A stretch of DNA of 64,000 nucleotides. Origin: an uncultured delta proteobacterium. GTDB taxonomy: Bacteria; Myxococcota_A; UBA9160; SMWR01. Positions within the stretch are counted from its first letter, which is position 1. Each line of letters opens with the position of its first letter. Shown here one piece after another: positions 1-64,000 of this stretch. A model generated the notes under the pieces. The model had not been told where the DNA came from, ran no database searches, and was given only the letters and a program-made list of their open reading frames with translations. The stretch covers positions 768,001 through 832,000 of the forward strand of contig CAWHTE010000007.1 of NCBI GenBank assembly GCA_963832165.1, read 5' to 3'. Made by a program: the position numbers and the translations under genes.

Positions 1-161
1 AGCTCGCGGCCGCGCGCTCGCCGCGGCCCGTGCCGAGCGCGGTTCGCGAGAGGCGGAAATAGGGGACATAGCTTCCGTAACGGGTGATACCGGACAACGC
101 GCTCTCCTGGGGATAGGGGGGCTGGCAGGCCCAGAGCACGCATTCTACCCGAGTTCTCGAC

Positions 162-484
162 TCACCCGCCCGCGACCGGACCGAGCAGATACAGCTCGTC
201 GCCGTCGCTGAGCTCGCGCTCGAGATTCTCCGCGACGGGCGTGCGCTGCCCGTTCCACATCAGCGTGTGGCGCAGGTGCGGGCTCGACTCGATCGCCTGC
301 GACAGGCGCAGTCCCGCGTGATCGGCTTGCGCGATCAACGCCGCGAGCGTGGCGCCGACGGGCAGCGAGAGCTTCCGGTCGACGTCACGCCATCCTTCGC
401 CGATCCGCCCCTTCATCACCACGCGCACGCGGATCGACGCGCCCGGCTGGCGCCGCAGCCAGGATCGCACCCATCCCGCCAGAC

Positions 485-488
<4 letters not shown>
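162..488 (-). CDS. MoaD/ThiS-family sulfur carrier protein
   Basis: C-terminal 108 aa of ORF 162..2366 (MSLAGW...[16 protein letters not shown]) ending in GG; its ATG overlaps the stop of the AOR gene (ATGA). Confidence 0.85.
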
Positions 489-2497
<2,009 letters not shown>

Positions 2498-2584
2498 GTG
2501 GGTTCCTCCCGCCGCGATTCTACGCCGCCGAACCCACGCCCGCTGTCGCCCGCGCGGACCTGGCTCGGTCGCGACGCACAAATG

Positions 2585-2614
2585 ACCAGGGCCCCCGCTT
2601 TCGGGGGCCCTGGT
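2585..2614 (-). terminator. Hairpin, likely intrinsic terminator of the OmpA-family gene
   Basis: Perfect 13-bp inverted repeat ACCAGGGCCCCCG-cttt-CGGGGGCCCTGGT just after the stop at 2639; weak U-tract. Confidence 0.7.
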
Positions 2615-2638
2615 GGTTCGACCGCCGAGTTCAGCCCG

Positions 2639-3349
2639 TCAATTGACGGGTTCGAGCTCGACGCGGCGATTCTCGGCGCGACCTTCCGGAGTCGAGTTGT
2701 CCGCGACCGGATTCGACTCACCGAGCCCGCGCGCCTCGATGCGGCCCGCGGAGATCCCGTGCGAGACCAGGTACTCGCGCACCGAGTCGGCCCGTCGCTG
2801 CGAGAGCTTCTGGTTGTACGCGTCCGACCCGTTCGAATCCGTATAGGCGCTGAGGCGCACCTGCTTGTCCTCACAGCGTTGCAGCGCGACGACGGTCTCG
2901 TCGAGCGACGCGGCGGCCTGCGGTTTGATGTCGGACTTGTCGTTGTCGAAGTTGACGTTCTCGAGTCGCACGAGACCGGCGCAGGGATCCGGTTTCGCCG
3001 GCGCGGGCGGCGGTGTCGGGGCTGCCCTCGGTGCGGGAGGCGGAGGCGCGGGCCGCGGCTCGGGCTTCGGCTCGTCCTCCTCCATCAGACTGCAGACGAG
3101 ATAACCGAGGGCAGCGGTGCCGACGGCGGTGCCTGCGGCGATGGCGACCCCTTCCAGCTGGTTCTCGCTGCGGTCGTCGTGGTCATCGGAGTAGTAGGCG
3201 CCGCCAATACCGCCTCCTACGGCGCCGAGGCCGCCGCCGATCAGCGCGCAGACGCCGGGGCTAGGCGGGCCTCCGTTCGTCGCGCAGCCAACCAGCAAGG
3301 CCGCCATCATCAGTGCAAGGCCAGTCCGGAAGAGGGGGTAGTAACGCAT
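2639..3349 (-). CDS. OmpA-family lipoprotein with glycine zipper
   Basis: Lipobox LVGC, Gly-zipper, Pro-rich linker, OmpA C-domain (VNFDNDKS, YTDSNGS, NQKLSQRRA, NRRVEL); AAGGAG RBS. Confidence 0.92.
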   Translation of the reverse strand: MRYYPLFRTGLALMMAALLVGCATNGGPPSPGVCALIGGGLGAVGGGIGGAYYSDDHDDRSENQLEGVAIAAGTAVGTAALGYLVCSLMEEDEPKPEPRPAPPPPAPRAAPTPPPAPAKPDPCAGLVRLENVNFDNDKSDIKPQAAASLDETVVALQRCEDKQVRLSAYTDSNGSDAYNQKLSQRRADSVREYLVSHGISAGRIEARGLGESNPVADNSTPEGRAENRRVELEPVN

Positions 3350-3647
3350 CCGTACTCCTTCGTGTGGTTTTGTCTCCAAGTGCGATGCGGAGAGCACGCA
3401 GCACACCATCCCTGAGCAGCAGCCGGCTACTCCGAGAACTAACATCCATTTGCAAGCCGCAGCGCGTGGTATGTCACTGTAGGGGCTTTGGGATCGTATC
3501 ACGACGATGCCGCGCGGCGTTGATCTTATGCTCGTGGAACTCATGCTCGTGGCGTAACGTGTCAATCTCCCCCCGATCCCGACCCGACTCGGAGTGAGCG
3601 GTAACGAGAGGTAGGATGCGCACGACCCGAGGCGAAAGGAACGCGCA

Positions 3648-4769
3648 ATGCAGTTCTCGATGATCTTCGAAGCGCAGACCCACGACACCTCGCACGGGGG
3701 CGAGTTCCGCGTGATGCACGACTGCGTCGAGCAGGCCGTGCTCGCCGAACGGGTCGGTTTCGACCGCGTGTGGTCGGTCGAGCACCACTGCTTGAAGTGG
3801 TATGCGCACATGAGCGCGCCGGAGACCTTCCTCGCCTTCGTCGCGGCGAAGACCGAGAGGATCCGGATCGGCCACGGCGTCGTGTGCTTGCCGTTCCGGA
3901 TGAATCACCCGGTGAAGGTCGCCGAGCGCATCGCGATGCTCGACATCCTCTCGAAAGGGCGCGTCGACTTCGGCATCGGCAAGGGCGGAACCTATCAGGA
4001 GTCGGGCGCATTCCAGACCCAGATGGACGAGATCCCCGCGCAGCTCGAGGAGAGCGCGCGGATGATCCCGCGCATGTGGCGCGAGGAGGTGTTCTCGCAC
4101 CAGAGCGCGCTGATCGACATTCCTCCGCGGCCGATCATTCCGAAGCCGTACCAACAGCCGCACCCTCCGATGTACCTCGCGTGCTCACGCGAGACCACGT
4201 TGAACGAGGCCGGCGAATGGGGGCTCGGCGCGCTCGTGCTCGGCTTCGCGGGGCCCGAGGACATCGAGCAGAAGAACCGCGTCTACCGCGCGGCAGTGAA
4301 GCGGCGCACGCGCGCGTCGCAGATCCCCGAGCAGCCCGTCGAGCACCTCTCCGCGCTGTGTCCCGCCATCGTGCTCGACGACGGAGCGAAGGCGCGCGCG
4401 ATCGGCCACCGCGGCCAGCGCTTCTTCACCGAGGCGATCCGGCATTGGTACAACCCGGGTCCGGACTCGCCGCCGCCGCGCATCGAGATCGCCGACATGA
4501 GCGACGAGGACGCACTGCGACTCGCCGGTGAGCACCTCGTCGCCTATCTCCACGAGCAGAAGATCGAGCTGGGCACCGAGGCGACGGGACTGTTCAACCC
4601 GAACCACGCCTACGGGACGGCCGACGACGCCACGCGCTATGTCGCTCGGCTCGTCGAAGCGGGCGCCGACGAGGTGATGTTCCTGATCCAGATGGGCACG
4701 GTGCCGCAGGAAGCGGCGCTCGAGACGATCCGCCAGCTCGGCGAGAAGGTGATTCCCCGGTTCCGCTAG
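3648..4769 (+). CDS. LLM-class flavin-dependent oxidoreductase
   Basis: AERVGFDRVWSVEHH, HPVKVAERIAMLDILSKGRVDFGIGKG, PKPYQQPHPP. Confidence 0.92.
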   Translation: MQFSMIFEAQTHDTSHGGEFRVMHDCVEQAVLAERVGFDRVWSVEHHCLKWYAHMSAPETFLAFVAAKTERIRIGHGVVCLPFRMNHPVKVAERIAMLDILSKGRVDFGIGKGGTYQESGAFQTQMDEIPAQLEESARMIPRMWREEVFSHQSALIDIPPRPIIPKPYQQPHPPMYLACSRETTLNEAGEWGLGALVLGFAGPEDIEQKNRVYRAAVKRRTRASQIPEQPVEHLSALCPAIVLDDGAKARAIGHRGQRFFTEAIRHWYNPGPDSPPPRIEIADMSDEDALRLAGEHLVAYLHEQKIELGTEATGLFNPNHAYGTADDATRYVARLVEAGADEVMFLIQMGTVPQEAALETIRQLGEKVIPRFR

Positions 4770-4836
4770 GCGACGCAGCCGATCAGCCCCGCGTGGACTG
4801 TGATAGGGTGCCCGGGCGGTGGGTTGGGCAGGGCGA

Positions 4837-6612
4837 ATGCGCAGGCTCCAGTTCGGCCACCCGCTCGCGCTCGTCCTCGCCGGTCTCGCGGGTGTCGCCT
4901 GCCTGCTAGGCGGATCGGTCGCCCGCTCGCAAGACGTCCGCCCGGGTGACGAACGACTCCCGCTTCCCGAGCTGGAGAGCGAGTCGGGCGCCTACCGCCC
5001 GGAGCCGGTGCTTCCCCACGTCCCCTCGTTCGAGCCTCCCACGGCGGAGCGCGGCGGCGCGCTGCCACCGCTGATCCTGCCGGACGACCGCGGTGGGGCG
5101 CTCCAGGCCGGCGAGCGAGTACTCGTTCGCGAAGTGCGGATCCGTGGCAACACACTGCTCGCGGATCCCGCGCTAGGCGCGATCGCGAAGCCGTACGAGG
5201 GCCGCGAGCTCGACTACGCGGACGTGCTGGCGCTGCGCGACGAGCTCACGCTCGCGTACGTGCGCGCGGGGTACGTCACCTCGGGCGCGGTCGTTCCGGC
5301 CCAGGACTGGGCGGATGGCGTGCTCGAGATCGAGATCGTCGAAGGGCGGCTCACCGGGATCGAGATCGAGACGGACGGACGTCTGCGTCCGAGCTATCTC
5401 GAGCGCCGGATCGATCCGGGGAGCGACGCGCCGCTCGACGTCGACGAACTTCGCGATCGGCTTCAGGTCCTGCAGCAGGACGATCGCATCCGCTCGGTGC
5501 GCGCCGAGCTGCTGCCCACCGCTCGCCAGGGCGAGGCGGTCCTGCGGGTGGCCGTCGCCGAGGCGAGGCCGTGGCGCGCCGAGCTCGGCGCGAGCAACTA
5601 CCTCAATCCTGCGCTCGGCGACGCCCAGGGCGAGGTGTTGCTCGCGCACGGCAACGTGACCGGATTCGGCGACGTCGCGAGCGTGGAGTACGAGGGCAGC
5701 GAGGGGATGCACGACCTGCGTCCGGAGTACTTCGTTCCGTTCACGCGCTGGGACACTCGCCTCGGGCTCGCGATGCGCCGCACCTGGGGCCGCATCGTCG
5801 AAGATCCGTTCGACGAGCTCGACATCGAGAGCGAGACGCAGACCTATGGCATCTCGCTGCACCAGCCGCTGCACCACTCCCCGAGCTCGCGGCTGGAGGC
5901 GTTCGCGCGCGGCGAATACCGCCGCGGTGAATCCTTTCTGTTCGGCGATCGATTCTCGTTCGTCGTGGGTCCCGACGAGGGTGTCTCCGAGCTCGCCGTG
6001 ATGCGCGGAGGTCTCGAATGGATCTACCGCAGCTCCGAGCAGGTCTGGGCGGCGCGGGGACAGATCTCGGGTGGGCTGGACGCGCTCGGAGCCACCCGAC
6101 ACCGCGGAACGACGACGCCGGACGGACAGTTCGTTGCCGGCCTCGTGCAGCTCCAGTGGGCGCGCCGACTGCCGCTCTGGAAGCTGTCCCTGATCGCACG
6201 CGGCGACGTGCAGCTGGCCGATCGGCCGCTGCTCGGCCTCGAGCAGTTCTCGATCGGCGGGCGGGACTCCGTGCGCGGCTATCGCGAGAACGAAGTCGTG
6301 CGCGACAGTGGCGCAGTCGGCTCCGTCGAGCTCCGCGTCCCGATTCCAGTCCCGAACCTCGGCCGCTGGCCCGTGGCATTCGAGCTCGCGCCGTTCTTCG
6401 ACGCCGGCTACGGCTGGAACGAGAGCCGCGGCGCGTTCCCGAAGGGCGAGAACGAGACCTTGCTATCGGCCGGAATCGGCGCACGGATGGCCGTCGCTTC
6501 ACACCTCGCCTTCGAGGTCTACTGGGGTGGGGCGATCGAGGACACCGACCCGATCGGCGAGACGAGTCTTCAGGACCGCGGGGTGCATCTCGGCCTGCGC
6601 TGCGTCTACTGA
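4837..6612 (+). CDS. ShlB/FhaC/HecB-family TpsB secretion/activation outer-membrane protein
   Basis: Signal peptide, POTRA (YVRAGYVTSGA...GVLEIEIVEG), EQFSIGGRDSVRGYREN motif, beta-barrel ending in an aromatic residue. Confidence 0.92.
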   Translation: MRRLQFGHPLALVLAGLAGVACLLGGSVARSQDVRPGDERLPLPELESESGAYRPEPVLPHVPSFEPPTAERGGALPPLILPDDRGGALQAGERVLVREVRIRGNTLLADPALGAIAKPYEGRELDYADVLALRDELTLAYVRAGYVTSGAVVPAQDWADGVLEIEIVEGRLTGIEIETDGRLRPSYLERRIDPGSDAPLDVDELRDRLQVLQQDDRIRSVRAELLPTARQGEAVLRVAVAEARPWRAELGASNYLNPALGDAQGEVLLAHGNVTGFGDVASVEYEGSEGMHDLRPEYFVPFTRWDTRLGLAMRRTWGRIVEDPFDELDIESETQTYGISLHQPLHHSPSSRLEAFARGEYRRGESFLFGDRFSFVVGPDEGVSELAVMRGGLEWIYRSSEQVWAARGQISGGLDALGATRHRGTTTPDGQFVAGLVQLQWARRLPLWKLSLIARGDVQLADRPLLGLEQFSIGGRDSVRGYRENEVVRDSGAVGSVELRVPIPVPNLGRWPVAFELAPFFDAGYGWNESRGAFPKGENETLLSAGIGARMAVASHLAFEVYWGGAIEDTDPIGETSLQDRGVHLGLRCVY

Positions 6613-6639
6613 ATTTCGCGATTCAATCGCGTCCGCAGC

Positions 6640-6655
6640 TGTGAAACACTTCACT
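6640..6655. promoter_or_regulatory. CRP/FNR-like site
   Basis: TGTGA-aacact-TCACT (9/10 match to TGTGA-N6-TCACA) in the intergenic gap before 6709. Confidence 0.35.
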
Positions 6656-6708
6656 GCGCGCGCGGCCGGGACGGTGCCACGATCGCATGGGGGGCGCGGA
6701 GGCGATCC

Positions 6709-8053
6709 ATGAGGCAGGCGAAGATCGGATCGATCGCGGCGGCGTTGATGGTCGCGGGTGCACTCGGACTCGCGAGCGCGGCGCGGGCGACGCTGGTCGA
6801 GGTAGGTGAGGTCGGCGACGCGAGCTTCAGCGCCACGGACGTGAACGGCTACTTCGACGAGGTCTCGAACTCCGAGATATTCAACTCGACGACCGTGGCC
6901 CATGCGTCGGTGTCCAGCAACAACGACGCCACGACCGACGTGGACTGGTACTCCTTCACCGGCGTCGCGGGAGCCACGGTATTCCTCGACGTCGATTGTG
7001 GCGGGAGCTGCGGACTGACCAGCTTCGACGCCACCCTTTCCCTGTTCGACCCCAACGCGACGCTGATCGCGTGGGGCGACGACAGCGCGGAAGATCCGGG
7101 GACGTCGAGCGACCTCGACTCCTTCGTCGGCGCGATCATCCTGCCGAGCACGGGGACGTACCACGTCGCCGTGTCGAACTATCCGCGCAACCCCTCCGGG
7201 ATCGGAGGAGTCTGCAGCCTTCCCTCCACACTGACCCGACCCGATGGAAGTACGACCGGCGGTTATGCGACGAGCGGCTGTACGCCGGGGGACGACACGT
7301 TCAGCCGGGACCGGTAGCTACAGCACGGGCGACTACACCCTCCACATCAGCAACTCCCAGCCCTTTCAACCGAGTGCGGGCCCGAATGCGGGAGATCAGC
7401 TCAGCGACGTGCCGAAATACCGCTGGCTGGATCTCGCCCAGACGACACAGTTCTCCCCGGAGCAGGTTGCTCCCGCCGACTACCTGAACGGTCCCGGGTC
7501 TTGTGAGATGGTGGTTCCCGACCAGACCACCTGCTTCGCCCTCGGGTTTCTGCGCGGCTGCAAGCTCATCGGCTACGACTTCCAGACGCCTCCACCGAGC
7601 GCGCCCGCGGACGGTTTCGAGTGCTGCGGATGGCAGGCGAAGTGCGAGCTGACCTGCCTGGCCAATTCGTGCACGGGGGGTGAGATCTGTCCCGACGCGT
7701 GCCCGAACGGAGATCCTCCTCCGTCGAGCTCGAGCTATTGCTGGAATTCGAATCTCTCCGACTGCGCGGCTCAGGGCAACCAGGCCGCTTGCAATGCGGA
7801 GGAGCTGCGCCTGCGTGGGCAAGGCCCGCTGCCTCAGGTGAACCCACCGGTACCCGACTGCTGCTTCCTGGGCCGCGGGGTCGAGATCGCGAAGTGGGGA
7901 AGCCGCGAGAACGAGACTCCGATCTTCTCGCCCGGAGAGGTGTACCCCGACCAGTGTCTGCCCGAGCCGAGCGGCCTGCTCGGGCTCGGGGCGGGTGCGA
8001 TCGTGCTCGGGTCGCTCGCGCGTCGGCGCTCGAGGAGCCGAAACGCGCAGTGA
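6709..8053 (+). CDS. Secreted PEP-CTERM protein: PPC/DVUA0089-like domain plus Cys-rich domain (one frameshift near 7305)
   Basis: ORF 6709..7317 (signal peptide, DVDWYSF, FDATLSLFD...GDDS, TGTYHVAVS) joins ORF 7244..8053 (GDYTLHIS... LPEP-TM-RRR). Confidence 0.78.
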
Positions 8054-9797
8054 GGAACCGGGGTCGGTTCGTCTCCGGTGCGCTCTGCGCCGCGCTGCTG
8101 CTCTCCGTTCCACCTAGCGCTGCGCAGATCGCCACCGACGACACGCTCGCGCCCGCCCAGGTGTTCAGCGGGCCCGATTTCGTGATCCCATCGGACGCGG
8201 GCGTCGCTTCGGGAAGCCTGCTCTCGTTCAGCTTCGACGAGTTCGGCGTGCCCACGGGCGGCTCCGCGACGTTCGTGCCGAGCGCCGGATTCCCGGCGCC
8301 GACCTGGTCGTGAGCCGCGTAACGGGTGGGCAGCCGTCGCAGATCCTAGGCGCGCTGCGCTCCGAGCTCGGCGAGAGCGACTTCTACTTCTTGAATCCGT
8401 CGGGCGTGTTCTTCGGCCCCGACTCCAGCGTCGACGTCGGGGGCTCGTTCCATCTCACCACCGCCGACGAGGTTCGCGACGGAGCGGGTGGCACGTTCTC
8501 GGCCCGCACTCCGACGAACGAGGTCCTGATTGCGAGGCCGGAGGCATTCGGTTTCCTGTCCTCCGCGCCCGCGGCGATCCGGATCGAGGGATCGATCGAC
8601 CTGGAGCGCGGTGCGACGCTCGACCTGATCGGTGGTGACCTCGAGCTCTCTGGTGCGTTCGTGGGATCGCCCGGTGGCCAGGTACGCTTCGCCTCGATCG
8701 CCGGCAATGGGAACGTCGTCGATCCTGGCGCCGAAGCGTGAGCTGCTCCCCGGCTGGCGATTGCGCTCGGCGCGATCGCGCTCCTGGACGGATCGACCGT
8801 CAGCGTGTCGGGTCTCGAGCCGGCACCCGGCGTGCCGCCCGTGACCACGGGCCGTTCGATTGACCTGTTGAACGGCGGGCTTGCCTCCATCGTTCCGGGT
8901 GCTCAAGTCCGAGCAGAAGATGTGGTGATCGGGCAGAACGCGACCGGTTCCCTGGTGGCGATCTTGAACGGGTACGCGACGGGCGATTTTTCCGCGATCG
9001 GAGGTGCGCTCCTGATTCGCGACTCCGATATCCGCGCGCGCTCGTTCGGCTCCGATGGAGGCAGCATTCGAGTGGACGCCGGCGATCCGTGTCGCTCGTG
9101 AGGGAGGCCTCATCCACGGATGTCGGCTTGCTCGCGCGCGGCGAGTCGGTCGAGATCTCTACGACGGGTGGCGCTGTCGCCGGTCGTGGTCGTGACACCC
9201 GGGACCTACACCGTCCCGGGCGCGGGACGGCGCGCTCGCCATCCGCACTGGAGACCTCCTCCTTTCGGGCGGCGCACTGATCAGCGCGACTTCACTCTCG
9301 GCTGCGCGAGGGCGGCGACATCGCGGTGACCGCCGCGCGCTCTGTCGTGCTGCGCGGAACCGATACGGCGATCTTCTCGAACGCGCAGGGCACCGGCGAC
9401 GCGGGCGACATCACGGTGAACGCCCAGACCCTGCGCCTCGAGGACGGCGCGGCGATCATCGCGCAGACCCAGACCAACGGAAACGCGGGCGACATCTCCG
9501 TCGCCGTCGCGCGGCTCGAGGTCCTCGGCACGTCGCAGATCGACAGCAGCACCGGACCACTGACGGCGTCGGAGCCCGACACCGTCGGAAACGGGGGCGA
9601 TGTCGAGGTTCGTGCGAGCGACTCGATCCTGATCTCCGGACGCGCCAACGACCAGGAATTCGCGCGCATCAGCACCTTCTCAGGAGAGCGCACGAGCGGC
9701 AGCGCGGGAACGATCGACGTCCACACGCCGCTGCTCGCAGATCACCGACGGCGGCGGGATCGCCGCGACCACCCGCGGCGCCGGCGCCGGCGGCGAC
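8050..9797 (+). CDS. Filamentous hemagglutinin-like TpsA protein, N-terminal part (several frameshifts; continues into 9798..12305)
   Basis: GTG overlaps the upstream stop; signal peptide, SFDEF, SRVTGG..S.I.G, FLNPSGVFFG secretion domain, then G.AGDI.V beta-helix repeats spread over ORFs 8310, 8805, 9089 and 9326. Confidence 0.8.
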
Positions 9798-12305
9798 GTG
9801 CGGCTCGACGTCGGCGATCTGCGGCTCTCGAACGGCGGCAGCCTCGCCGTGAACAGCACGGGCACGAGCGCCGCGCTCGGCGGCGCGAGCCCCGGCGCCG
9901 CGGGCTCGATCGCGATCGGAGCGCCAGGCGGCGAGTATGCGACGCGCGAGGTGTGGCTCTCCGGCTCCGAGATCACGGCTTTTGCGCGCGAGGGACCTGC
10001 TCCGGCCGAGACGCGCGAGGGGAACATCGCGATCGCCGCCGCCGACCTGATCACGTTGCGCGACGGAAGCCGCGTGACGGCGAGCGTGGACGAAGGGCTC
10101 GGCGGGAACATCTCGGCCGCGGCGGAGCTGCTCGTCCTCGAAGGGGGCAGCACGATTCTCGCCGAAACACAGAACGGCACAGGAGGCGCGATCACGCTCG
10201 CCACCGAGCAGGTCATCCCACAGCTGGCGGAGGTCGGAGGCTCGGCGCTCGAATCCGCCGATTTCGTTCCGGGTGTCTCCGGTGGCCGGATCTCGGCAGA
10301 CGCCGGAACGGGCACGGGCGGCACGATCACCACGACCTCGCCCGAGAACAACGTCGAGAGTCAGGTGTCGACCCTCGATACCTCGTTTCTCGACGCGTCG
10401 TCTCGGTTGCAGCGTGCGTGTGCGGCGCGCGCGTCCGGAGATGCGGGGAGCTTCCGCGTGTCGCGACAGCCCGAGAGCCCTTCCTCGGCGAAAGATGTCT
10501 TCGGGTTCGACGACATGGCTCCGCTCGCGCAGCCCGGCGATCACGACGCGATCCTGCTGGCCAATCGCGCGCGCGCCGCGCTGGAGGCCGGCGAGCGCGA
10601 GCAGGCCGCGGCGCTGCTCGAGCGCGCCGCGGCGAAGCTCGAGTCGATCGCCGATCGCACCGAGGTGCCGCTCGCGATCCATCTCGCGAAGACGTACGAG
10701 CTGCTCGCGAAGAACGCATCCGAGGCGCGGCAGCACGACGCCAGCCTGCGGGTCGCGTTCTCGTTGCTCATGCGCGCGCGCGAGCGGGCGCAAGGGGTGC
10801 CGCGCCTGCAGTCGTTCGCGCTGGGCAATCTCGGCGCGCTCTATGAAGCCGACGGACGCGCGCGCGAAGCGCTGTACCTCACCCGCCGTGCGCTCGAGAG
10901 TGCGGACGCCGCGGGCGCGCCCGATCCGCTCTACCGCTGGCACTGGCAGGAGGGACGGCTCTTGTGGGCGCAGGGGCGATCGGATGCGGCGCTGCGGTCG
11001 TACCGGCGCGCGGTCGAGATCATCGAATCGATGCGCAACGAGAGCCAGCGGGCGCGCAGCGCGGCGGCGCTGCGCTTCCGACGAGCCGTCGCGCCGATCT
11101 ACCTCGACTACGTCGACGCGCTGCTCACGAGCTCCGACCGCGTCGAGGCCGCGGGTTCCCGGCAGCAGCTGCTCGTCGAGGCGCGCGCCGTGATGGAGCA
11201 GTACAGGGCGGCGGAGCTGCGCGACTACTTCCGCGACGAGTGCGTCGCGGACATCGAGGCGCGCACGGTCGATCTCGACGGCGTGCTGCGCCGCCACGCG
11301 CCGACCGCGGCGATCGTGTATCCGATCGCGCTGAAAGATCGATTGGAGCTGCTCGTGAGCCTGCCGCACGGGCTCGAACGCCGACGCGTACCGGTGTCGC
11401 GCGAGCGACTCGCAGCGACCGTGGCGGAGTTCCGTGAGGGGGTGCGCAGCCCCGTGCGGCGCACCCACCTGGCGCCCGCGCAGAGGCTCCATTCGTGGCT
11501 CGTGGCGCCCTACGCCGAAGAACTGGCCGCACAGGGCGTGGACACGCTCGTCTTCGTGCCCGACGCGGCGCTGCGCACGGTTCCGATGGCGGCGCTCCAC
11601 GACGGCAGTCGCTACCTCCTGCAGCGCTTCGCGGTCGCCGTGACACCGGGATTCTCGCTGATCGATCCGCAGCGACTAGCACCCGAACAGGAGAAGTTCC
11701 TGCTGGCCGGGTTGTCGCAGGGTGGCGAAGTGAGAGGACGGCACTTCGATCCCCTGCCCAAGGTGAGCGAGGAGATCGCCGCGATCCATTCGCTCTTCGG
11801 CGGGGAGGTGATGCTGGACGCCGGGTTCGAGGCGGCGCGTTTCGAGCAGGCGCTCGTGGAGCGCGAGCCGACCGTCGTGCACGTGGCGTCGCACGCGGTC
11901 TTCTCGGGGGATCCGGATGCGAGCTTCCTCGTAGCCCACGACGGCCCGATCACGCTCGACCGGCTCGGGGTGGTGGTGTCGCCGCGCAAGTACACCGAGG
12001 CGCCGCTCGAGCTGCTCGTGCTGTCGGCCTGCGAGACGGCCAGCGGCGACGAGCAGGCGGCGCTCGGGCTCGCCGGAGTGGCGGTGCGCGCGGGGGCGCG
12101 GTCGGCGGTCGGAAGCCTCTGGGCGATTCCGGACGAGGCGGCCTATCAGGTCGTGACGCGCTTCTACACCGCGTTGCGCGACGACAAGCTCTCCAAAGCC
12201 CAGGCGCTGCGCCGCGCGGAGCTCGCGCTGCTCGAGGGCGAGCACCGCGCCTATCGGCACCCCTACTACTGGTCCACCTATCAGCTGATCAGCGACTGGC
12301 TGTAG
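9798..12305 (+). CDS. End of FHA repeats fused in frame to TPR + CHAT (caspase/HetF) protease domain
   Basis: GGNISA/GGAITL/GGTITT repeats, then TPR-like helices, LVFVPD..L..VPMAALHDG, HVASHA (His), LSACETASGD (Cys), GSLW, HPYYWS. Confidence 0.88.
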   Translation: MRLDVGDLRLSNGGSLAVNSTGTSAALGGASPGAAGSIAIGAPGGEYATREVWLSGSEITAFAREGPAPAETREGNIAIAAADLITLRDGSRVTASVDEGLGGNISAAAELLVLEGGSTILAETQNGTGGAITLATEQVIPQLAEVGGSALESADFVPGVSGGRISADAGTGTGGTITTTSPENNVESQVSTLDTSFLDASSRLQRACAARASGDAGSFRVSRQPESPSSAKDVFGFDDMAPLAQPGDHDAILLANRARAALEAGEREQAAALLERAAAKLESIADRTEVPLAIHLAKTYELLAKNASEARQHDASLRVAFSLLMRARERAQGVPRLQSFALGNLGALYEADGRAREALYLTRRALESADAAGAPDPLYRWHWQEGRLLWAQGRSDAALRSYRRAVEIIESMRNESQRARSAAALRFRRAVAPIYLDYVDALLTSSDRVEAAGSRQQLLVEARAVMEQYRAAELRDYFRDECVADIEARTVDLDGVLRRHAPTAAIVYPIALKDRLELLVSLPHGLERRRVPVSRERLAATVAEFREGVRSPVRRTHLAPAQRLHSWLVAPYAEELAAQGVDTLVFVPDAALRTVPMAALHDGSRYLLQRFAVAVTPGFSLIDPQRLAPEQEKFLLAGLSQGGEVRGRHFDPLPKVSEEIAAIHSLFGGEVMLDAGFEAARFEQALVEREPTVVHVASHAVFSGDPDASFLVAHDGPITLDRLGVVVSPRKYTEAPLELLVLSACETASGDEQAALGLAGVAVRAGARSAVGSLWAIPDEAAYQVVTRFYTALRDDKLSKAQALRRAELALLEGEHRAYRHPYYWSTYQLISDWL

Positions 12306-13374
12306 TCCGGCGGCGGGGGAGCAGCGCGAGCGCGCTGGCACCCGCCAGGAGCATCCACTCCAGAGAGGGCTCCGGAACGGAGATCACCGTGAAGTCGTTC
12401 GCTCGCACATGAGTGTTCGTTCCGGCGCGGCGCGCGGCCCAGCTGTCCTCGGACTCGGAAACCGCGTTGCAGCTCATCGCGTGCGGAACATTGATGAACT
12501 GCTGCGCGGGCAGGTTGATCTCGTACACGGTGCGCCCGCTCGAGCACGGCACGTCCGGCGGACCGATCGCCCCGGCGCCCGTGCACTGCGGGTCGAGCAG
12601 GATCGGCACGAGCGCGCTTCCGCCGCTGCGCGTCGGATCGAAGATGAAACCGACCGGGTTGGTGGGCGGCTCGACGGAGAGGCCGTAGGTCGGTGCCGCG
12701 CGCGAGCAGCCGTATCCGCCCGGCGGATCGGTGGGCAGCGCGAACACCGGCATGGAGCGGAAGATCTGATTGAACGGGAGCTGGAGGTAGGCGAGCGCGT
12801 CGAACCGGGGCATGGCCGCGATGTTCTGGACCACGGCCATGCCGCCTCCGATCACGCGCCCGAACGCCGTGAATCCCCCGTCGACGGAGTCCAGGAAGGT
12901 GTTGTTGGCGAGGTTCACGAACCACTGGCTCGTCGCGCTGTTCGGCTGGCCGCCGATGCGCGCCATCGCGATCGTGCCGGTCGTGTTGGAGAGACAGGGC
13001 TCGTTCACGACCGCGGGATCCGTGGGGATCGCCGCGTAGGCATCGCCTACCTGGCGGTAGCCCCCGCCCTGGATCACGAAGCCGGGCTCGCTGCGATGGA
13101 CGAGCGCTCCGTCCCAGTCTCCGGCGTCGGCGTAGGCCTGGAAGTTCGCCACCGTCTGCGGCGCCATGTTCGGGTAGAGCTGGACCGGGATGTCACCGAG
13201 GGGTGTCTCGATCACGTAGACGATCGACCCGGAGAAGTTCGGGGTGCAGCCGCCGATCTGCGCATGCGCGGGCGCGGCGGCCGCGGTGAACGCGAGCGCG
13301 AGACACACGAGCGCGCGCCGAACGCGTACGCAACGCGAGCCGGGGAACCGGAGATTCTGGAGGAGCGGGTGCAT
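12289..13374 (-). CDS. Cyclophilin-type peptidylprolyl isomerase with PEP-CTERM sorting tail
   Basis: APQTVANF, HRSEPGFVIQGGG, GTIAMAR...SATSQWFVNLANN, FTAFGRV; ends VPEP-TM-RRR; start uncertain. Confidence 0.88.
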   Translation of the reverse strand: MHPLLQNLRFPGSRCVRVRRALVCLALAFTAAAAPAHAQIGGCTPNFSGSIVYVIETPLGDIPVQLYPNMAPQTVANFQAYADAGDWDGALVHRSEPGFVIQGGGYRQVGDAYAAIPTDPAVVNEPCLSNTTGTIAMARIGGQPNSATSQWFVNLANNTFLDSVDGGFTAFGRVIGGGMAVVQNIAAMPRFDALAYLQLPFNQIFRSMPVFALPTDPPGGYGCSRAAPTYGLSVEPPTNPVGFIFDPTRSGGSALVPILLDPQCTGAGAIGPPDVPCSSGRTVYEINLPAQQFINVPHAMSCNAVSESEDSWAARRAGTNTHVRANDFTVISVPEPSLEWMLLAGASALALLPRRRTTASR

Positions 13375-13447
13375 TTCGGGGAGGGCCACCTGGTGAGTGG
13401 CCCGCTGCGGGAGTTTGGTGTTGCCGGTCGGCTGCGCAGTCCTGGAA

Positions 13448-13957
13448 TCACCCCTCCTGCGCCGGCAGCCCGCCGATGAAGTCCATCTTGCCGAGCTTCA
13501 CGCCGTTGTGGCGCAGGATCGCGTACGCCATGGTCGCGTGGAAGAAGAAGTTCGGGATCGCGAGCTCCGCGAGGTAGTCGCTTCCGCGCACCCACTTCCC
13601 GCCCATCCAGGGCGGAGCCACCTTGCGCTCGTCGGCGCCCGCGAAGTCCTTCTCGGGGATGCTCGCGGCGAACTTCTTCGCCTTCTCGATCCGCTGACGC
13701 AGCTCCGAGAACGTCTTCTCGGTGTCGGGGTGCGACGGCGGCTTCGTGCCCGAGAGATAGGCCGCTGCGTACTTCGCCTGATCGCAGGCCGATTGCACCT
13801 GCTGGACGAAATCGAACTGATCCGGCGCGAGGCGGGACTGCGCGAGCACGTCCACCTCGAAGGCGCGGTCCTTGGCGTGCTCCTCGGCCTTGTCCATCCA
13901 CTTCTCGAAGTTCTCGAGCGTCTTCGCGAACAGACGGATCGCGTCGTGCGGGGTCAT
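13448..13957 (-). CDS. DUF1993 family protein
   Basis: RLAPDQF..QVQSACD.AK, PNFFFHATMAYAILRHNGVKLGKMDFIG. Confidence 0.9.
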   Translation of the reverse strand: MTPHDAIRLFAKTLENFEKWMDKAEEHAKDRAFEVDVLAQSRLAPDQFDFVQQVQSACDQAKYAAAYLSGTKPPSHPDTEKTFSELRQRIEKAKKFAASIPEKDFAGADERKVAPPWMGGKWVRGSDYLAELAIPNFFFHATMAYAILRHNGVKLGKMDFIGGLPAQEG

Positions 13958-14067
13958 GGGGGATCTCCTTGGGCTCGAGCGCGCAAACACAGGCTACGCG
14001 ACCCGCGTCCGGGGCGCCGCCCGCGCGTGGTAGAGTGTCGCCTCGCGCGTCGCAACAGGAGGGAAGC

Positions 14068-14682
14068 GTGAAGTTCTACAACTCGATGGGCCCGAATCCG
14101 AAGCTCGTGCGCATGTTCGCCGCCGAGAAGGGGTACTCCTTCTCCGCGATCGAGCAGGTCGACCTCATCAAGGGCGCCAACCGCCAGGCGCCGTATCTCT
14201 CCAGGAATCCCGCCGGGCAGCTCCCGTGCGTGGAGATCGCCGACGGCCGCATCATCGCGGAGACGATCGCGATCTGCGAGCTGATCGAGGAGACGCAGCC
14301 CAAGCCCGCGCTGATCGGCACGACGCCCGAGGACCGCGCCGAGACGCGCATGTGGGTGCGCCGGATCGAGTGGAAGATCACGCAGCCGCTCGCCGACGGT
14401 TTCCGCTTCGCGGAAGGTCTGCCGCTGTTCAAGGACCGCATCCGCACGATTCCCGAGGCGGCCGCGGGGCTCAAGGCGATCGCACGTGACGGCCTCGCGT
14501 GGCTCGACGGGCAGCTCGCTGGGCGCGACACGATCGTGCCGGGCCGCTTCACACTCGCCGACATCACGCTGTTCGCGTTCGTGGATTTCGGCGCATCGGT
14601 CGGTCAGGCGCTCGATCCGGCGCTCGAGAACCTCGCGAACTGGCTCGCAAAGACGAAGGGCCGGCCCAGCGCGCAGGCGTGA
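14068..14682 (+). CDS. Glutathione S-transferase family protein
   Basis: GPNPK.VRMF.AEKG, NPAGQLP, ETIAICE, FTLADI. Confidence 0.9.
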   Translation: MKFYNSMGPNPKLVRMFAAEKGYSFSAIEQVDLIKGANRQAPYLSRNPAGQLPCVEIADGRIIAETIAICELIEETQPKPALIGTTPEDRAETRMWVRRIEWKITQPLADGFRFAEGLPLFKDRIRTIPEAAAGLKAIARDGLAWLDGQLAGRDTIVPGRFTLADITLFAFVDFGASVGQALDPALENLANWLAKTKGRPSAQA

Positions 14683-14695
14683 AAAGCGGCGAGCG

Positions 14696-15328
14696 ATGAC
14701 CGACTGGATGATCGAGGGAGACAGCTACGGGAGCTGCAGCTGCATCTGGGCGTGCCCGTGTCAGTTCGAAGCCGATCCGACCCACGGCCATTGCCGCGGC
14801 TTCGAGGGGGCGCGGATCACGCGCGGGCACTTCGGCGATACCCGGCTGGACGGGCTCCGGTTCGTGGTGACCTACGCCTGGCCGGGGCCGATCTATCGCG
14901 GCGGCGGCGAGATGCAGGTGATCGTCGACGAGCGCGCCGATGCGGCGCAGCGGGACGCGCTCGACGCGGTACTGCACGGCCGCGAGACCGAGGCCGGCAA
15001 GACGATCTGGTGGGTGTTCGCCGCGATGACCGACACCAAGCATCCGGTGCTTTTCCGGCCGATCGAGTTCGAGTGCGACATCGACGCGCGCACCGCGCGC
15101 GTCCGGATCCCCGGCGTGCTCGAGTCCACGGGTCAGCCGATCCGGAGCCCGGTCAGCGGCGATCTGCACCGCGTGCGGATCGACCTCCCCGGCGGCGTGG
15201 AGTTCACCCAGGCGGAGATCGGCAGCGGCACCACTCGTTCCAGCGGCTCCGCGATCGCGCTCGACCTCAGCGAAACCTACGGCCAATGGAACCCGCTGCG
15301 CGTCACGGGCGGCGGGCTGTTCCGCTAG
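14696..15328 (+). CDS. DUF1326 family protein
   Basis: CSC...CPCQF..PT.G.C, WPGP, IVDERADAAQRDAL. Confidence 0.87.
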   Translation: MTDWMIEGDSYGSCSCIWACPCQFEADPTHGHCRGFEGARITRGHFGDTRLDGLRFVVTYAWPGPIYRGGGEMQVIVDERADAAQRDALDAVLHGRETEAGKTIWWVFAAMTDTKHPVLFRPIEFECDIDARTARVRIPGVLESTGQPIRSPVSGDLHRVRIDLPGGVEFTQAEIGSGTTRSSGSAIALDLSETYGQWNPLRVTGGGLFR

Positions 15329-15819
15329 TCCGCGCGCGGGCGCGGTGTCAGCAGGCGGATCGTCTCGTGCGACGCACCCGGACCTGGCACGGTGCGCAGC
15401 TCGCGCCGCGTGAGCGGGTTGCCGTCGGCGTCGGTCACGCGCAGCCTCGGGAGACGCCGGCCGGTGCGGCGGTCGCGCACGATCACGGGCTCGTTGCCGC
15501 GCCCGAACACCCACTCGTCGGACCAATCGCGCAGCGCGGTGAGCACGGGCAGCAGCGCCTCGCCCTTCGCGGTGAGCCGGTACTCGAAGTGCTCGCCCTC
15601 GCTGCCCACGTCGACGCGCTCGAAGATCTCGTGCTCGACGAGGTGCTGCAGGCGCGCGGACAGGACGTTCTTCGCGATGCCGAGGCTGCGCTCGAAGTCT
15701 CCGAACCGGCGCGCGCCGAAGAACGCGTCGCGCACGATCAGGAGCGTCCACCAGTCGCCGAACGCCTCCAGCGCCTGGCCGATTCCGCAGTTCATGTCGG
15801 CGAATCGCTTGCGGCCCAT
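15325..15819 (-). CDS. HxlR-family winged-helix transcriptional regulator
   Basis: C.IGQALE..GDWWTLLIVRDAFFG.RRF, LSARL, EYRLTAKG. Confidence 0.92.
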   Translation of the reverse strand: MGRKRFADMNCGIGQALEAFGDWWTLLIVRDAFFGARRFGDFERSLGIAKNVLSARLQHLVEHEIFERVDVGSEGEHFEYRLTAKGEALLPVLTALRDWSDEWVFGRGNEPVIVRDRRTGRRLPRLRVTDADGNPLTRRELRTVPGPGASHETIRLLTPRPRAD

Positions 15820-15844
15820 GACCCGGAGTCTACACGAAACTGTG

Positions 15845-15859
15845 GTTGCGTAAAGCAAC
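15845..15859. promoter_or_regulatory. Palindromic operator candidate between divergent HxlR and SDR genes
   Basis: GTTGC-gtaaa-GCAAC in a 62-bp divergent intergenic gap. Confidence 0.5.
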
Positions 15860-15881
15860 TGGATCAGGTATCCAGAGACCG

Positions 15882-16583
15882 ATGGAATCGCGGGTCTGCG
15901 TCGTGACGGGAGTCGGGCCGGGCACCGGAGCGGCCCTCGTGCGGCGGTTCGCGGCCGACGGCTACCGCGTCGCGATGCTCGCGCGCGACGCCGCGCGGCT
16001 CGAAGCGCTCGCGCAGGAGGTGCCGAGCGCGCGGTCCTTCCCCGTGGACGTCGCCGACCTCGACGCGCTGCGCGGCACGCTCGCCCGCGTGCGCGCGGAG
16101 CTGGGTGTGCCGTCGGTGCTGCTGCACAACGCCGTGGCGGGCGGCTTCGGCACGTTCGACACCGTGAAGCCCGAGGCGCTCGAGCACCGCTTCCGCGTCA
16201 ACGTCACTTCGCTGCTCGTGCTGGCCCAGGAGCTCGCGCCCGCGATGATCGAGGCGGGCCGCGGCGCGATCGTCGTCACGGGCAACACGTCGGCGTGGCG
16301 CGGCAAGGCCGCGTTCGCGGGCTTCGCGCCCACCAAGGCGGCGCAGCGGATCCTCGCGGAGTCGCTCGCGCGCACGCTCGGACCGAAGGGCGTGCACGTC
16401 GCCTACGTCGTCACCGACGCCGTGATCGACGTACCGTGGGCGCGCAAGGCGTTCCCGGACCAGCCCGACGAATTCTTCATCCAGCCGAGCGGGATCGCCG
16501 ACGCGGTGCACCACGTCGTGCACCAGGAGCGCTCCGCCTGGACCTTCGAGCTCGACCTCCGGCCCTTCGGAGAGAGCTGGTAG
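15882..16583 (+). CDS. SDR family oxidoreductase
   Basis: VTGVGPGTG, HNA, FAPTK, WTFELDLRP. Confidence 0.9.
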   Translation: MESRVCVVTGVGPGTGAALVRRFAADGYRVAMLARDAARLEALAQEVPSARSFPVDVADLDALRGTLARVRAELGVPSVLLHNAVAGGFGTFDTVKPEALEHRFRVNVTSLLVLAQELAPAMIEAGRGAIVVTGNTSAWRGKAAFAGFAPTKAAQRILAESLARTLGPKGVHVAYVVTDAVIDVPWARKAFPDQPDEFFIQPSGIADAVHHVVHQERSAWTFELDLRPFGESW

Positions 16584-16620
16584 CCCGTTTCGAACCCCAC
16601 ACGCGCCCCGAGGACCGAAC

Positions 16621-18888
<2,268 letters not shown>

Positions 18889-18892
<4 letters not shown>

Positions 18893-19695
18893 GCGGCGCG
18901 GCGCCCGCGCTGCGCATCTTCTCGTACCTACCGAACCCGCGGCTCGCGAAAGCGACGATCGCGGCGCGGATCTCGGGAGTGACGCTGGAGATCCGCGGCG
19001 CAGCGCCTCGCGAGCTCGCCGGCTGGCTATGGGACTTCGACGCACGGCCGCTCGCCGCGGACGAGCGTGAGGCGGGCCGTGCGGTCGCGGGCCGCACTGG
19101 ATTCGCCGGCGCGCTGCAAAAGACCGACGCGTTCCTGGCCGCGCATCCGTTCGGCACGGTACCCGCCGCATTCAGCCCCGACGGCGCGGTGGGAATCTTC
19201 GAATCGAACGCGATCGCGCGCGCCGTCGCGCGGCTCGCGCCGCCGGGCAAGGGGCTGTACGGCGACGACGCCTATCAGGCGTCGCGCATCGACGGCTTCC
19301 TCGACGCGAGCCTCGTGTTCGCACGCGAAGCGCAGGTCTATCTGCTCGATCTCGGCGCGCGGCGCGTCTCGCCGGCGACGCACGAGCGAGCGCGCGCCGC
19401 GCGCGACGGCTATCTCGAGGGCATCGACCGCGCGCTCGCGCCGCGGCGCGAGTTCCTCGTCGGGGATGGGCTCACGCTCGCGGATGTCGTGTTCGCCACC
19501 GAGCTCGCGCTCTTCTCGGCGGAGCGCGTCCACGGCGTGGCGCGCGAGGCGGCCGGCCTCGCCCCGCTCTGCGACGACGCCCTGCGCGACCACTTCCCGC
19601 GCGCGATCGAACACTTCGACCGGCTGTGTGCGCACGCGGCCTTCGCGGCGGATCTGCGCCCCTACCTGGAGAAGCTCGGTGGACGGATCGACTGA
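18889..19695 (+). CDS. Glutathione S-transferase family protein
   Basis: PNPRLAKA, HPFGTVP, IFESNAIAR, FLVGDGLTLAD; GTG overlaps the upstream stop. Confidence 0.85.
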
Positions 19696-20426
19696 AACCC
19701 CGCGTCGCGCTCGTGGTCGGCGCGGGCGACTTCATCGGCGGATCGATCGCGAAGCGCTTCGCCGCGGGCGGCTACGTCGCGGCGCTCGGACGGCGCAAGG
19801 CAGACCAGCTGGCGCCACTCGTTGGCGAGATCGAGGCGGCCGGCGGGCGTGCGCGCGCCTTCGCTCTCGATGCGCGCAACGAGGAGAGCGTGCAGGAGGT
19901 GTTCGCGGCGATCGAGCGCGACATCGGTCCGCTCGAGGTGGTCGTGTTCAACGTCGGCGCGAACGTGAGCTTTCCGATCACGGAGACGACCAGCCGCGTG
20001 TTCCGCAAGGTGTGGGAGATGGCGTGCCTGGGCGGCTTCCTCACCGGTCGCGAGGCCGCGCGCGTGATGCTTCCGCGCAAGCGCGGATCGATCTTCTTCA
20101 CGGGCGCCACCGCGAGCCTGCGCGGCGGCAAGGGCTATGCGGCGTTCGCCGCGGCAAAGTCCGGTCTGCGCGCGCTCGCGCAGAGCATGGCGCGCGAGCT
20201 TGGCCCAGAGAACATCCACGTCGCGCACCTCGTGATCGACGCGGGCGTCGATACCGCCTGGGTGCGCGAGCGGATCGCGGCGTCGGGACGCGACCCCGCC
20301 CAGCTGCCGCCCGATGCGCTGATGAATCCGGCGTCCGTGGGCGAGGCCTACTGGATGCTCCACCACCAGACGCCCGACGCATGGACGTTCGAGCTCGACT
20401 TGCGCCCGCACCGCGAGAGCTGGTGA
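19692..20426 (+). CDS. SDR family oxidoreductase
   Basis: VVGAGDFIG, FNVGAN, FTGATAS, FAAAK, WTFELDLRP; start codon uncertain. Confidence 0.88.
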   Translation: MKPRVALVVGAGDFIGGSIAKRFAAGGYVAALGRRKADQLAPLVGEIEAAGGRARAFALDARNEESVQEVFAAIERDIGPLEVVVFNVGANVSFPITETTSRVFRKVWEMACLGGFLTGREAARVMLPRKRGSIFFTGATASLRGGKGYAAFAAAKSGLRALAQSMARELGPENIHVAHLVIDAGVDTAWVRERIAASGRDPAQLPPDALMNPASVGEAYWMLHHQTPDAWTFELDLRPHRESW

Positions 20427-20438
20427 GATGGAGGCCCC

Positions 20439-21071
20439 ATGTCCGTCTGCGTAGAGTTCCACTTCGACTTCGGATCCCCGAACGCTTATCTGGCCCACCT
20501 CGTGGTTCCGGAGATCGCGCGTCGCACCCGCGTACCCTTCGTCTACGTCCCGGTGCTCCTCGGCGGCGTCTTCAAGGCAACCGGCAACGTGTCGCCGGCG
20601 GTCTCGCTGCATGGAATCAAGAACAAGGGCGAGTACGCCGAGCTCGAGATGCGCCGCTTCCTCGCGCGCCACGGCATCACTCGATACGCCCGCAATCCCT
20701 TCTTCCCGGTGAACACGCTCCAGATCATGCGCGGAGCGGTCGCGGCCCAGCGGCTCGACTGCTATGCACGCTATGTCGACGAGGTGTACCGGCACATGTG
20801 GGCAGAGCCAAAGAAGATGGATGATCCCGGCGTGATCGAGGCGGCCCTGAAGAAATCGGATCTGCCCGCGAGCGAGCTGCTGGCGCTGTCTTCCGACCCC
20901 TCGGTGAAGCAGGAACTGATCGCGAATACCGAGCGCTCGGTTGGCCGCGGCACGTTCGGCTCCCCGACGTTCTTCGTGGGCGACGAGATCTTCTTCGGCA
21001 AGGACCGGTTGCGCGAGGTGGAGGACGAGATCCTGGCGCAGCGCGAGAGAGCCGCGGGAGTGCGATCGTGA
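20439..21071 (+). CDS. 2-hydroxychromene-2-carboxylate isomerase / GST-kappa (DsbA-like)
   Basis: FDFGSPNAYL, PVLLGGVFK, FPVNTL, GTFGSPTFFV...FFGKDRL. Confidence 0.92.
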   Translation: MSVCVEFHFDFGSPNAYLAHLVVPEIARRTRVPFVYVPVLLGGVFKATGNVSPAVSLHGIKNKGEYAELEMRRFLARHGITRYARNPFFPVNTLQIMRGAVAAQRLDCYARYVDEVYRHMWAEPKKMDDPGVIEAALKKSDLPASELLALSSDPSVKQELIANTERSVGRGTFGSPTFFVGDEIFFGKDRLREVEDEILAQRERAAGVRS

Positions 21072-21805
21072 CGGCGGGCAAAGGTGCACTCGTCCTCGGC
21101 GTCGGAGCGGCGGCGGGTCTCGGCGGCGCGCTGTGCCGGCGCTTCGCGCGCGAGGGCCTCACCGCGTTCGCGGTCGGCCGCACGCCTGCGAAGCTCGATG
21201 CGGTCGCGGACGAGATCCGCGCCGGTGGCGGCCGCGCGCACGCGATCGCCGCCGACGTGAGCTCCGCGGCCGACATGGCGCACGCGTTCGAATCGGTCGA
21301 GAAGGAGACCGGCGCGCCGCCCGAGGTCGTCGTCTACAACGCGGGCAACATGGCGGCGGGCGCGATCGGCGAGATGACCGACGCGTTCTTCGAGAACGCG
21401 TGGCGCGTGTGCGCGTTCGGGGCGTTCCTGTGCGGCCGCGAGGCTGCGCAGCGCATGGTCCCGCGTGGCGGTGGCACGCTGATCTTCACGGGCGCGACGT
21501 CGTCTTTGCGCTCGCGCCCGCCGTTCATCGCGTTCGCAGCCGCGAAGGCCGCGGAGCGCGCGGTTGCCCACGGCCTCGCGCGCGAGTTCGGTCCCAAGGG
21601 TCTCCACGTCGCCCACGTGATCATCGACGGCGTGATCGACGGCGAGCTCGTGAACTCGCGTGCGCCGCAGATCAAGGAGAAGCTCGGCGCCGACGGCATG
21701 ATCTCGATCGACGCGCTCGCCGACACCTACTGGATTCTCCACACGCAGGCGCGCAGCGCCTGGACGCTCGAGCTCGACCTGCGCCCGTACAAAGAGCAGT
21801 TCTGA
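21068..21805 (+). CDS. SDR family oxidoreductase
   Basis: GVGAAAGLG, YNAG, FTGATSS, FAAAK, WTLELDLRP. Confidence 0.9.
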   Translation: MTAGKGALVLGVGAAAGLGGALCRRFAREGLTAFAVGRTPAKLDAVADEIRAGGGRAHAIAADVSSAADMAHAFESVEKETGAPPEVVVYNAGNMAAGAIGEMTDAFFENAWRVCAFGAFLCGREAAQRMVPRGGGTLIFTGATSSLRSRPPFIAFAAAKAAERAVAHGLAREFGPKGLHVAHVIIDGVIDGELVNSRAPQIKEKLGADGMISIDALADTYWILHTQARSAWTLELDLRPYKEQF

Positions 21806-21874
21806 GCTTGTCCGGTCCATCGGGCGCGCTCTCCGGGATTGAATGTCCGGACCGCCACTCGTTAGCGTCCGAGC

Positions 21875-22750
21875 ATGCGGTCGCTGCGCTTCAAGCAGGT
21901 CGACGCCTTCACGGCGCGGCCATTCTTCGGCAATCCCGTCGCGGTCGTGCTCGGCGCCGACGATCTCTCGTCGGACGACATGCAGCGGATCGCCGCGTGG
22001 ACGAACCTGTCCGAGACGACGTTCGTGCTCGCGCCGACGATCCCGGGTCCGGCCTATCGCCTGCGCATCTTCACACCCGGGCACGAGCTTCCGTTCGCAG
22101 GACATCCCACCATCGGGTCGTGTCACGCGGTGGTCGAAGCGGGCATCGTGACGCCGCGCGATGGGCGGCTCGTGCAACAGTGCGGTGCGGGCGACCTGCC
22201 GCTGCGGATCACGGGAGACGTGGAGCAGCGCTGGATCCACGTCGAGACGCCCGAGGCCGTGTGCGTCGGGGTGTATCCCGAGCTGGCTCGGCCGATCTCG
22301 GCTGCGCTCGGGCGCGCGATCGCCGCGCCCGCTCCGACGGCGCTCCGCAACGGGCCGACCTGGCTGTTCGTGCTCTTCGAGCATGAGTCGGAGGTCGCAG
22401 AGCTCAAGCCCGATCTCTCGGCACTGGCCGCGCTCAGCCTGGAGCACGCGGTCTCCGGCGTCGCGGCGTTCTCGTTCGTCGAGTCGGGCGACTTCGCGGT
22501 GCACGTCCGCTGCTTCGCACCCGCGTTCGGAGTGCCCGAGGATCCCGTCACGGGCAGCGCGAACGCGGCACTGCCGGCCTACCTGGCACGCCACGGGTGG
22601 CTCGATCGCGTGGGTCGCGACTACCTCGCGACGCAGGGCACGGAGCTGGGCCGCGACGGACGCGTGCACGTGCGCGTGCTCGACGAGCGCGGGCGCAGCG
22701 AGATCGGCGGTCAGGCGGTGACGGTGGTCGAGGGCGAGCTGCGGACCTAG
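21875..22750 (+). CDS. PhzF family epimerase/isomerase
   Basis: VDAFT..PF.GNP, NLSETTF, RIFTP..ELPFAGHPT, EDPVTGSAN. Confidence 0.93.
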   Translation: MRSLRFKQVDAFTARPFFGNPVAVVLGADDLSSDDMQRIAAWTNLSETTFVLAPTIPGPAYRLRIFTPGHELPFAGHPTIGSCHAVVEAGIVTPRDGRLVQQCGAGDLPLRITGDVEQRWIHVETPEAVCVGVYPELARPISAALGRAIAAPAPTALRNGPTWLFVLFEHESEVAELKPDLSALAALSLEHAVSGVAAFSFVESGDFAVHVRCFAPAFGVPEDPVTGSANAALPAYLARHGWLDRVGRDYLATQGTELGRDGRVHVRVLDERGRSEIGGQAVTVVEGELRT

Positions 22751-22808
22751 TTCCGCTCTGCGCAGCGCGCAGATGTCGCTGCTACGGTGTGCTCCCCGGA
22801 GAGGATCG

Positions 22809-23672
22809 ATGTCTTCGAGAGCCGAGCCCGCCGCGCTAGAGCGCAAGCGAAGCGTCCAGCGCCGCGTGAAGAAGGCGGTGCGCCGCGTCCTGATGGCGAT
22901 CGGCCTCGCCACGGTTCCCTATCTCTATGTCGCCTACATGTGGTTCGTGTACCGCACGAGCCGCGTGGAGGAGCTCGGCCCGAGTCCGGGTGTCGCGCGG
23001 CGCTGGATCGGCCGCGGCGTGTTCGCGCTCTGGCACGACGAGGTGTTCTTCGTCGCCTACTCCTTCGGGAAGTACCACCCCGAGGCGCTCGCGAGCCAGG
23101 GCGACTCGGGCTCGATCATCACGCGCATGCTCGAGGTGTGCGGATATCAGGTCTTCCGCGGTGGATCCTCCTCGGGAGATCAGCGTCGCTCCGCCGCGAT
23201 CGTGCGCGACATGGTCTCGCGCATGAAGTCGCATCCCGGCGTGATCTACGGACTCACCACCGACGGCTCGAAGGGACCCATCTACCGCATGAAGAAGGGC
23301 GCGGCCCACATCGCCGCGAAGGGTGGCGCGCCCGTGTTCGTGCTGAAGAGCTGGTGCAAGCGCTATGTCCAGCTCCCCACCTGGGACCGCACGCTCGTGC
23401 CGCTTCCGTTCAACCACATCGTGCATGTCTACAAGGGCCCGATCTGGCCGCGCGCGGACGTTCCGGAAGACGACCGCTTCGGCGCGTTCTGCCAGGACGT
23501 GGAGCGCGAGCTGTGGCGGGTATCGGCCTATGCGCGCCGTCGCGTCGAGGGACAGCCGCCGCCGCGCGAGTGGATCGATCAGTTTCCCGAGCCCGCGCGC
23601 GAGCTGATGGCGCGCGCGGAGGATCCGGCCCCGCTGTTCATGCCGCATGGCACCGACGCCATTCGTGCCTGA
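22809..23672 (+). CDS. DUF374 / lysophospholipid acyltransferase-like protein
   Basis: ALWH, RGGSS, TTDGSKGP, TWDR..VPLPF. Confidence 0.8.
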   Translation: MSSRAEPAALERKRSVQRRVKKAVRRVLMAIGLATVPYLYVAYMWFVYRTSRVEELGPSPGVARRWIGRGVFALWHDEVFFVAYSFGKYHPEALASQGDSGSIITRMLEVCGYQVFRGGSSSGDQRRSAAIVRDMVSRMKSHPGVIYGLTTDGSKGPIYRMKKGAAHIAAKGGAPVFVLKSWCKRYVQLPTWDRTLVPLPFNHIVHVYKGPIWPRADVPEDDRFGAFCQDVERELWRVSAYARRRVEGQPPPREWIDQFPEPARELMARAEDPAPLFMPHGTDAIRA

Positions 23673-24558
23673 GCTCGACGGGCTCGCAGCGATCGTCACG
23701 GGATCGAGCCACGGGATCGGCCGCGAGGTGGCGCACGCGTTCGCTGCGGCGGGGGCGCGCGTGGTCGTGAACGGATCGCCGGACCGCGATGGGCGATCTG
23801 CCGCGGCGGAATCGGTGGTGAGCGAGATCGCCGCGCGCGGCGGAACGGCGGTCGCGTGCGCGGCCTCGGTGGCGGATTTCGAAGCGGCCGGCTCACTCGT
23901 GGAGCGCTGCGTCGCGGAGTTCGGCAGGGTCGACGTACTCGTGAACTGCGCGGGTGTCCCGGAGCCCGACGGTGCCTCGATCCTCGACATGAGCGAGCGC
24001 GACTGGCGCGCCGTGGTCGACGTTCACCTGGGCGGCACCTTCCACTGCTGCCGACACGCGGCTCCGCGCATGGTGGCGCAGCGAGCGGGTGCGATCATCA
24101 ACACGAGCTCGCATTCCTTCCTGGGCATGTACGCGGGCGTCGCCTATCCCGCCGCGAAGGGCGCGATCAACAGCCTCACGTTTGCGCTCGCCACCGAGCT
24201 GCGCGAGCACGGCGTGCGCGTCAACGCGGTCTGTCCGGGGGCCAGGACCCGGCTGTCGAGCGGGCCCGGGTACGAGCGCAAGATCCACGACCTCCATGCG
24301 CGCGGGATCCTCTCGGACGCGATGCGCGACGTCTCGCTCGATCCGCCCGAGCCGCGCTTTGCGGCGCCGATCTACGCGTTCCTCGCGAGCGAACGCGCGC
24401 GCGGCATCACGGGGCGCTTGTTTTCCGCGTCGGGAGGCTACCTGGGAGTGTTCGCGCAGGGCGCGGAGAAGATGCTGGCCTATCGCGACCACCGCGCTGC
24501 GACGCCCTGGCGGGTCGGCGAGATCGCCGCGGCGGTCGCGCAGCAGGGCCTAGACTGA
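23665..24558 (+). CDS. SDR family oxidoreductase
   Basis: VTGSSHGIG, VNCAG, NTSS, YPAAK. Confidence 0.9.
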   Translation: MPELDGLAAIVTGSSHGIGREVAHAFAAAGARVVVNGSPDRDGRSAAAESVVSEIAARGGTAVACAASVADFEAAGSLVERCVAEFGRVDVLVNCAGVPEPDGASILDMSERDWRAVVDVHLGGTFHCCRHAAPRMVAQRAGAIINTSSHSFLGMYAGVAYPAAKGAINSLTFALATELREHGVRVNAVCPGARTRLSSGPGYERKIHDLHARGILSDAMRDVSLDPPEPRFAAPIYAFLASERARGITGRLFSASGGYLGVFAQGAEKMLAYRDHRAATPWRVGEIAAAVAQQGLD

Positions 24559-24587
24559 CGCGATCTCGCGGGGGTACCTTCGCCGCC

Positions 24588-25379
24588 GTGTCTGGGCCGG
24601 ACGACCTGGCGGATGCGATCCGGAGCGACGGCTACGTCGTCGTGCCCGACCTCATCACTCCGCGCGACGTGCGCGAGATCGCGGACTCGCTGAAGCCCTG
24701 GCTCCAAGGGCGATATTTCGGCCGCAACGACTTCGAAGGCTTCCGCTCCGAGCGCGTATACGCGCTGCTCGCGAAGAGCCCCGCGATCGCGCGGATCGTC
24801 GAGCACCCGCTCGTGCTCGCGGTCTGCGACCGCCTGCTCCGGCCGCATTACCGGCTCTCTGCGTGCCTCGCGATCCAGGTACACCCCGGTGAGACGCCGC
24901 AGGGCTGGCACTTCGACGACGCCTACGTCGCGATCCCGCGCCCGCGTCCGATGATGGGCGTCTCGGCGATCTGGGCGTTCGACGACTTCACTGACGAGAA
25001 CGGCGCCACCGAGGTGATCCCGGGCTCTCATCGCTGGGGCGCCTCGGACGAGGCCGCGCCGGACGACCCGCGCGCGGTGCGGATCCGGATGGCGGCCGGA
25101 TCGGCGGTGCTATTCGCGGGCACGCTGGTGCACCGCGGCGGCGCGCACCGCGGCACTTCCACGCGGCTCGGCATCACGCCGCAGTACTGCGAGCCGTGGG
25201 TGCGGCAGATCGAGAACATGGCGCTCGCGGTGCCGCCCGAGCTCGCGCGCGGCTACTCGGAACGCATCCAGGAGCTGCTCGGCTACGACGTGATCGAGCC
25301 GTTCATCGGCTACGTCGATGGCGTACACCCCAAGCGCCTGCTCGGCCCCGAGTACGCGGCGCGCATGAAGCGGAGCTGA
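24588..25379 (+). CDS. Phytanoyl-CoA dioxygenase (PhyH) family protein
   Basis: Q.WHFDD (HxD), NGATEVIPGSH, VHRGG. Confidence 0.9.
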   Translation: MSGPDDLADAIRSDGYVVVPDLITPRDVREIADSLKPWLQGRYFGRNDFEGFRSERVYALLAKSPAIARIVEHPLVLAVCDRLLRPHYRLSACLAIQVHPGETPQGWHFDDAYVAIPRPRPMMGVSAIWAFDDFTDENGATEVIPGSHRWGASDEAAPDDPRAVRIRMAAGSAVLFAGTLVHRGGAHRGTSTRLGITPQYCEPWVRQIENMALAVPPELARGYSERIQELLGYDVIEPFIGYVDGVHPKRLLGPEYAARMKRS

Positions 25380-25389
25380 AGAGCAAGCG

Positions 25390-26436
25390 ATGCAGGCGTG
25401 GGTCGTGCGCGGCACGGGAAGCCCCAGCGACGTGTTCGAATGGCGCGATGCGCCCGAGCCGAGTCATGCGGCGATGCGCGAGCTCACGGTCGATCTCGCG
25501 GGTCTGCGGACGCGCGTCGGCGACGAGCCGCCCGCTTCTGCATACGTCTTCGTGCGGGTACTCGCGGCCGCGCTTGCCACGCCCGACGTGACGATGGCGA
25601 CGGGCGAGTACCCGGTGCCGATCGCGCGTCCCTACGTATCGGGCCAGGAGGCGGTCGGTGTCGTCGAGGAGGCGTCTCCGGGGCTCTCCACCTGGATCGG
25701 CAAGCGCGTGATGGGATTCACGCCGCAGCCCTTCGGCAGCTTCGCGCCGCGCGCCGTGATGTTCCCGCCCGTGATCTACGAGGTGCCCGACGCGCTCTCC
25801 GATACCGATGCGGCGGGCTTCGTGATCCCGGCGCACACCGCCTATCACGCGGTCCATCGCCGCGGCCAGGTGAGCGCGGGCGAGACCGTACTCGTGCTCG
25901 GCGCGGCCGGAGGCGTTCCTTCTTCGGCGGTGCAGCTCGCGGCCGCTGCGGGCTGCCGCGTGATCGCGGTCGCGGGCGGTGCGGACAAGGTGGCGTTCTG
26001 CCGCGAGCTCGGCGCGCAGATCGCGATCGACCACCAGCGCGAAGACTTCGTGTCCGCCGTGCTGCGCGAGGTCGGCCCCGCGGCGGTCGATGCGATCATC
26101 GACTTCGTGCAGGGCGAGCCGGGCAGGCGCGCGCGGCCGCTGCTCGCGGTGGAAGGTCGCCACGTGCTCGCGGGGCACGCGGCCGGCCTGATCGAGATCC
26201 ATCCGAACGAGTTCTATCTCCAGAACTGGACGCTCGTGGGCACGTGCATGGGCGCGGGCTACGGTGCGCGCGGCGCACAGCTCGAGGAGACCGCGCATGA
26301 GCACGTCATGAAGCTGTTTGGCGAGGGCCGATATCGCGCCACCACGACGCGCGTGATCGGGCTGCGCGAGGTGCCCGCGGCGCTCGCCGATCTCCACGCG
26401 CGCCGGACGCGCGGCCGCGTCGTGGCGGTGATCTGA
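25390..26436 (+). CDS. MDR / NADPH:quinone oxidoreductase family
   Basis: GQEAVGVV, TAYHAV, GETVLVLGAAGGV, GRVV. Confidence 0.88.
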   Translation: MQAWVVRGTGSPSDVFEWRDAPEPSHAAMRELTVDLAGLRTRVGDEPPASAYVFVRVLAAALATPDVTMATGEYPVPIARPYVSGQEAVGVVEEASPGLSTWIGKRVMGFTPQPFGSFAPRAVMFPPVIYEVPDALSDTDAAGFVIPAHTAYHAVHRRGQVSAGETVLVLGAAGGVPSSAVQLAAAAGCRVIAVAGGADKVAFCRELGAQIAIDHQREDFVSAVLREVGPAAVDAIIDFVQGEPGRRARPLLAVEGRHVLAGHAAGLIEIHPNEFYLQNWTLVGTCMGAGYGARGAQLEETAHEHVMKLFGEGRYRATTTRVIGLREVPAALADLHARRTRGRVVAVI

Positions 26437-27428
26437 TGCCGCGCTTTCTCGAGATCGCTGCAGGCGTGCTGGGTCTGCTCGTGCTCGCGCTCGGCGCGGC
26501 CTGGGGCTACTGGCTCTACACGCCCACGATCGAGCCGGTGCCCGCACTCGACGGCGAGCTGCTCGAGGGGTCGCTCAACGCGGGAGGTCGCGAGCGCCAC
26601 TTCCGTTGGTACCGGCCCGCCAAGCCCGCGGAGTCTCCGCCGCTCGTATTCGTGCTGCACGGCTCGCGCGGCGATGGTCGTTCGGCGCGCCGCATGACCT
26701 ACTACGAGTTCGATCGGCTCGCGGACCGGCACGGCTTCCTCGCCGTCTACCCCGACGGCTACGAGCAGCACTGGAACGACTGCCGCGCCGCGGCACCCTA
26801 CTCGGCGAACAAGAAGAACATCGACGACATCGCATTCTTGTCGGCGATGATCGACTTCTTCGTGGCCGAGCAGCACGCCAACCCCGACCGCGTCTACGTC
26901 ACCGGGTTCTCGAATGGCGGTCAGCTCGCCTACCGCGTCGCGCTCGAGCTGCCGGAGCGGGTCGCCGCCGTGGCACCCGTGGCGGCGTCATTGCCCGACG
27001 ACGCGAACTTCGACTGCAAGAAGTCGGGCAAGCCCGTGGCGATCATGGTGCTGAACGGCACCGCCGACCCGATGAACCCCTACGAGGGCGGTGAGGCGGC
27101 GCTCTACGGCGTGTTCGAACCCCGGGGTACGGTGCTGTCGACCGACGCCACGATCGGCTACTTCGCGAAGCTCGCGGGTCACGAATCCCCGCCGCGCATC
27201 GTGGAGTATCCCGACGTGGCAACCCACGATCACTCGCGCGCGCGGCTCCAGACCTGGAATGACGGCTCCGGCCCCGAGGTGGTGCTGCTCACGGTCGAGG
27301 GCGGCGGCCACACGTTCCCTCATCCCTTTCACCGTTTCCCGCGCCTGATCGGCGCGACCAACGCCGACCTCGACGCCGCCGCGGAGATCTGGCGCTTCTT
27401 CACCGACAAGCGTCGGCCTTCGCCCTGA
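26436..27428 (+). CDS. PHB depolymerase (LpqC)-family esterase
   Basis: N-terminal TM, VLHG, YPDG, WND, GFSNGG nucleophile, GTADP, GGGH. Confidence 0.85.
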   Translation: MPRFLEIAAGVLGLLVLALGAAWGYWLYTPTIEPVPALDGELLEGSLNAGGRERHFRWYRPAKPAESPPLVFVLHGSRGDGRSARRMTYYEFDRLADRHGFLAVYPDGYEQHWNDCRAAAPYSANKKNIDDIAFLSAMIDFFVAEQHANPDRVYVTGFSNGGQLAYRVALELPERVAAVAPVAASLPDDANFDCKKSGKPVAIMVLNGTADPMNPYEGGEAALYGVFEPRGTVLSTDATIGYFAKLAGHESPPRIVEYPDVATHDHSRARLQTWNDGSGPEVVLLTVEGGGHTFPHPFHRFPRLIGATNADLDAAAEIWRFFTDKRRPSP

Positions 27429-28056
27429 TCACCCGGAACGTGAGATTGAGGCGCGGGCCGACCGGTGCCGCGGTCTTCGGCAGCGCATGGCGCCAATGCT
27501 GTTGCGTGGTGCCGCGCATCACGAGCAGGCTGCCGTCGCGAAGCGACAGCGCGCGGCGCTCGCCGCTCTCGCGGTGGCGCATGGCGAAGCGGCGCGTGGC
27601 GCCGAGCGAGAGCGACGCGATCGCGATGTCGTCGCGCGCAGGGCCGAGCTCGCGCTCGTCGTCGGAGTGCCAGCCGACCGAATCGCGGCCGTCGCGGTAG
27701 TAGTTCGCGAGCACGGCATTCCAGGGGATCCCGGTGCGCTCGCAGAGCAGCGCGCGGACGCGCGCGAGGCCGGGCGTCCACGGTGCGGGCTCGTAGGTCT
27801 GGCCCGAGTAGCGATAGCGGCAGCCCGGATCACCGTGCCAGGAGATCAGTCTCGGCACCGCGACGGTCCTGCCGAACATCGCGAACGTGTCGCTGCGCAG
27901 TGGCAGCTCCGCCGCGAGCGCCTCCGCGCGCGGCCGCTCCGAGCCCGCGAGGAAATCGTGCCACCACTCGAGCCACGCCCCGTCGCCCAGGTCGATCCGC
28001 TCGGGGGCGCTGCCGCCGCCTCCGCGGCGCGTCCGTGCGTGTGCGACCCGAGCCAT
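27400..28056 (-). CDS. AlkB-family 2OG-Fe(II) dioxygenase
   Basis: NYYRDGRDSVGWHSDDE, IASLSLGA.R.F, H.LPK, RLNLTFR. Confidence 0.92.
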   Translation of the reverse strand: MARVAHARTRRGGGGSAPERIDLGDGAWLEWWHDFLAGSERPRAEALAAELPLRSDTFAMFGRTVAVPRLISWHGDPGCRYRYSGQTYEPAPWTPGLARVRALLCERTGIPWNAVLANYYRDGRDSVGWHSDDERELGPARDDIAIASLSLGATRRFAMRHRESGERRALSLRDGSLLVMRGTTQQHWRHALPKTAAPVGPRLNLTFRVIRAKADACR

Positions 28057-28102
28057 CGGCGTAGAATATCCCGCTCACGCGCCCAGGCTGGAGACCCCCC
28101 GG

Positions 28103-29287
28103 ATGGTCGAGCTTCCCTTCGAGATCTTCGACGCCGACAACCACTACTACGAGGCCGAGGACGCGTTTACGCGCCATCTCGACCCGAAGATGCGTCGGCG
28201 CTGCATGGACTGGGCGGTGGTGAAGGGGCGCAAGGAGCTCCTGGTTGCGGGCGCAATCAACCGCTTCATCCCCAACCCCACGTTCAATCCGGTGGCGCGC
28301 CCGGGCTGCCTCGACCAGTACTACCGCGGCAAGAATCCGAAGGGGCACACGATCCGCGAGGCGTTCGGCGAGCTCGAGCCGATCCGCCGCGAGTACCGCG
28401 ACCGCGATGCGCGGCTCGAAGTGATGACGAAGCAGCGCATCGAGAAGGCGCTCTATTTCCCGACGCTCGGCGTCGGCATGGAAGAGGCGCTCAAGCGCGA
28501 CACCGAGGCGGTCCACTGCGCGTTCGAGGCGTTCAACCGCTGGCTGCTCGACGACTGGGGCTTCGCGTACAAAGAGCGGATCTACGGCGCGCCCTACATC
28601 TCGATCATGGACCGCGACCGCGGCATCCGCGAGCTCGAGTGGGCGCTCGAGCACGACGTGCGCTTCATCGTGATGAGACCTTCGTTCGTCTACCACGCGG
28701 GCGGCAGCCGCTCGCCGGCCGATCCGTATTACGATCCGTTCTGGCAGCTCGTCAACGATTCGGGCGTCGTGGTCGTCTACCACGGCGGCGACTCGGGCTA
28801 CGGCGACTACTCGAAGGACTGGGGAGAGGGCGGCACCACCGAGAGCTTCAAGGCGTCGCCGTTCCGCAGCATCACGATGCCGTCGAAGCCGCCGTTCGAT
28901 CTGTTCGCGGCGCTGATCTCGCACCAGCTCTTCCAGCGTTTCCCGAATCTCCGGATCGCGAGCATCGAGATGGGCTCGTTCTGGGTGCCGTGGCTGTTCC
29001 AATCGATGCAGCGGGTCTACGGACAGGAGCCGAGCTACTTCGCCGAAGATCCGCTCGACACCTTCCGGCGTCACATCTGGATCGCGCCGTTCCACGAGGA
29101 CGACATCACGCTGCTGCGCGATCTCGTGGGCGCCGAGAACATGGTGGCGGGCTCGGACTGGCCGCACGCCGAGGGCCTCACCGAGCCGACCGACTACGCG
29201 CTCGACCTGAAGGGCCTCTCCGACAAGGAGATCCGGCTCGTGATGCGCGAGAACGCGCTGGGTCTCTCGCAGCGGAGGCCCGTGTAG
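28103..29287 (+). CDS. Amidohydrolase family protein
   Basis: DADNHYYE, FPTLG, AFNRWL, DPFW, GSDWPH. Confidence 0.9.
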   Translation: MVELPFEIFDADNHYYEAEDAFTRHLDPKMRRRCMDWAVVKGRKELLVAGAINRFIPNPTFNPVARPGCLDQYYRGKNPKGHTIREAFGELEPIRREYRDRDARLEVMTKQRIEKALYFPTLGVGMEEALKRDTEAVHCAFEAFNRWLLDDWGFAYKERIYGAPYISIMDRDRGIRELEWALEHDVRFIVMRPSFVYHAGGSRSPADPYYDPFWQLVNDSGVVVVYHGGDSGYGDYSKDWGEGGTTESFKASPFRSITMPSKPPFDLFAALISHQLFQRFPNLRIASIEMGSFWVPWLFQSMQRVYGQEPSYFAEDPLDTFRRHIWIAPFHEDDITLLRDLVGAENMVAGSDWPHAEGLTEPTDYALDLKGLSDKEIRLVMRENALGLSQRRPV

Positions 29288-29289
29288 CC

Positions 29290-30741
29290 ATGCGAGACGT
29301 CCGCATCGCGATCATCGGGGCCGGCATGGCCGGAGTGTTGTCGGCGATCAAGCTCAAGGAGGCCGGGATCACCAACTTCATCGTCTACGAAAAGGCGAGC
29401 CGACTCGGTGGGACCTGGCGCGAGAACACCTACCCCGGTCTCGGGTGCGACGTGCCGTCGCACCTCTACAGCTACTCGTTCGCGCTGAATCCGAGCTGGA
29501 GCCACCGCTATTCGCCGGGCCCGGAGATCCAGGAGTATCTCGAGCGCACGGCCATGGAGCACGGTGTGCTGCCGTTCTTCCGCTTCGGCGACGAGGTGGT
29601 GCGCTGCACATTCGAGCGCGGTCGCTGGCAGATCGAGACCAGGAGCGGCCAACGCGACGAGGTCGACATGATCATCGCGGCCACGGGCGTGCTCCATCAC
29701 CCGAAGATTCCGAAGTTCGAGGGCCTCGAGAGCTTCGAGGGCGCGGCGTTTCACAGCGCGCGCTGGGACCACTCGGTGCCGCTCGACGGCCGCCGCGTCG
29801 GCGTGATCGGCACGGGCTCCACCGCGGTGCAGATCACCGGCGCGCTCACCGAACGCGCCGCGAGGTACACGCTGTTCCAGCGCACGGCACAGTGGGTGAT
29901 GCCCCAGGAGAATCCGGCCTATTCCGAGGACGAGCAGGCCGCGTTCCGCGACGATCCGGACCTCTTGCGCGGCCTGCACAACGACCTCTCGAAGCTGTTC
30001 GCGGAGGGGTTCGCGAGCGGGCTCGTAGATGCCGATTCGCCCGCAATGGCGGCGATCGCCGCGGCGTGCCTGCAGAACCTCGAAGACAACGTGCGCGACC
30101 CCGAGCTCAAGGAGCGGCTGCGCCCGAACTACCGCGCGGCGTGCAAGCGGCTCGTGATCTCGCACAACTTCTACGAGGCGATCCAGCGCCCGAACGCCGA
30201 GCTCGTCACCTCCGCGATCGAGCGCATCGAGCCGCGCGGCGTGCGCACCGCGGACGGGCGCCTGCACGACCTCGATGTGCTCGTGCTCGCAACGGGCTTC
30301 CAGGTCGATCGCTTCCTGCGCCCGATCGACGTGATCGGACGCGGCGGCGTGCGCCTCGCCGAGTTCTGGGAGAAGCGCCCGCTCGCATACCTGTCGATTG
30401 CGATTCCCGGGTTTCCCAACTTGTTCATGCTGAACGGGCCGAACGGACCGGTCGGCAACTTCTCGCTGATCGAGGTCGCGGAGATCCAGTTCCGCTACAT
30501 CGAGAAGCTGATCGATCTGCTGCGCTCGGGCCGCGCGCGAGAGATCAGCGTGTCCGCTGCGGCCACCGAGCAGCTCGAGGCCGAGCGCGTCGAGGCCGCG
30601 CGCAACACCATCTGGAGCAGCGGCTGCCGCAGCTGGTACCTCGACGATCGCGGCATCCCGATGACCTGGCCGTGGACGTTCGAGCGCTTCCGAGCGGAGA
30701 TGGACGGGCCCAAGCTCGAGGCGTACGAGCTCGTCGCGTGA
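29290..30741 (+). CDS. Flavin-containing (Baeyer-Villiger type) monooxygenase
   Basis: GAGMAG, GGTWRENTYPG..CD, F.G..FHSARW, IGTGST, ATGF. Confidence 0.93.
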   Translation: MRDVRIAIIGAGMAGVLSAIKLKEAGITNFIVYEKASRLGGTWRENTYPGLGCDVPSHLYSYSFALNPSWSHRYSPGPEIQEYLERTAMEHGVLPFFRFGDEVVRCTFERGRWQIETRSGQRDEVDMIIAATGVLHHPKIPKFEGLESFEGAAFHSARWDHSVPLDGRRVGVIGTGSTAVQITGALTERAARYTLFQRTAQWVMPQENPAYSEDEQAAFRDDPDLLRGLHNDLSKLFAEGFASGLVDADSPAMAAIAAACLQNLEDNVRDPELKERLRPNYRAACKRLVISHNFYEAIQRPNAELVTSAIERIEPRGVRTADGRLHDLDVLVLATGFQVDRFLRPIDVIGRGGVRLAEFWEKRPLAYLSIAIPGFPNLFMLNGPNGPVGNFSLIEVAEIQFRYIEKLIDLLRSGRAREISVSAAATEQLEAERVEAARNTIWSSGCRSWYLDDRGIPMTWPWTFERFRAEMDGPKLEAYELVA

Positions 30742-30967
30742 TCTTCACAACTTCGTGATCGCCGATTGCGAATAGTCGCCACCTCCAGCCAGCCGACGCT
30801 CAGCGTCTCGCGAGGCTTCGGCGAATCCGAAGCGCTTGTGTGGTGGTCTGGTGCTCTCAAAAAGCCTCGCCAGCTCCACACGAACACGAGGCCATTCGCG
30901 TTCACCTTCAAGAGCTCAGTCGCTTCCCCGCGAGATGGTAGCCAGGCCATCGGCGCAGCGTTTTTCA

Positions 30968-30990
30968 TCAACTGGATTTGAATCCAGTTC
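30968..30990 (+). repeat. Palindromic repeat, copy 1
   Basis: TCAACTGGATTTGAATCCAGTTC; 9-bp arms AACTGGATT/AATCCAGTT; identical to 32007..32029. Confidence 0.85.
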
Positions 30991-31101
30991 GTTCTGGAGA
31001 ATCGCAGTCAGAAGCGGGACGGAGTAACATAACAACCCATTTCGATCAAATATGTGTTAGTCTTCGTCTACCTCACCCCGATGAATCGTGAGGTGGACGA
31101 C

Positions 31102-32048
31102 ATGACGGACTCGCTCGCTGAGCTGGCGAACGCTCAGTTGCTCTCTCGGGTGCGGGAGTTGATTCTCCGGGGAAACGAAGTCGAGGCTGATCTTCTTGCG
31201 CATCTCGGCGAGGTCGATGCCCGGCGGCTCTATCTCGAGGAGGGCTGCTCCTCGATGTTCATCTACTGCCAGCGCGTGCTTCACTTCGCGGAAGGCGTGG
31301 CCTACAAACGCATTCAGGCCGCACGTACGGCCCGATTGCATCCAGAGATCCTGGAGGAGGTACGCCGCGGTAATCTCCACCTGACGGCCGTCGGGCTGCT
31401 CGCGCCAAAACTAACGAACGCGAATTGCGCGGAGCTGATCCGATTTGCACGCCATCGCAGCGCCGACGAGATCCGGAGCCTGCTCGCAGAGCGCGCGCCG
31501 CGGCCCGCAGTTCCGACGACTGTGCGGCGGCTGCCCGAGCCGATGGAGGTACCTGCGCCGCCCGGGCCGATGCCGCAACTGACACCGGCACCCACGCTCC
31601 CCGTGCGCGCCATCAGATTCCGGATGGCGACGTCGGAAAGATTCTCGCTCGCGCTGTCACGGTAGTGCTCACGCAGGTCCGAAAGCGGAAGTTCGCAGAG
31701 ACTCAGACGCCGAGATCCGCCTCGTCGGATCGACCGTCCAATGGAACTCCTTCCCGACACATCCCAGCGGAGACTCGCCGCGCCGTCTGGAATCGCGACG
31801 GGGGTCGCTGTACCTACGTTTCGTCGGACGGACGGCGCTGTGACTCGCGGGAGTTCGTGGAGTTCGATCATGTCGAAGCCTGGGCTTGGACGAAGTCCCA
31901 CCCGTTGAACGGCATCACGTTGCGTTGCCGAGCGCACAATCAGCAGCGCGCCCGGGTCGATTTCGGGGAGATGCACATGGCGAAGGTCCGGCGACGGACA
32001 GGCACGTCAACTGGATTTGAATCCAGTTCCCCTGCACATTCCCCATGA
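31102..32048 (+). pseudogene. DUF222-like + HNH endonuclease, frameshift/internal deletion near 31605
   Basis: N-part AHLGEVDARRLY..GCSSMF.YC, KRIQAAR; C-part RHQIPDGD, RHIPA..RRAVW.RDGGRC, EFDH, LRCRAHN in a different frame. Confidence 0.8.
32007..32029 (+). repeat. Palindromic repeat, copy 2 (in the last codons of the HNH gene)
   Basis: TCAACTGGATTTGAATCCAGTTC, a direct repeat of 30968..30990. Confidence 0.85.
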
Positions 32049-32049
32049 C

Positions 32050-32430
32050 ATGACCCGCGAAGAGGCGAACAAGGCGGTGCTGCGTCGCTGGTACGACGAG
32101 ATGTGGGCGCACTGCGCGTTCGATCTGGTTCCCGAGATCGCGGGGCCCACCTACACGCGCCACGACTTCGGCGGCACGCGCACGGTCACGGCGGAGCAGT
32201 ATCGCGATCAGCTCGCGGCGACTGTCAAAGACTGGAAGATCTCCGACTTCCACTACTTCCTGATGGCCGAGGGCGAATTCGTCACCGCGATCGGCACGTG
32301 GCTCGTGAACGACAGCCTGCGGTGGGACTGGGTGCAGACGTTCCGGATCGCAAACGGCAAGATCGTCGAGACCTGGCTGCCCGCGATGGCGACGGAGGGG
32401 AAGTGGTCGGAGGCGGATATTCCCGGCTGA
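32050..32430 (+). CDS. SnoaL-like/ester cyclase (NTF2 fold)
   Basis: NKAVLRRWYDEMW, AEGEFV, FRIANGKIVETW. Confidence 0.8.
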   Translation: MTREEANKAVLRRWYDEMWAHCAFDLVPEIAGPTYTRHDFGGTRTVTAEQYRDQLAATVKDWKISDFHYFLMAEGEFVTAIGTWLVNDSLRWDWVQTFRIANGKIVETWLPAMATEGKWSEADIPG

Positions 32431-32457
32431 CCGGCGGGATCGCTTCGCTCTCCCGCC

Positions 32458-32883
32458 CTACGAGATCTCCCATAGCGTTTCGTAGTTCGCGATCGGCCGC
32501 TCGAAGCGGACGCCGTCCCGGGTGAACTGCTCGGCGAGCGCCTGCATGGGCGCGAGGATCTGCATCTGCTGCGCGTGCGCGAGGGAATCCCAGACGCTCA
32601 CGTTCACCATGCTGCTCGACTCGCGGTCGATCGCGGCGAAGTAGTGAAGGCAGCCGGGGAGGTAACGGATCGCCGGAACGAGCGTCTTCTGCGCCTCGTC
32701 GAGGCGGTCCCTCACGGCCTCGTACCTCTCGGGCGGGAACGATCCTCGTGAGATGCGCACGATCGGCGGCGAGGAAGGCGTCGTCTGGCCGCGAGCCGCG
32801 GGTGCAATTCCCGCAGCGAGCAGAGCCGCGAGCAATCCCCGCACGACTTCGCGGCGGCTGGTGCTCGGTGCGGATTCGGCCAT
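32458..32883 (-). CDS. ABM-like (dimeric alpha-beta barrel) protein with putative Tat signal
   Basis: SRREVV + hydrophobic stretch + ARG; PGCLHY, VSVWDS. Confidence 0.65.
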   Translation of the reverse strand: MAESAPSTSRREVVRGLLAALLAAGIAPAARGQTTPSSPPIVRISRGSFPPERYEAVRDRLDEAQKTLVPAIRYLPGCLHYFAAIDRESSSMVNVSVWDSLAHAQQMQILAPMQALAEQFTRDGVRFERPIANYETLWEIS

Positions 32884-32893
32884 TGCAGCCCTC

Positions 32894-35800
32894 CTACTCG
32901 AACGCCGCCAGCGCCTCGCGCAGCCGCTGCCGATAGTTCTCGACGCGCGGGACCTTGATCCCTTCGTAACCGCGCACGAGGTCGGGCAGCTCTGCGAGCT
33001 TCACGGCCGCATCGAGGCTGGACGCGTCGAGCCGCGCGAGCACGCGGTCGATCGCCGCGACGTACTCGCCGGGCAGCTCGCGCTCGAGTCGTCGCACATG
33101 CGCGTAGCCGAACGGGTCGAACGGAGTGCCGCGCACGAACTTGCCCTTCGCGAGCAGGCGCACCGCGGGCCCCGCCCAGCTCGGGATCGCGATCTTGTGC
33201 GTGAGACCCATCGCGCGAAGGATCGGCGGGTGCAGCTTCCACGCGATCCGCCCGTTCCGTCCCGCGACCTCGCGCGCGGCGGCAAGGCCGTCGGCGTCGG
33301 TCATGAGCCGCGCGACCTCGTACTCGTCCTTGTACGCGGTGAGCTTGAACAGGCTCGCGGCGACGGCCGCGAGCAGGCGCGTGCTCTCGGGGTCCACTCC
33401 GCGCTCGGCATGGCTCACGCGCTCGAGCGCATCGAGCCACCCGCGCGCCGTGCGGACGCTCTGCCACGCGCACAGCTCCGCGGCATAGCGCGTGAGCTCG
33501 GCCTGCAGCGCGGGCGGAGCGCCGAGCGCCGCGATCCGCGCCGCGATCGCCTCGGGCACCACGTGTGCCGAGGCCACGACCTGCACGTCGTCGCCGAGGT
33601 CGACGCGGCGCGCCGCCGCAACCGCCTGCGGCGCCGCGATCTGCGCGCGGCCCCAGCGGAACGCGGCGATGTTCGCCTCGACGGCCGTGCCGTTGAGGGC
33701 GAGCGCTTCCTCGAGGTGCGCGGCGCTGATCGGCAGGCAGCCGGCCTGATGCGCCATGCCCACCACGAAGAAGTTCGCCGTGGTCGCGCGGCCGAACAGA
33801 TCCTCGGTGATCGCGAATGCATCCGCCCAGTGCTGCGCATCGGCGCGCGTGACGGCCGCGATGCGGCGCGTTAGGTCGCCCGGCGACGGGAGCCGCACGC
33901 CCGGGTGCGTGATCATCTCGCCGGTCGGCGTCGGCGACGTCGAGCCCACCACCGCGGTACGCGCGGGATCCGCCGTGAGCATGCCCTTCTCGGACGCCGC
34001 GACGAGCTGATCGAACGCGAGCAGCAGATCCGCCTGGGCCTCGCCGAGCCGATTGGTCGCGGTCGGCGCAGAGCGCGACAGACGCAGGTCGCTCACGACG
34101 GGGCCCGCCTTCTGCGACAGGCCGATCTGGTCGAGGCCGCGCACGTGGTAGCCGTCGAGCATCGCAGCGGTGCCGAGCACCTGCGCCACCGTCACCACGC
34201 CCGTGCCGCCGATGCCCGTGATCCGCATCGCGAACTCGTCTTCGGAAACGATCGGCGCGGGCTCGGGCAGATTCGCGGGCGGCTCGGGCAGCACCTCGCG
34301 CACCGCCGCGCTCTCGTCCTTGCGAGCTCGTCGAGTGCGCTTCGGAGTGATCGTCATGAACGAGGGGCAATCGCCCTCGAGGCACGAGAAATCGAGATTG
34401 CACGTCGTCTGATCGATCGTCGTCTTGCGCCCGAACGGCGTGTCGATCGGCTGCACCGAGAGGCAGTTGGAAACCTCGCCGCAGTGGCCGCAGCCCTCGC
34501 AGATGCGGTGGTTGATCACGACGCGCTGCTGCGGCGTCGGGATCTTCCCGCGCTTGCGCAGGCGGCGCGCTTCCGCGGCGCAGCCCTGGTCGTGGATCAG
34601 CACGGTCACGCCCGGGATCTGCGCGAGCAGCTCTTGTGCCTCGAGCAGGCGCGTGCGCTCCCAGACCTCGACGCTGCTCGGCAGCGCCGCGTCGCGGTAG
34701 CGCTCGACGTCTTCGGTGGTGATCAGCACGCGCGCGACGCCTTGCGTGTGCAGGATGCGCGCGACCTCGGGCACCGCGAGCTGGCCCTGCGGATGCTGCC
34801 CGCCCGTCATCGCGACCGTGCCGTTGTAGAGCAGCTTGAACGTGATGTTCACCTTCGCCGCGACCGCGGCCTGGATCGCGAGCTGCCCCGAGTGGAAGTA
34901 GGTGCCGTCGCCGAGGTTCTGCACGAAGTGCTTGCGCGCGACGAAGTCGGCCATGCCGATCCACTGCGTGCCCTCGTTGCCCATGCACGCGACGCCCGTG
35001 ACGCTGCCGATGCGCTCGGGATCCATCAGCATCACCATCGTGTGGCAGCCGATCCCCGCGCCCACGAGCGAGCCCTCGGGCACCTCGGTGCTGCGGTTGT
35101 GCGGGCAGCCCGAGCAGAAGAACGGCGTGCGCTGCACCGAGAGCGCTGCGACCGCGTGCCCGGCGGGAGCCTGCTCGGGCGCCAGCTTCACGCCGACGCG
35201 CGCCTCGATCCGTCGGCGCAGGATCGGCACCAGGATGTCCGCGTCGAGCGCGCCGTGGCCCGGCACGAGCTGCTCGCCGACCTCGTCCATCTTGCCGACC
35301 ACGATCGGCCGATCGGCGAGCCCGTAGAGCGCGTCCTTGATCAGCGCTTCGATGTTGGGCTGCTTCTCCTCGATCACGAACACCTCGCGCAGCCCGCGCG
35401 CGAAGTTCCGGATCGTGCCCGCATCGAACGGCAGCGGCATCCCCATCTTGAGCACGCGGATGCCGCACGCTCGGATCTCGTCGTCGCTCTTGATCCCGAG
35501 GCGCGCGAACGCCTCGCGCACCTCGCGGTAGGTGATGCCCGAGGCGACGATCCCGATCGTCGCGTTGGGCGTCTCCACCGCGACCGCGTTCAGCGCGTTG
35601 TCGACCGCGTACTGGCGCGCGAGCTCGTAGCGCACCTCGTAGATCTCGCGCTCGCGCTCCACGCTGAAGGGCGCGAGCAGGATTGCGTCGGGGCGATGGC
35701 GGTAGAGCTGGCCTTCGACCTGCGGCATCACGGGCACGATCCGCTCCGGGTGCAGGTGCACGGTGGCCGTGGCGTCCGCGACGTCGGCCACGATCTTGAG

Positions 35801-36397
35801 CGCCGACCACAGTCCCGTCACGCGCGACATCGCGATCGCGTGGCGGCCGAGGTCGAGCGCCTCCGCGGGATCCCCCGGATAGAGCACGGGCATGTGCATG
35901 TCGGAGAGCGCGCCCGCGGACGACGAGGGAAGTGTGGAGCTCTTCGCGGCCGGATCGTCGCCCACGATCGCCACCGCGCCGCCGTGCATCGAGGTGCCGG
36001 CATAGACCGCGTGGCGCAGCGCGTCGGTGGCGCGATCGACGCCGGGCGCCTTGCCGTACCAGATCCCGATGACGCCGTCGTAGAGGCAGTCGGGCTGCGC
36101 GGCCGCGATCTGCGAGCCCATCACCGCACTCGCCGCATACTCCTCGTTCATCGCGGGGCGGCAGACGACCGGGAGATCGGGTGCCAGCCTGGCGGCCGAT
36201 GCGACGGTCACGTCGTAGCCGCCCAGCGGCGAGCCGGGATAGCCCGAGATGAACGCCGCCGTGTTCAGGCCCGCGCGCCGATCCGCGCGCAGCTGCTCGA
36301 GCGGAAGGCGGGCGAGCGCCTGGATCCCGGTCAGGAAGACCGTTCCGGAATCCGCGAGATATCGGTCGACGAGCCGATACGGCTCTGCCCGCGGCAT
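32894..36397 (-). CDS. Indolepyruvate ferredoxin oxidoreductase family (fused alpha/beta)
   Basis: SGYPGSPLGG, WYGKAPGVDR, FCSGCPHN, GDGTYFHSG (TPP), CEGCGHC, GIGGTGVVT, YKDEYEVARL. Confidence 0.95.
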   Translation of the reverse strand: MPRAEPYRLVDRYLADSGTVFLTGIQALARLPLEQLRADRRAGLNTAAFISGYPGSPLGGYDVTVASAARLAPDLPVVCRPAMNEEYAASAVMGSQIAAAQPDCLYDGVIGIWYGKAPGVDRATDALRHAVYAGTSMHGGAVAIVGDDPAAKSSTLPSSSAGALSDMHMPVLYPGDPAEALDLGRHAIAMSRVTGLWSALKIVADVADATATVHLHPERIVPVMPQVEGQLYRHRPDAILLAPFSVEREREIYEVRYELARQYAVDNALNAVAVETPNATIGIVASGITYREVREAFARLGIKSDDEIRACGIRVLKMGMPLPFDAGTIRNFARGLREVFVIEEKQPNIEALIKDALYGLADRPIVVGKMDEVGEQLVPGHGALDADILVPILRRRIEARVGVKLAPEQAPAGHAVAALSVQRTPFFCSGCPHNRSTEVPEGSLVGAGIGCHTMVMLMDPERIGSVTGVACMGNEGTQWIGMADFVARKHFVQNLGDGTYFHSGQLAIQAAVAAKVNITFKLLYNGTVAMTGGQHPQGQLAVPEVARILHTQGVARVLITTEDVERYRDAALPSSVEVWERTRLLEAQELLAQIPGVTVLIHDQGCAAEARRLRKRGKIPTPQQRVVINHRICEGCGHCGEVSNCLSVQPIDTPFGRKTTIDQTTCNLDFSCLEGDCPSFMTITPKRTRRARKDESAAVREVLPEPPANLPEPAPIVSEDEFAMRITGIGGTGVVTVAQVLGTAAMLDGYHVRGLDQIGLSQKAGPVVSDLRLSRSAPTATNRLGEAQADLLLAFDQLVAASEKGMLTADPARTAVVGSTSPTPTGEMITHPGVRLPSPGDLTRRIAAVTRADAQHWADAFAITEDLFGRATTANFFVVGMAHQAGCLPISAAHLEEALALNGTAVEANIAAFRWGRAQIAAPQAVAAARRVDLGDDVQVVASAHVVPEAIAARIAALGAPPALQAELTRYAAELCAWQSVRTARGWLDALERVSHAERGVDPESTRLLAAVAASLFKLTAYKDEYEVARLMTDADGLAAAREVAGRNGRIAWKLHPPILRAMGLTHKIAIPSWAGPAVRLLAKGKFVRGTPFDPFGYAHVRRLERELPGEYVAAIDRVLARLDASSLDAAVKLAELPDLVRGYEGIKVPRVENYRQRLREALAAFE

Positions 36398-36450
36398 GGC
36401 AAAGACCCCCGTTGCATTACGATAGCTGACGACGGTGGTAGGCTGCGCGG

Positions 36451-37242
36451 ATGCGCTGGATCCTTCCGCTCGCGGTCGCGCTCGCCGCTGCCGCTTCGGC
36501 GGAGGAGCAGAGCGCGAGCCCGCAGGCGGTTCTCGAGGCCGCGTTCGCGAACCGCTTCGAGGTGGACATGATCTCCGAGATGGAGATCGTGGTGCGCGAT
36601 CGCGGCGGGAGCGAGCAGCGCCGCCTGGTGCAGGCCGTCTCGAAGCGCATCGACGGCCGGTCCAACTCGATCGGCCGCGTGCTCGAGCCCGCGAGCCTGC
36701 GTGGGCTCACGGTGCTGATCTCGGAGGTGGCGGACGGTGGCCGCGACACATTCGTGTACCTGCCCGCACTGCTGCGCGCGCGCCGGATCGCCGGCGCGCA
36801 GCGGCTCGATGCGTTCCTGGGCAGCGACCTCACCTACGAGGACTTCGAGCGCCAGCGCGCCGCGGATTTCACGGTCGAGCCGCTGCCTCCCGAGGTCGTG
36901 GCGGGCGAGCCCTGCACGATGCTGCGCGCGCTGCCGCGCGACGAACGCGCCTACGCGTCGATGGTGGTCGCGGTGGCGCCCGATCACGCGATCCTCGAGT
37001 ACCGCTATTTCAAGCCCGAGGCCGCGACGCCCTATCGCGTGATCGAGACGCCGCGCGACCAGATGCACCGCGAGGGCGGGCATCTGCTGCCGACGCTGTT
37101 CGCGGTGCGCCACCTCGAGCGCGGCACGGCCACCGACCTCGTGCTGCGCAAGCTCGCGGTCAACCCGAAGATCGACGACCGCATCTTCTCCGTGCGCACG
37201 CTCGACCAGCAGCGGCCGCTGCCGCGGATCCGCGCACAGTAA
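36451..37242 (+). CDS. Outer-membrane lipoprotein-sorting protein (LolA-like)
   Basis: Signal peptide; YLPAL.RARRI, FLGSDLTYED, F...TL. Confidence 0.8.
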   Translation: MRWILPLAVALAAAASAEEQSASPQAVLEAAFANRFEVDMISEMEIVVRDRGGSEQRRLVQAVSKRIDGRSNSIGRVLEPASLRGLTVLISEVADGGRDTFVYLPALLRARRIAGAQRLDAFLGSDLTYEDFERQRAADFTVEPLPPEVVAGEPCTMLRALPRDERAYASMVVAVAPDHAILEYRYFKPEAATPYRVIETPRDQMHREGGHLLPTLFAVRHLERGTATDLVLRKLAVNPKIDDRIFSVRTLDQQRPLPRIRAQ

Positions 37243-37253
37243 GGGAGGTTTCC

Positions 37254-37739
37254 ATGCGTGAATTGCTCGAGCGTTTCGCCACGATGCCGCGAAAGACGTT
37301 CGCCCCTGGAGAGACGCTCGTGGTCGACGGGCAGCGATCGGGGTCGCTCTACGTCCTGATCGAGGGCACGCTCGAGGTGCAGAAGGGCGGTGTGCGCATC
37401 TCGACGATCAACGAACCGGGTGTGTGCATCGGGGAGGTCGGGCTTCTCCTCGACATCCCCGCGACGGCCACCGTGGTAGCCGCCACGCCGACGACCGTGC
37501 ACGTGGCCGAAGATGGCGCGGCAGTGTTGCGCACCGAGCCCGAGGTGACGGTGGCGGTCGCCCGGCTCCTCGCCGAGCGCCTCAACCTGGTCACGACGTT
37601 CCTCGCCGACCTCAAGCGTCAGTACGCCGGGGAGGGCGGATCGCTTGCGGTGGTGGACAAGGTGTTGGCCGGTCTCACCCAACGGACCGGGCCCGCTGCG
37701 AAGCCGGGATCGGCTCGCGAGCCCGACCCGCTGTATTGA
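37254..37739 (+). CDS. Stand-alone cyclic-nucleotide-binding domain protein
   Basis: F.PGE.L..G, LYVL.EG.LEV, GEVGLL, ATVVA; no HTH; GGAGG RBS. Confidence 0.85.
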   Translation: MRELLERFATMPRKTFAPGETLVVDGQRSGSLYVLIEGTLEVQKGGVRISTINEPGVCIGEVGLLLDIPATATVVAATPTTVHVAEDGAAVLRTEPEVTVAVARLLAERLNLVTTFLADLKRQYAGEGGSLAVVDKVLAGLTQRTGPAAKPGSAREPDPLY

Positions 37740-37752
37740 TCGGAGCGCAGGG

Positions 37753-38502
37753 TCAGAACGACGGGCGCTGGAGCACCAGGGGTTCGTCGAGCCGTTGCAC
37801 CTCCACGCCGAGCAGCGAGCGCCAGGTCGCCTCGTGCGTGTCGACGTCGATCTCGATGTGCGCGGGCACCGGGCCGATCTGTCGCCCGGCGTTGAAGACC
37901 CACGTCGAACCGATCCGATCCACCCATGAACCGTCCTCGCGAAACGGCGGGTTGTGCACGTGACCCGTCAACACCAGGTCGGGTTGGTACTCGATGATCC
38001 AGCTGCGCAGATCGGCGTCGCCGTAGTGCTTCTTTCCGGTCCAACAGGTCGGCGAGTCGCTCGGAGGCCAGTGATACACCCACACCCACGTTCCGGGCGG
38101 GCGCTGGCCGTCGCTTCGGAGCTGACCCGCGACGCGGGAATGACCGCGCGGGCCGTCCCACCACGGGCACACCGTCACGGTGGCGTCGTGCAGGGCCAGG
38201 ACGTCTCCGTCGACGCGGACCCCCAGCGCTCGCAGCGGTTCCAGCCACAGCGCGCATTGTTCACCGTCGGCGTCCGGACCGGTGAGATCGTGATTGCCCG
38301 AGGCGACCAGCAGCTTGTTCGGCTCGGCAACTCGCTCGAACACGGCATGCAGCACGGCGATCTGGGCATCCAGCGGCACCGACGATGCGATGTCGAGCTG
38401 GTCGCCGGCCAGCACCACGAGGTCGTAGTCCGGAATGCGGCCCAGTACCCAGTCGATCTGGGGAAGCACATAGTGCAGGTCCGAGACCAGCAGGATCCGC
38501 AC
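37753..38502 (-). CDS. Metallophosphoesterase (Icc/CpdA-like)
   Basis: SDLH, AGD, GNHD, H.PP, GHVH. Confidence 0.9.
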   Translation of the reverse strand: MRILLVSDLHYVLPQIDWVLGRIPDYDLVVLAGDQLDIASSVPLDAQIAVLHAVFERVAEPNKLLVASGNHDLTGPDADGEQCALWLEPLRALGVRVDGDVLALHDATVTVCPWWDGPRGHSRVAGQLRSDGQRPPGTWVWVYHWPPSDSPTCWTGKKHYGDADLRSWIIEYQPDLVLTGHVHNPPFREDGSWVDRIGSTWVFNAGRQIGPVPAHIEIDVDTHEATWRSLLGVEVQRLDEPLVLQRPSF

Positions 38503-38534
38503 GCCGTCTCCTCCCACTTCGCCCTGACGGCTGA

Positions 38535-39089
38535 TCAGATCTCCAGCGGCGCGATGTCCGCGAGCGAGATCTTGCGCTGCGCGATGCCCGCGAACATGTC
38601 GACGCCCGAATACGTCTCCTCGCCCGTGAGCTTTCCTTCGGCCTGGTCCACCGGCCACACCACGCCCATGCGCGACTCGCCCACGTAGTAGGCGTTCGGA
38701 TCGTCCACCTCGATGCCCATCGCGCGCAACGTCGTACCCGGGTAGGCCATGCGCATCACGCCCTCGGTGAACACGGAATCCGCGTCGACGATCACGCGGT
38801 CGCACGCGAACTCGAGCCGGAACGCGCCCGTCTGGACGATCGTGAGATCGTAGAACTGCCGCACGGCGTCCTTGCTGCCGGTCGGGTTCAGGATCGGGTC
38901 GTTCGGCATCGAGTGGGTGACATAGCGCGGCCGTTGCGTGAGCGTCGCGACGACCCCCTCGATGTCGGCCTTCGCCTCGGCCTTCATGTGCGCGAGCACG
39001 AGCTCGAGGTTGCGGCGCAGCGTCGGGTCGCGTTCGTCGGCGAGTCGCTTCTCCACGAGCTTCCAGGTGCGGTTCGGATCGAGCTTCAT
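38535..39089 (-). CDS. NTF2/SnoaL-like protein
   Basis: HMKAE..D..GV..TL, G..AVR.FY, GEETY. Confidence 0.75.
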   Translation of the reverse strand: MKLDPNRTWKLVEKRLADERDPTLRRNLELVLAHMKAEAKADIEGVVATLTQRPRYVTHSMPNDPILNPTGSKDAVRQFYDLTIVQTGAFRLEFACDRVIVDADSVFTEGVMRMAYPGTTLRAMGIEVDDPNAYYVGESRMGVVWPVDQAEGKLTGEETYSGVDMFAGIAQRKISLADIAPLEI

Positions 39090-41458
39090 GACTTGTCTCC
39101 CTTCTTATGGTCTTCGTTCGCCTTCGGCTCACTGGGCGCAGCTTGCAACCAGGCCGGCTGTGTTCCGATGATTCCCTCGCGCTCCCAGCGCGCGAGCTCG
39201 TCCTCGGAGATGCCGAGCTCGCCTGCGAGCACCTCGCGGTTGTGCTGTCCGAGCGTAGGCGGCGGACGCCGCGGCCGCCCGTCGGCGAGGCCGACGTACG
39301 GAAGACCGGGATAGCGCGCGGCGCCCGTCACCGGATGCTCGAGCGTCTGGAAATAGCCGCGATGCTCGAGCTGGGGGTGCGGCATCACGAAGTGCGCGTT
39401 CACGAGCCGCTGCGCGGGAACTCCTTTGTCGAGCAGCTCCTGCTCGAGCATCGCGACGTCTCGGTTCGCGAGCGTGCGAGCGAGCGCGGCGTCGATCGCG
39501 TCGTGCTGCGCGCGCCGGTCGGTGAACTGCGCCAGCGAGCCCTCGGGCAGCAGCGAGATGACCGCGCGCCACTGCGCGTCGCTCTCCACCGCGATCGCGA
39601 TCCGCTCCCCGCCGCGGCAGGCGTAGACTCCTTGCGGCGCCGCGTCGGGACTGCGGTTCCCCTCGGAGCAGAGCAGCACGCCGTAGGCGCTGTGCTCGAT
39701 CACCTGCTCGGCGGCGATGTTCAACCCCGGCTCCACGAGCGGCACCTCGACGAGTTGACCGCGCCCCGTGCGGCGCCGGTGCTCGAGCGCAGCGAAGAGT
39801 CCGACGACGGCGTGCAGTCCTCCGACCGGATCGCACACGTTCGCAACCATCGGAAGATCGGGATACCCACCACGCCAGGCGATTCCGCACGCTTGCTCGA
39901 TGTTCATCGCGAAGCCCGTCCGGTCGCGCCACGGGCCGTCGAGTCCCCAGGCCGGCATGCGCACGACCACGAGCCGCGGGTTCCACGCCGACAGCGTCTC
40001 GAAGCCGAGGCCGAACTGCTCGAGCACGCGCGCGGAGTAGTTCTCGATCAGGACGTCCGCACGCTCGACGAGCGTGCGCAGCGCGGCGCGCGCCTCCTCG
40101 CCGTCGAGCCGCAGCGTGATGGCGCGTTTGTCCGTGTTGACACTCTGGAAGATCGAGCTCGCCTCCCACACGGGCAGCCCGGGCTTCGCGTTCACGAAGC
40201 GGATGCCGTCGGGTCGCTGGATCGATTCGATCTTGACCACCTCGGCGCCCAACATCGCGAGGGTCTGCGTTGCGAACGGGCCGGCCCAGAACGCGGTGAG
40301 GTCGACTACGCGCAGGCCCGCGAGCGGTGCTTCGGCGGTGGTGTTTGGCCCGTGTTCGCGCTCGTTTGCGCGCGGGAGCCAGCCCGGCGTGTGCTCCCCG
40401 AGCCGCGGCGCGCGTTCGATCGACGCGCGATCGACCTCCGCGAGCGCGATCGGCGGCCGCGGCTGCACGAAACCATGCGGGTTCTCGACGAACACGCCGC
40501 GCTCGGTGAAGTGATCGGTGCGCGGCAGCGTCTCGCCGTTGCCGACCGGCGCCGACGGGATCCGCAGCAGCTCCGTCTGCTCGAGGATCTCGGCGACCTT
40601 GCGCTGACGCGTCCAGTCGCGGATCACCTGGTGGAAGAATGGCAGGTTCGCCGAACGCTCCTGCGCCCAGCGCCAGCGCGGATCCTTGCCGATCTCCGGC
40701 CGGCCGATCATCAGGCAGAAATCTTCCCACTGCTGGCTGGTCACGGGCGCGAATCCGACCCAGCCGTCGGCCGCGGGCTCGACTCCCGGAGCGTCGAGAT
40801 ACATCGGGAGGTCTCCGCCGACGAACTGGCCGTTGAGATCGGAGAACACCGGGCCGACGGCGATCATCGCCTCGAAGATCGACACGTCGACGTGTCGGCC
40901 GCGTCCGGTGGCACGCGCGGCTGTCCACGCGCCGAGCGCCGCGACCGCTGCGAACGCGCCCGCGGCGTACTCGCCGAGCCGGCCTCCGGCGCCGACCGGC
41001 CCGCGCTCGGCCATCCCGCGGCGCGCGATCAATCCGGTCGCCGCCTGCAGCGTGAACTCGGTCGCTGGCCTCTCGGCGTAGGGGCCGGTCGTCCCCCACG
41101 GTGTGATCGAGACCACGCACAGGCGCGGGTTCGCCGCGCGGAGCTCTTCGGCACGGCTGTTCGCGAATACGATGTCCGCCTCGCGCGCGAGCTCGCGCAG
41201 GCGCGCGCGCGAGGTCTCGTCGGCGCCGCACAGCGCCGCGCGCTTGCCCGCGTTCAGGAACTGGAACAGCGCGGAATCCGTGTTTTCTGGAAGCTCGACA
41301 CGCGCGGCGGTGCGCCGCCGCAGCGGGTCGCCGGGCGCTTCCTCGATCTTGAGCACGTCGGCGCCCTGGTCGCACAGGAGCTTCGTCGCGTACGGCCCCG
41401 CGATCTCGGTCGAGAGATCGAGCACGCGCAGTGCCGAGAACGGGCGCTTCCCGGCCAT
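39086..41458 (-). CDS. Class III CoA transferase (CaiB/BaiF), tandem double domain
   Basis: Two L.GLRV.DL...AGP repeats, GA.V.K.E, P.LG.H. Confidence 0.93.
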   Translation of the reverse strand: MAGKRPFSALRVLDLSTEIAGPYATKLLCDQGADVLKIEEAPGDPLRRRTAARVELPENTDSALFQFLNAGKRAALCGADETSRARLRELAREADIVFANSRAEELRAANPRLCVVSITPWGTTGPYAERPATEFTLQAATGLIARRGMAERGPVGAGGRLGEYAAGAFAAVAALGAWTAARATGRGRHVDVSIFEAMIAVGPVFSDLNGQFVGGDLPMYLDAPGVEPAADGWVGFAPVTSQQWEDFCLMIGRPEIGKDPRWRWAQERSANLPFFHQVIRDWTRQRKVAEILEQTELLRIPSAPVGNGETLPRTDHFTERGVFVENPHGFVQPRPPIALAEVDRASIERAPRLGEHTPGWLPRANEREHGPNTTAEAPLAGLRVVDLTAFWAGPFATQTLAMLGAEVVKIESIQRPDGIRFVNAKPGLPVWEASSIFQSVNTDKRAITLRLDGEEARAALRTLVERADVLIENYSARVLEQFGLGFETLSAWNPRLVVVRMPAWGLDGPWRDRTGFAMNIEQACGIAWRGGYPDLPMVANVCDPVGGLHAVVGLFAALEHRRRTGRGQLVEVPLVEPGLNIAAEQVIEHSAYGVLLCSEGNRSPDAAPQGVYACRGGERIAIAVESDAQWRAVISLLPEGSLAQFTDRRAQHDAIDAALARTLANRDVAMLEQELLDKGVPAQRLVNAHFVMPHPQLEHRGYFQTLEHPVTGAARYPGLPYVGLADGRPRRPPPTLGQHNREVLAGELGISEDELARWEREGIIGTQPAWLQAAPSEPKANEDHKKGDKS

Positions 41459-41460
41459 CG

Positions 41461-42945
41461 CTACGGCTCCTGCGTGGGTGGCGGCGCGGCCGCGCGGCGC
41501 TCGAGCGCGGTGGCCATCACCTCGCGCGCCCTCGGGAGGTCGGGATTCAGGTTCAGTGCCGCCTGGCTGTGTCGCAGCGCATCATCGAAACGCCCCGCAC
41601 CCAGATAACAGTAGGCGATTCCCTGCTCCATCATCGCATTGTGCGGCGAGATCTGCAGAGAATGGGCGAAGAGCACGTCCGCATTGCGCCACACGCGCGT
41701 CTGGACGAAGGCCGCCGATCCGAGCGCGAAGAGCGCAGCCGCCACCGACGCCACCGCCACGCCTTGCGCCAGAGGACTCCGCAGCCGAGCCGCGAGCAGC
41801 TCCCAGCCGCCGAACACCATCGCGACGAACAGGCCGATGTGGGCGAGATGCGTGTAGCGATCGGCCATGCCCTGGGTGCCGTACTGCGCGAGCCCGAGCA
41901 CCGGGACGAGCGCGACGAGGAACCAGAGCCAGCCCACGAGCGGATAGCCGCGCCGCCGGTAGCGGACGGCCAGCGCGGTGAGGGCGGCGAGCAGCAGCGC
42001 GCCGAGCAGGATCTGCGCGCCCGTCCACGGCTCGCCGCCGTCGCTCGCGAGATAGGGGTGGGGATAGTGCGACGACAATTGCGCTGGCCACACCGTCTTC
42101 GCGACGTACCACGCCGGAGCGGTGATCGCGTGGACGAGTCGGTCCGCGAGCGGGATCTGCTCGAACGAGATGCGGTTGCCTTCCTGGAAGCTCGCCGTCA
42201 CGAGCAGCACCGCGAGGGCCGCCGCGAAGAACGGGACCTTCTCCGCGAAGAGGCGGACGAGTCCGGCGCGCGGGCCGGGCGGAGCGGAAAGGGCTGGACC
42301 GGGCGCAGCGTTTCCGAAGCGGCGCAGCGGCCAGTAGTCCAGCAGCAGGAACAGCACCGGCAGCGCGACCCAGGTGGCCTTCGAGAGCAGCGCGGCGACC
42401 GCGCACAGAAGCGACGCCGCGTAGGCGCGCAGCGAACCGCGCACGGCGAAGCGCGCGTAGCCGATCAGCGCGAGCAGTCCGAACGCGGCGGAGAGCACGT
42501 CCTTGCGGCTCGCGATCCAGGCCACGGACTCCACGCGCATCGGGTGCAGCGCGAACAGCGCTGCGGCGATCGCGCTGGGCCACAGGGCCCCTGTGAGCAC
42601 GCGCAGCAGCACGTAGACGAGCACGCTGTCGATCGCGTGGAGCGCGGCGTTCGTGGCGTGGAAGGCTCCCGGATCGACACCGAAAAGCGTCGCATCGGCC
42701 ATGAGCGACAGCACCACGAGCGGCGACCAGTTGAACGGCGCCGCGTCCCCGAACGCCGCGCGCGCGCCGTCGAGTCCGATCCCGGCCTTCACCCAGTCGT
42801 TGCGCGTGACGTACTTGTCGTCGTCGAAGAGGCACGCGTCGTCCGATCGAGGCGGGAGCGATATGAAATCGAAACCGAGGGTCTGTCCGTAGACGGCCAG
42901 GGTTGCGATGACGAGCGCCGCCGCGACTGCGAGATCGCGTCTCAT
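41461..42945 (-). CDS. TMTC/PMT-like multi-pass glycosyltransferase with C-terminal TPR
   Basis: FDD..YV, FALHP.RVESVAWI..RKDVL, LLSK, LLDYWPL, ADRY, W.N..LF, TPR. Confidence 0.8.
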   Translation of the reverse strand: MRRDLAVAAALVIATLAVYGQTLGFDFISLPPRSDDACLFDDDKYVTRNDWVKAGIGLDGARAAFGDAAPFNWSPLVVLSLMADATLFGVDPGAFHATNAALHAIDSVLVYVLLRVLTGALWPSAIAAALFALHPMRVESVAWIASRKDVLSAAFGLLALIGYARFAVRGSLRAYAASLLCAVAALLSKATWVALPVLFLLLDYWPLRRFGNAAPGPALSAPPGPRAGLVRLFAEKVPFFAAALAVLLVTASFQEGNRISFEQIPLADRLVHAITAPAWYVAKTVWPAQLSSHYPHPYLASDGGEPWTGAQILLGALLLAALTALAVRYRRRGYPLVGWLWFLVALVPVLGLAQYGTQGMADRYTHLAHIGLFVAMVFGGWELLAARLRSPLAQGVAVASVAAALFALGSAAFVQTRVWRNADVLFAHSLQISPHNAMMEQGIAYCYLGAGRFDDALRHSQAALNLNPDLPRAREVMATALERRAAAPPPTQEP

Positions 42946-43005
42946 GCGTGCCGCAGGCTATCTTGGCGCTGCCATGGAGTCACTGGCCGAACCGCGGAGG
43001 CCGAG

Positions 43006-43395
43006 ATGAAGAGCCCGATCGACGCCTGTCACCACGTCGCGATCGTCGTGCGCGACGCAGCGGCGGCACGCGCATTCTACGGCGAGCTGCTCGGGCTCGA
43101 GGAGCTCGAGCGGCCCGCGGACATCCGGGATCGGATCCCGGGCGCCTGGTACCGGATCGGCCCGCTCGAGCTGCACGTGTTCGAGCAGCGGGATTTCTCG
43201 CCGCCCGCGGCCGCGATCGGACCGCACATCGCGCTGCACACCGCCGACTTCGACGGCACCGTCGAGCGGCTGCGCGCGCGCGGCTGCACGTTCGCGTTCG
43301 GCCCCGGGCGGGACGGCGACGGGACCGCGCGCGCGATCGTGCGCGACCCGACCGGCAACGTGGTCGAGATCACCGACGCGGCGCTGCGCGCCTAG
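43006..43395 (+). CDS. VOC/glyoxalase family protein
   Basis: HHVAI.V.D, FYGELLGL, H.AL, DPTGNVVE. Confidence 0.88.
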   Translation: MKSPIDACHHVAIVVRDAAAARAFYGELLGLEELERPADIRDRIPGAWYRIGPLELHVFEQRDFSPPAAAIGPHIALHTADFDGTVERLRARGCTFAFGPGRDGDGTARAIVRDPTGNVVEITDAALRA

Positions 43396-43428
43396 CGGCG
43401 ATTGCGTCGCCGAGAGGGGGTTCACCGC

Positions 43429-44421
43429 ATGAGCGACAAACCGCTGCGAATCGGAGTCCTCGGCGCCGCCCGGATCACCCCGATGGCGCTGATCCGCCCC
43501 GCGCGCCAGGTGGACGAGGTGAAGGTGGTCGCAGTCGCCGCGCGCAGCCCCGAGCGTGCCGTGGCGTTCGCCGCGCGCCACGGCATCGAGCGCGTCCACG
43601 AGAGCTACGACGCGCTGCTCGCCGACGATGCGATCGACGCGATCTACAACCCGCTCCCGAACGGTCTGCACGCCGAGTGGTCGATCCGCGCGCTCGAGGC
43701 GGGCAAGCACGTGCTGTGCGAGAAGCCGATCGCCTCGAACGCGGCGGAGGCGGAGGAGATGGCCAAGACCGCGGAACGCACGGGTCGCGTGCTCACGGAG
43801 GCGTTCCACTGGCGCTATCACCCGCTCGCGGCGCGCATGCGCGAAGTGGTCGAGACGCAGCTCGGCGAAGTCCGTCACATCGAAGCGATGCTCTGCTTCC
43901 CTCTGCCGTTTTTCAACGATATCCGTTACTCCTGGGAGCTCGCGGGCGGCGCCATGATGGACGCCGGTTGTTACACGGTGAACATGGTGCGATGGCTCGC
44001 GGGCGCCGAGCCCGAGGTGGTGAGCGCGGAGGCTCGGCTCGCGAAGCCGAACGTCGATCGCTACATGCGCGCGGAGCTGCGGCTGCCGGGCGGACGCACG
44101 GCTCGCGTCACCGCGTCGATGTTCTCCGCGCGGCTCTTCGCGATCAAGGCGTGGGCCGTGGGCAGCGGCGGCGAGATGAGCGTATTCAACCCGCTCGCGC
44201 CCCAGTTCTACCACTCGCTCAAGATCGTGAAGCCGGGATCGACCACGCGCGAGCGGATCCGGGGCGACGCGACCTACACCCATCAGCTCCGCGCATTCGC
44301 GGAGCACGTGCGCGGAGGAAAGCCGATGTCGAGCGATGCGCGCGACGGGGTTGCGAACATGCGCGTGATCGACGCGATCTATCGCGCCGCGGGTCTGCCG
44401 CCGCGCGGGACGTCCGCGTGA
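43429..44421 (+). CDS. Gfo/Idh/MocA family oxidoreductase
   Basis: IGVLGAARI, GKHVLCEKP, GGAMMDAGCY. Confidence 0.93.
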   Translation: MSDKPLRIGVLGAARITPMALIRPARQVDEVKVVAVAARSPERAVAFAARHGIERVHESYDALLADDAIDAIYNPLPNGLHAEWSIRALEAGKHVLCEKPIASNAAEAEEMAKTAERTGRVLTEAFHWRYHPLAARMREVVETQLGEVRHIEAMLCFPLPFFNDIRYSWELAGGAMMDAGCYTVNMVRWLAGAEPEVVSAEARLAKPNVDRYMRAELRLPGGRTARVTASMFSARLFAIKAWAVGSGGEMSVFNPLAPQFYHSLKIVKPGSTTRERIRGDATYTHQLRAFAEHVRGGKPMSSDARDGVANMRVIDAIYRAAGLPPRGTSA

Positions 44422-45926
44422 CCGCGGCAAGCGCACCGCGCGTCGAGATCGCCACGGGCCGGCTCGAGGGTCGCCGCGCCGAAGGCGTCGATCGCTTCCT
44501 GGGGATTCCGTTCGCGCAGCCGCCCACGGGCGCGCGGCGCTTCCGTCCGCCCGAGCCGGCCGCACCCTGGAGCGGGGTGCGCACGGCCGACGCGTTCGGC
44601 CTCGTGGCGCCGCAGAACGCGCTCGACGCGGGCGCGCTGCCGGGTATGCAGGTGGGCCCGCAGGGCGAGGACTGTCTGTCCCTGAACGTCTACACGCCCG
44701 CGGCCGACGCGGGCCGCCGCCCCGTCATGGTGTGGATCCACGGCGGCGCGTTCATGATCGGCGCGGGGTCGCAGCTGATCTATGACGGCGCAGCGCTCGC
44801 GCGGCGCGGCGACGTCGTGGTGGTGACGATCAACTACCGGATGGGCGCGCTGGGATTCCTCGACCTCGAGACGTGTCTGGGCGGCGAGTTCGCGGGCTCG
44901 GGCAATGTCGGGTTGCTCGATCAGATCGCAGCGCTCGCGTGGGTGCGCGAGAACATCGAGCGCTTCGGCGGCGACCCGCACAACGTCACGATCTTCGGCG
45001 AGTCGGCAGGCGGCATGAGCGTGGGCACGCTGCTCGGGTGCCCGGCGGCGCGCGGTCTGTTCCAGCGCGCGATTCCGCAGAGCGGCGCCGCGCACAACGC
45101 GCACGATCGCGAGACGTCCGCACGCGTGGCCGACTACTTCCTGCGCGCGCTCGGCACACGCGACGCTCGAGCGCTGCGCGATGCACCGGTCGAGCGGATC
45201 CTCGCCGCGCAGCTCCAGTGCTCGCTGCACGTGGGCGAGCTCGGCGTGCTGCTCGCGTTCCAGCCCTGCGCGGGCCATGCCGAGCTGCCCGAGCCCCCGC
45301 TCGCGGCCGTGCGCGCGGGCAGCGCAGCCGGCGTCTCCACGCTGATCGGCACGACGCGCGATGAGTGGCGCTTGTTCGAGTTCCTCGATCCCAGGTTCGG
45401 TTCGATGGACGACGCGGGCTTCCTCGCGCGCGCGGTGCAGCGCGTCGGCGAGGCGGCCCCGGTGCTCACCGACGTCTACCGCAAGGACGCACCCGAAGCG
45501 GCGCCGGTCGACCACTTCTCGGCGTTCGAAACCGACCGCGTGTTCAGGGTGCCCGCGGTGCGCCTCGCGGATGCTCAGGCCGCACACGGGCCGGTGTATG
45601 GCTACGAGTTCGCGTGGCCGTCGCCCGCGCGGCGGGGCGCGCTCGGCGCGTGCCACGCGATCGACATCCCGTTCGTGTTCGGAACGCTCGGCGCGCCCGA
45701 CATGGCCGCGTTCTCGGGCAGCGGCCCGGCGGCCGAGCGCCTGTCGGAAGCGGTGATCGACGCGTGGGCCGCGTTCGCGCGCGGCGGCGATCCCGCGTGC
45801 GCCGCGATCCCGCGCTGGCCGCGCCACGACCCCGCGACGCGCCCGACGCTGATCATCGACCGCGAGTGCCGCGTCGAGATGGCGCCGCGCGACCGCACGC
45901 TGCGCGCGTGGGACGAGCTCCTGTAA
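44418..45926 (+). CDS. Type-B carboxylesterase
   Basis: EDCLSLNV, IHGG, FGESAGG, GACH. Confidence 0.93.
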   Translation: MTAASAPRVEIATGRLEGRRAEGVDRFLGIPFAQPPTGARRFRPPEPAAPWSGVRTADAFGLVAPQNALDAGALPGMQVGPQGEDCLSLNVYTPAADAGRRPVMVWIHGGAFMIGAGSQLIYDGAALARRGDVVVVTINYRMGALGFLDLETCLGGEFAGSGNVGLLDQIAALAWVRENIERFGGDPHNVTIFGESAGGMSVGTLLGCPAARGLFQRAIPQSGAAHNAHDRETSARVADYFLRALGTRDARALRDAPVERILAAQLQCSLHVGELGVLLAFQPCAGHAELPEPPLAAVRAGSAAGVSTLIGTTRDEWRLFEFLDPRFGSMDDAGFLARAVQRVGEAAPVLTDVYRKDAPEAAPVDHFSAFETDRVFRVPAVRLADAQAAHGPVYGYEFAWPSPARRGALGACHAIDIPFVFGTLGAPDMAAFSGSGPAAERLSEAVIDAWAAFARGGDPACAAIPRWPRHDPATRPTLIIDRECRVEMAPRDRTLRAWDELL

Positions 45927-46208
45927 CGAACCCCTTCCCGCGGGCTTCGCATTTCGGCCCCGGCGCGCCTCGCTCTTCTCACTCGATCCCCAACGTGATC
46001 GCGCTTCCCGTTCGATCCTGGCGCGCCCCCGCAGGTGCGCACCGTCCGGATCTCTTCCCACCGCGAGCGCCGGCGGGGCGCCCGGGGGACGGGCCGAGTT
46101 CTCGCGCCTAACCCCGCGATTTCGCTCATGTGGTCTTCGCCCGCACGCGCGGCGAGTCAGCGTACGCCCGCGCCGGGCTCGCTCCCGCGGGCGCTCATCC
46201 TGGTGAGC

Positions 46209-46230
46209 GAACTGGATTCAAATCCAGTTC
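46209..46230 (-). repeat. Palindromic repeat, copy 3 (orphan, inverted)
   Basis: GAACTGGATTCAAATCCAGTTC, the reverse complement of GAACTGGATTTGAATCCAGTTC. Confidence 0.8.
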
Positions 46231-46424
46231 ACGGCCGCAACTCCGCGGGTTGTTCGACGACTCGCCCAGGATGGCGACCCGAGGCGACCAAGAAACAATT
46301 ATCCAGCGAAATTTTCGCAGCCTAACTCCCGAACCCGCAGTGCAACTCGGCGAATCTCCGACACGTTCCCCGATCGCCCCGTACAATAGGCTGCGAGCTC
46401 TCGCAGTATTCGCTGCATGGGAGC

Positions 46425-46446
46425 GCAAGCTAATAAGTAGTTAGGC
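46425..46446 (+). other. attI-like integron recombination site
   Basis: GCTAATAAGTAG|TTAGGC: a GTTRRRY core with no paired attC arm, at the head of the array; nested inverted repeats upstream (46304..46415). Confidence 0.6.
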
Positions 46447-46459
46447 GGCCGAGAAGCGA

Positions 46460-46958
46460 ATGCTCCGTTTCCCAGTCTTCGCCATCGCCCTGTTCTCTGT
46501 TCTGTCATCGCTCGCCCACGCTGCGGAGCCCACGAAGGCGGAGCGGATACTCGTCGAGAAGGCAGCCCCGGCGCCTCACCTTGTTCGCAGCCGGAGGGCC
46601 CATTCGGTCCTACACCGTTTCCCTAGGCGGCAATCCGGAAGGTCCCAAGGAGAGAGAGGGAGACGAACGCACACCGGAGGGGCTCTACTCCATCAATGCT
46701 CGAAACCCCAAGAGTTCCTTCCACCGCTCCCTTCAGATCTCGTATCCCAACCCCAAGGACCAAGCCCGCGCCGCCGCCGCGGGTGTTAACCCCGGGGGCC
46801 TCATCATGATCCACGGCATTCGCAACGGGCTCGGTTGGGTCGGCCGCCTCCATCGATTCCTGGATTGGACGGACGGTTGCATCGCGGTCACCGACACGGA
46901 GATGGATGAAATTTGGGAATTGGTCCAGGTTGGTACTCCAGTAGAGATCAAACCTTGA
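46460..46958 (+). CDS. Cassette 1: L,D-transpeptidase (YkuD) family (frameshift near 46568)
   Basis: Signal peptide, GPK..EGD.RTPEG.Y, ISYPN..D, IHG...WTDGCIA. Confidence 0.88.
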
Positions 46959-47121
46959 GCAGTCGGCCGCCTAACAAGGGATCATAAGTAGGTCACGTCC
47001 TCGATCGAGGCGCGCTGCATGGGAAGGCAGCATCGAGGCGCGGTGGCGGTCTCCTCCGCTGGGGACATGCTTCGGGTTGAAACACGACCTGGGCATGGAC
47101 GCCCAACGAAGGAGGACCGCA

Positions 47122-48176
47122 ATGGAACGCTATCTCGGAGCCGACGTGCACGCCGCGAGTGTCACGTTCTGCGGGTTGGATGCGTCGGGGAAGCAGATCC
47201 GGCGCGACGTGGTGGAGACGAATGGGAAGGCGCTCGTGGGCTACCTCCAATCGTTCGCGGGGAATCTGCACTTGTGCATCGAGGAAGGCGAGTGGAGCCA
47301 GTGGCTCTACGAGATCCTCTCGCCCCATGTGGACGAGCTCGTCGTGTACCGCGGTGAGTGGAAGCCGGGCCAGAAGAGCGACGCGATCGACGCGCATGGG
47401 CTCGCGGAGAAGCTGCGCACCGGGGGGATCAAGCGGCCGGTGTACAAGGACGCGAAGCTCTTCACGGCGTTGCGCGATCGGGCTCGGACGTACACGATGG
47501 TGACCCGGGACGTGGCGCGGGTGAAGAGTCGACTGAAGAGCTTCTTTCGGTCTCGCGGCCTGCCGTGTGCGGGCGACGCGCTGTACAAGCTCGAGGAACG
47601 GGCGAAGCGTGCGCAGGCGCTGCCGCCGGCGACACGGGAAGCCGTCGAGCTCCTGGGACGCGAGCTCGATCAGCTCGAAGCGCTCAAGGCCGAAGCGGAA
47701 GCGGCGATGCTGCGCGAGTCGCATCGGCATCGGATCGCGCGGATCCTCGAGACTGCGCCCGGGCTCGGTCCGATCCGGGTCGCGCAGATGCTGCCGATCG
47801 TGGTGACCCCGTACCGCTTCCGCACCAAGCGGCAGTTTGGGCCTACTGTGGCTTTGGGGTCGTGATGCGGTCGTCGAGCGACTGGGTGCAGGACCAGGGC
47901 CGATGGGTGAAGGCTCGGGTCGTGCAGACGCGCGGTTTGAACTTCAACCACAACCGGATGCTCAAAGCGATCTTCAAGGGCGCGGCCACGACCGTCGTCG
48001 CGCACTGCGGACCGAATCCGCTGCGCGAGGGCTACGACCGGCAGCTCGAGAACGGCACGAAGCCGAACCTGGCCAAGCTCACGGTGGCGCGGCAGATCGC
48101 CGCGATCGTGCTGGCCATGTGGAAGACACAGGAGGAGTACGACCCCGGGAAGATCCACAATCTCGTCACCCACTGA
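47122..48176 (+). CDS. IS110-family recombinase/transposase (frameshift near 47838)
   Basis: DEDD: YLGADVH, IEEG, KSDAIDA; PGLGPI; F.TKRQ.WAYCG...RSS; GLN...N..LK..F; VARQIA. Confidence 0.92.
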
Positions 48177-48500
48177 TCGCTCTGCATCGACGGAGCATCG
48201 TCTGCTACAGCGAGATCTGGATCTCCGGGGCACAGGGTCGAGGGGAAGCATCCGTGCCAACGCGTGGCCGCGACTGCGGTTGCAGGCCCAATAACAAGGA
48301 TATGCCCCCTCGCAGGACCGAATGAAGCGATGGCCTTCGAGGCCCCGATGGAAGCATGGTTCGCAAGCCCGCACGCTTCACGGCCCGAGGAGAACGCGGA
48401 GGAGGATGGCGGATGGACCCGTACGGTGCCGATCGATCGAATGATGCCTGGACGTTCGACGCCGCTAGGTCGAATAACGGAGTACCATGCTCTTGACATC
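48177..48500 (+). ncRNA. Putative bridge/seek RNA of the IS
   Basis: ~330-nt structured non-coding end; two GGCC..GGCC hairpins followed by ATAACAAG (target-like) and GATGGAAG (donor-like); boundaries approximate. Confidence 0.72.
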
Positions 48501-48638
48501 GCCTACTATGGAAGGCGCTCTAGCTGACCGGCCTGCGTTCTATCGGAATCTGATAGAGTGTGGCAAGGCAGCTCGGGTGGCGTTGCGGAAGGTTCCCGCT
48601 GGCCGCCAGCTGAGCGCCGATCCGTTGGGCGGCGTGAA

Positions 48639-48989
48639 GTGAGCCGAATCGCGAGAGTGCTCTCGATGGTTCTTCTCGCTGCGTGCGCCTGCGGAAATCC
48701 CGCCGGCTTCGCCGACGTCACCCCCGCGTCTCCGATCTTTTCTCGCCCTTCTCTTGATCCGTTTGGGGGGTGGGATTGCGAGCCGGTTGGCGTCGTGACG
48801 GTTCCAGCCCGCAGCGTAGGTTTCACCGACAAGTATTTCGGGTTTGCCGAAGATGAGTTTCACCAGTCAGTGACAACTCAAACAAAGCGGCTCGGGGCGA
48901 TTCTTGTTGTTATGAGCGAAGAAGCTGATCTCGAGGCTATTGCATCGTCGGGCGAGCCTTTCCAGGCTTCCGCCTACCGCTGCAGGTAG
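48639..48989 (+). CDS. Cassette 2: hypothetical lipoprotein
   Basis: ORF fills the space between attC1 and attC2; signal + LAAC lipobox. Confidence 0.65.
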   Translation: MSRIARVLSMVLLAACACGNPAGFADVTPASPIFSRPSLDPFGGWDCEPVGVVTVPARSVGFTDKYFGFAEDEFHQSVTTQTKRLGAILVVMSEEADLEAIASSGEPFQASAYRCR

Positions 48990-49001
48990 GTTTCCCACGC
49001 C

Positions 49002-49158
49002 GCCCAACAAGCGGTTGCAGCTGGCGGCCGCCTGCTTTGGTTGCAGTGCGGCGTCACACGGCCGACGGCCGCCGGCCCGGTGGTTGACGCGCAGCGGCCG
49101 CCGGATTGATACTCGGAGACACGCGGGGCGGCTGTAGCTGAACCGCGATCCGTTGGGC
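49002..49158 (+). other. attC site 2
   Basis: GCCCAAC-AAG-CGGTTGCAGCTG-GCGGCCGCC...GGCGGCTG-TAGCTGAACCG-CGATCC-GTTGGGC. Confidence 0.88.
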
Positions 49159-49178
49159 AGCGAAACTTGGGGTAGTGG

Positions 49179-49460
49179 ATGGCCGAATCGCTCGTCGCGG
49201 GCTTGGAACTCATCCGCGAAATCGCGCGGGCCCTCGCAGATCGACCGTCGTCGAGGGTTGCAGCGATCAGTCGGATTCTGGGAGTGGGATTTTTCTATCT
49301 TGTGCTCGGAGCGCTTGGTGCGCTCGCTCTGGACTTTGGTCCGCCACGACAGGTCGTCGTTGTACTCGTATTTTCCCTACTCGCCGCACTTTCTTGCAGT
49401 CTCGTTTGCCTCCTTTCGCGTTTGCGCTCGAAGACTCGACTCGACCCATCCGGTGATTGA
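49179..49460 (+). CDS. Cassette 3: small two-TM hypothetical protein (probably 3'-truncated)
   Basis: Two hydrophobic segments; ORF runs into the attC3 remnant. Confidence 0.5.
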   Translation: MAESLVAGLELIREIARALADRPSSRVAAISRILGVGFFYLVLGALGALALDFGPPRQVVVVLVFSLLAALSCSLVCLLSRLRSKTRLDPSGD

Positions 49461-49531
49461 CGCTCCGCGGCCGCCGGGTTGATACTCGGAGGTACGCGGG
49501 GCGGCCGTAGCTGAGCCGCGACGCGTTGGGC
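49450..49531 (+). other. attC site 3, right half only
   Basis: Closely similar to the 3' half of attC2 (CGGCCGCCGG.TTGATACTCGGAG..ACGCGGGGCGGC.GTAGCTGA.CCGCGA..CGTTGGGC); no RYYYAAC arm. Confidence 0.8.
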
Positions 49532-49544
49532 GACGTGATTCGAG

Positions 49545-49961
49545 ATGAAGACTCATCTGACAGCGCTCACGGCCGTATCCCTCGGTTCGCTCGCTTCAGC
49601 GTGCGCTTCGTCGACCGACGCGCCGATCCACTACTCCCATCCGCCCGCGATCCAGGTCGACTATCCGGATGTAGCGATGCCTACCGTCTCCACCCCAGAC
49701 TTCATGCCGGAGGTCGTCCCCGAAGCGACCGTTCCGCTCAGGACTCCGGACGCACCCGCGTCCACGGCGTTCATTTGTGGTGGCATTACGATCGCGCCAG
49801 CTCCTGAGCTCTACGGCACGACGTGGAGAGTACGCTCGATCTCGAGTACGCGGACATCATCGCAAACGCGTCTCACCGAGGAAGAACGCTACTTCTCGGA
49901 TTGGTACGACGACCTCAAGCAACCAACTGTCATCTTCCACTTGGAACCCGTGTACCGATGA
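49545..49961 (+). CDS. Cassette 4: hypothetical Pro-rich lipoprotein
   Basis: Starts 14 bp after GTTGGGC; signal + ASAC lipobox-like motif. Confidence 0.55.
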   Translation: MKTHLTALTAVSLGSLASACASSTDAPIHYSHPPAIQVDYPDVAMPTVSTPDFMPEVVPEATVPLRTPDAPASTAFICGGITIAPAPELYGTTWRVRSISSTRTSSQTRLTEEERYFSDWYDDLKQPTVIFHLEPVYR

Positions 49962-50407
49962 AGCTCGTCCAGGAGTTCACCCTCACCGCAACGCTGAAGC
50001 CGCCGCTGCCGATCGGGGCCGGCCCGATCGGTACGCGCATGTACTACGAGGTGATCAGCGGAGCGATCACCGGCGAGCGGCTGCGCGGGACGCTGCTCGG
50101 CGGCGGCGAATGGGCGCTGATCGGACCGGACGGCTTTCTGAGGATCGATGTGCGTCTGCAGGCCGAAACCCACGATGGAGCCTACCTCTACATCCAGTAC
50201 ACCGGCCTCCTCGAATTGAACGAGGCTGTTCAGCGTGCGCTCGCGAGCGGCAAGGGCACCGACTTCGGCGAACAGTACTTCTTCACGAACCCGCGTATCG
50301 AGACCGGCGACAAGCGATACGCGTGGCTCAACACGACCTTCTTCATCGGCGAAGGTCACGCCCTTCCGGCGCTCGGCGTCGGGTATCGCGTCTGGCGCCC
50401 GGCTTGA
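49958..50407 (+). CDS. DUF3237 family protein
   Basis: IG.GP.G.R, GERLRG, GGEW, DVR...ETHDGA, P..ETGD.RY.WLN. Confidence 0.88.
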   Translation: MKLVQEFTLTATLKPPLPIGAGPIGTRMYYEVISGAITGERLRGTLLGGGEWALIGPDGFLRIDVRLQAETHDGAYLYIQYTGLLELNEAVQRALASGKGTDFGEQYFFTNPRIETGDKRYAWLNTTFFIGEGHALPALGVGYRVWRPA

Positions 50408-50784
50408 CCAAGAAACGACCTGCCCGGAAATCCAAGCGATCGGAGGCGTCGTTCGACACCGCTCGCGCGATCGCGCTCGGGCTTTCCGGCGTAGAGGAGG
50501 GCGCGTCCTACGGCACGCCCGCGTTCCGCGTGCGCGGAAAGATGTTTGCGCGCTTCCATCAGGACGGTGAGTCGCTCGTCGTGCGAGCCGACTTCGAGGC
50601 CCGCGAGGCCCTGCTGCGGGCCAACCCGAAGGCGTTCTACCTGACGGAGCACTATCGCGCGTATCCGTGGGTCCTGCTCCGGCTGGCCGCCATCTCGCGA
50701 TCCGATCTCTCCGATGTTCTCGAAGAGGCATGGCGCCGATGTGCTCCGCGGACCCTCGCCCAGCCCGCCACCCGGAAGCGCTAG
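50404..50784 (+). CDS. MmcQ/YjbR family protein
   Basis: L.GVEEG.SYGTPAFRVRGKMF, HY..YPWVL.RL, EAW...AP. Confidence 0.87.
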   Translation: MTKKRPARKSKRSEASFDTARAIALGLSGVEEGASYGTPAFRVRGKMFARFHQDGESLVVRADFEAREALLRANPKAFYLTEHYRAYPWVLLRLAAISRSDLSDVLEEAWRRCAPRTLAQPATRKR

Positions 50785-50829
50785 TCTTCCGGCCGGTCAA
50801 CCGACCCGAGGTTCCCGTTCGTGACTCCC

Positions 50830-51007
50830 GCGCAGTAGCCAGATCTCGACCGAAATTCGTTCGGCTACTTCACCGGTGCAATCGCACCGACATGCGGAGT
50901 GGTGTGACGCGAGGTCGGGGTCTGGCGGTGCGCGAGCCGTCATGAGATCTCCCGGCCTACCGCCACGACCAGTCCGCTCGCGTGAGCTCCCTCCGCCGGG
51001 AGCTCAC
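50830..51007 (+). ncRNA. Candidate structured cis-regulatory RNA leader
   Basis: Nested stems with G-U pairs, plus a 10-bp hairpin covering the GGGAG RBS of the next gene. Confidence 0.45.
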
Positions 51008-51009
51008 CC

Positions 51010-51568
51010 TTGCACGCCCTCGTATGGCGAGTGGTTCCGATTGCCGTTCCGACCTGGCCCGTCCGCTGCACGCGCTGCGGCGCACCCGAGCTCGAAACCA
51101 CCGAGAGATTCCGCGTCAACGCGAACGGACCCCTGCACGACGTCTGGTTGATCTATCGCTGTCCGCGCTGTGGCCTTCCGCGCAAGCGGTCGATCCTGCG
51201 CCGCATTCGCGAGAGCGCGAGCGGTTCGCTCGACACCTACCGCCACAGCGATCCGCAGGCGGCTGTGCGGTGGGCGTTCGAGCTGTCGCGCGGCGTGCCG
51301 GCGGCCTATCGCGTCGATCGACCGCCGCTCGCGCTGCCGACGGTCCTCGATGTGAGGATCGAGCAACCCGTTGCGTGCAGTGCGCGCTGGGATGTGTTCC
51401 TGGCCCGCGAGCTCGGCTGCTCCCGGTTGCTCCCGGTCGCACGTGCGCTCGGCGTGGCGATCGGGCGCGCTGCTCGTCGCGCCGGCGGCTCGCCCTCGCT
51501 CGGCGATTCGCGACGGCGATCGCTTCCGGACGCGGCTGGACGGGGCGGGACGCATGACAATTCCCTGA
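51010..51568 (+). CDS. DUF1062 family protein (frame broken by a 10-bp duplication near 51420)
   Basis: CTRC...FRVNANG..DVWLIYRCPRC; tandem TGCTCCCGGT x2 shifts the frame. Confidence 0.75.
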
Positions 51569-51614
51569 ATCGAATCCGCTATCTTGGCGCGCCTACCACA
51601 CCGGAGGCTCCGTC

Positions 51615-52037
51615 TTGGCCCGTCTCTCGTCCGCGCTGCTCTCGATCTCCCTCGCATTCGCGTTCGCCGCCGCCGCCGCGCGCGCGGGCGAAGCGCCGGA
51701 CTGGGACAAGCTCGCGGCGATCTCGCGCATCGAGATCCTCACCCACGACGAGGACGGCGACGTACGCGAGACCACGATCTGGTTCGCGGTGGTCGACGGG
51801 CAGGGCTTCATCCGCACCGGCGACAGCAACTGGGCCGAGAACATCCACCGCAATCCGAGCGACGTGGTGCTGCGGATCGAGGGCGTGGAGTATCCGCTGC
51901 GCGCGGAATTCATCGAGAACGACGCGCTGCGCGAGCGGATCGTCGCGGCATTCCGCGAGAAGTACGGCTGGACCGACGGCGCCGTCCAGTTCGTGCGCGG
52001 CAAGCGTCCCAACATCATGCACATGGTTTCTCGTTAG
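51615..52037 (+). CDS. Exported DUF2255/DDN-like split-barrel protein
   Basis: Signal peptide; RETTIW..V.DG...IR, W..NI..NP, REKYG. Confidence 0.7.
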   Translation: MARLSSALLSISLAFAFAAAAARAGEAPDWDKLAAISRIEILTHDEDGDVRETTIWFAVVDGQGFIRTGDSNWAENIHRNPSDVVLRIEGVEYPLRAEFIENDALRERIVAAFREKYGWTDGAVQFVRGKRPNIMHMVSR

Positions 52038-52055
52038 GCGCAGGTCGGGGTCCCC

Positions 52056-53735
52056 ATGTCCGAGCTCAACAAGTTCAGCCGACGCATCACGCAGCCGAAG
52101 TCGCAGGGTGGCTCGCAGGCGCAGCTCTACGCGGTGGGCCTCAGCGAAGCCGACATGGACAAGGCGCAGGTCGGGATCGCGAGCGTCTGGTTCGAGGGCA
52201 ACCCGTGCAACATGCACCTCCTCGATCTGGCGACGGCCGTGAAGGAGGGCGTCGCCGCGGCGGGCCTGGTCGGGCTGCGCTTCAACACGGTCGGCGTCTC
52301 CGACGGCACTTCGATGGGCACCGAGGGGATGAAGTACTCGCTCCAGTCGCGCGACCTGATCGCGGACTCGATCGAGACCGTGATGTGCGCGCAGTGGTAC
52401 GACGCGAACATCTCGATCCCGGGCTGCGACAAGAACATGCCGGGCTGCGTGATGGCGATGGGGCGGGTGAACCGGCCCTCGATCATGGTCTACGGCGGCA
52501 CGATCCGCCCAGGCAAGAGCCGCTCCGGCCAGCCGCTCGACATCGTCTCGGCGCTGACCTCGTACGGCGAGTTCATCGCGCACCGTATCGACGAGGACAC
52601 GCGCCGCGACATCGTGCGCCACGCGTGCCCGGGCGCCGGCGCGTGCGGTGGCATGTTCACCGCCAACACGATGGCGTCGGCGATCGAGGCGCTCGGCATG
52701 AGCCTGCCGGGCAGCTCGTCGACGCCGGCCGAGGATCCGGCGAAGCTGGACGAGTGCCGCCGCGCGGGCGACGCGATCAAGCACCTGCTCGAGCTCGATC
52801 TCAAGCCGCGCGACATCATGACGCGCGCCGCGTTCGAGAACGCGATGGTCGTGACGATGGTGCTCGGCGGCTCAACCAACGCCGTGCTTCACCTGATCGC
52901 GATGGCGCGCTCGGTCGGTGTGCCCCTCACGATCGACGACTTCCAGTCCGTGAGCGACCGCACGCCGTTCCTGGCCGATCTGCGGCCGAGCGGCCGCTAT
53001 GCGATGGAGGATCTCCACGACGTCGGCGGTGTGCCCGCGCTCATGAAGATGCTGCTCGCGCGCGGCGCGCTCGATGGCAGCTGCATCACGGTCACGGGCA
53101 AGACCCTCGCGGAGAACCTCGCCGATGCGCCCGATCTCGCGCCGGGTCAGACCGTGATCCACGCGTGGGACGACCCGATCAAGGAGACGGGCCACATCCA
53201 GATCCTGCGCGGCAATCTCGCTCTGGATGGCTGCGTCGCGAAGATCACCGGCAAGGAAGGGCTCGCGTTCAGCGGCACCGCGATCGCGTTCGACTCCGAG
53301 GAGGCGATGCTCGCGGCGCTCGAGCGCGGGGAGATCCGCAAGGGCCACGTGATCGTGATCCGCTACGAGGGGCCGCGCGGCGGGCCCGGCATGCGCGAGA
53401 TGCTCACGCCGACCTCGGCGATCGTGGGGATGGGGCTCGCTGCCGACACCGCGCTCGTCACGGACGGGCGCTTCTCGGGCGGATCGGCCGGATTCATCAT
53501 CGGGCACGTGACGCCCGAGGCGCAGGACGGCGGGGCGATCGCGCTCGTGCACGACGGCGACCGGATCACGATCGACGCGAAGAAGCGCACGATCGACCTC
53601 GAGGTGAGCGCCGCGGAGCTCGAACGGCGCCGCGCGGCCTGGACCGCGCCGCCGCTGCGCGCCACGCGCGGCACGCTCGCGAGGTACATCCGGAACGTGC
53701 GCCCGGCCTCCGAAGGCTGCGTGACGGACGAGTAG
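52056..53735 (+). CDS. ilvD: Dihydroxy-acid dehydratase
   Basis: [49 protein letters not shown]. Confidence 0.96.
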
Positions 53736-53737
53736 AC

Positions 53738-54297
53738 GTGCGCGTCTCGATCGTCATTCCCTGCTTCAACGAAGCGGAGACCATCGAGGCGCTCGTCGAA
53801 GCGGTGCGCGCCGTCGGACCTCCCAGACCGGGAGATCGTGCTCGTCGACGACGGCTCGACGGATGCGACCGATCGTGCAGGCCAAGCTCGCGGGGCGCGT
53901 CGACCGCGCGCTGCGCCACGAGCGCAACCGCGGCAAGGGCGCCGCGCTGCGCACGGGGTTCGCCGGCGGCGAGTCTCACCGCGTGCTCTATTTCTGGCAC
54001 GCGGTGATGTACAAGCTGCTCACGCTGCTCTCGAACGTGCTGACCGACTTGAACCTCACCGACATGGAGGCCTGCTACAAGGCGTTCCGGCGCGAGGTGC
54101 TCGAGCGCATCGAGCTCGAGGAGGATCGCTTCGGCTTCGAGCCCGAGATCACCGCGAAGGCGGCCCGGCTTCGCGTGCGGATCTACGAGGTGGGCGTCTC
54201 CTACGCAGGCCGCACCTACGCCGAGGGCAAGAAGGTCGGCTGGCGCGACGGCCTGCACGCCGTCTGGTGCGTGCTGAAGTACAACCTGCTGCGCTAG
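53738..54297 (+). pseudogene. GT2 (Dpm1-like) glycosyltransferase with frameshifts and internal deletion
   Basis: IPCFNE, VDDGSTD, NRGKGAALR, TDME.CYK, RFGFEPE present; the DAD-containing segment is missing. Confidence 0.8.
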
Positions 54298-54312
54298 CGG
54301 GTGGTCGTGCTC

Positions 54313-54720
54313 CTAGCGAGGAGTGCGCTCGAACGCCGGAATGCCCTCGGGCACGTGGTGCCACGCCTGCTTCTCGGCGGTGTAGATCGCCATCTGCGGC
54401 CCGCCGAACACGCTCGGATCGTCGAGCGATCCCACCTTGATCAGCACGATCCCCGCGAGCCCCGGCGCGTGCGTGAGCAGATGGGTGCCGCACTCGGCGC
54501 AGAACTCGCGCGTGACCGGCGTCGCGAGATCCTTGCGCTGGAACGGCTTGCCCGCGCCGCGCGTATACGCGAAGCCGGTCGCGGGCACACCCATCACGAA
54601 GTTCGGGGCGCCGCCCGTGATGTACTGACACTCGCGGCAGTGACACTGGCCCTTGAGCACCGCATCGCCCTCGATGCGGTAACGCACCGCGCCGCAGTAG
54701 CAACCGCCTTCGACGTTCAT
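54313..54720 (-). CDS. GFA (CENP-V) family protein
   Basis: GGCYCGAVRY, CHCRECQ, FCAECGT. Confidence 0.92.
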   Translation of the reverse strand: MNVEGGCYCGAVRYRIEGDAVLKGQCHCRECQYITGGAPNFVMGVPATGFAYTRGAGKPFQRKDLATPVTREFCAECGTHLLTHAPGLAGIVLIKVGSLDDPSVFGGPQMAIYTAEKQAWHHVPEGIPAFERTPR

Positions 54721-54733
54721 TGCGATCCTCCTG

Positions 54734-55759
54734 TCATTCTGCGCGCGCGATCTCCTCGATCCGCGCGAGCGCTTCGTCGATGTCGCCCGCCGACACGTCG
54801 AGATGCGTGACGGCGCGGAAGCGACCCGGAGCGATCTGGTTGATGCGCAGCGCGCGATCGCGCAGGCCGCGCGCGAACGCGGCGGCGTCATCAACCTCGA
54901 ACATCACCATGTTCGTCTCGGGCGCGGGACGCACGGCGATGCCCAGCGCGGCCAGTCCCTCGGCGAGCCGTTTCGCGTTCGCGTGGTCGAGCGCGAGCCG
55001 ATCGATGTGATGGTCGAGCGCGTACAGGCCCGCGGCCGCGAGGATCCCCGCCTGGCGCATCGCGCCGCCGAGCAGCTTGCGCGCGCGGTGCACCTCGCGG
55101 ATCTGCGCATGGCTGCCGCACACGAGCGAGCCCACGGGCGCGCCGAGCCCCTTCGAGAGGCAGAAGCTCACCGTGTCGAACGGCTCGGCCCAGACCGCGG
55201 CGGGCACCCCCGTCGCGATCACCGCATTGAACAGCCGCGCGCCGTCGAGGTGGATCCCGAGCCCGAGCTCGCGCGCGGCGGCAGCCGCGTCGCGCAGCGC
55301 GTCGAGCGGGAAGATCCGGCCGCCCGCGAAGTTGTGGGTATTCTCGAACGCGAGCACGCGCGTGGGCGCGACGTGGGAATCCTGGGAGGGAACCACGGCC
55401 TGCCGCACGTCGCGCGCGTCGAACAGGCCGTCGCGGCCGATCGTCTTCACGTGCACGCCCCAGAGCGCGGCCGGCGCACCCGCCTCGTAGCGCAACAGGT
55501 GTGCGTTCTCGCTCGCGAGCACCACGTCTCCCGGGCGCGTGAGCGTGCGCAGCGACGCCTGGTTCCCCATGCTGCCCGACGGCACGAACAGCGCGGCTTC
55601 CTTGCCGAGCAGCGCAGCCGCGCGGCGCTGCAGCGCATCCACGGTCGGGTCTTCGCCGTAGACGTCGTCGCCGACGGGTGCCTTCGCGATCGCCTCGCGC
55701 ATCGCGGGCGTCGGCTGGGTGACGGTGTCGCTGCGCAGGTCGATCGATCGGAGGCTCAC
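54734..55759 (-). CDS. ltaE: Low-specificity L-threonine aldolase
   Basis: [45 protein letters not shown]. Confidence 0.93.
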
Positions 55760-57156
55760 GTCCGCGGCCAGTCGTGCGCCCACGGCCGCGCGCGTTCGAA
55801 CGCGAACGCGGCTTGCAGCACGAGATCGTCGCGGTGGCGCGGCGCGGCGATCTGCAGGCCGACCGGCAGTCCCGCCTTCGAAAGACCCGCTCGCACCGTG
55901 GCCGCGGGGTGCCAGGACAGGTTCCACGGAATCGTGAAGCTCGCGACGCCGACGGGCGCCTGGACGCGGCCCTCGGTCTCCGCGGGCAGGGGTCCGCGCG
56001 CGGGCGGCGCATCGAACGGAACCGTCGGCGTGAGCACGAGGTCGTAGCGATCGAATATTTCGGCGCACCAGCGGTTGAGCTTCTCGCGCTCGCGGCGGAT
56101 CTCCGCCCAGAACAAAGGTGTCATGCGCCGCCCCGCGAGCATGCCCTGGAGATAACCGCGCCCGAACTCGTGCTCGTGCTCGGCCAACAGGGGCTCGATC
56201 TTCCCCAGCCCCTCGAACGCACCGAGCATGCCCCACTTGCGGCCGAGCTCCGGCGGGCCGCCCTCGAACTCCTCGAAGCGGTGGTCCTGCGCGAAGAAGC
56301 GCGCCGCATCGTACGCGAGGTCGGCGACGTCGCTCTGCACCACGGCATAGCCGAAATCCGCCGAATAGCCGACGCGCAGCCCGCTCGGCAGATCGCCGAG
56401 CACCGCGCGGTACGAGATGCCCGGGTGCGGCAGCGAGTTGGGGTCGCGCGGGTGTGCGCCCGCGGTGAGATCGAGGAACAGCGCGGCGTCTTCGACCGTG
56501 CGCGTGAGCGGTCCGTGCACGGCGGTGTCGTCCATCACCCAGAGCTCGCCGTCGTGCGGGATCCGGCCGTAGCTCGGCTTGAGCCCGAAGCAGCCCGTGA
56601 ACGATGCGGGCAGGCGCACCGATCCTCCGCCGTCGCTCGCGGTGACGAGCGAGACGACGCCACCCGCGATCGCCGCGGAGGATCCGCCCGACGACCCGCC
56701 CGGCGTGCGCTCGAGATTCCACGGATTGCGCGACGCGCCGAACAGCAGGTTCTTGGTGATCGCGGTATGCCCGAACTCGGGAGCGTTGGTCTTGCCGACC
56801 ACGATGGCGCCGGCGCCGCGCAGCCGCTCCACCTGGGCCGAGTCGGCGCTCGCGAGGTTGTCCTTGAACGGAACCGAGCCGTGCGACGTCACGAGCCCGC
56901 GCGCGTCTTCGAGGTCCTTCACGCCGAGCGGGATCCCCTCGAGCGGGCGCGCGTCGCCGCTCGCGATCCGCTGATCCGCGGCGCGCGCTGCAGCGAGCAA
57001 TGCATCGCGATCGTCGACCGCGGCGAACGCATTGAGCGTCTCGTGCGTCGCGTCGATGCGCCCGAGCGTCTCGGTCATGAGCTCGACGGCCGAGACCGAT
57101 CGCCGCGCGAGCGCTTCGATCTGCTGGGTGAGGGGGCGGAACAGGAGATCCGACAT
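55756..57156 (-). CDS. Amidase signature family protein
   Basis: [34 protein letters not shown]. Confidence 0.93.
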
Positions 57157-57194
57157 GGCGGTACCTCGCGGTGTTCGGGGTGCCCGCCAGCTTA

Positions 57195-58016
57195 TCAGCT
57201 GGGCGCAGGCGCGTGGGCGGAGAGGTGCTGGGTGACCGCGACGATCACCTCGATCGGGCGCTCCAGGTGGACGTTGTGTCCCGCACCCGAGATCTCGATC
57301 AGCCGCGCAGACGGCAGCTTCGCCACTGCCGCTTCCGCGCCGTCTCTCGTGAGCAGCGTGCTGTGGGCCCCGCGGATCACGAGCGCCGGGCAGCGCACGT
57401 CCTCGAGCCGTTCGTGCGGCGTCGGCGGCAGCCCGAACCAGCGTGGATCGAATTTGTAGACGAACCGGCCATCGGGCAGCTCGCGGATCGAGCGCTCGGC
57501 GAGCGACTCGCGCACGCGTTCGGACACACCCGGTGTCGACGGCATCAGGCGGTAGCGCGCGATCGCCTCTTCGCGCGTCGCGTAGGAGCGACGCAGCGAG
57601 AGCGCGAGGCGCGTGCGGCGACGCTCGCGCGCGGCCGCACCGAACGAGACCTCGATCGCCACGAGCCCCCACACGCGGGGATGTCGAGCGGCGAAATCGA
57701 GTGCGATGTGACCACCCATCGAATGCCCGACGAGTGCTATGTCTTCGTGGCCGAGCTCTGCGACGAGCGCTTCGAGATCGCGATGAAACGCGCCGACGAC
57801 GAGCTCTTCGGGATGATCGCTGTCTCCGTGACCGCGAAAATCCAGACACACGACCCGGAAGTGCTCCGCGAGTGACGGGGCGATTTCGTCCCACCAATGC
57901 AGGTTTGCGCCGCCGCCGTGCAACATCACCACGCACGGTGAACTCGGGTCGCCGCGCAGCTCGGCGTTGAGGGAGACCCCGTCGAGCTCGGGTCGGGTGA
58001 AGCGCAGCGTCTCCAT
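57195..58016 (-). CDS. Alpha/beta hydrolase
   Basis: [24 protein letters not shown]. Confidence 0.92.
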
Positions 58017-58258
58017 GTCGCGCGCCGATGCTAGCCCGGCGGTGCCCCTCGCGTGCGTCTGTCGCGGTCGAGTGAGCCCGCACACGCACAACTCGGGCTC
58101 CGATCGAGGCAGCGCGGAAATGGCTCGGGGAGCCCGAAATCGGGCGTTTTTCGATTGTCACCGACGCTCGACACCCCTATGATCCGGCCCGCCTTCGAGC
58201 ATTCGACGTGTTCGACGAGCCGAAAACGTGACCGAGAAATGTGGAGTGGGAGGAACCG

Positions 58259-58462
58259 ATGGCAGCCAAGAAGAAGGCCGCGAAGGCGACGGGTGGTGAT
58301 CTGATCATCTCCAAGTCGCGCACCAAGGCCGCAGCGAAGAAGTGCAACGTCGGGAGCGAGTTCTATGGCGCGCTCGACAAGAAGGTTCGAGCGATCATCG
58401 CGGACGCCGAGGGGCGCGCGACCGGCAACAAGCGCAAGACGCTGAAGGCCGTCGACCTCTAG
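58259..58462 (+). CDS. Bacterial histone-fold protein (DUF1931/HMf-like) with Lys-rich N-tail
   Basis: 67 aa, basic; LII.KS..K...NV..EF..AL...V..II..A..RA..N.RKTL...DL histone pattern (RxTxxxxD); GGAGG RBS. Confidence 0.82.
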   Translation: MAAKKKAAKATGGDLIISKSRTKAAAKKCNVGSEFYGALDKKVRAIIADAEGRATGNKRKTLKAVDL

Positions 58463-58492
58463 CCTCGAAGGCTGGAGCGTCGGGGATCTAAG

Positions 58493-58523
58493 ACGGGCCC
58501 GCCGGCAATGCCGGCGGGCCCGT
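58493..58523. terminator. Hairpin between convergent histone and CocE-like genes
   Basis: Perfect 14-bp stem ACGGGCCCGCCGGC-aat-GCCGGCGGGCCCGT. Confidence 0.7.
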
Positions 58524-58538
58524 TCTGCTGGAGCCCGG

Positions 58539-60158
58539 CTACGGAACCGCGTAGAACCGCAGCGCCGATGGGCGCTCGTGGTCGTGATACACGGTGCGCA
58601 CGAGCGGCGCGGGGTCGCCGGGCTCACAGCGCGCGAAGCGCGGCAGCGACGAGCCCGCCACCTCGACGCGCAGCCGCGTCCCCGCGGCGATCCGCGCCGC
58701 CGCGACGCCGAGATCGATTTCGAATGGGCCTGCGTCCGGGTGCGCGCGCGCGATGCCCTCGGCGAGCCAGCGCGCGGCGCCGTTCGGCGCGACCGCGACG
58801 AGCTTCGCGCTCGTGTCCTGCGCGGATGCGGGCGCGTCCGCGTGCAGGCAGAGCCGCACGCGGCCCGCGATCTCGAGCGATGCCGAGAGCGGCTCGCCCG
58901 TGAAGCAGAGCACGTCGCCGCGCTCCTCCACGGGTCGCTGATCGACGGCGCCCGCGACACCCGCGACGGCCGCACCGCCCAGCGAGGGAACGGGATCCGC
59001 CGGATCCGACACGAACGAGTCGGCGCGGTCCTGGCCGGGCTCGGCCGCGAGCCGGCCATCTCCCGCGGCCGAGTTCGCGGAGCCATCGCCGCGCAGGTAG
59101 AGCGTGTGCTCGCGCGTCGATTCGGGCGGCCAGCGCAGCGCCTCGCGCCAGCCCGCACCGCGCACGAACACGCGCGCGGGCACGTCGCGCACGGGACGCG
59201 CTCCCACGGCGTGCGCGACGAAGCGGAGCACGGCGCGCGAGGTCACCGCGATGAGGTTCGTCCCGCGCGCGCGCTCCTCGCGCGGAATCGGTGCGGCGCC
59301 CCAGGGCCCGATCAGCAGCTCGGGCGCGGCGAGCCCGCGCTCGGCGTTGTGCGCGGAGATCGTCTCGAAGTCGGCATAGACCGCCGGGAACGCGCACTCG
59401 TACCAACCGCCCAGGAACAGCGCGCGCGGCGGTGACGCGGGGAGCGCGGGCGTGCGATCGCGCCACCACGCGTCTCGCTTCGGATGCGCGAGCCAATCGC
59501 GAAACGCAGAAAGCTCGCGCAGCGCGACGCGGTCGCACTCGCCGAGCGGGCGATGGCGCGCAGCGCGATCGAGATCGAGCGCGCTGGGCTCGTAGCCGAA
59601 GCGACCGTCGACGCGCGCGGCGAGAGCGAGTGCCGCTTCGAGCTGCAGCACACCGCCCGGGTGCAGCCACGCATACGGATCGCGCGCGCCGAATCCCGCG
59701 ACGAGCCCCGCCACGGGCGCGCTCGCGGCCGATAGCGCGGCCCACGCCGCGAACGCGGAGTAGCCGACGCCGAGCAGCACGACTGATCCGTCGCACCAGG
59801 GCTGCTCGGAGATCCAGCGCAGCGCCGCGTCTCCGTCGGCGACCTCGTCGGCGAACGGCCGGAACTCACCCTCCGAGGCATCGCGGCCGCGACAGGTCTG
59901 GATCGCCACGGTGCGGCCGTCCTCGGCGAGCCAGTGGGCCAGGCGTTCGATCGGGCTTCCCGCGTTACCGCCCGCGAGCGGGCGCTCGGTGCGGATCAGC
60001 ACGGTGCCGCGCCGGACGCTCGCGTCGCTGGGTCGCAGCACGCGCGTCGCGAGCCGCACACCGTCGGCCGCCGTCATCCACGCGTTCGACTCGAGCACCG
60101 CCGAGCGCGCGGGCGGGAGGCCGAGCCACCGCCGCTCGAGGCGACGGCGAGCGCTCAA
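58539..60158 (-). CDS. CocE/NonD-family hydrolase homolog
   Basis: DGVRLA, RGR..SEG.F, DG...L.WI..QPW.DG, DP.DPVP, DQR.VE.R.DVL.FT; TTG overlaps the upstream stop. Confidence 0.85.
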   Translation of the reverse strand: MSARRRLERRWLGLPPARSAVLESNAWMTAADGVRLATRVLRPSDASVRRGTVLIRTERPLAGGNAGSPIERLAHWLAEDGRTVAIQTCRGRDASEGEFRPFADEVADGDAALRWISEQPWCDGSVVLLGVGYSAFAAWAALSAASAPVAGLVAGFGARDPYAWLHPGGVLQLEAALALAARVDGRFGYEPSALDLDRAARHRPLGECDRVALRELSAFRDWLAHPKRDAWWRDRTPALPASPPRALFLGGWYECAFPAVYADFETISAHNAERGLAAPELLIGPWGAAPIPREERARGTNLIAVTSRAVLRFVAHAVGARPVRDVPARVFVRGAGWREALRWPPESTREHTLYLRGDGSANSAAGDGRLAAEPGQDRADSFVSDPADPVPSLGGAAVAGVAGAVDQRPVEERGDVLCFTGEPLSASLEIAGRVRLCLHADAPASAQDTSAKLVAVAPNGAARWLAEGIARAHPDAGPFEIDLGVAAARIAAGTRLRVEVAGSSLPRFARCEPGDPAPLVRTVYHDHERPSALRFYAVP

Positions 60159-61292
60159 GCGCGTGCGCCGTCGGGATCGAGGTTGACGCCGACCCGGAAC
60201 AGGTGTTCGACGCCCGCGCGCCGCAGCACCTCCGGATCGCGCAGGCCGTGCTCCGCGGCGAGATGGGCGAGCCCCGCGCTCGCGAAGCGCGCGGCCTTCG
60301 CGATCGCGGCCGGCGTCGACTCGGCGTCGCCGAGCGGCAGGCGGTCGGCCACGGCGATCCGGTTCGCGAGCGCGATCAACGCGTAGAAGATCGCGCGGCG
60401 CTCCACCTCGTCGAGCTCGGCGATCGCGCGGAAGATCCGATCGCCCGCGCCGCCGGTCGCGGGCAGCTGGGGTAGCCAGATCGGGCAGCGGCCACTCCGC
60501 GGGCACGAGCGTCTCTTCCGCCGGAAGCTCGCGACGCGCGCGCTCGTCGAGGAACCGGTACACGCGCATCGCGTCGTCCCAGGTCGGGAAGCCCAGATCC
60601 TCGAGCCGGCCCGTGCGCCAGCGCAGCGCCCACTCTTCCGAATCGGATTCGAGCTCCCACATGATCGCCTGCATCAGGCGGAAGTAGCTCCAGTACGCGC
60701 TCTCGAACAGCGAGCGCAAGAGACCCGTGACGTCGGCGATGTCGTCGCCGTCGGCGAGCGCCCAGTAGTGGAACTGCCCCTCGAGCGTCAGCGAGTCGGC
60801 GGGCGGCGACCAGCCCTGCCAATCGTCGGGCTTCTGCTCGACGCCGATCCGCGCGCGCAGCGCGAGCACGAGCAGCTCGCTGTCGATCGACTCGAGCGTG
60901 CGCACCTGCGCTTCTGACGAGGTACGCGCGAACGCCTGGAGCCACTCGTTCGCGGTCGCGATGTCGACGTCGTTGCCGCGCCACGCGTCGAGATCGAGCG
61001 CCGCGACGGTCTGCTCGGGTGTCGCGTACTCGATCACCCACGCCGCATCGGCGAGGCCGATCGCCTTGACCGTGAAGCAGAACTCCGCGGGCGGGAGCTC
61101 CGGGATCAGCGCTTCGGGATTCGGTACGAGCCCGAGGATGCGGCCGCGGTCCGCGAGCGGCGACTCGCACACGATCGCCACCTGCGCGTCGAGCGGAAGG
61201 CCGGCGAGCGCCCGTTCGGCCGCTTTCGGATCGCGGCGCGCGAGAGCGAGCAGCTCTTGCGCGCCGGGTTCGGTGCGAGCGACCCCGTCCAT
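60155..61292 (-). CDS. DUF6178-like protein (frameshift near 60480)
   Basis: LDLDAW, EE.ALRWR.GRLEDLGF, then LAN...VAD and LFRVG in ORF 60155..60406. Confidence 0.7.
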
Positions 61293-61337
61293 CGCGGCGC
61301 GAGGGTAGCAGGGGCTGCTGCGGCTATGCTCCCCGCC

Positions 61338-61973
61338 GTGACCTCCGTCGATCAGATCCGCCTCTCCCTCGCTGCCCGAAAGCCGGTGCTCTTGCCCGTG
61401 GGTCGGGTGCGCCACGCCGCGGTCGCGATGGTGCTCGCCGAGGGAAAGTCGGGAACGGAGGTGCTGTTCATCGAACGCGCGCGCGCCCTGGGTGATCCGT
61501 GGTCGGGCCACATGGCGTTCCCGGGCGGCCGCGTCGATCCGGGTGATGCGAGCGGCCGCGCGGCGGCCGAGCGCGAGACGCTCGAGGAAGTGGGACTCTC
61601 GCTGGCCGGGTCCGAGCTGCTCGGACGCCTCGACGACAAGACAGGCAACCCGCGCACGAACCCCGAGCTCGTGATCTCCGCGTTCGTCTACCACTCGCCA
61701 TCGCCGGGTGCGCTCGCGATCAACCACGAAGTGCAGGACGCGTTCTGGTTCCCGCTCGACGGGCTGCTCGATCGCGCGCGCCACGTGCAGTACACCGCGC
61801 ACGGCGAGTACGAGTTTCCGGGCATCCTGGTCGGCGAGCCGGACCGCCACGTGGTCTGGGGGCTGACCTACAGCTTCCTCGAGTCGTTCTTCGTCACGCT
61901 CGGAACGCCGCTGCCCGACCGCTGGACCGCAGAGATGAGGAGCTTCGCACGCCAGATCGAGCAGCGGAGTTAG
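61338..61973 (+). CDS. Nudix hydrolase, CoA pyrophosphatase type
   Basis: AAVA, WSGHMAFPGG, AERETLEEVG, VWGLT. Confidence 0.92.
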   Translation: MTSVDQIRLSLAARKPVLLPVGRVRHAAVAMVLAEGKSGTEVLFIERARALGDPWSGHMAFPGGRVDPGDASGRAAAERETLEEVGLSLAGSELLGRLDDKTGNPRTNPELVISAFVYHSPSPGALAINHEVQDAFWFPLDGLLDRARHVQYTAHGEYEFPGILVGEPDRHVVWGLTYSFLESFFVTLGTPLPDRWTAEMRSFARQIEQRS

Positions 61974-62179
61974 TCGGTGCGGGGCGATTCCGGCATGTCG
62001 GGATCACCGGGCTCGAACGCATGACACGCGCGCACGGGAAGCGGCGGATATCGCAGCAGCGACGGGTCCTCGTCGGCTCGCCGACAGCGCCAGAACTCGC
62101 TGCCGCGCGCACTGCGCTGCACCACCGCGTGCACGCATCTCGCGCACAGACCCACGCGCGCAACCCGGGCGTCACTCAC
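61970..62179 (-). CDS. Small Cys-rich hypothetical protein
   Basis: GLC..C.H...RGS.FW.C...YP.LPV..C; fills the gap between neighbouring genes. Confidence 0.6.
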   Translation of the reverse strand: MSDARVARVGLCARCVHAVVQRSARGSEFWRCRRADEDPSLLRYPPLPVRACHAFEPGDPDMPESPRTD

Positions 62180-62212
62180 GGCGCCGGCGCCTCCACCTAG
62201 CGCGGGGCCCCC

Positions 62213-63124
62213 ATGGGTGGCAGTCTACAGCGCGCCGTGGGGCGCTGGAAGCGGATCCTCGATCGACTCGAGCGAGTGCTCGCCCTCTCGGAGCGCGCCC
62301 TCGAGTCGCAGAGCGGCGCGGATCCAGGAACCGCGCTGTTCGAGCGCGCCACGGCGTTGCGCTGGGATGCGCGGCGCGGGTCCGGGCGTCTGCGGCCGAT
62401 CGAACGGCCGCAGCTCTTCGATCTCGAGGATCTGGTCGGGATCGACAGCGCGCTCGACCGCCTGATCGCCAACACCGAGCAGTTCCTGGCCGGGCTCCCG
62501 TTCAATCACGTGCTGCTTCACGGCGAGCGCGGCACGGGAAAATCGTCGGCGGTGCGCGGTCTGCTCGAGCGCTATGCGGACGGCGGTCTGCGCATCGTGG
62601 AGTTGCACCGCGCCGATCTGCTCGACCTGCCCGACGTGCTCGAGCTGCTCGCGCGCGCGCCACAGCGCTTCGTGATCTTCTGCGACGATCTCTCGTTCGA
62701 TTCCGGCGATCCGGGCTATCGCGAGCTCAAGGCGGCGCTCGAGGGCAGCCTCGCGGCGCCGGCTCCGAACGTCTGCATCGTCGCCACGAGCAACCGGCGC
62801 CATCTGATCCAGGAGCGGGTATCCGACAACGCGCAGATCGGTCTCGACGCCGCGGGCGACCTCCACGTCGGCGAGACGGTCGACGAGAAGCTCGCGCTCT
62901 CCGATCGATTCGGGCTGGTGATCGGCTTCTATCCCTTCGATCAGGATGCCTACCTCGAGGTGGTGAAGCACTACGCTGCGAAGGCCGCGCTCGAGACGCC
63001 CTGGGAAGAGCTGCGCGCCGAGGCGCTGCGCTGGGCGCTGCGGCGCGCGAGCCGCTCGGGTCGCAGCGCGAAGCAGTTCGTCGACGACTGGGCCGGCCGC
63101 AAGGCCCTGGCGCACACGCGGTAG
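62213..63124 (+). CDS. DUF815 AAA+ ATP-binding protein
   Basis: NTEQF, GERGTGKSS, FCDDLSF, ATSNRRHL, LSDRFGL, SGRSA. Confidence 0.92.
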   Translation: MGGSLQRAVGRWKRILDRLERVLALSERALESQSGADPGTALFERATALRWDARRGSGRLRPIERPQLFDLEDLVGIDSALDRLIANTEQFLAGLPFNHVLLHGERGTGKSSAVRGLLERYADGGLRIVELHRADLLDLPDVLELLARAPQRFVIFCDDLSFDSGDPGYRELKAALEGSLAAPAPNVCIVATSNRRHLIQERVSDNAQIGLDAAGDLHVGETVDEKLALSDRFGLVIGFYPFDQDAYLEVVKHYAAKAALETPWEELRAEALRWALRRASRSGRSAKQFVDDWAGRKALAHTR

Positions 63125-63131
63125 GAGGGGG

Positions 63132-64000
63132 ATGGGCGAAGCCCTCGGCGTCTCGATCGGCGGGCTCGTCGCGATCGCGGCGCTCGTGCTGATGAACGCC
63201 TACTTCGTGGCGACCGAGTTCGCGCTCGTGGCGGTGCGCAGCACGCAGATGGAGCTCTGGCTGGCCGAGGGACGGCGCGGCGCTGCGTCGGCCGCGGTGG
63301 CGATCGAGCATCTCGACGATGCGTTCGCCGCGTGCCAGTTCGGCATCACGATGGCGAGCATCGCGCTCGGGTTCCTCGGTGAGCCCGTGCTCGCGGAGGT
63401 GATCGCACCGATGCTCGGCGCCGTGGGGGTCATGGCTCCGGCGGCGGTGCACTCGGTGGCGGTCGCGCTCGCATTCGCGATCGTGACCTTCCTGCACGTC
63501 GTCCTAGGCGAGCTCGCACCGCGTGCGCTGGCGCTCGACCGCCCTGGGACCGTGGCGCTCACGTGCGCGCGACCGCTGCTCGTGTTCGGCCGTGTATTCC
63601 GCCCGGTGCTGTGGCTGATGAACGCTTCCGGCAATCTACTCGTGCGCGCGCTCGGCATCCGCCCGTCTGGGCAGGCCGAGCGAGGTGCACACGGCCGAAG
63701 AGCTCTCGATGCTCGTCGCGGAGTCGCGCGCGGCCGGCGAGATCCGGCCCTACGCGGGCCGCATGCTCGGCAACGTGTTCCGGCTCGGGCGCACGCGGCT
63801 GCGCGACGTGATGATCCCGCGCGAGAAGGTCGTGGCGATCGAGCGCGGCATCCGCTCGGACGCGCTGCTCGACCTGATCAAGGAATCGGGCTTCACGCGC
63901 ATCCCCGTCTACGACGGCACGCTCGACAACGTGATCGGCATCCTGCACACGAAGGACCTGTTCCAGGTCTACGCCGACCGGCGCGTGGTGATCCTCGAAG
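63132..64000 (+). CDS. HlyC/CorC (CNNM + CBS) family protein, frameshift near 63680, runs off the window end
   Basis: NAYFVATEFALV, QFGIT, LHVVLGEL.P, VMIPR, GFTRIPVY. Confidence 0.9.
   Translation, partial: MGEALGVSIGGLVAIAALVLMNAYFVATEFALVAVRSTQMELWLAEGRRGAASAAVAIEHLDDAFAACQFGITMASIALGFLGEPVLAEVIAPMLGAVGVMAPAAVHSVAVALAFAIVTFLHVVLGELAPRALALDRPGTVALTCARPLLVFGRVFRPVLWLMNASGNLLVRALGIRPSGQAERGAHGRRALDARRGVARGRRDPALRGPHARQRVPARAHAAARRDDPAREGRGDRARHPLGRAARPDQGIGLHAHPRLRRHARQRDRHPAHEGPVPGLRRPARGDPR

Follow-up and report, generated by a model that had tools for sequence, protein, structure and literature searches.

A probable guide RNA in the 3' end of a divergent IS110-family insertion sequence that occupies integron attC-type sites

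Within the 64-kb stretch of DNA analysed here (hereafter the window), an insertion sequence (IS) of the IS110 family interrupts an integron attC-type site, and the non-coding 3' end of this element carries a conserved two-module structure whose loop strands co-vary with the DNA that flanks the element and with its ends. Very probably, the structure represents a guide RNA with a length of about 125 nt whose two loops direct the element into attC, and thus gives substance to the proposal of a first-pass annotation of the same DNA that an RNA-guided recombinase programmed against attC is at work here: in related elements the structure is retained while the loop strands change with the target flanks and the right end. 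The mechanism would be of the known bridge RNA/seekRNA kind, and its bearer is, as far as its sequence tells, a new and divergent member of the IS110/IS1111 group. The coordinates of all features are compiled in Table 1.

Table 1. Features of the insertion sequence, its predicted guide RNA and the interrupted attC-like site (window coordinates)
Feature	Position	Strand	Remarks
YkuD-domain cassette ORF	46581..46958	+	same strand as the attC-like site that follows
Left part of interrupted attC-like site	46969..46978	+	R'' GCCTAAC plus AAG; after the YkuD cassette ORF
IS110-family insertion sequence	46979..48514	+	1536 bp including the right-hand copy of the AG core
Left end	46979..46999	+	8-nt extension GGATCATA, then subterminal inverted repeat AGTAGGTCACGTC
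Transposase gene	47122..48176	+	frameshifted in the window copy
Bridge/seek-type RNA (predicted)	48238..48362	+	about 125 nt; two tandem modules, each stem + internal loop + hairpin
Target-binding module (predicted)	48240..48311	+	loop enclosed by GAGGG/CCCTC and GCAT/ATGC; hairpin 48266-48288
Target loop 5' strand	48255..48264	+	TGCCAACGCG; complementary to top strand, right flank (L'' side of attC)
Target loop 3' strand	48292..48299	+	TAACAAGG; sense of left flank plus core (attC R'' end)
Donor-binding module (predicted)	48315..48362	+	stem GGACCG/TGGTTC; hairpin GGCC-TTCGA-GGCC
Donor loop 5' strand	48321..48331	+	AATGAAGCGAT; putative left-end guide
Donor loop 3' strand	48348..48354	+	ATGGAAG; sense of right end plus core, identical to 48508-48514
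CGCTTCA	48375..48381	+	complementary to donor loop 5' strand
Hairpin GTTCGAC/GTCGAAT before right end	48454..48475	+	pairs 48454-60 with 48469-75
Right end	48493..48514	+	TTGACA, subterminal repeat, ATGGA, then AG core
Right part of interrupted attC-like site	48515..48630	+	L'' GCGCTCTAGCTG ... L' CAGCTGAGCGC ... R' GTTGGGC

The insertion sequence and its attC-type target

The transposase gene of the window copy is frameshifted within a run of T near 47836, whose length differs by one base. A second genomic copy, located on contig C5, differs from the window copy by one T alone; it has one more T, and its frame is intact and encodes a protein of 351 amino acids. The protein contains two Pfam domains, the N-terminal DEDD RuvC-like domain PF01548 (39.5 bits, above its cut-off of 29) and the C-terminal Transposase_20 domain PF02371 (37.4 bits, above its cut-off of 21.3), and its residues D8, E54, D87, D90 and S252 are invariant among seven relatives with 40-72% identity; two domains and four acidic residues of this kind characterize IS110-family (DEDD) transposases, and the protein can be classed as a divergent member of this family. 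S252 and R250 are invariant within a YCGF-x4-R-S/T-S segment, a candidate for the serine motif G--P----S(G) of the C-terminal domain; the G244-S252 spacing fits this motif, with Val in place of Pro and Ser or Ala in place of Gly as departures from it. The score with the NCBIfam IS110 equivalog NF033542 is 112.9 bits, below the cut-off of 140, with an E-value of 1.7e-32 over the full length, and a search of the chains of solved structures gave no sequence match at E 0.01. A tblastn search of 72,556 plasmid records returned matches of 25-28% identity (best 28%), and the ten most frequent organisms among these plasmid matches include no enterobacterial genus, a result that probably means that ISKpn4 is not among them. 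Relatives abound in environmental data: of 8000 candidates scored, 3041 protein clusters reached an E-value of 1e-20 or better, and these are annotated as "transposase" at most. The hosts of the relatives are soil metagenome-assembled genomes labelled Gemmatimonadota, delta proteobacterium or Acidobacteriota.

The layout of the element is IS1111-like, with a short 5' non-coding end of 143 nt (46979-47121) upstream of the transposase gene and a long 3' non-coding end of 338 nt (48177-48514) downstream of it. At the left junction, GCCTAACAAGG is joined to GATCAT or, in a longer reading, GCCTAACAAG to GGATCAT, with 46979 as the first G; at the right junction, CTACTATGGAAG is joined to GCGCTC, with 48514 as the last G. 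AAG is present at both junctions, and the most economical shared core is the dinucleotide AG, which is found once in uninterrupted sister sites (GCCCAACAAGCGGTTGCAGCTG at 49002, and GCCCAACAAGGCGTTGGAGCTG beside the second copy). Both copies are flanked by GCCTAACAAG and by the GCGCT of attC-like sites. The C5 copy is inserted at the same position in a different attC-type site, between GGCCTAACAAG and GCGCTGCAGCTG; hence, the two copies go back to independent events in which the same kind of target was entered.

The left-hand subterminal repeat and the reverse complement of 48495-48507 share 10 of 13 positions (11 of 13 in the relative L006), and G-N-ATCAT is kept at the left ends of the relatives; left ends were located through the inverted repeat in only a few loci and read by eye in the others, and in L035 and L073 none was found. 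Outside the repeats lie extensions of 8 nt on the left and 5 nt on the right, plus the AG core, values that can be set beside the subterminal inverted repeats of 11-13 bp and the left and right extensions, 7 bp and 3 bp long, of the IS1111 reference (PMC11187229). The sequence TTGACA followed by 16 nt to the end of the core is conserved in 32 of 32 right ends, and since the left end reads G-GATCAT, the junction of a circular form would read TTGACA-17 nt-GATCAT. TTGACA and GATCAT would then provide the -35 and -10 halves of a circle-junction promoter, an arrangement known from this IS family (PMC11187229; PMC13626964), and no promoter-like site was found inside the integrated element. The hairpin that precedes the right end comprises seven pairs in 19 sequences, of which two show compensatory changes, and many are G-U on the plus strand.

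The attC sites of integrons conform to a consensus in which an R'' sequence RYYYAAC and an R' sequence GTTRRRY enclose imperfectly paired L'' and L' arms. The attC-type sites considered here open with GCCTAAC or GCCCAAC and close with the complementary GTTAGGC or GTTGGGC, have a length of 126-157 bp, show imperfect pairing between their inner arms and are preceded by ORFs of the same strand. In the neighbouring site that carries no insertion (49002-49158), the bottom strand folds into an attC-like hairpin with unpaired bases (z -4.34). With the assignment made by consensus motifs, pairing, hairpin and ORF context, the target can be regarded as a real attC-type site that has been hit twice at one position in this genome. 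The element lies between R'' and L'' in the orientation of the cassette ORF (sense), and all nine attC-type loci (the window, the second copy and seven relatives) are oriented in the R''-to-R' direction of their attC. An IS at this position should block the folding of attC, so that the cassette would be frozen in place. No integron integrase scored above the TIGR02249 cut-off of 265 in this 89%-complete genome (best score 72.6 bits), which means either that the arrays lack an integrase or that its gene belongs to the 11% of the genome absent from the assembly.

A conserved two-module structure in the non-coding 3' end

A protein-based scan that used one genome per species yielded 20 loci with 40-91% identity, and a scan of metagenome DNA with a 16-base pattern added 121 stretches, which are mostly chance matches. 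From these, 35 distinct scaffold sequences were extracted, and 32 were aligned with the window; L014 and L020, which carry long hairpin inserts, and L114 were left out. The first-pass annotation had described two parallel modules at this place, and the strings on which it built (TGCCAACGC at 48255-63, ATAACAAG at 48291-98, GGCCTTCGAGGCC at 48332-44 and GATGGAAG at 48347-54), as well as the stem strands GAGGGG (48240-45) and CCCCTC (48306-11) and the loop strand ATGAAGC (48322-28), are located where it had placed them. The alignment now lends these modules comparative support: RNAalifold returned two tandem modules with 27 pairs, and 14 of the 27 show compensatory changes in the relatives.

Of all pair cells in the alignment, 95.2% are paired, a share that falls to 30-51% once the 3' partners are shifted by one to three columns, and none of 500 shuffles reached the observed value in any of five structure measures. 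Paired cells amount to 100%, 99.2% and 87.9% in helices 1 to 3 of the target module and to 94.3% and 100% in helices 4 and 5 of the donor module. The most variable columns of the alignment are those of the four loop strands, while the scaffold is conserved; one end of the element thus holds a conserved structured non-coding region of the kind that typifies bridge RNAs and seekRNAs. A covariance model built from 33 homologs gave 127.4 bits on the window and, run over 144 sources, found a single full-length match in each of 46, on the strand of the transposase gene; 13 of these matches come from outside the seed. Where a protein-found locus has its 3' part intact, the model recognized it (16 of 16), and the four protein-found loci without a match (L012, L015, L017 and L023) are truncated elements. 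The model accepts 28 of the 121 stretches from the pattern scan (L024-L144) and has no match in the rest, so most of these loci were set aside as chance. Taken singly, the window sequence has an unremarkable folding energy (z +1.11 for 48177-48511 and z -0.39 for 48236-48366); hence, it is the homologs that make the case for a structure beyond chance.

Many pairs on the plus strand are G-U, with one column pair (90/128) being so in 30 of 32 rows, and this points to a transcript with the sense of the transposase gene. One might alternatively envision that the structure acts as the single-stranded DNA of the element, in the manner of the guide sequences of IS200/IS605 elements, given that the tests performed here do not directly separate RNA from DNA and that the one contig from an RNA library described below may derive from DNA. 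We consider this to be very improbable: the G-U pairs are frequent on one strand only, an HUH transposase is absent, and experiments have demonstrated RNA guides for the DEDD IS110 family, to which the transposase belongs (PMC11187229; PMC11208160).

As to transcription of the putative guide RNA, a contig of 1011 nt from an oligo-dT RNA library of soil covers 47647-48537 with a similarity of about 90% and continues into an attC-like flank. It provides a hint of transcription; carry-over of DNA is possible, and the contig shows neither the ends nor the strand of a transcript. Among the sequencing runs searched, none contained half of the words of the element.

Rfam gave no match within the element, and ARAGORN detected no tRNA between 45000 and 50000; a sub-threshold Rfam match resembling tRNA-Sec lies nearby at 46189-46267. 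A direct repeat (48316-44 and 48435-63; 72%) was considered as a third guide module, as it contains an ATGATGC that would match the left end at six of seven positions, and this candidate was dropped because ATGATGC is not conserved in L004, L005 and L010.

Guide strands, target flanks and the ends of the element

The 3' strand of the target loop, TAACAAGG, is identical to 46972-46979 at 8 of 8 positions, and the window contains this sequence twice, at the left junction and in the loop (0.11 matches are expected from shuffled sequences, and none of 100 shuffles had two). The sequence TAACAAG in the loop had been read as a copy of the attC sequence left of the insertion, and this reading stands; in the relatives, too, the strand follows the left flank. 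In 16 of the 17 loci with a readable left junction, seven to nine of the last ten bases of the left flank agree with the strand, the miss being L045 (5/10). When each of nine guide classes is represented by one locus, the mean match is 7.56 of 10, compared with 3.85 for non-cognate combinations, and none of 20,000 permutations reached it. Examples are provided by L008 (GTGTAAGG with CTGTAAGG), L009 (TCCATAGA with TCCATAGA) and L011 (GGCAAGAC with GGCAAGAC).

The reverse complement of the 5' strand of the target loop was compared with the right flank in 32 loci of 37 rows; L032, L048, L053, L062 and L114 have no usable right end. The mean match is 6.56 of 10, against 4.35 (sd 1.08) for 984 non-cognate pairs, and none of 10,000 permutations reached the observed mean. 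Agreement is high (8-10 of 10) in 11 of the 32 loci, for instance in L014 (10) and in L104, L108 and L143 (9 each), and low (at most 5) in another 11, among them the window (4) and the second copy (5). The mean is 7.13 for the 23 other loci and 5.11 for the nine attC-type loci, which is barely above the non-cognate 4.35. In these attC-type elements, the 5' strand agrees with the occupied sites only beside the core (in the window, GCG-T). Each strand of the target loop is complementary to the corresponding target strand and changes with the target, the signal of the 5' strand being weak in the attC-type subset. The earlier suggestion that CAACGC pairs with an L''-type sequence stands in part: the strand matches the GCGTTGG of an unoccupied attC on C5, one cassette away from the second copy, at 7 of 7 positions, and the right flank in the window at only 4 of 10. 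Copies may persist mainly in imperfectly matched attC sites because the element is excised again from well-matched ones.

In the donor loop, the 3' strand equals the right end plus core in the window, as the first-pass annotation had noted for ATGGAAG, and the two agree at 7/7 in 27 of 32 loci, at 6/7 in four and at 5/7 in one. This agreement extends over 11 sequence classes (ATGGAAG, ATAGAAC, ATAGAAG, CTAGAAG, CTGGAAG, TTAGGAG, TCAGGAG, TTGGAAG, ATGGACG, ATGGAAA and ATGGATG), and none of 20,000 permutations attained the observed mean. The misses are L013, L083 and L098, where the loop reads ATGGATG and the end ATGGA(A/C)G, and L009 and L137, with ATGGAG. It should be noted that the right end was defined as the first TTGAC followed by a string with at most two mismatches to the donor 3' strand, a rule by which L062 was dropped; this filter favours agreement, yet it leaves 27 perfect matches unexplained. 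With the tracking of both the flanks and the right end, the covariation of loops with target and donor that had been put forward as a check of the earlier proposal is now observed in homologs (0 of 10,000 and 0 of 20,000 permutations).

These data also bear on the notion that the matches arose by chance or are leftovers of captured flanking DNA without any role in targeting. The matches are short (7-8 nt), and GATGGAAG taken by itself is common in the window (four matches, 1.59 expected). The permutations nonetheless leave practically no room for such an origin, the matches lie at fixed places of a conserved structure, and TAACAAGG is confined to the junction and the loop; the comparative data already contradict this explanation.

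The 5' strand of the donor loop is nearly invariant (GAAYGAAG). Its reverse complement, GCTTCAT, agrees with the left end GGATCAT at five of seven positions and at six where the end reads GCATCAT, and the register of this match is that of the 5' strand of the target loop. The strand tracks the left end in distant relatives only, namely in L019 (GCTTGAT/GCATGAT) and L011 (TCTTCGT/ACTCCGT); neither position 2 of the left end (G, C or A) nor the U/C change within the strand is tracked. Pairing of this strand with the left end is the weakest part of the proposal. In 27 of 35 relatives, the 50 nt that follow the module contain a complement of at least 5 nt to the same strand; this segment, 13-33 nt downstream, reads CGCTTCA in the window. 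Matching changes on both sides occur in L083 (GAAGGG/CCCTTC), in L098 (GAAGTC/GACTTC), in L032, L067 and L080 (GAAGCC/GGCTTC) and also in L071, and are absent in L009, L014, L020, L005 and L035. The downstream segment may take part in a pseudoknot, a masking helix or a multi-loop such as that of IS1111 orthologues (PMC11208160), and a role in gating the binding of the donor, as a mask or pseudoknot built into the RNA, is conceivable. The earlier assignment of ATGAAGC to the left end keeps its 5/7 match to GGATCAT, on a strand that is nearly invariant and complements a downstream RNA segment as well.

Could module 1 alone be the guide, that is a target seekRNA, with module 2 serving as a scaffold for protein binding whose 5' strand is held in a helix with 48375-48381, and with the donor recognised mainly through contacts of the protein with the subterminal repeats? 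The near-invariance of the donor 5' strand, its modest match to the left end, the downstream complement in most relatives with matching changes in the six loci just named, and the fact that the part of the seekRNA paper drawn on here describes matches to the target only (PMC11187229) all agree with such a division of labour. We nevertheless judge it improbable, because a pure scaffold would not follow the right end through 11 classes of donor 3' strand, because the donor 5' strand does track the left end in L019 and L011 in the register of the target 5' strand, and because the downstream covariation fails in five relatives.

We suggest instead that both modules act as guides in the following way. 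In the target loop, TAACAAGG would pair with the bottom strand at the R'' end and the AG core, and CCAACGC in the 5' strand would pair with the top strand on the L'' side. ATGGAAG in the donor loop carries the sense of the right end plus core, and the left end would probably be read, on weaker grounds, by the donor 5' strand. In complex with this putative RNA, the DEDD/Ser recombinase would join a circular form of the element to attC at the shared AG, with the circle junction predicted to carry the split promoter TTGACA-17-GATCAT; the insertion would fall between R'' and L'' and in the sense of the cassette array.

Lineage and relation to known RNA-guided elements

In an unrooted transposase tree of 14 sequences, which contains no ISfinder references, the six attC-type elements with an AG core form one group (support 88/92) that is nested among relatives residing in other targets. 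L016 (40% identity) is also found in attC. It cuts directly after AAC and has AC in both loops, and it groups with a non-attC element across the deepest split of the tree; the AG-core lineage cuts after AACAAG. An independent origin of attC targeting thus seems likely; the fuller scenario, in which it arose in this deep soil IS110 clade independently of the clinical IS1111-attC elements and at least twice within the clade, is conceivable, if somewhat doubtful. Owing to the sense insertion of both the AG-core lineage and L016, transcription that runs on from the cassette array could provide both the transposase and the guide RNA.

The clade offers an example of natural reprogramming, in which relatives with 57-91% protein identity keep the RNA scaffold, vary the loop strands and occupy correspondingly different targets. 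For the mining of bridge recombinases, it represents a large unnamed family with compact two-loop RNAs (predicted at about 125 nt). With respect to integron biology, attC sites in the chromosomal cassette arrays of soil bacteria appear to be hit by RNA-guided elements that are, as far as identity can be detected, unrelated to the clinical IS1111-attC group and are inserted in the opposite orientation.

Targeting of attC by an RNA-guided IS is already in print: matches of seekRNAs to their attC target were published in 2024 for ISKpn4, ISPst6 and ISPa25, and the same study places the RNA of IS1111-type elements downstream of the gene and the segment complementary to the top strand 5' of that for the bottom strand (PMC11187229). 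Bridge RNAs of IS1111 elements have been predicted as well (Durrant et al. 2024, PMC11208160); they are encoded in the right end, and their loops are complementary to both target and donor. The clade studied here may already be contained in the set of that paper.

With the IS1111-attC elements (ISPa21, ISPst6, ISKpn4, ISPa25), the window element shares a DEDD transposase, a long downstream non-coding region, the order of the guide segments (PMC11187229) and an insertion point near the 5' end of attC (PMC3001079). The classical IS1111-attC elements are inserted antisense to cassette transcription (PMC3001079), whereas the window clade is inserted in sense and thus departs from the orientation that defines this subgroup; its protein also appears to be far removed, as judged from the at most 28% identity to plasmid-encoded proteins. 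Group IIC-attC introns are likewise mobile and home to attC near its 5' end (PMC3001079), but they are retroelements with a reverse transcriptase, insert antisense and are devoid of a DEDD recombinase.

The bridge RNA of IS621, a member of the IS110 group, has in common with the predicted RNA a pair of internal loops, in each of which one guide strand reads one strand of target or donor and a second guide strand the other, a short core common to target and donor, and a promoter split over the element's two ends. It is encoded in the 5' end, whereas the RNA of the window element would lie in the 3' end with the order of the guide strands reversed, and its core is CT, while that of the window element appears to be AG. 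In IS1111 orthologues, the donor-binding bases are often found in a multi-loop (PMC11208160), in contrast to the simple internal loop and the possible helix to 48375-81 in the window element. Set against the published systems, the elements described here differ in their divergent lineage, in their sense orientation and in the spread of targets among close relatives.

The attC-like array and the second copy

The IS110-family element (IS) interrupts one of at least three attC-like sites that form an array on the plus strand of the window (46320-49531; Table). Short open reading frames, one of them with a YkuD L,D-transpeptidase domain, lie between these sites, and no integron integrase was found in the genome carrying the window. 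Immediately upstream of the first attC-like site, positions 46189-46267 (plus strand) resemble the Rfam tRNA-Sec family below threshold, at 33.7 bits where the gathering score is 47 (E = 0.00048), and ARAGORN reported no tRNA at this position.

The same genome holds a second copy of the element, with an intact transposase gene, on contig C5, and one cassette away from it lies an unoccupied attC (CAACAAGG plus GCGTTGG) that fits both target strands of the candidate guide RNA better than either of the occupied sites. The transposase gene of the window copy has one T fewer than that of the C5 copy, near position ~47836 of the window, and the extra T is present in a DNA contig of run X1; the frameshift of the window copy may reflect either genuine variation or a fault in the assembly.

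Table. Positions of the attC-like sites, conserved segments and related loci
Feature	Location	Strand	Remark
attC-like site	window 46320-46446	+	
attC-like site	window 46969...48630	+	interrupted by the IS
attC-like site	window 49002-49158	+	
Possible additional R'	window 49520-49531	+	
Segment complementary to 5' strand of donor loop	window 48375-48381, and homologous places in relatives		after donor module
Conserved hairpin GTTCGAYG...CRTCGARC	window 48454-48475		some 20 nt upstream of the -35-like TTGACA
Unoccupied attC	C5:197471-197595 (locus L002)	minus, as fetched	one cassette from second IS copy
Stretch resembling middle of transposase gene	C11:218806-219085 (locus L003)		280 bp, 68% identical
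attC insertion of a relative	L016:1390-1430 and 2998-3130		

Conserved segments downstream of the donor module

Two segments 3' of the donor module are conserved. The first covaries partially with the 5' strand of the donor loop to which it is complementary, and it may serve as a pseudoknot or a mask; the second, a hairpin, contains G-U pairs on the plus strand.

Departures from the guide model

Differences between the 3' donor strand and the right end of the element were seen at five loci, all at or adjoining the presumed core: L013, L083 and L098 carry the donor strand ATGGATG versus a right end of ATGGAAG or ATGGACG, while the right end reads ATGGAG in L009 and L137. At L045, there is no match between the left flank (GCCGCGGGTAGG) and the 3' target strand (CCCTTGTCCAGG), although the right flank agrees with its target strand at 8/10 positions; this locus may be a rearranged copy.

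The covariance model found no match at L088/L089, a single metagenome contig, despite the presence of two exact copies of the 19-letter search pattern, 666 bases apart. Nor did it match in locus L003, where the transposase-like stretch on contig C11 probably represents either a remnant or a distant relative.

Relatives in palindromic and attC targets

Two copies of another relative (L019 and L021), judged by both flanks, reside within a palindromic repeat, GGGCGGGAGCGAC ... GTCGCTCCCGCCC, which does not resemble an attC. A relative with 40% identity from an Acidimicrobiia MAG (L016) is inserted in an attC (GCCGAAC, the element, then CAGGCGCTGCACCTG...GTTAGGC), the cut point lying directly after AAC. 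The loop sequences of this relative are TTGCCTAAC and, in reverse complement, CAAGGCGCTTT.

What the first reader, a model, noticed from the sequence alone, without database searches (positions are those of the whole stretch)
58259..58462. Bacterial histone with a eukaryote-like Lys-rich N-terminal tail
A stand-alone 67-aa basic gene with its own RBS and terminator. It has the histone-fold pattern ending RKTLKAVDL, like archaeal HMf and the Bdellovibrio histone. It is preceded by AAKKKAAKATGG, and KATGG recalls the KSTGG/KQTGG-type motifs of eukaryotic tails. Tails are uncommon in characterised prokaryotic histones. Inference: a nucleoid protein that may be regulated by lysine modification.
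Basis: partly seen in the sequence, partly recalled or inferred. Interest (0 to 1): 0.72.

Follow-up and report, generated by a model that had tools for sequence, protein, structure and literature searches.

The report
Tailed face-to-face bacterial histone gene
This small stand-alone gene encodes a real bacterial histone with a short lysine-rich tail, but it belongs to the tetramer-forming "face-to-face" histone class of uncultured Myxococcota described in 2024-2025, so it is a good catch and not a new kind of protein.

Summary
ORF 58259-58462 (+) encodes a 67-aa protein of pI 10.3. It has a Shine-Dalgarno site, a promoter-like site and a 14-bp GC hairpin after the stop.

It is a histone, but closer to the face-to-face (FtF) alpha3-truncated class than to Bdellovibrio HBb. 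A family profile hits HTkC (E 2.4e-17) and HLp (4.7e-14) ahead of HBb (1e-10). The three HLp tetramer residues and the RD clamp are conserved. A four-copy model reproduces the FtF interface (score 0.90, best control 0.00), though similar tetramers are already solved.

The disordered 13-residue tail is a family trait. In 80 distinct relatives it is 8-20 residues long, about one-third Lys, and 67 of 80 start MAA[K/R]. The KATGG resemblance to H3 is chance (2 of 80).

Schwab et al. 2024 already report positively charged tails as common in bacterial FtF histones. This scan has met the family about eleven times before. Verdict: new member of a known kind.

Extras:
- The gene is present in 85 of 85 sampled genomes of its class.
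- The genome also encodes a ZZ-histone and a nucleosomal-type histone.
- It encodes IHF alpha and beta, and no HU was found.

Lysine modification of the tail remains untested.

The parts
58155..58183 (+). Sigma70-like promoter candidate: TTGTCA, 17-nt spacer, TATGAT
   Evidence: 10 of 12 consensus matches, 1 site found against 0.1 expected. A TATGAT hexamer lies 42-186 nt upstream of the ATG in 41 of 78 distinct relatives, against 0.02 expected per locus. This is a consensus match only; no transcript data.
58248..58254 (+). Shine-Dalgarno site GGGAGGA, 4 nt before the ATG
   Evidence: Read. An SD-like motif lies upstream of the equivalent ATG in 76 of 80 distinct relatives.
58259..58462 (+). 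CDS of the 67-aa FtF-type histone, stop codon included
58259..58297 (+). Codons 1-13: disordered Lys/Ala-rich N-terminal tail MAAKKKAAKATGG (4 Lys, no acidic residue)
   Evidence: mean pLDDT 49 for residues 1-10, below 50 at 9-12; tails in 80 distinct relatives are 8-20 residues (median 15), with median K+R of 5, an acidic residue in 1 of 80, and MAA[K/R] in 67 of 80.
58298..58459 (+). Codons 14-67: alpha3-truncated histone fold. Alpha1 about 15-27, alpha2 33-56, L2 with R59-K60-T61, and a one-turn alpha3 at 64-66. Tetramer residues R53, N57, R59; RD clamp R59-D66.
   Evidence: residue mapping onto HLp from PMC12701072 section 7.
58493..58523 (.). Perfect 14-bp GC-rich hairpin with a 3-nt loop, between the convergent histone and S15-peptidase genes. 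Likely a terminator for both, with no U-run.
   Evidence: MFE -52.6 kcal/mol for 58463-58545, z -4.04. Not flagged by the T-run-based scan.

Best explanation
The gene encodes a face-to-face (FtF) alpha3-truncated histone, the Myxococcota counterpart of Leptospira HLp and archaeal HTkC.

Proposed mechanism:
1. Two chains form the usual histone handshake dimer.
2. Two dimers join through the C-terminal end of alpha2, loop L2 and the one-turn alpha3 (R53, N57, R59, V65-L67) into a closed tetramer.
3. By analogy with HLp, the tetramer binds DNA non-specifically and wraps about 60 bp around its basic rim. The contacts would be alpha1 (S20, R21, K23, K27), the L1-L2 bridge (around K60-T61) and K63.
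4. Each chain adds a disordered 13-residue tail with four lysines, directly N-terminal to alpha1. The four tails add about 16 positive charges per tetramer. They most likely raise non-specific DNA affinity and neutralise phosphate charge.

The protein is probably a major nucleoid protein of this lineage.

Shown here: homology, conserved interface and DNA-contact residues, predicted fold and tetramer, tail disorder and tail conservation, lineage-wide retention.

Inferred: DNA wrapping, abundance, and what the tail does.
For: Sequence:
- A single-sequence phmmer search of the PDB hits only HTkC 9f2c (E 0.0022) and HLp 9qt0 (E 0.053).
- The family profile A2 ranks HTkC 2.4e-17, HLp 4.7e-14, HBb 1e-10, HmvA 1e-4 and HMfA/B 0.16-0.6.

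Interface and DNA contacts:
- HLp tetramer residues R49, N53, R55 and the RD clamp R55-D62 (PMC12701072 section 7) align to R53, N57, R59 and D66.
- In the 38-sequence alignment, T61 and D66 are invariant and R53, N57, R59 are at least 90% conserved.
- HBb has S and D at the R53 and N57 positions. This matches Schwab's statement that bacterial dimers lack these residues.
- HLp DNA-contact residues S14, K15, K17, K21, R59 align to S20, R21, K23, K27, K63. R21 and K23 are invariant and K27 and K63 nearly invariant in 30 close homologues.

Structure:
- AF2 gives pLDDT 80.6, helices 19-25, 33-56 and 64-66, and a disordered N-terminus.
- Foldseek's best hits are HTkC, HLp and HBb (target-normalised TM 0.73-0.84, rmsd 1.7-2.3 A over 55-57 columns, E 3e-3 to 0.14), ahead of eukaryotic histones.
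- Four-copy model: score 0.90 against a best of 3 controls of 0.00. The mark was reached by 20 of 30 proteins solved as pairs of one chain and by 1 of 23 solved as single chains. Runs agree in at least 97% of contacts and partner pLDDT is at least 84. The partner touches one copy through the handshake interface and another through residues 52-53, 56-57, 59 and 65-66, which is the FtF interface.

Retention:
- One copy in the window's own genome with the protein query.
- 38 of 41 relatives hold a match.
- 85 of 85 sampled genomes of the own class match at E<=0.001, 83 of them at E<=1e-18.

Tail: counts in the parts list.

Context:
- Monocistronic, with its own SD, promoter-like site and hairpin.
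- The genome's only two PF00216 genes score as IHF alpha and IHF beta above NCBIfam cut-offs, so no HU was found.
Against: - No experiment on this protein or any Myxococcota homologue was found. DNA binding, tetramer formation and abundance are all inferred.
- Pfam and NCBIfam give no hit at E<=10.
- Foldseek E-values are weak (3e-3 at best) because the protein is short.
- The tetramer prediction may be recalled from the solved HLp and HTkC tetramers. Its calibration used two copies, not four, and my own alignment was used.
- The two characterised FtF histones (HLp 63 aa, HTkC 59-aa chain) have no Lys-rich tail. HLp's first 6-7 residues are simply unresolved. The tail's role therefore has no experimental precedent in this class.
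- HTkC has E, not N, at the N57 position, so that residue is not universal in FtF histones.
- The genome is 89% complete, so an HU gene could be missing from the assembly.
Confidence: 0.82

Rival explanations
1. It is an HBb/Bd0055-like 'bacterial dimer' histone. It would act as a dimer that bends or coats DNA and would not form a wrapping tetramer. This is.
For: The fold and alpha3 truncation are shared with HBb (Foldseek target-normalised TM 0.73-0.78). The family profile also hits HBb at E 1e-10. The tetramer is only a prediction.
Against: The profile scores FtF histones 3-7 orders of magnitude better. R53 and N57, which Schwab et al. give as the residues that bacterial dimers lack, are present and at least 90% conserved, whereas HBb has S and D there. 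The four-copy model places exactly these residues at a dimer-dimer contact. A separate HBb-like histone domain already exists in this genome, in the ZZ-histone (E 4.5e-8 to HBb).
Confidence: 0.07
2. The tail is a regulatory handle of the eukaryotic kind. Its lysines, or its conserved Ala-Ala-Lys N-terminus after Met removal, would be acetylated or methylated, or read by a partner such as the ZZ domain of the co-encoded ZZ-histone. This would tune chromatin. It is compatible with the best explanation and adds a layer to it.
For: The tail is disordered, lysine-rich, and conserved in composition. Its first residues are conserved: MAA[K/R] in 67 of 80. The genome encodes a ZZ-histone. The ZZ domain is found in 74 of 85 sampled genomes of the class. 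Schwab et al. raised ZZ-tail binding as a possibility. Lysine acetylation of bacterial nucleoid proteins such as HBsu exists (PMC8801598, search listing only).
Against: The supposed H3-like motif is not conserved (2 of 80). No modifier or reader family was detected among the three genes scanned on each side. The ZZ domain also occurs in 57 of 315 sampled genomes outside the class. There, profile hits are weaker (E 1e-5 to 4e-19, most 1e-7 to 1e-13), and in at least G418 the hit lies beside the ZZ domain, so ZZ does not depend on this tail. Schwab et al. judged ZZ-tail binding unlikely because the pocket residues are not conserved. Tail length and sequence vary freely after the first six residues, as expected for plain electrostatics. 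A conserved MAAKK start could equally reflect translation initiation or N-terminal processing (my recollection, no call).
Confidence: 0.1
3. It is a histone-fold protein that does not organise DNA. It could resemble the DUF1931 pseudodimers that lack DNA-binding residues, or be a subunit of some other complex.
For: One public source labels a homologue 'DUF1931 domain-containing protein'. Nothing experimental exists for this clade.
Against: It is a 67-aa singlet with no PF09123 hit. The DNA-contact residues of HLp are conserved. It has net charge +11 and pI 10.25. It is a stand-alone gene, as is usual for nucleoid proteins (PMC11390915 passage).
Confidence: 0.03
4. The tail is an annotation artefact: translation starts further downstream and the mature protein is tail-less. 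Hu et al. argued this for the long 77-aa form of HLp.
For: Start-codon errors are common in high-GC genomes. Many database homologues carry spurious long N-termini of 84-203 aa.
Against: There is no ATG, GTG or TTG codon in frame between 58259 and the stop. The SD site sits 4 nt before this ATG. 79 of 80 distinct relatives have an ATG-Ala start at the same place, and 76 of 80 have an SD-like site.
Confidence: 0.01

Closest known systems
HLp, the FtF histone of Leptospira perolatii (PDB 9QT0-9QT2; Hu et al. 2025, PMC12701072)
   Same: Singlet histone with a shortened alpha2 and a one-turn alpha3. The same tetramer residues (R49/N53/R55 align to R53/N57/R59), RD clamp and DNA-contact residue types. 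Best structural match: target-normalised TM 0.83-0.84, rmsd 1.7-1.9 A. Profile E 4.7e-14. Stand-alone gene in a genome without HU.
   Different: Only about 32% identical. HLp has a short N-terminus of 6-7 unresolved residues that is not Lys-rich (the aligned chain reads ..NAEKD). This protein has 13 residues with 4 Lys. Gene neighbourhoods differ: SMC and MAP in Leptospira, metabolic enzymes and DUF6178 here. HLp's wrapping and tetramer are measured; here they are predicted.
HTkC, the archaeal FtF histone of Thermococcus kodakarensis (PDB 9F2C)
   Same: Best sequence match both for the single protein (E 0.0022) and for the family profile (2.4e-17). The same truncated fold (target-normalised TM 0.76-0.78).
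   Different: Archaeal and tail-less (59-aa chain). It has E at the N57 position. It coexists with nucleosomal histones.
HBb/Bd0055, the 'bacterial dimer' histone of Bdellovibrio bacteriovorus (PDB 8CMP, 8FVX)
   Same: Bacterial alpha3-truncated singlet. Its S-K motif in alpha1 (S9-K10) aligns to S20-R21. It has the RKT loop and RD clamp.
   Different: HBb lacks the tetramer residues (S and D at the R53 and N57 positions), is dimeric and bends DNA (abstract of PMC12701072), has no basic tail, and scores lower (1e-10). The HBb-like domain of this genome sits in a separate ZZ-histone.
Tailed histones of eukaryotes and Asgard archaea
   Same: A disordered, lysine-rich N-terminal extension ahead of alpha1.
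   Different: No sequence homology of the tail; KATGG is chance (2 of 80). The tail is much shorter (13 aa). The core is not nucleosomal: there is no long alpha3 and no four-helix-bundle interface. No writers, erasers or readers are linked to it here. The H3 motif KSTGG is recalled from memory, not from a call.
Lys/Ala-rich 'H1-like' tails on other bacterial DNA-binding proteins, such as actinobacterial HupB and some CarD proteins
   Same: A low-complexity AKKA-type composition (K 32%, A 30%, G 13% in this family) attached to a folded DNA-binding domain. This suggests generic electrostatic enhancement of DNA binding.
   Different: Those tails are longer, usually C-terminal, and sit on HU or CarD folds, not on a histone fold.

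Membership tests
Face-to-face (FtF) alpha3-truncated histones (Schwab 2024; HLp, HTkC) | Histone fold (alpha1-L1-alpha2-L2-alpha3) that forms a handshake dimer | tested here: met
   AF2 model pLDDT 80.6. Foldseek top hits are all histones. The four-copy model shows alpha2-alpha2 crossing contacts (39/43/46/47) with error of about 0.4 A.
Face-to-face (FtF) alpha3-truncated histones (Schwab 2024; HLp, HTkC) | Alpha3 truncated to 3-4 residues at the C-terminus, and alpha2 shorter than in nucleosomal histones | tested here: met
   The model has alpha3 at 64-66 and the protein ends at 67; alpha2 is 33-56, 24 residues. Definition from PMC11390915.
Face-to-face (FtF) alpha3-truncated histones (Schwab 2024; HLp, HTkC) | Dimer-dimer residues R and N in late alpha2 plus R of L2 (HLp R49, N53, R55; logo R48, N52) | tested here: met
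   They align to R53, N57, R59. Each is at least 90% conserved in 38 diverse relatives and invariant in 30 close ones.
Face-to-face (FtF) alpha3-truncated histones (Schwab 2024; HLp, HTkC) | RxTxxxxD motif and RD clamp in L2/alpha3 | tested here: met
   R59-K60-T61...D66. T61 and D66 are invariant in 38 of 38.
Face-to-face (FtF) alpha3-truncated histones (Schwab 2024; HLp, HTkC) | Confident closed-tetramer prediction (the criterion Schwab et al. used) or a measured tetramer | tested here: met
   Prediction only. Score 0.90 against a best control of 0.00. The mark was reached by 20 of 30 homo-pairs and 1 of 23 single chains. Contacts agree at least 97% and pLDDT is at least 84. Interface residues are 52-53, 56-57, 59 and 65-66. 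The result may be recalled from solved HLp and HTkC.
Face-to-face (FtF) alpha3-truncated histones (Schwab 2024; HLp, HTkC) | Non-specific DNA binding with about 60-bp wrapping | not testable with these tools
   Only the conservation of HLp's contact residues could be checked.
Bacterial dimer histones (HBb/Bd0055 type) | Absence of the FtF dimer-dimer residues, and sequence clustering with HBb | tested here: not met
   R53 and N57 are present where HBb has S and D. The profile E to HBb is 1e-10 against 2.4e-17 and 4.7e-14 to FtF histones. The single-sequence search does not reach HBb at E<=10.
Nucleosomal archaeal/eukaryotic-type histones (PF00808/PF00125; HMfB) | Full-length alpha3 of about 10 residues, a four-helix-bundle interface, and a Pfam match | tested here: not met
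   No Pfam family at E<=10. Alpha3 has 3 residues. HMfA/B score E 0.16-0.6 with the profile. A different gene of this genome does meet it (PF00808, 43.9 bits).
DUF1931 pseudodimeric histones (PF09123) | Two fused histone folds in one chain, and a PF09123 match | tested here: not met
   A 67-aa singlet with no PF09123 hit. The 'DUF1931' label on a homologue and on 9qt0 comes from the source records.
Eukaryote-type histone tail | Conserved tail sequence motifs (H3 K-S-T-G-G type) that serve as modification sites | tested here: not met
   K.TGG occurs in 2 of 80 distinct relatives and 3 of 30 close homologues. Only a small-residue hinge before D/E14 is conserved: G[DE] in 60 of 80.
Eukaryote-type histone tail | A disordered, basic N-terminal extension | tested here: met
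   Mean pLDDT 49 for residues 1-10. Four Lys and no acidic residue. Basic in relatives: median K+R of 5, an acidic residue in 1 of 80.
Eukaryote-type histone tail | Post-translational modification of tail lysines, with dedicated writers, erasers or readers | not testable with these tools
   No modifier family among the three genes scanned on each side. No RNA or proteome data were reachable.

The most novel reading that the evidence does not exclude
In a whole class of uncultured Myxococcota that appears to have no HU, this tailed FtF histone may be the main chromatin protein. Its nearly invariant mature N-terminus (Ala-Ala-Lys/Arg-Lys-Lys after Met removal) may be a specific modification or reader site and not just charge. 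One candidate reader is the ZZ zinc-finger of the co-encoded ZZ-histone, echoing how eukaryotic ZZ domains read the H3 N-terminus. That would be a bacterial histone-tail signalling system.
Probability: 0.06. Interest if true: 0.78.

Novelty: new member of a known kind. Interest (0 to 1): 0.28.

Why it matters
Bacterial histones were recognised only in 2023-2025, and only two have been studied in depth (HBb and HLp), neither with a lysine-rich tail. This gene represents a very large, uncultured and uncharacterised branch: 2222 clusters at 90% identity, present in every sampled genome of its class. In it a basic tail is the rule, its first residues are conserved, and HU seems to be missing.

It does not change what is known. 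It does offer a clean natural test case for two questions: what a basic tail adds to a DNA-wrapping histone tetramer, and whether a histone can take over HU's role in a bacterial lineage. The same genome carries three histone classes (FtF, ZZ and nucleosomal-type). That makes it a useful reference for how bacterial histone paralogues divide labour.

Tried and rejected
- Pfam and NCBIfam scans of the protein gave 0 families at E<=10. The family is not modelled there.
- The search for related loci with the diverse alignment A2 failed for lack of a conserved 7-10-column stretch. It was repeated with the closer alignment A1.
- One Pfam call failed on wrong coordinates. It was corrected after computing the starts.
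- RNA evidence: no RNA holder was listed for window 56500-60500. Expression is untested.
- Supplementary Figures 13, 19 and 20 of Schwab 2024, which show the tails, could not be read. One supplement is a picture-only PDF, and the text search found nothing relevant. They may show Myxococcota tails like this one.
- ZZ-histone as a tail reader: the ZZ domain is in 74 of 85 class genomes. It is also in 57 of 315 sampled genomes outside the class, where profile hits are weaker (E 1e-5 to 4e-19, most 1e-7 to 1e-13) and, in at least G418, lie beside the ZZ domain. Co-occurrence therefore gives no specific support.
- DUF6178 as a functional partner. It is the most conserved neighbour: convergent in 64 of 91 loci, some of them duplicate genomes, and in 45 of 56 loci with at least 3.9 kb of flank. 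But the family is in 255 of 401 phylum genomes, including families with no histone hit, so this is read as clade synteny. Its AF2 model (pLDDT 89.4) has no meaningful Foldseek match (TM about 0.2). The best VIA match is the MgtE N-domain (Z 8.5, rmsd 3.3 A, 121 residues aligned), below the level that is decisive for helical proteins.
- Two paper-reading runs failed on term syntax and were rephrased.
- I did not check whether the third PF00216 match in other Myxococcota is HU.
Full report
**Observation.** ATG 58259 to TAG 58460-58462 on the + strand gives a 67-aa protein, MAAKKKAAKATGG followed by a core ending RKTLKAVDL. It has 13 Lys and 4 Arg against 6 acidic residues, pI 10.25 and 7.0 kDa.

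GGGAGGA lies at 58248-58254, 4 nt before the ATG. The only other in-frame start, GTG 58241, would overlap that site. The ORF has no internal ATG, GTG or TTG codon, so the tail cannot be skipped.

A sigma70-like TTGTCA-17-TATGAT pair lies at 58155-58183, with 1 found against 0.1 expected. A TATGAT hexamer recurs 42-186 nt upstream of the start in 41 of 78 distinct relatives, against 0.02 expected per locus. A full pair scoring at least 10 of 12 is seen in only 15 of 78.

The T-run-based scan missed the terminator. Folding 58463-58545 gives a perfect 14-bp GC stem with a 3-nt loop at 58493-58523 (-52.6 kcal/mol, z -4.04). It sits between the histone gene and the convergent S15-peptidase gene.

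Both flanks are metabolic genes. On one side lie a beta-eliminating lyase, an amidase and an alpha/beta hydrolase, all on the opposite strand. On the other lie an S15 peptidase and DUF6178 on the opposite strand, then a NUDIX gene on the same strand as the histone. The gene is therefore monocistronic.

**What it is.** Pfam and NCBIfam give nothing. The word-indexed search finds 2222 clusters at E<=0.001 among 2229 candidates. Sources name some of them 'histone H3/H4' or 'DUF1931 domain-containing protein [Myxococcota bacterium]'. The exhaustive search of 50%-identity representatives finds 113 at E<=0.001 and 40 at E<=1e-10.

Against PDB sequences the single protein hits only HTkC (9f2c, E 0.0022) and HLp (9qt0, E 0.053). 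A profile of 38 diverse relatives (A2) ranks them as follows:

| PDB histone | Class | Profile E-value |
|---|---|---|
| HTkC | archaeal FtF | 2.4e-17 |
| HLp | bacterial FtF | 4.7e-14 |
| HBb | bacterial dimer | 1e-10 |
| HmvA | viral | 1e-4 |
| HMfA/B | archaeal nucleosomal | 0.16-0.6 |

The AF2 model (pLDDT 80.6) has helices at 19-25, 33-56 and 64-66 and a disordered N-terminus. Foldseek's best hits are HTkC, HLp and HBb, with target-normalised TM 0.73-0.84 and rmsd 1.7-2.3 A. Eukaryotic core histones follow. E-values are weak (3e-3 and worse) because the protein is short.

**FtF or dimer.** I read sections 6 and 7 of Hu et al. 2025 (PMC12701072) in full, plus its abstract and some passages. 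HLp is a stable tetramer that wraps about 60 bp. [quoted passage not shown] R49, N53 and R55 are conserved in predicted tetrameric bacterial FtF histones. R55-D62 is the RD clamp.

The HMMER alignments map these residues to R53, G56, N57, R59, V65, L67 and D66. The HLp chain numbering is offset by 2 from the paper's, which I verified on eleven other residues named in the paper. R53, N57 and R59 are at least 90% conserved, and T61 and D66 are invariant, in the 38-sequence alignment.

HBb has S and D at the R53 and N57 positions. This matches Schwab et al. 2024 (PMC11390915, passages), who say bacterial dimers lack these residues.

HLp's main DNA-binding residues S14, K15, K17, K21 and R59 map to S20, R21, K23, K27 and K63. 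All keep their residue type, and R21 and K23 are invariant in 30 close homologues.

A four-copy complex prediction scored 0.90 against a best of 3 controls of 0.00. The mark was reached by 20 of 30 proteins solved as pairs of one chain and by 1 of 23 solved as single chains. Runs agree in at least 97% of contacts and partner pLDDT is at least 84. The scored copy touches one copy through the handshake interface and another through residues 52-53, 56-57, 59 and 65-66, which is the FtF interface.

The caveats are those the tool states. My own alignment was used, there were four copies where the calibration had two, and HLp and HTkC tetramers are solved, so the pass may only show likeness.

**The tail.** Residues 1-13 are predicted disordered. 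I took loci from the genome search and the search for related loci and parsed 91 with an ORF. One further locus, L072, has no ATG and was dropped. These gave 80 distinct proteins:

| Tail feature (Met and D/E cap included) | Value |
|---|---|
| Length | 8-20 residues, median 15 |
| K+R count | median 5, range 1-9 |
| Acidic residue before the cap | 1 of 80 |
| Composition | K 32%, A 30%, G 13% |
| Start MA | 79 of 80 |
| Start MAA[K/R] | 67 of 80 |
| G[DE] directly before LIISK | 60 of 80 |
| K.TGG | 2 of 80 (3 of 30 close homologues) |

The tail is real and conserved as a basic, flexible segment with a conserved start. The resemblance to H3 K-S-T-G-G (recalled, not from a call) is coincidence.

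More distant relatives show both tailed and tail-less forms (MADMIISK.., MSDLLVVK..) and fused doublets of about 120 aa.

**What is already published.** Hocher et al. 2023 (PMC10627809, passages) state that most bacterial singlets lack long tails. Part of their analysis removed proteins longer than 65 aa.

Schwab et al. 2024 place FtF histones in Spirochaetota, Planctomycetota, Bdellovibrionota and Myxococcota. [quoted passage not shown] Their supplementary figures on tails could not be read here.

Hu et al. 2025 shortened HLp to 63 aa on Shine-Dalgarno grounds, and its first 6-7 residues are simply unresolved. No Lys-rich tail of an FtF histone has therefore been studied experimentally, as far as my searches show.

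This scan has reported the same family in other genomes at least eleven times, each time as a tailed FtF histone and a new member of a known kind. My tests were run independently and agree.

**Distribution and context.** The window's genome (5.5 Mb, 11 contigs, 89% complete) has one copy with the protein query.
- Relatives: 38 of 41 genomes have a match. The misses are 66%, 77% and 99% complete.
- Phylum sample of 401 genomes (400 plus the window's own genome G000): the A2 profile matches 145. All 85 of 85 genomes of the own class match, 83 of them at E<=1e-18. Hits elsewhere are weaker and patchy.
- Public records: 216 stretches of species-representative genomes encode a relative. The best 80 are all MAGs, mostly labelled Myxococcota, Myxococcales or Deltaproteobacteria.

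The profile also found two more histone-fold genes in the window's own genome:
- A 153-aa ZZ-type histone. It has an N-terminal Cys-rich finger and an HBb-like fold (E 4.5e-8 to HBb).
- A 69-aa nucleosomal-type histone (PF00808, 43.9 bits against a cut-off of 21.4).

The genome's only two PF00216 genes score above the NCBIfam equivalog cut-offs for IHF alpha (129.7 against 111) and IHF beta (129.4 against 115). No HU was found.

In the phylum sample, 82 of 86 genomes of the class have exactly two PF00216 matches. Outside the class, 287 of 315 have three or more. This is my hand count of the table, and matches are not strict copy numbers. The pattern parallels Leptospira, which lacks HU, and suggests the histone fills HU's role. 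However, it is one clade and so one event. Family f21 also often has two matches and no histone hit. I did not classify the extra genes elsewhere.

**Mechanism.** The best-supported account is a handshake dimer, then a face-to-face tetramer, then non-specific wrapping of roughly 60 bp. Four basic tails emerge beside alpha1 at the DNA-facing rim and add about 16 charges. Homology, conserved residues, the predicted assembly and tail disorder are shown here. DNA binding, wrapping, abundance and the tail's effect are inferred.

**Side leads that were followed.**
- ZZ-histone as a tail reader. The ZZ domain is in 74 of 85 class genomes, but also in 57 of 315 outside the class. Schwab et al. note that the eukaryotic pocket residues are not conserved. 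There is no specific support.
- DUF6178. It lies convergent downstream of the histone in 64 of 91 loci, always in opposite orientation, and in 45 of 56 loci with at least 3.9 kb of flank. In this window and about 20 other loci the S15 peptidase sits between them. DUF6178 occurs in 255 of 401 phylum genomes, including histone-less families. Its model gives no decisive fold match. I read the linkage as clade synteny.
- DUF6178 frameshift. In this window the gene is split between two frames near 60406-60480, whereas all 64 of 64 relatives keep both parts in one frame.

**Verdict.** It is a histone with a genuine basic tail. It is of the FtF class, not HBb-like or eukaryote-like, and both the class and its tails are in print. 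It is a new member of a known kind, with modest added value: the conserved MAA[K/R] start, class-wide retention, three histone classes in one genome, and the apparent lack of HU.

Noticed in passing
window 60078-61292 (-), break near 60406-60480: The DUF6178 gene is split between two reading frames. The N-terminal part runs in the frame of the long ORF 58539-61850. The C-terminal 83 aa are the ORF 60155-60406 in another frame. All 64 of 64 relatives with both parts keep them in one frame. This is either an assembly indel or a real pseudogene.
   Followed up: partly
window 58539-61850 (-): The 1103-aa ORF listed here is an artefact of high GC content. It strings together the frameshifted DUF6178 gene (60078-61292), an out-of-frame Arg-rich stretch, and a CocE/NonD-type S15 peptidase (58539-60077; PF02129 and PF08530).
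   Followed up: yes
window 60078-61292 (-); loci L007-L095: DUF6178 is the most conserved neighbour of the histone gene. It is always convergent: in 64 of 91 loci and in 45 of 56 with at least 3.9 kb of flank. In this class it is a short form of about 380 aa (profile positions 1-351 of 561), acidic (pI 4.7), and confidently folded (pLDDT 89.4). Its best fold match is only a moderate MgtE N-domain likeness (Z 8.5). The family is widespread in the phylum without the histone (255 of 401), so the linkage looks like synteny.
   Followed up: partly
L096:1489-1950 (-) = G000 contig C4: The same genome encodes a 153-aa ZZ-type histone with an N-terminal Cys-rich zinc finger and an HBb-like histone fold (E 4.5e-8 to PDB 8cmp). 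Its ZZ domain is found in 132 of the 401 sampled genomes of the phylum (which include G000) and in 74 of 85 of the own class.
   Followed up: partly
L097:1483-1692 (+) = G000 contig C1: A third histone-fold gene encodes 69 aa of nucleosomal type with a full alpha3 and no basic tail (PF00808 43.9 bits, PF00125 43.1 bits; best PDB sequence match HmvA, E 3.6e-4). A bacterium with three histone classes is unusual.
   Followed up: partly
L002:1462-1770 (-) and L003:1441-1767 (-) = G000 contig C5: The only two HU/IHF-family genes of the genome score as IHF beta and IHF alpha, so no HU was found. 82 of 86 sampled genomes of this class have exactly two PF00216 matches, whereas 287 of 315 other genomes of the phylum have three or more (hand count). 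The tailed histone may have replaced HU in this class.
   Followed up: partly
P0172, P0175, P0191 (about 120 aa); P0174 (260 aa); P0185 (160 aa): Distant relatives include tandem doublets of this histone fold (pseudodimers). One has a 26-residue Lys/Arg-rich tail plus a long acidic C-terminal extension. One 260-aa protein carries two folds after an unrelated N-terminus.
   Followed up: no
window 58132-58145 (+): A small GC hairpin followed by GTTTTTCGAT lies in the histone's upstream region, just before the -35 element. The scan flags it as terminator-like. It might insulate the histone promoter, or it might be chance.
   Followed up: no
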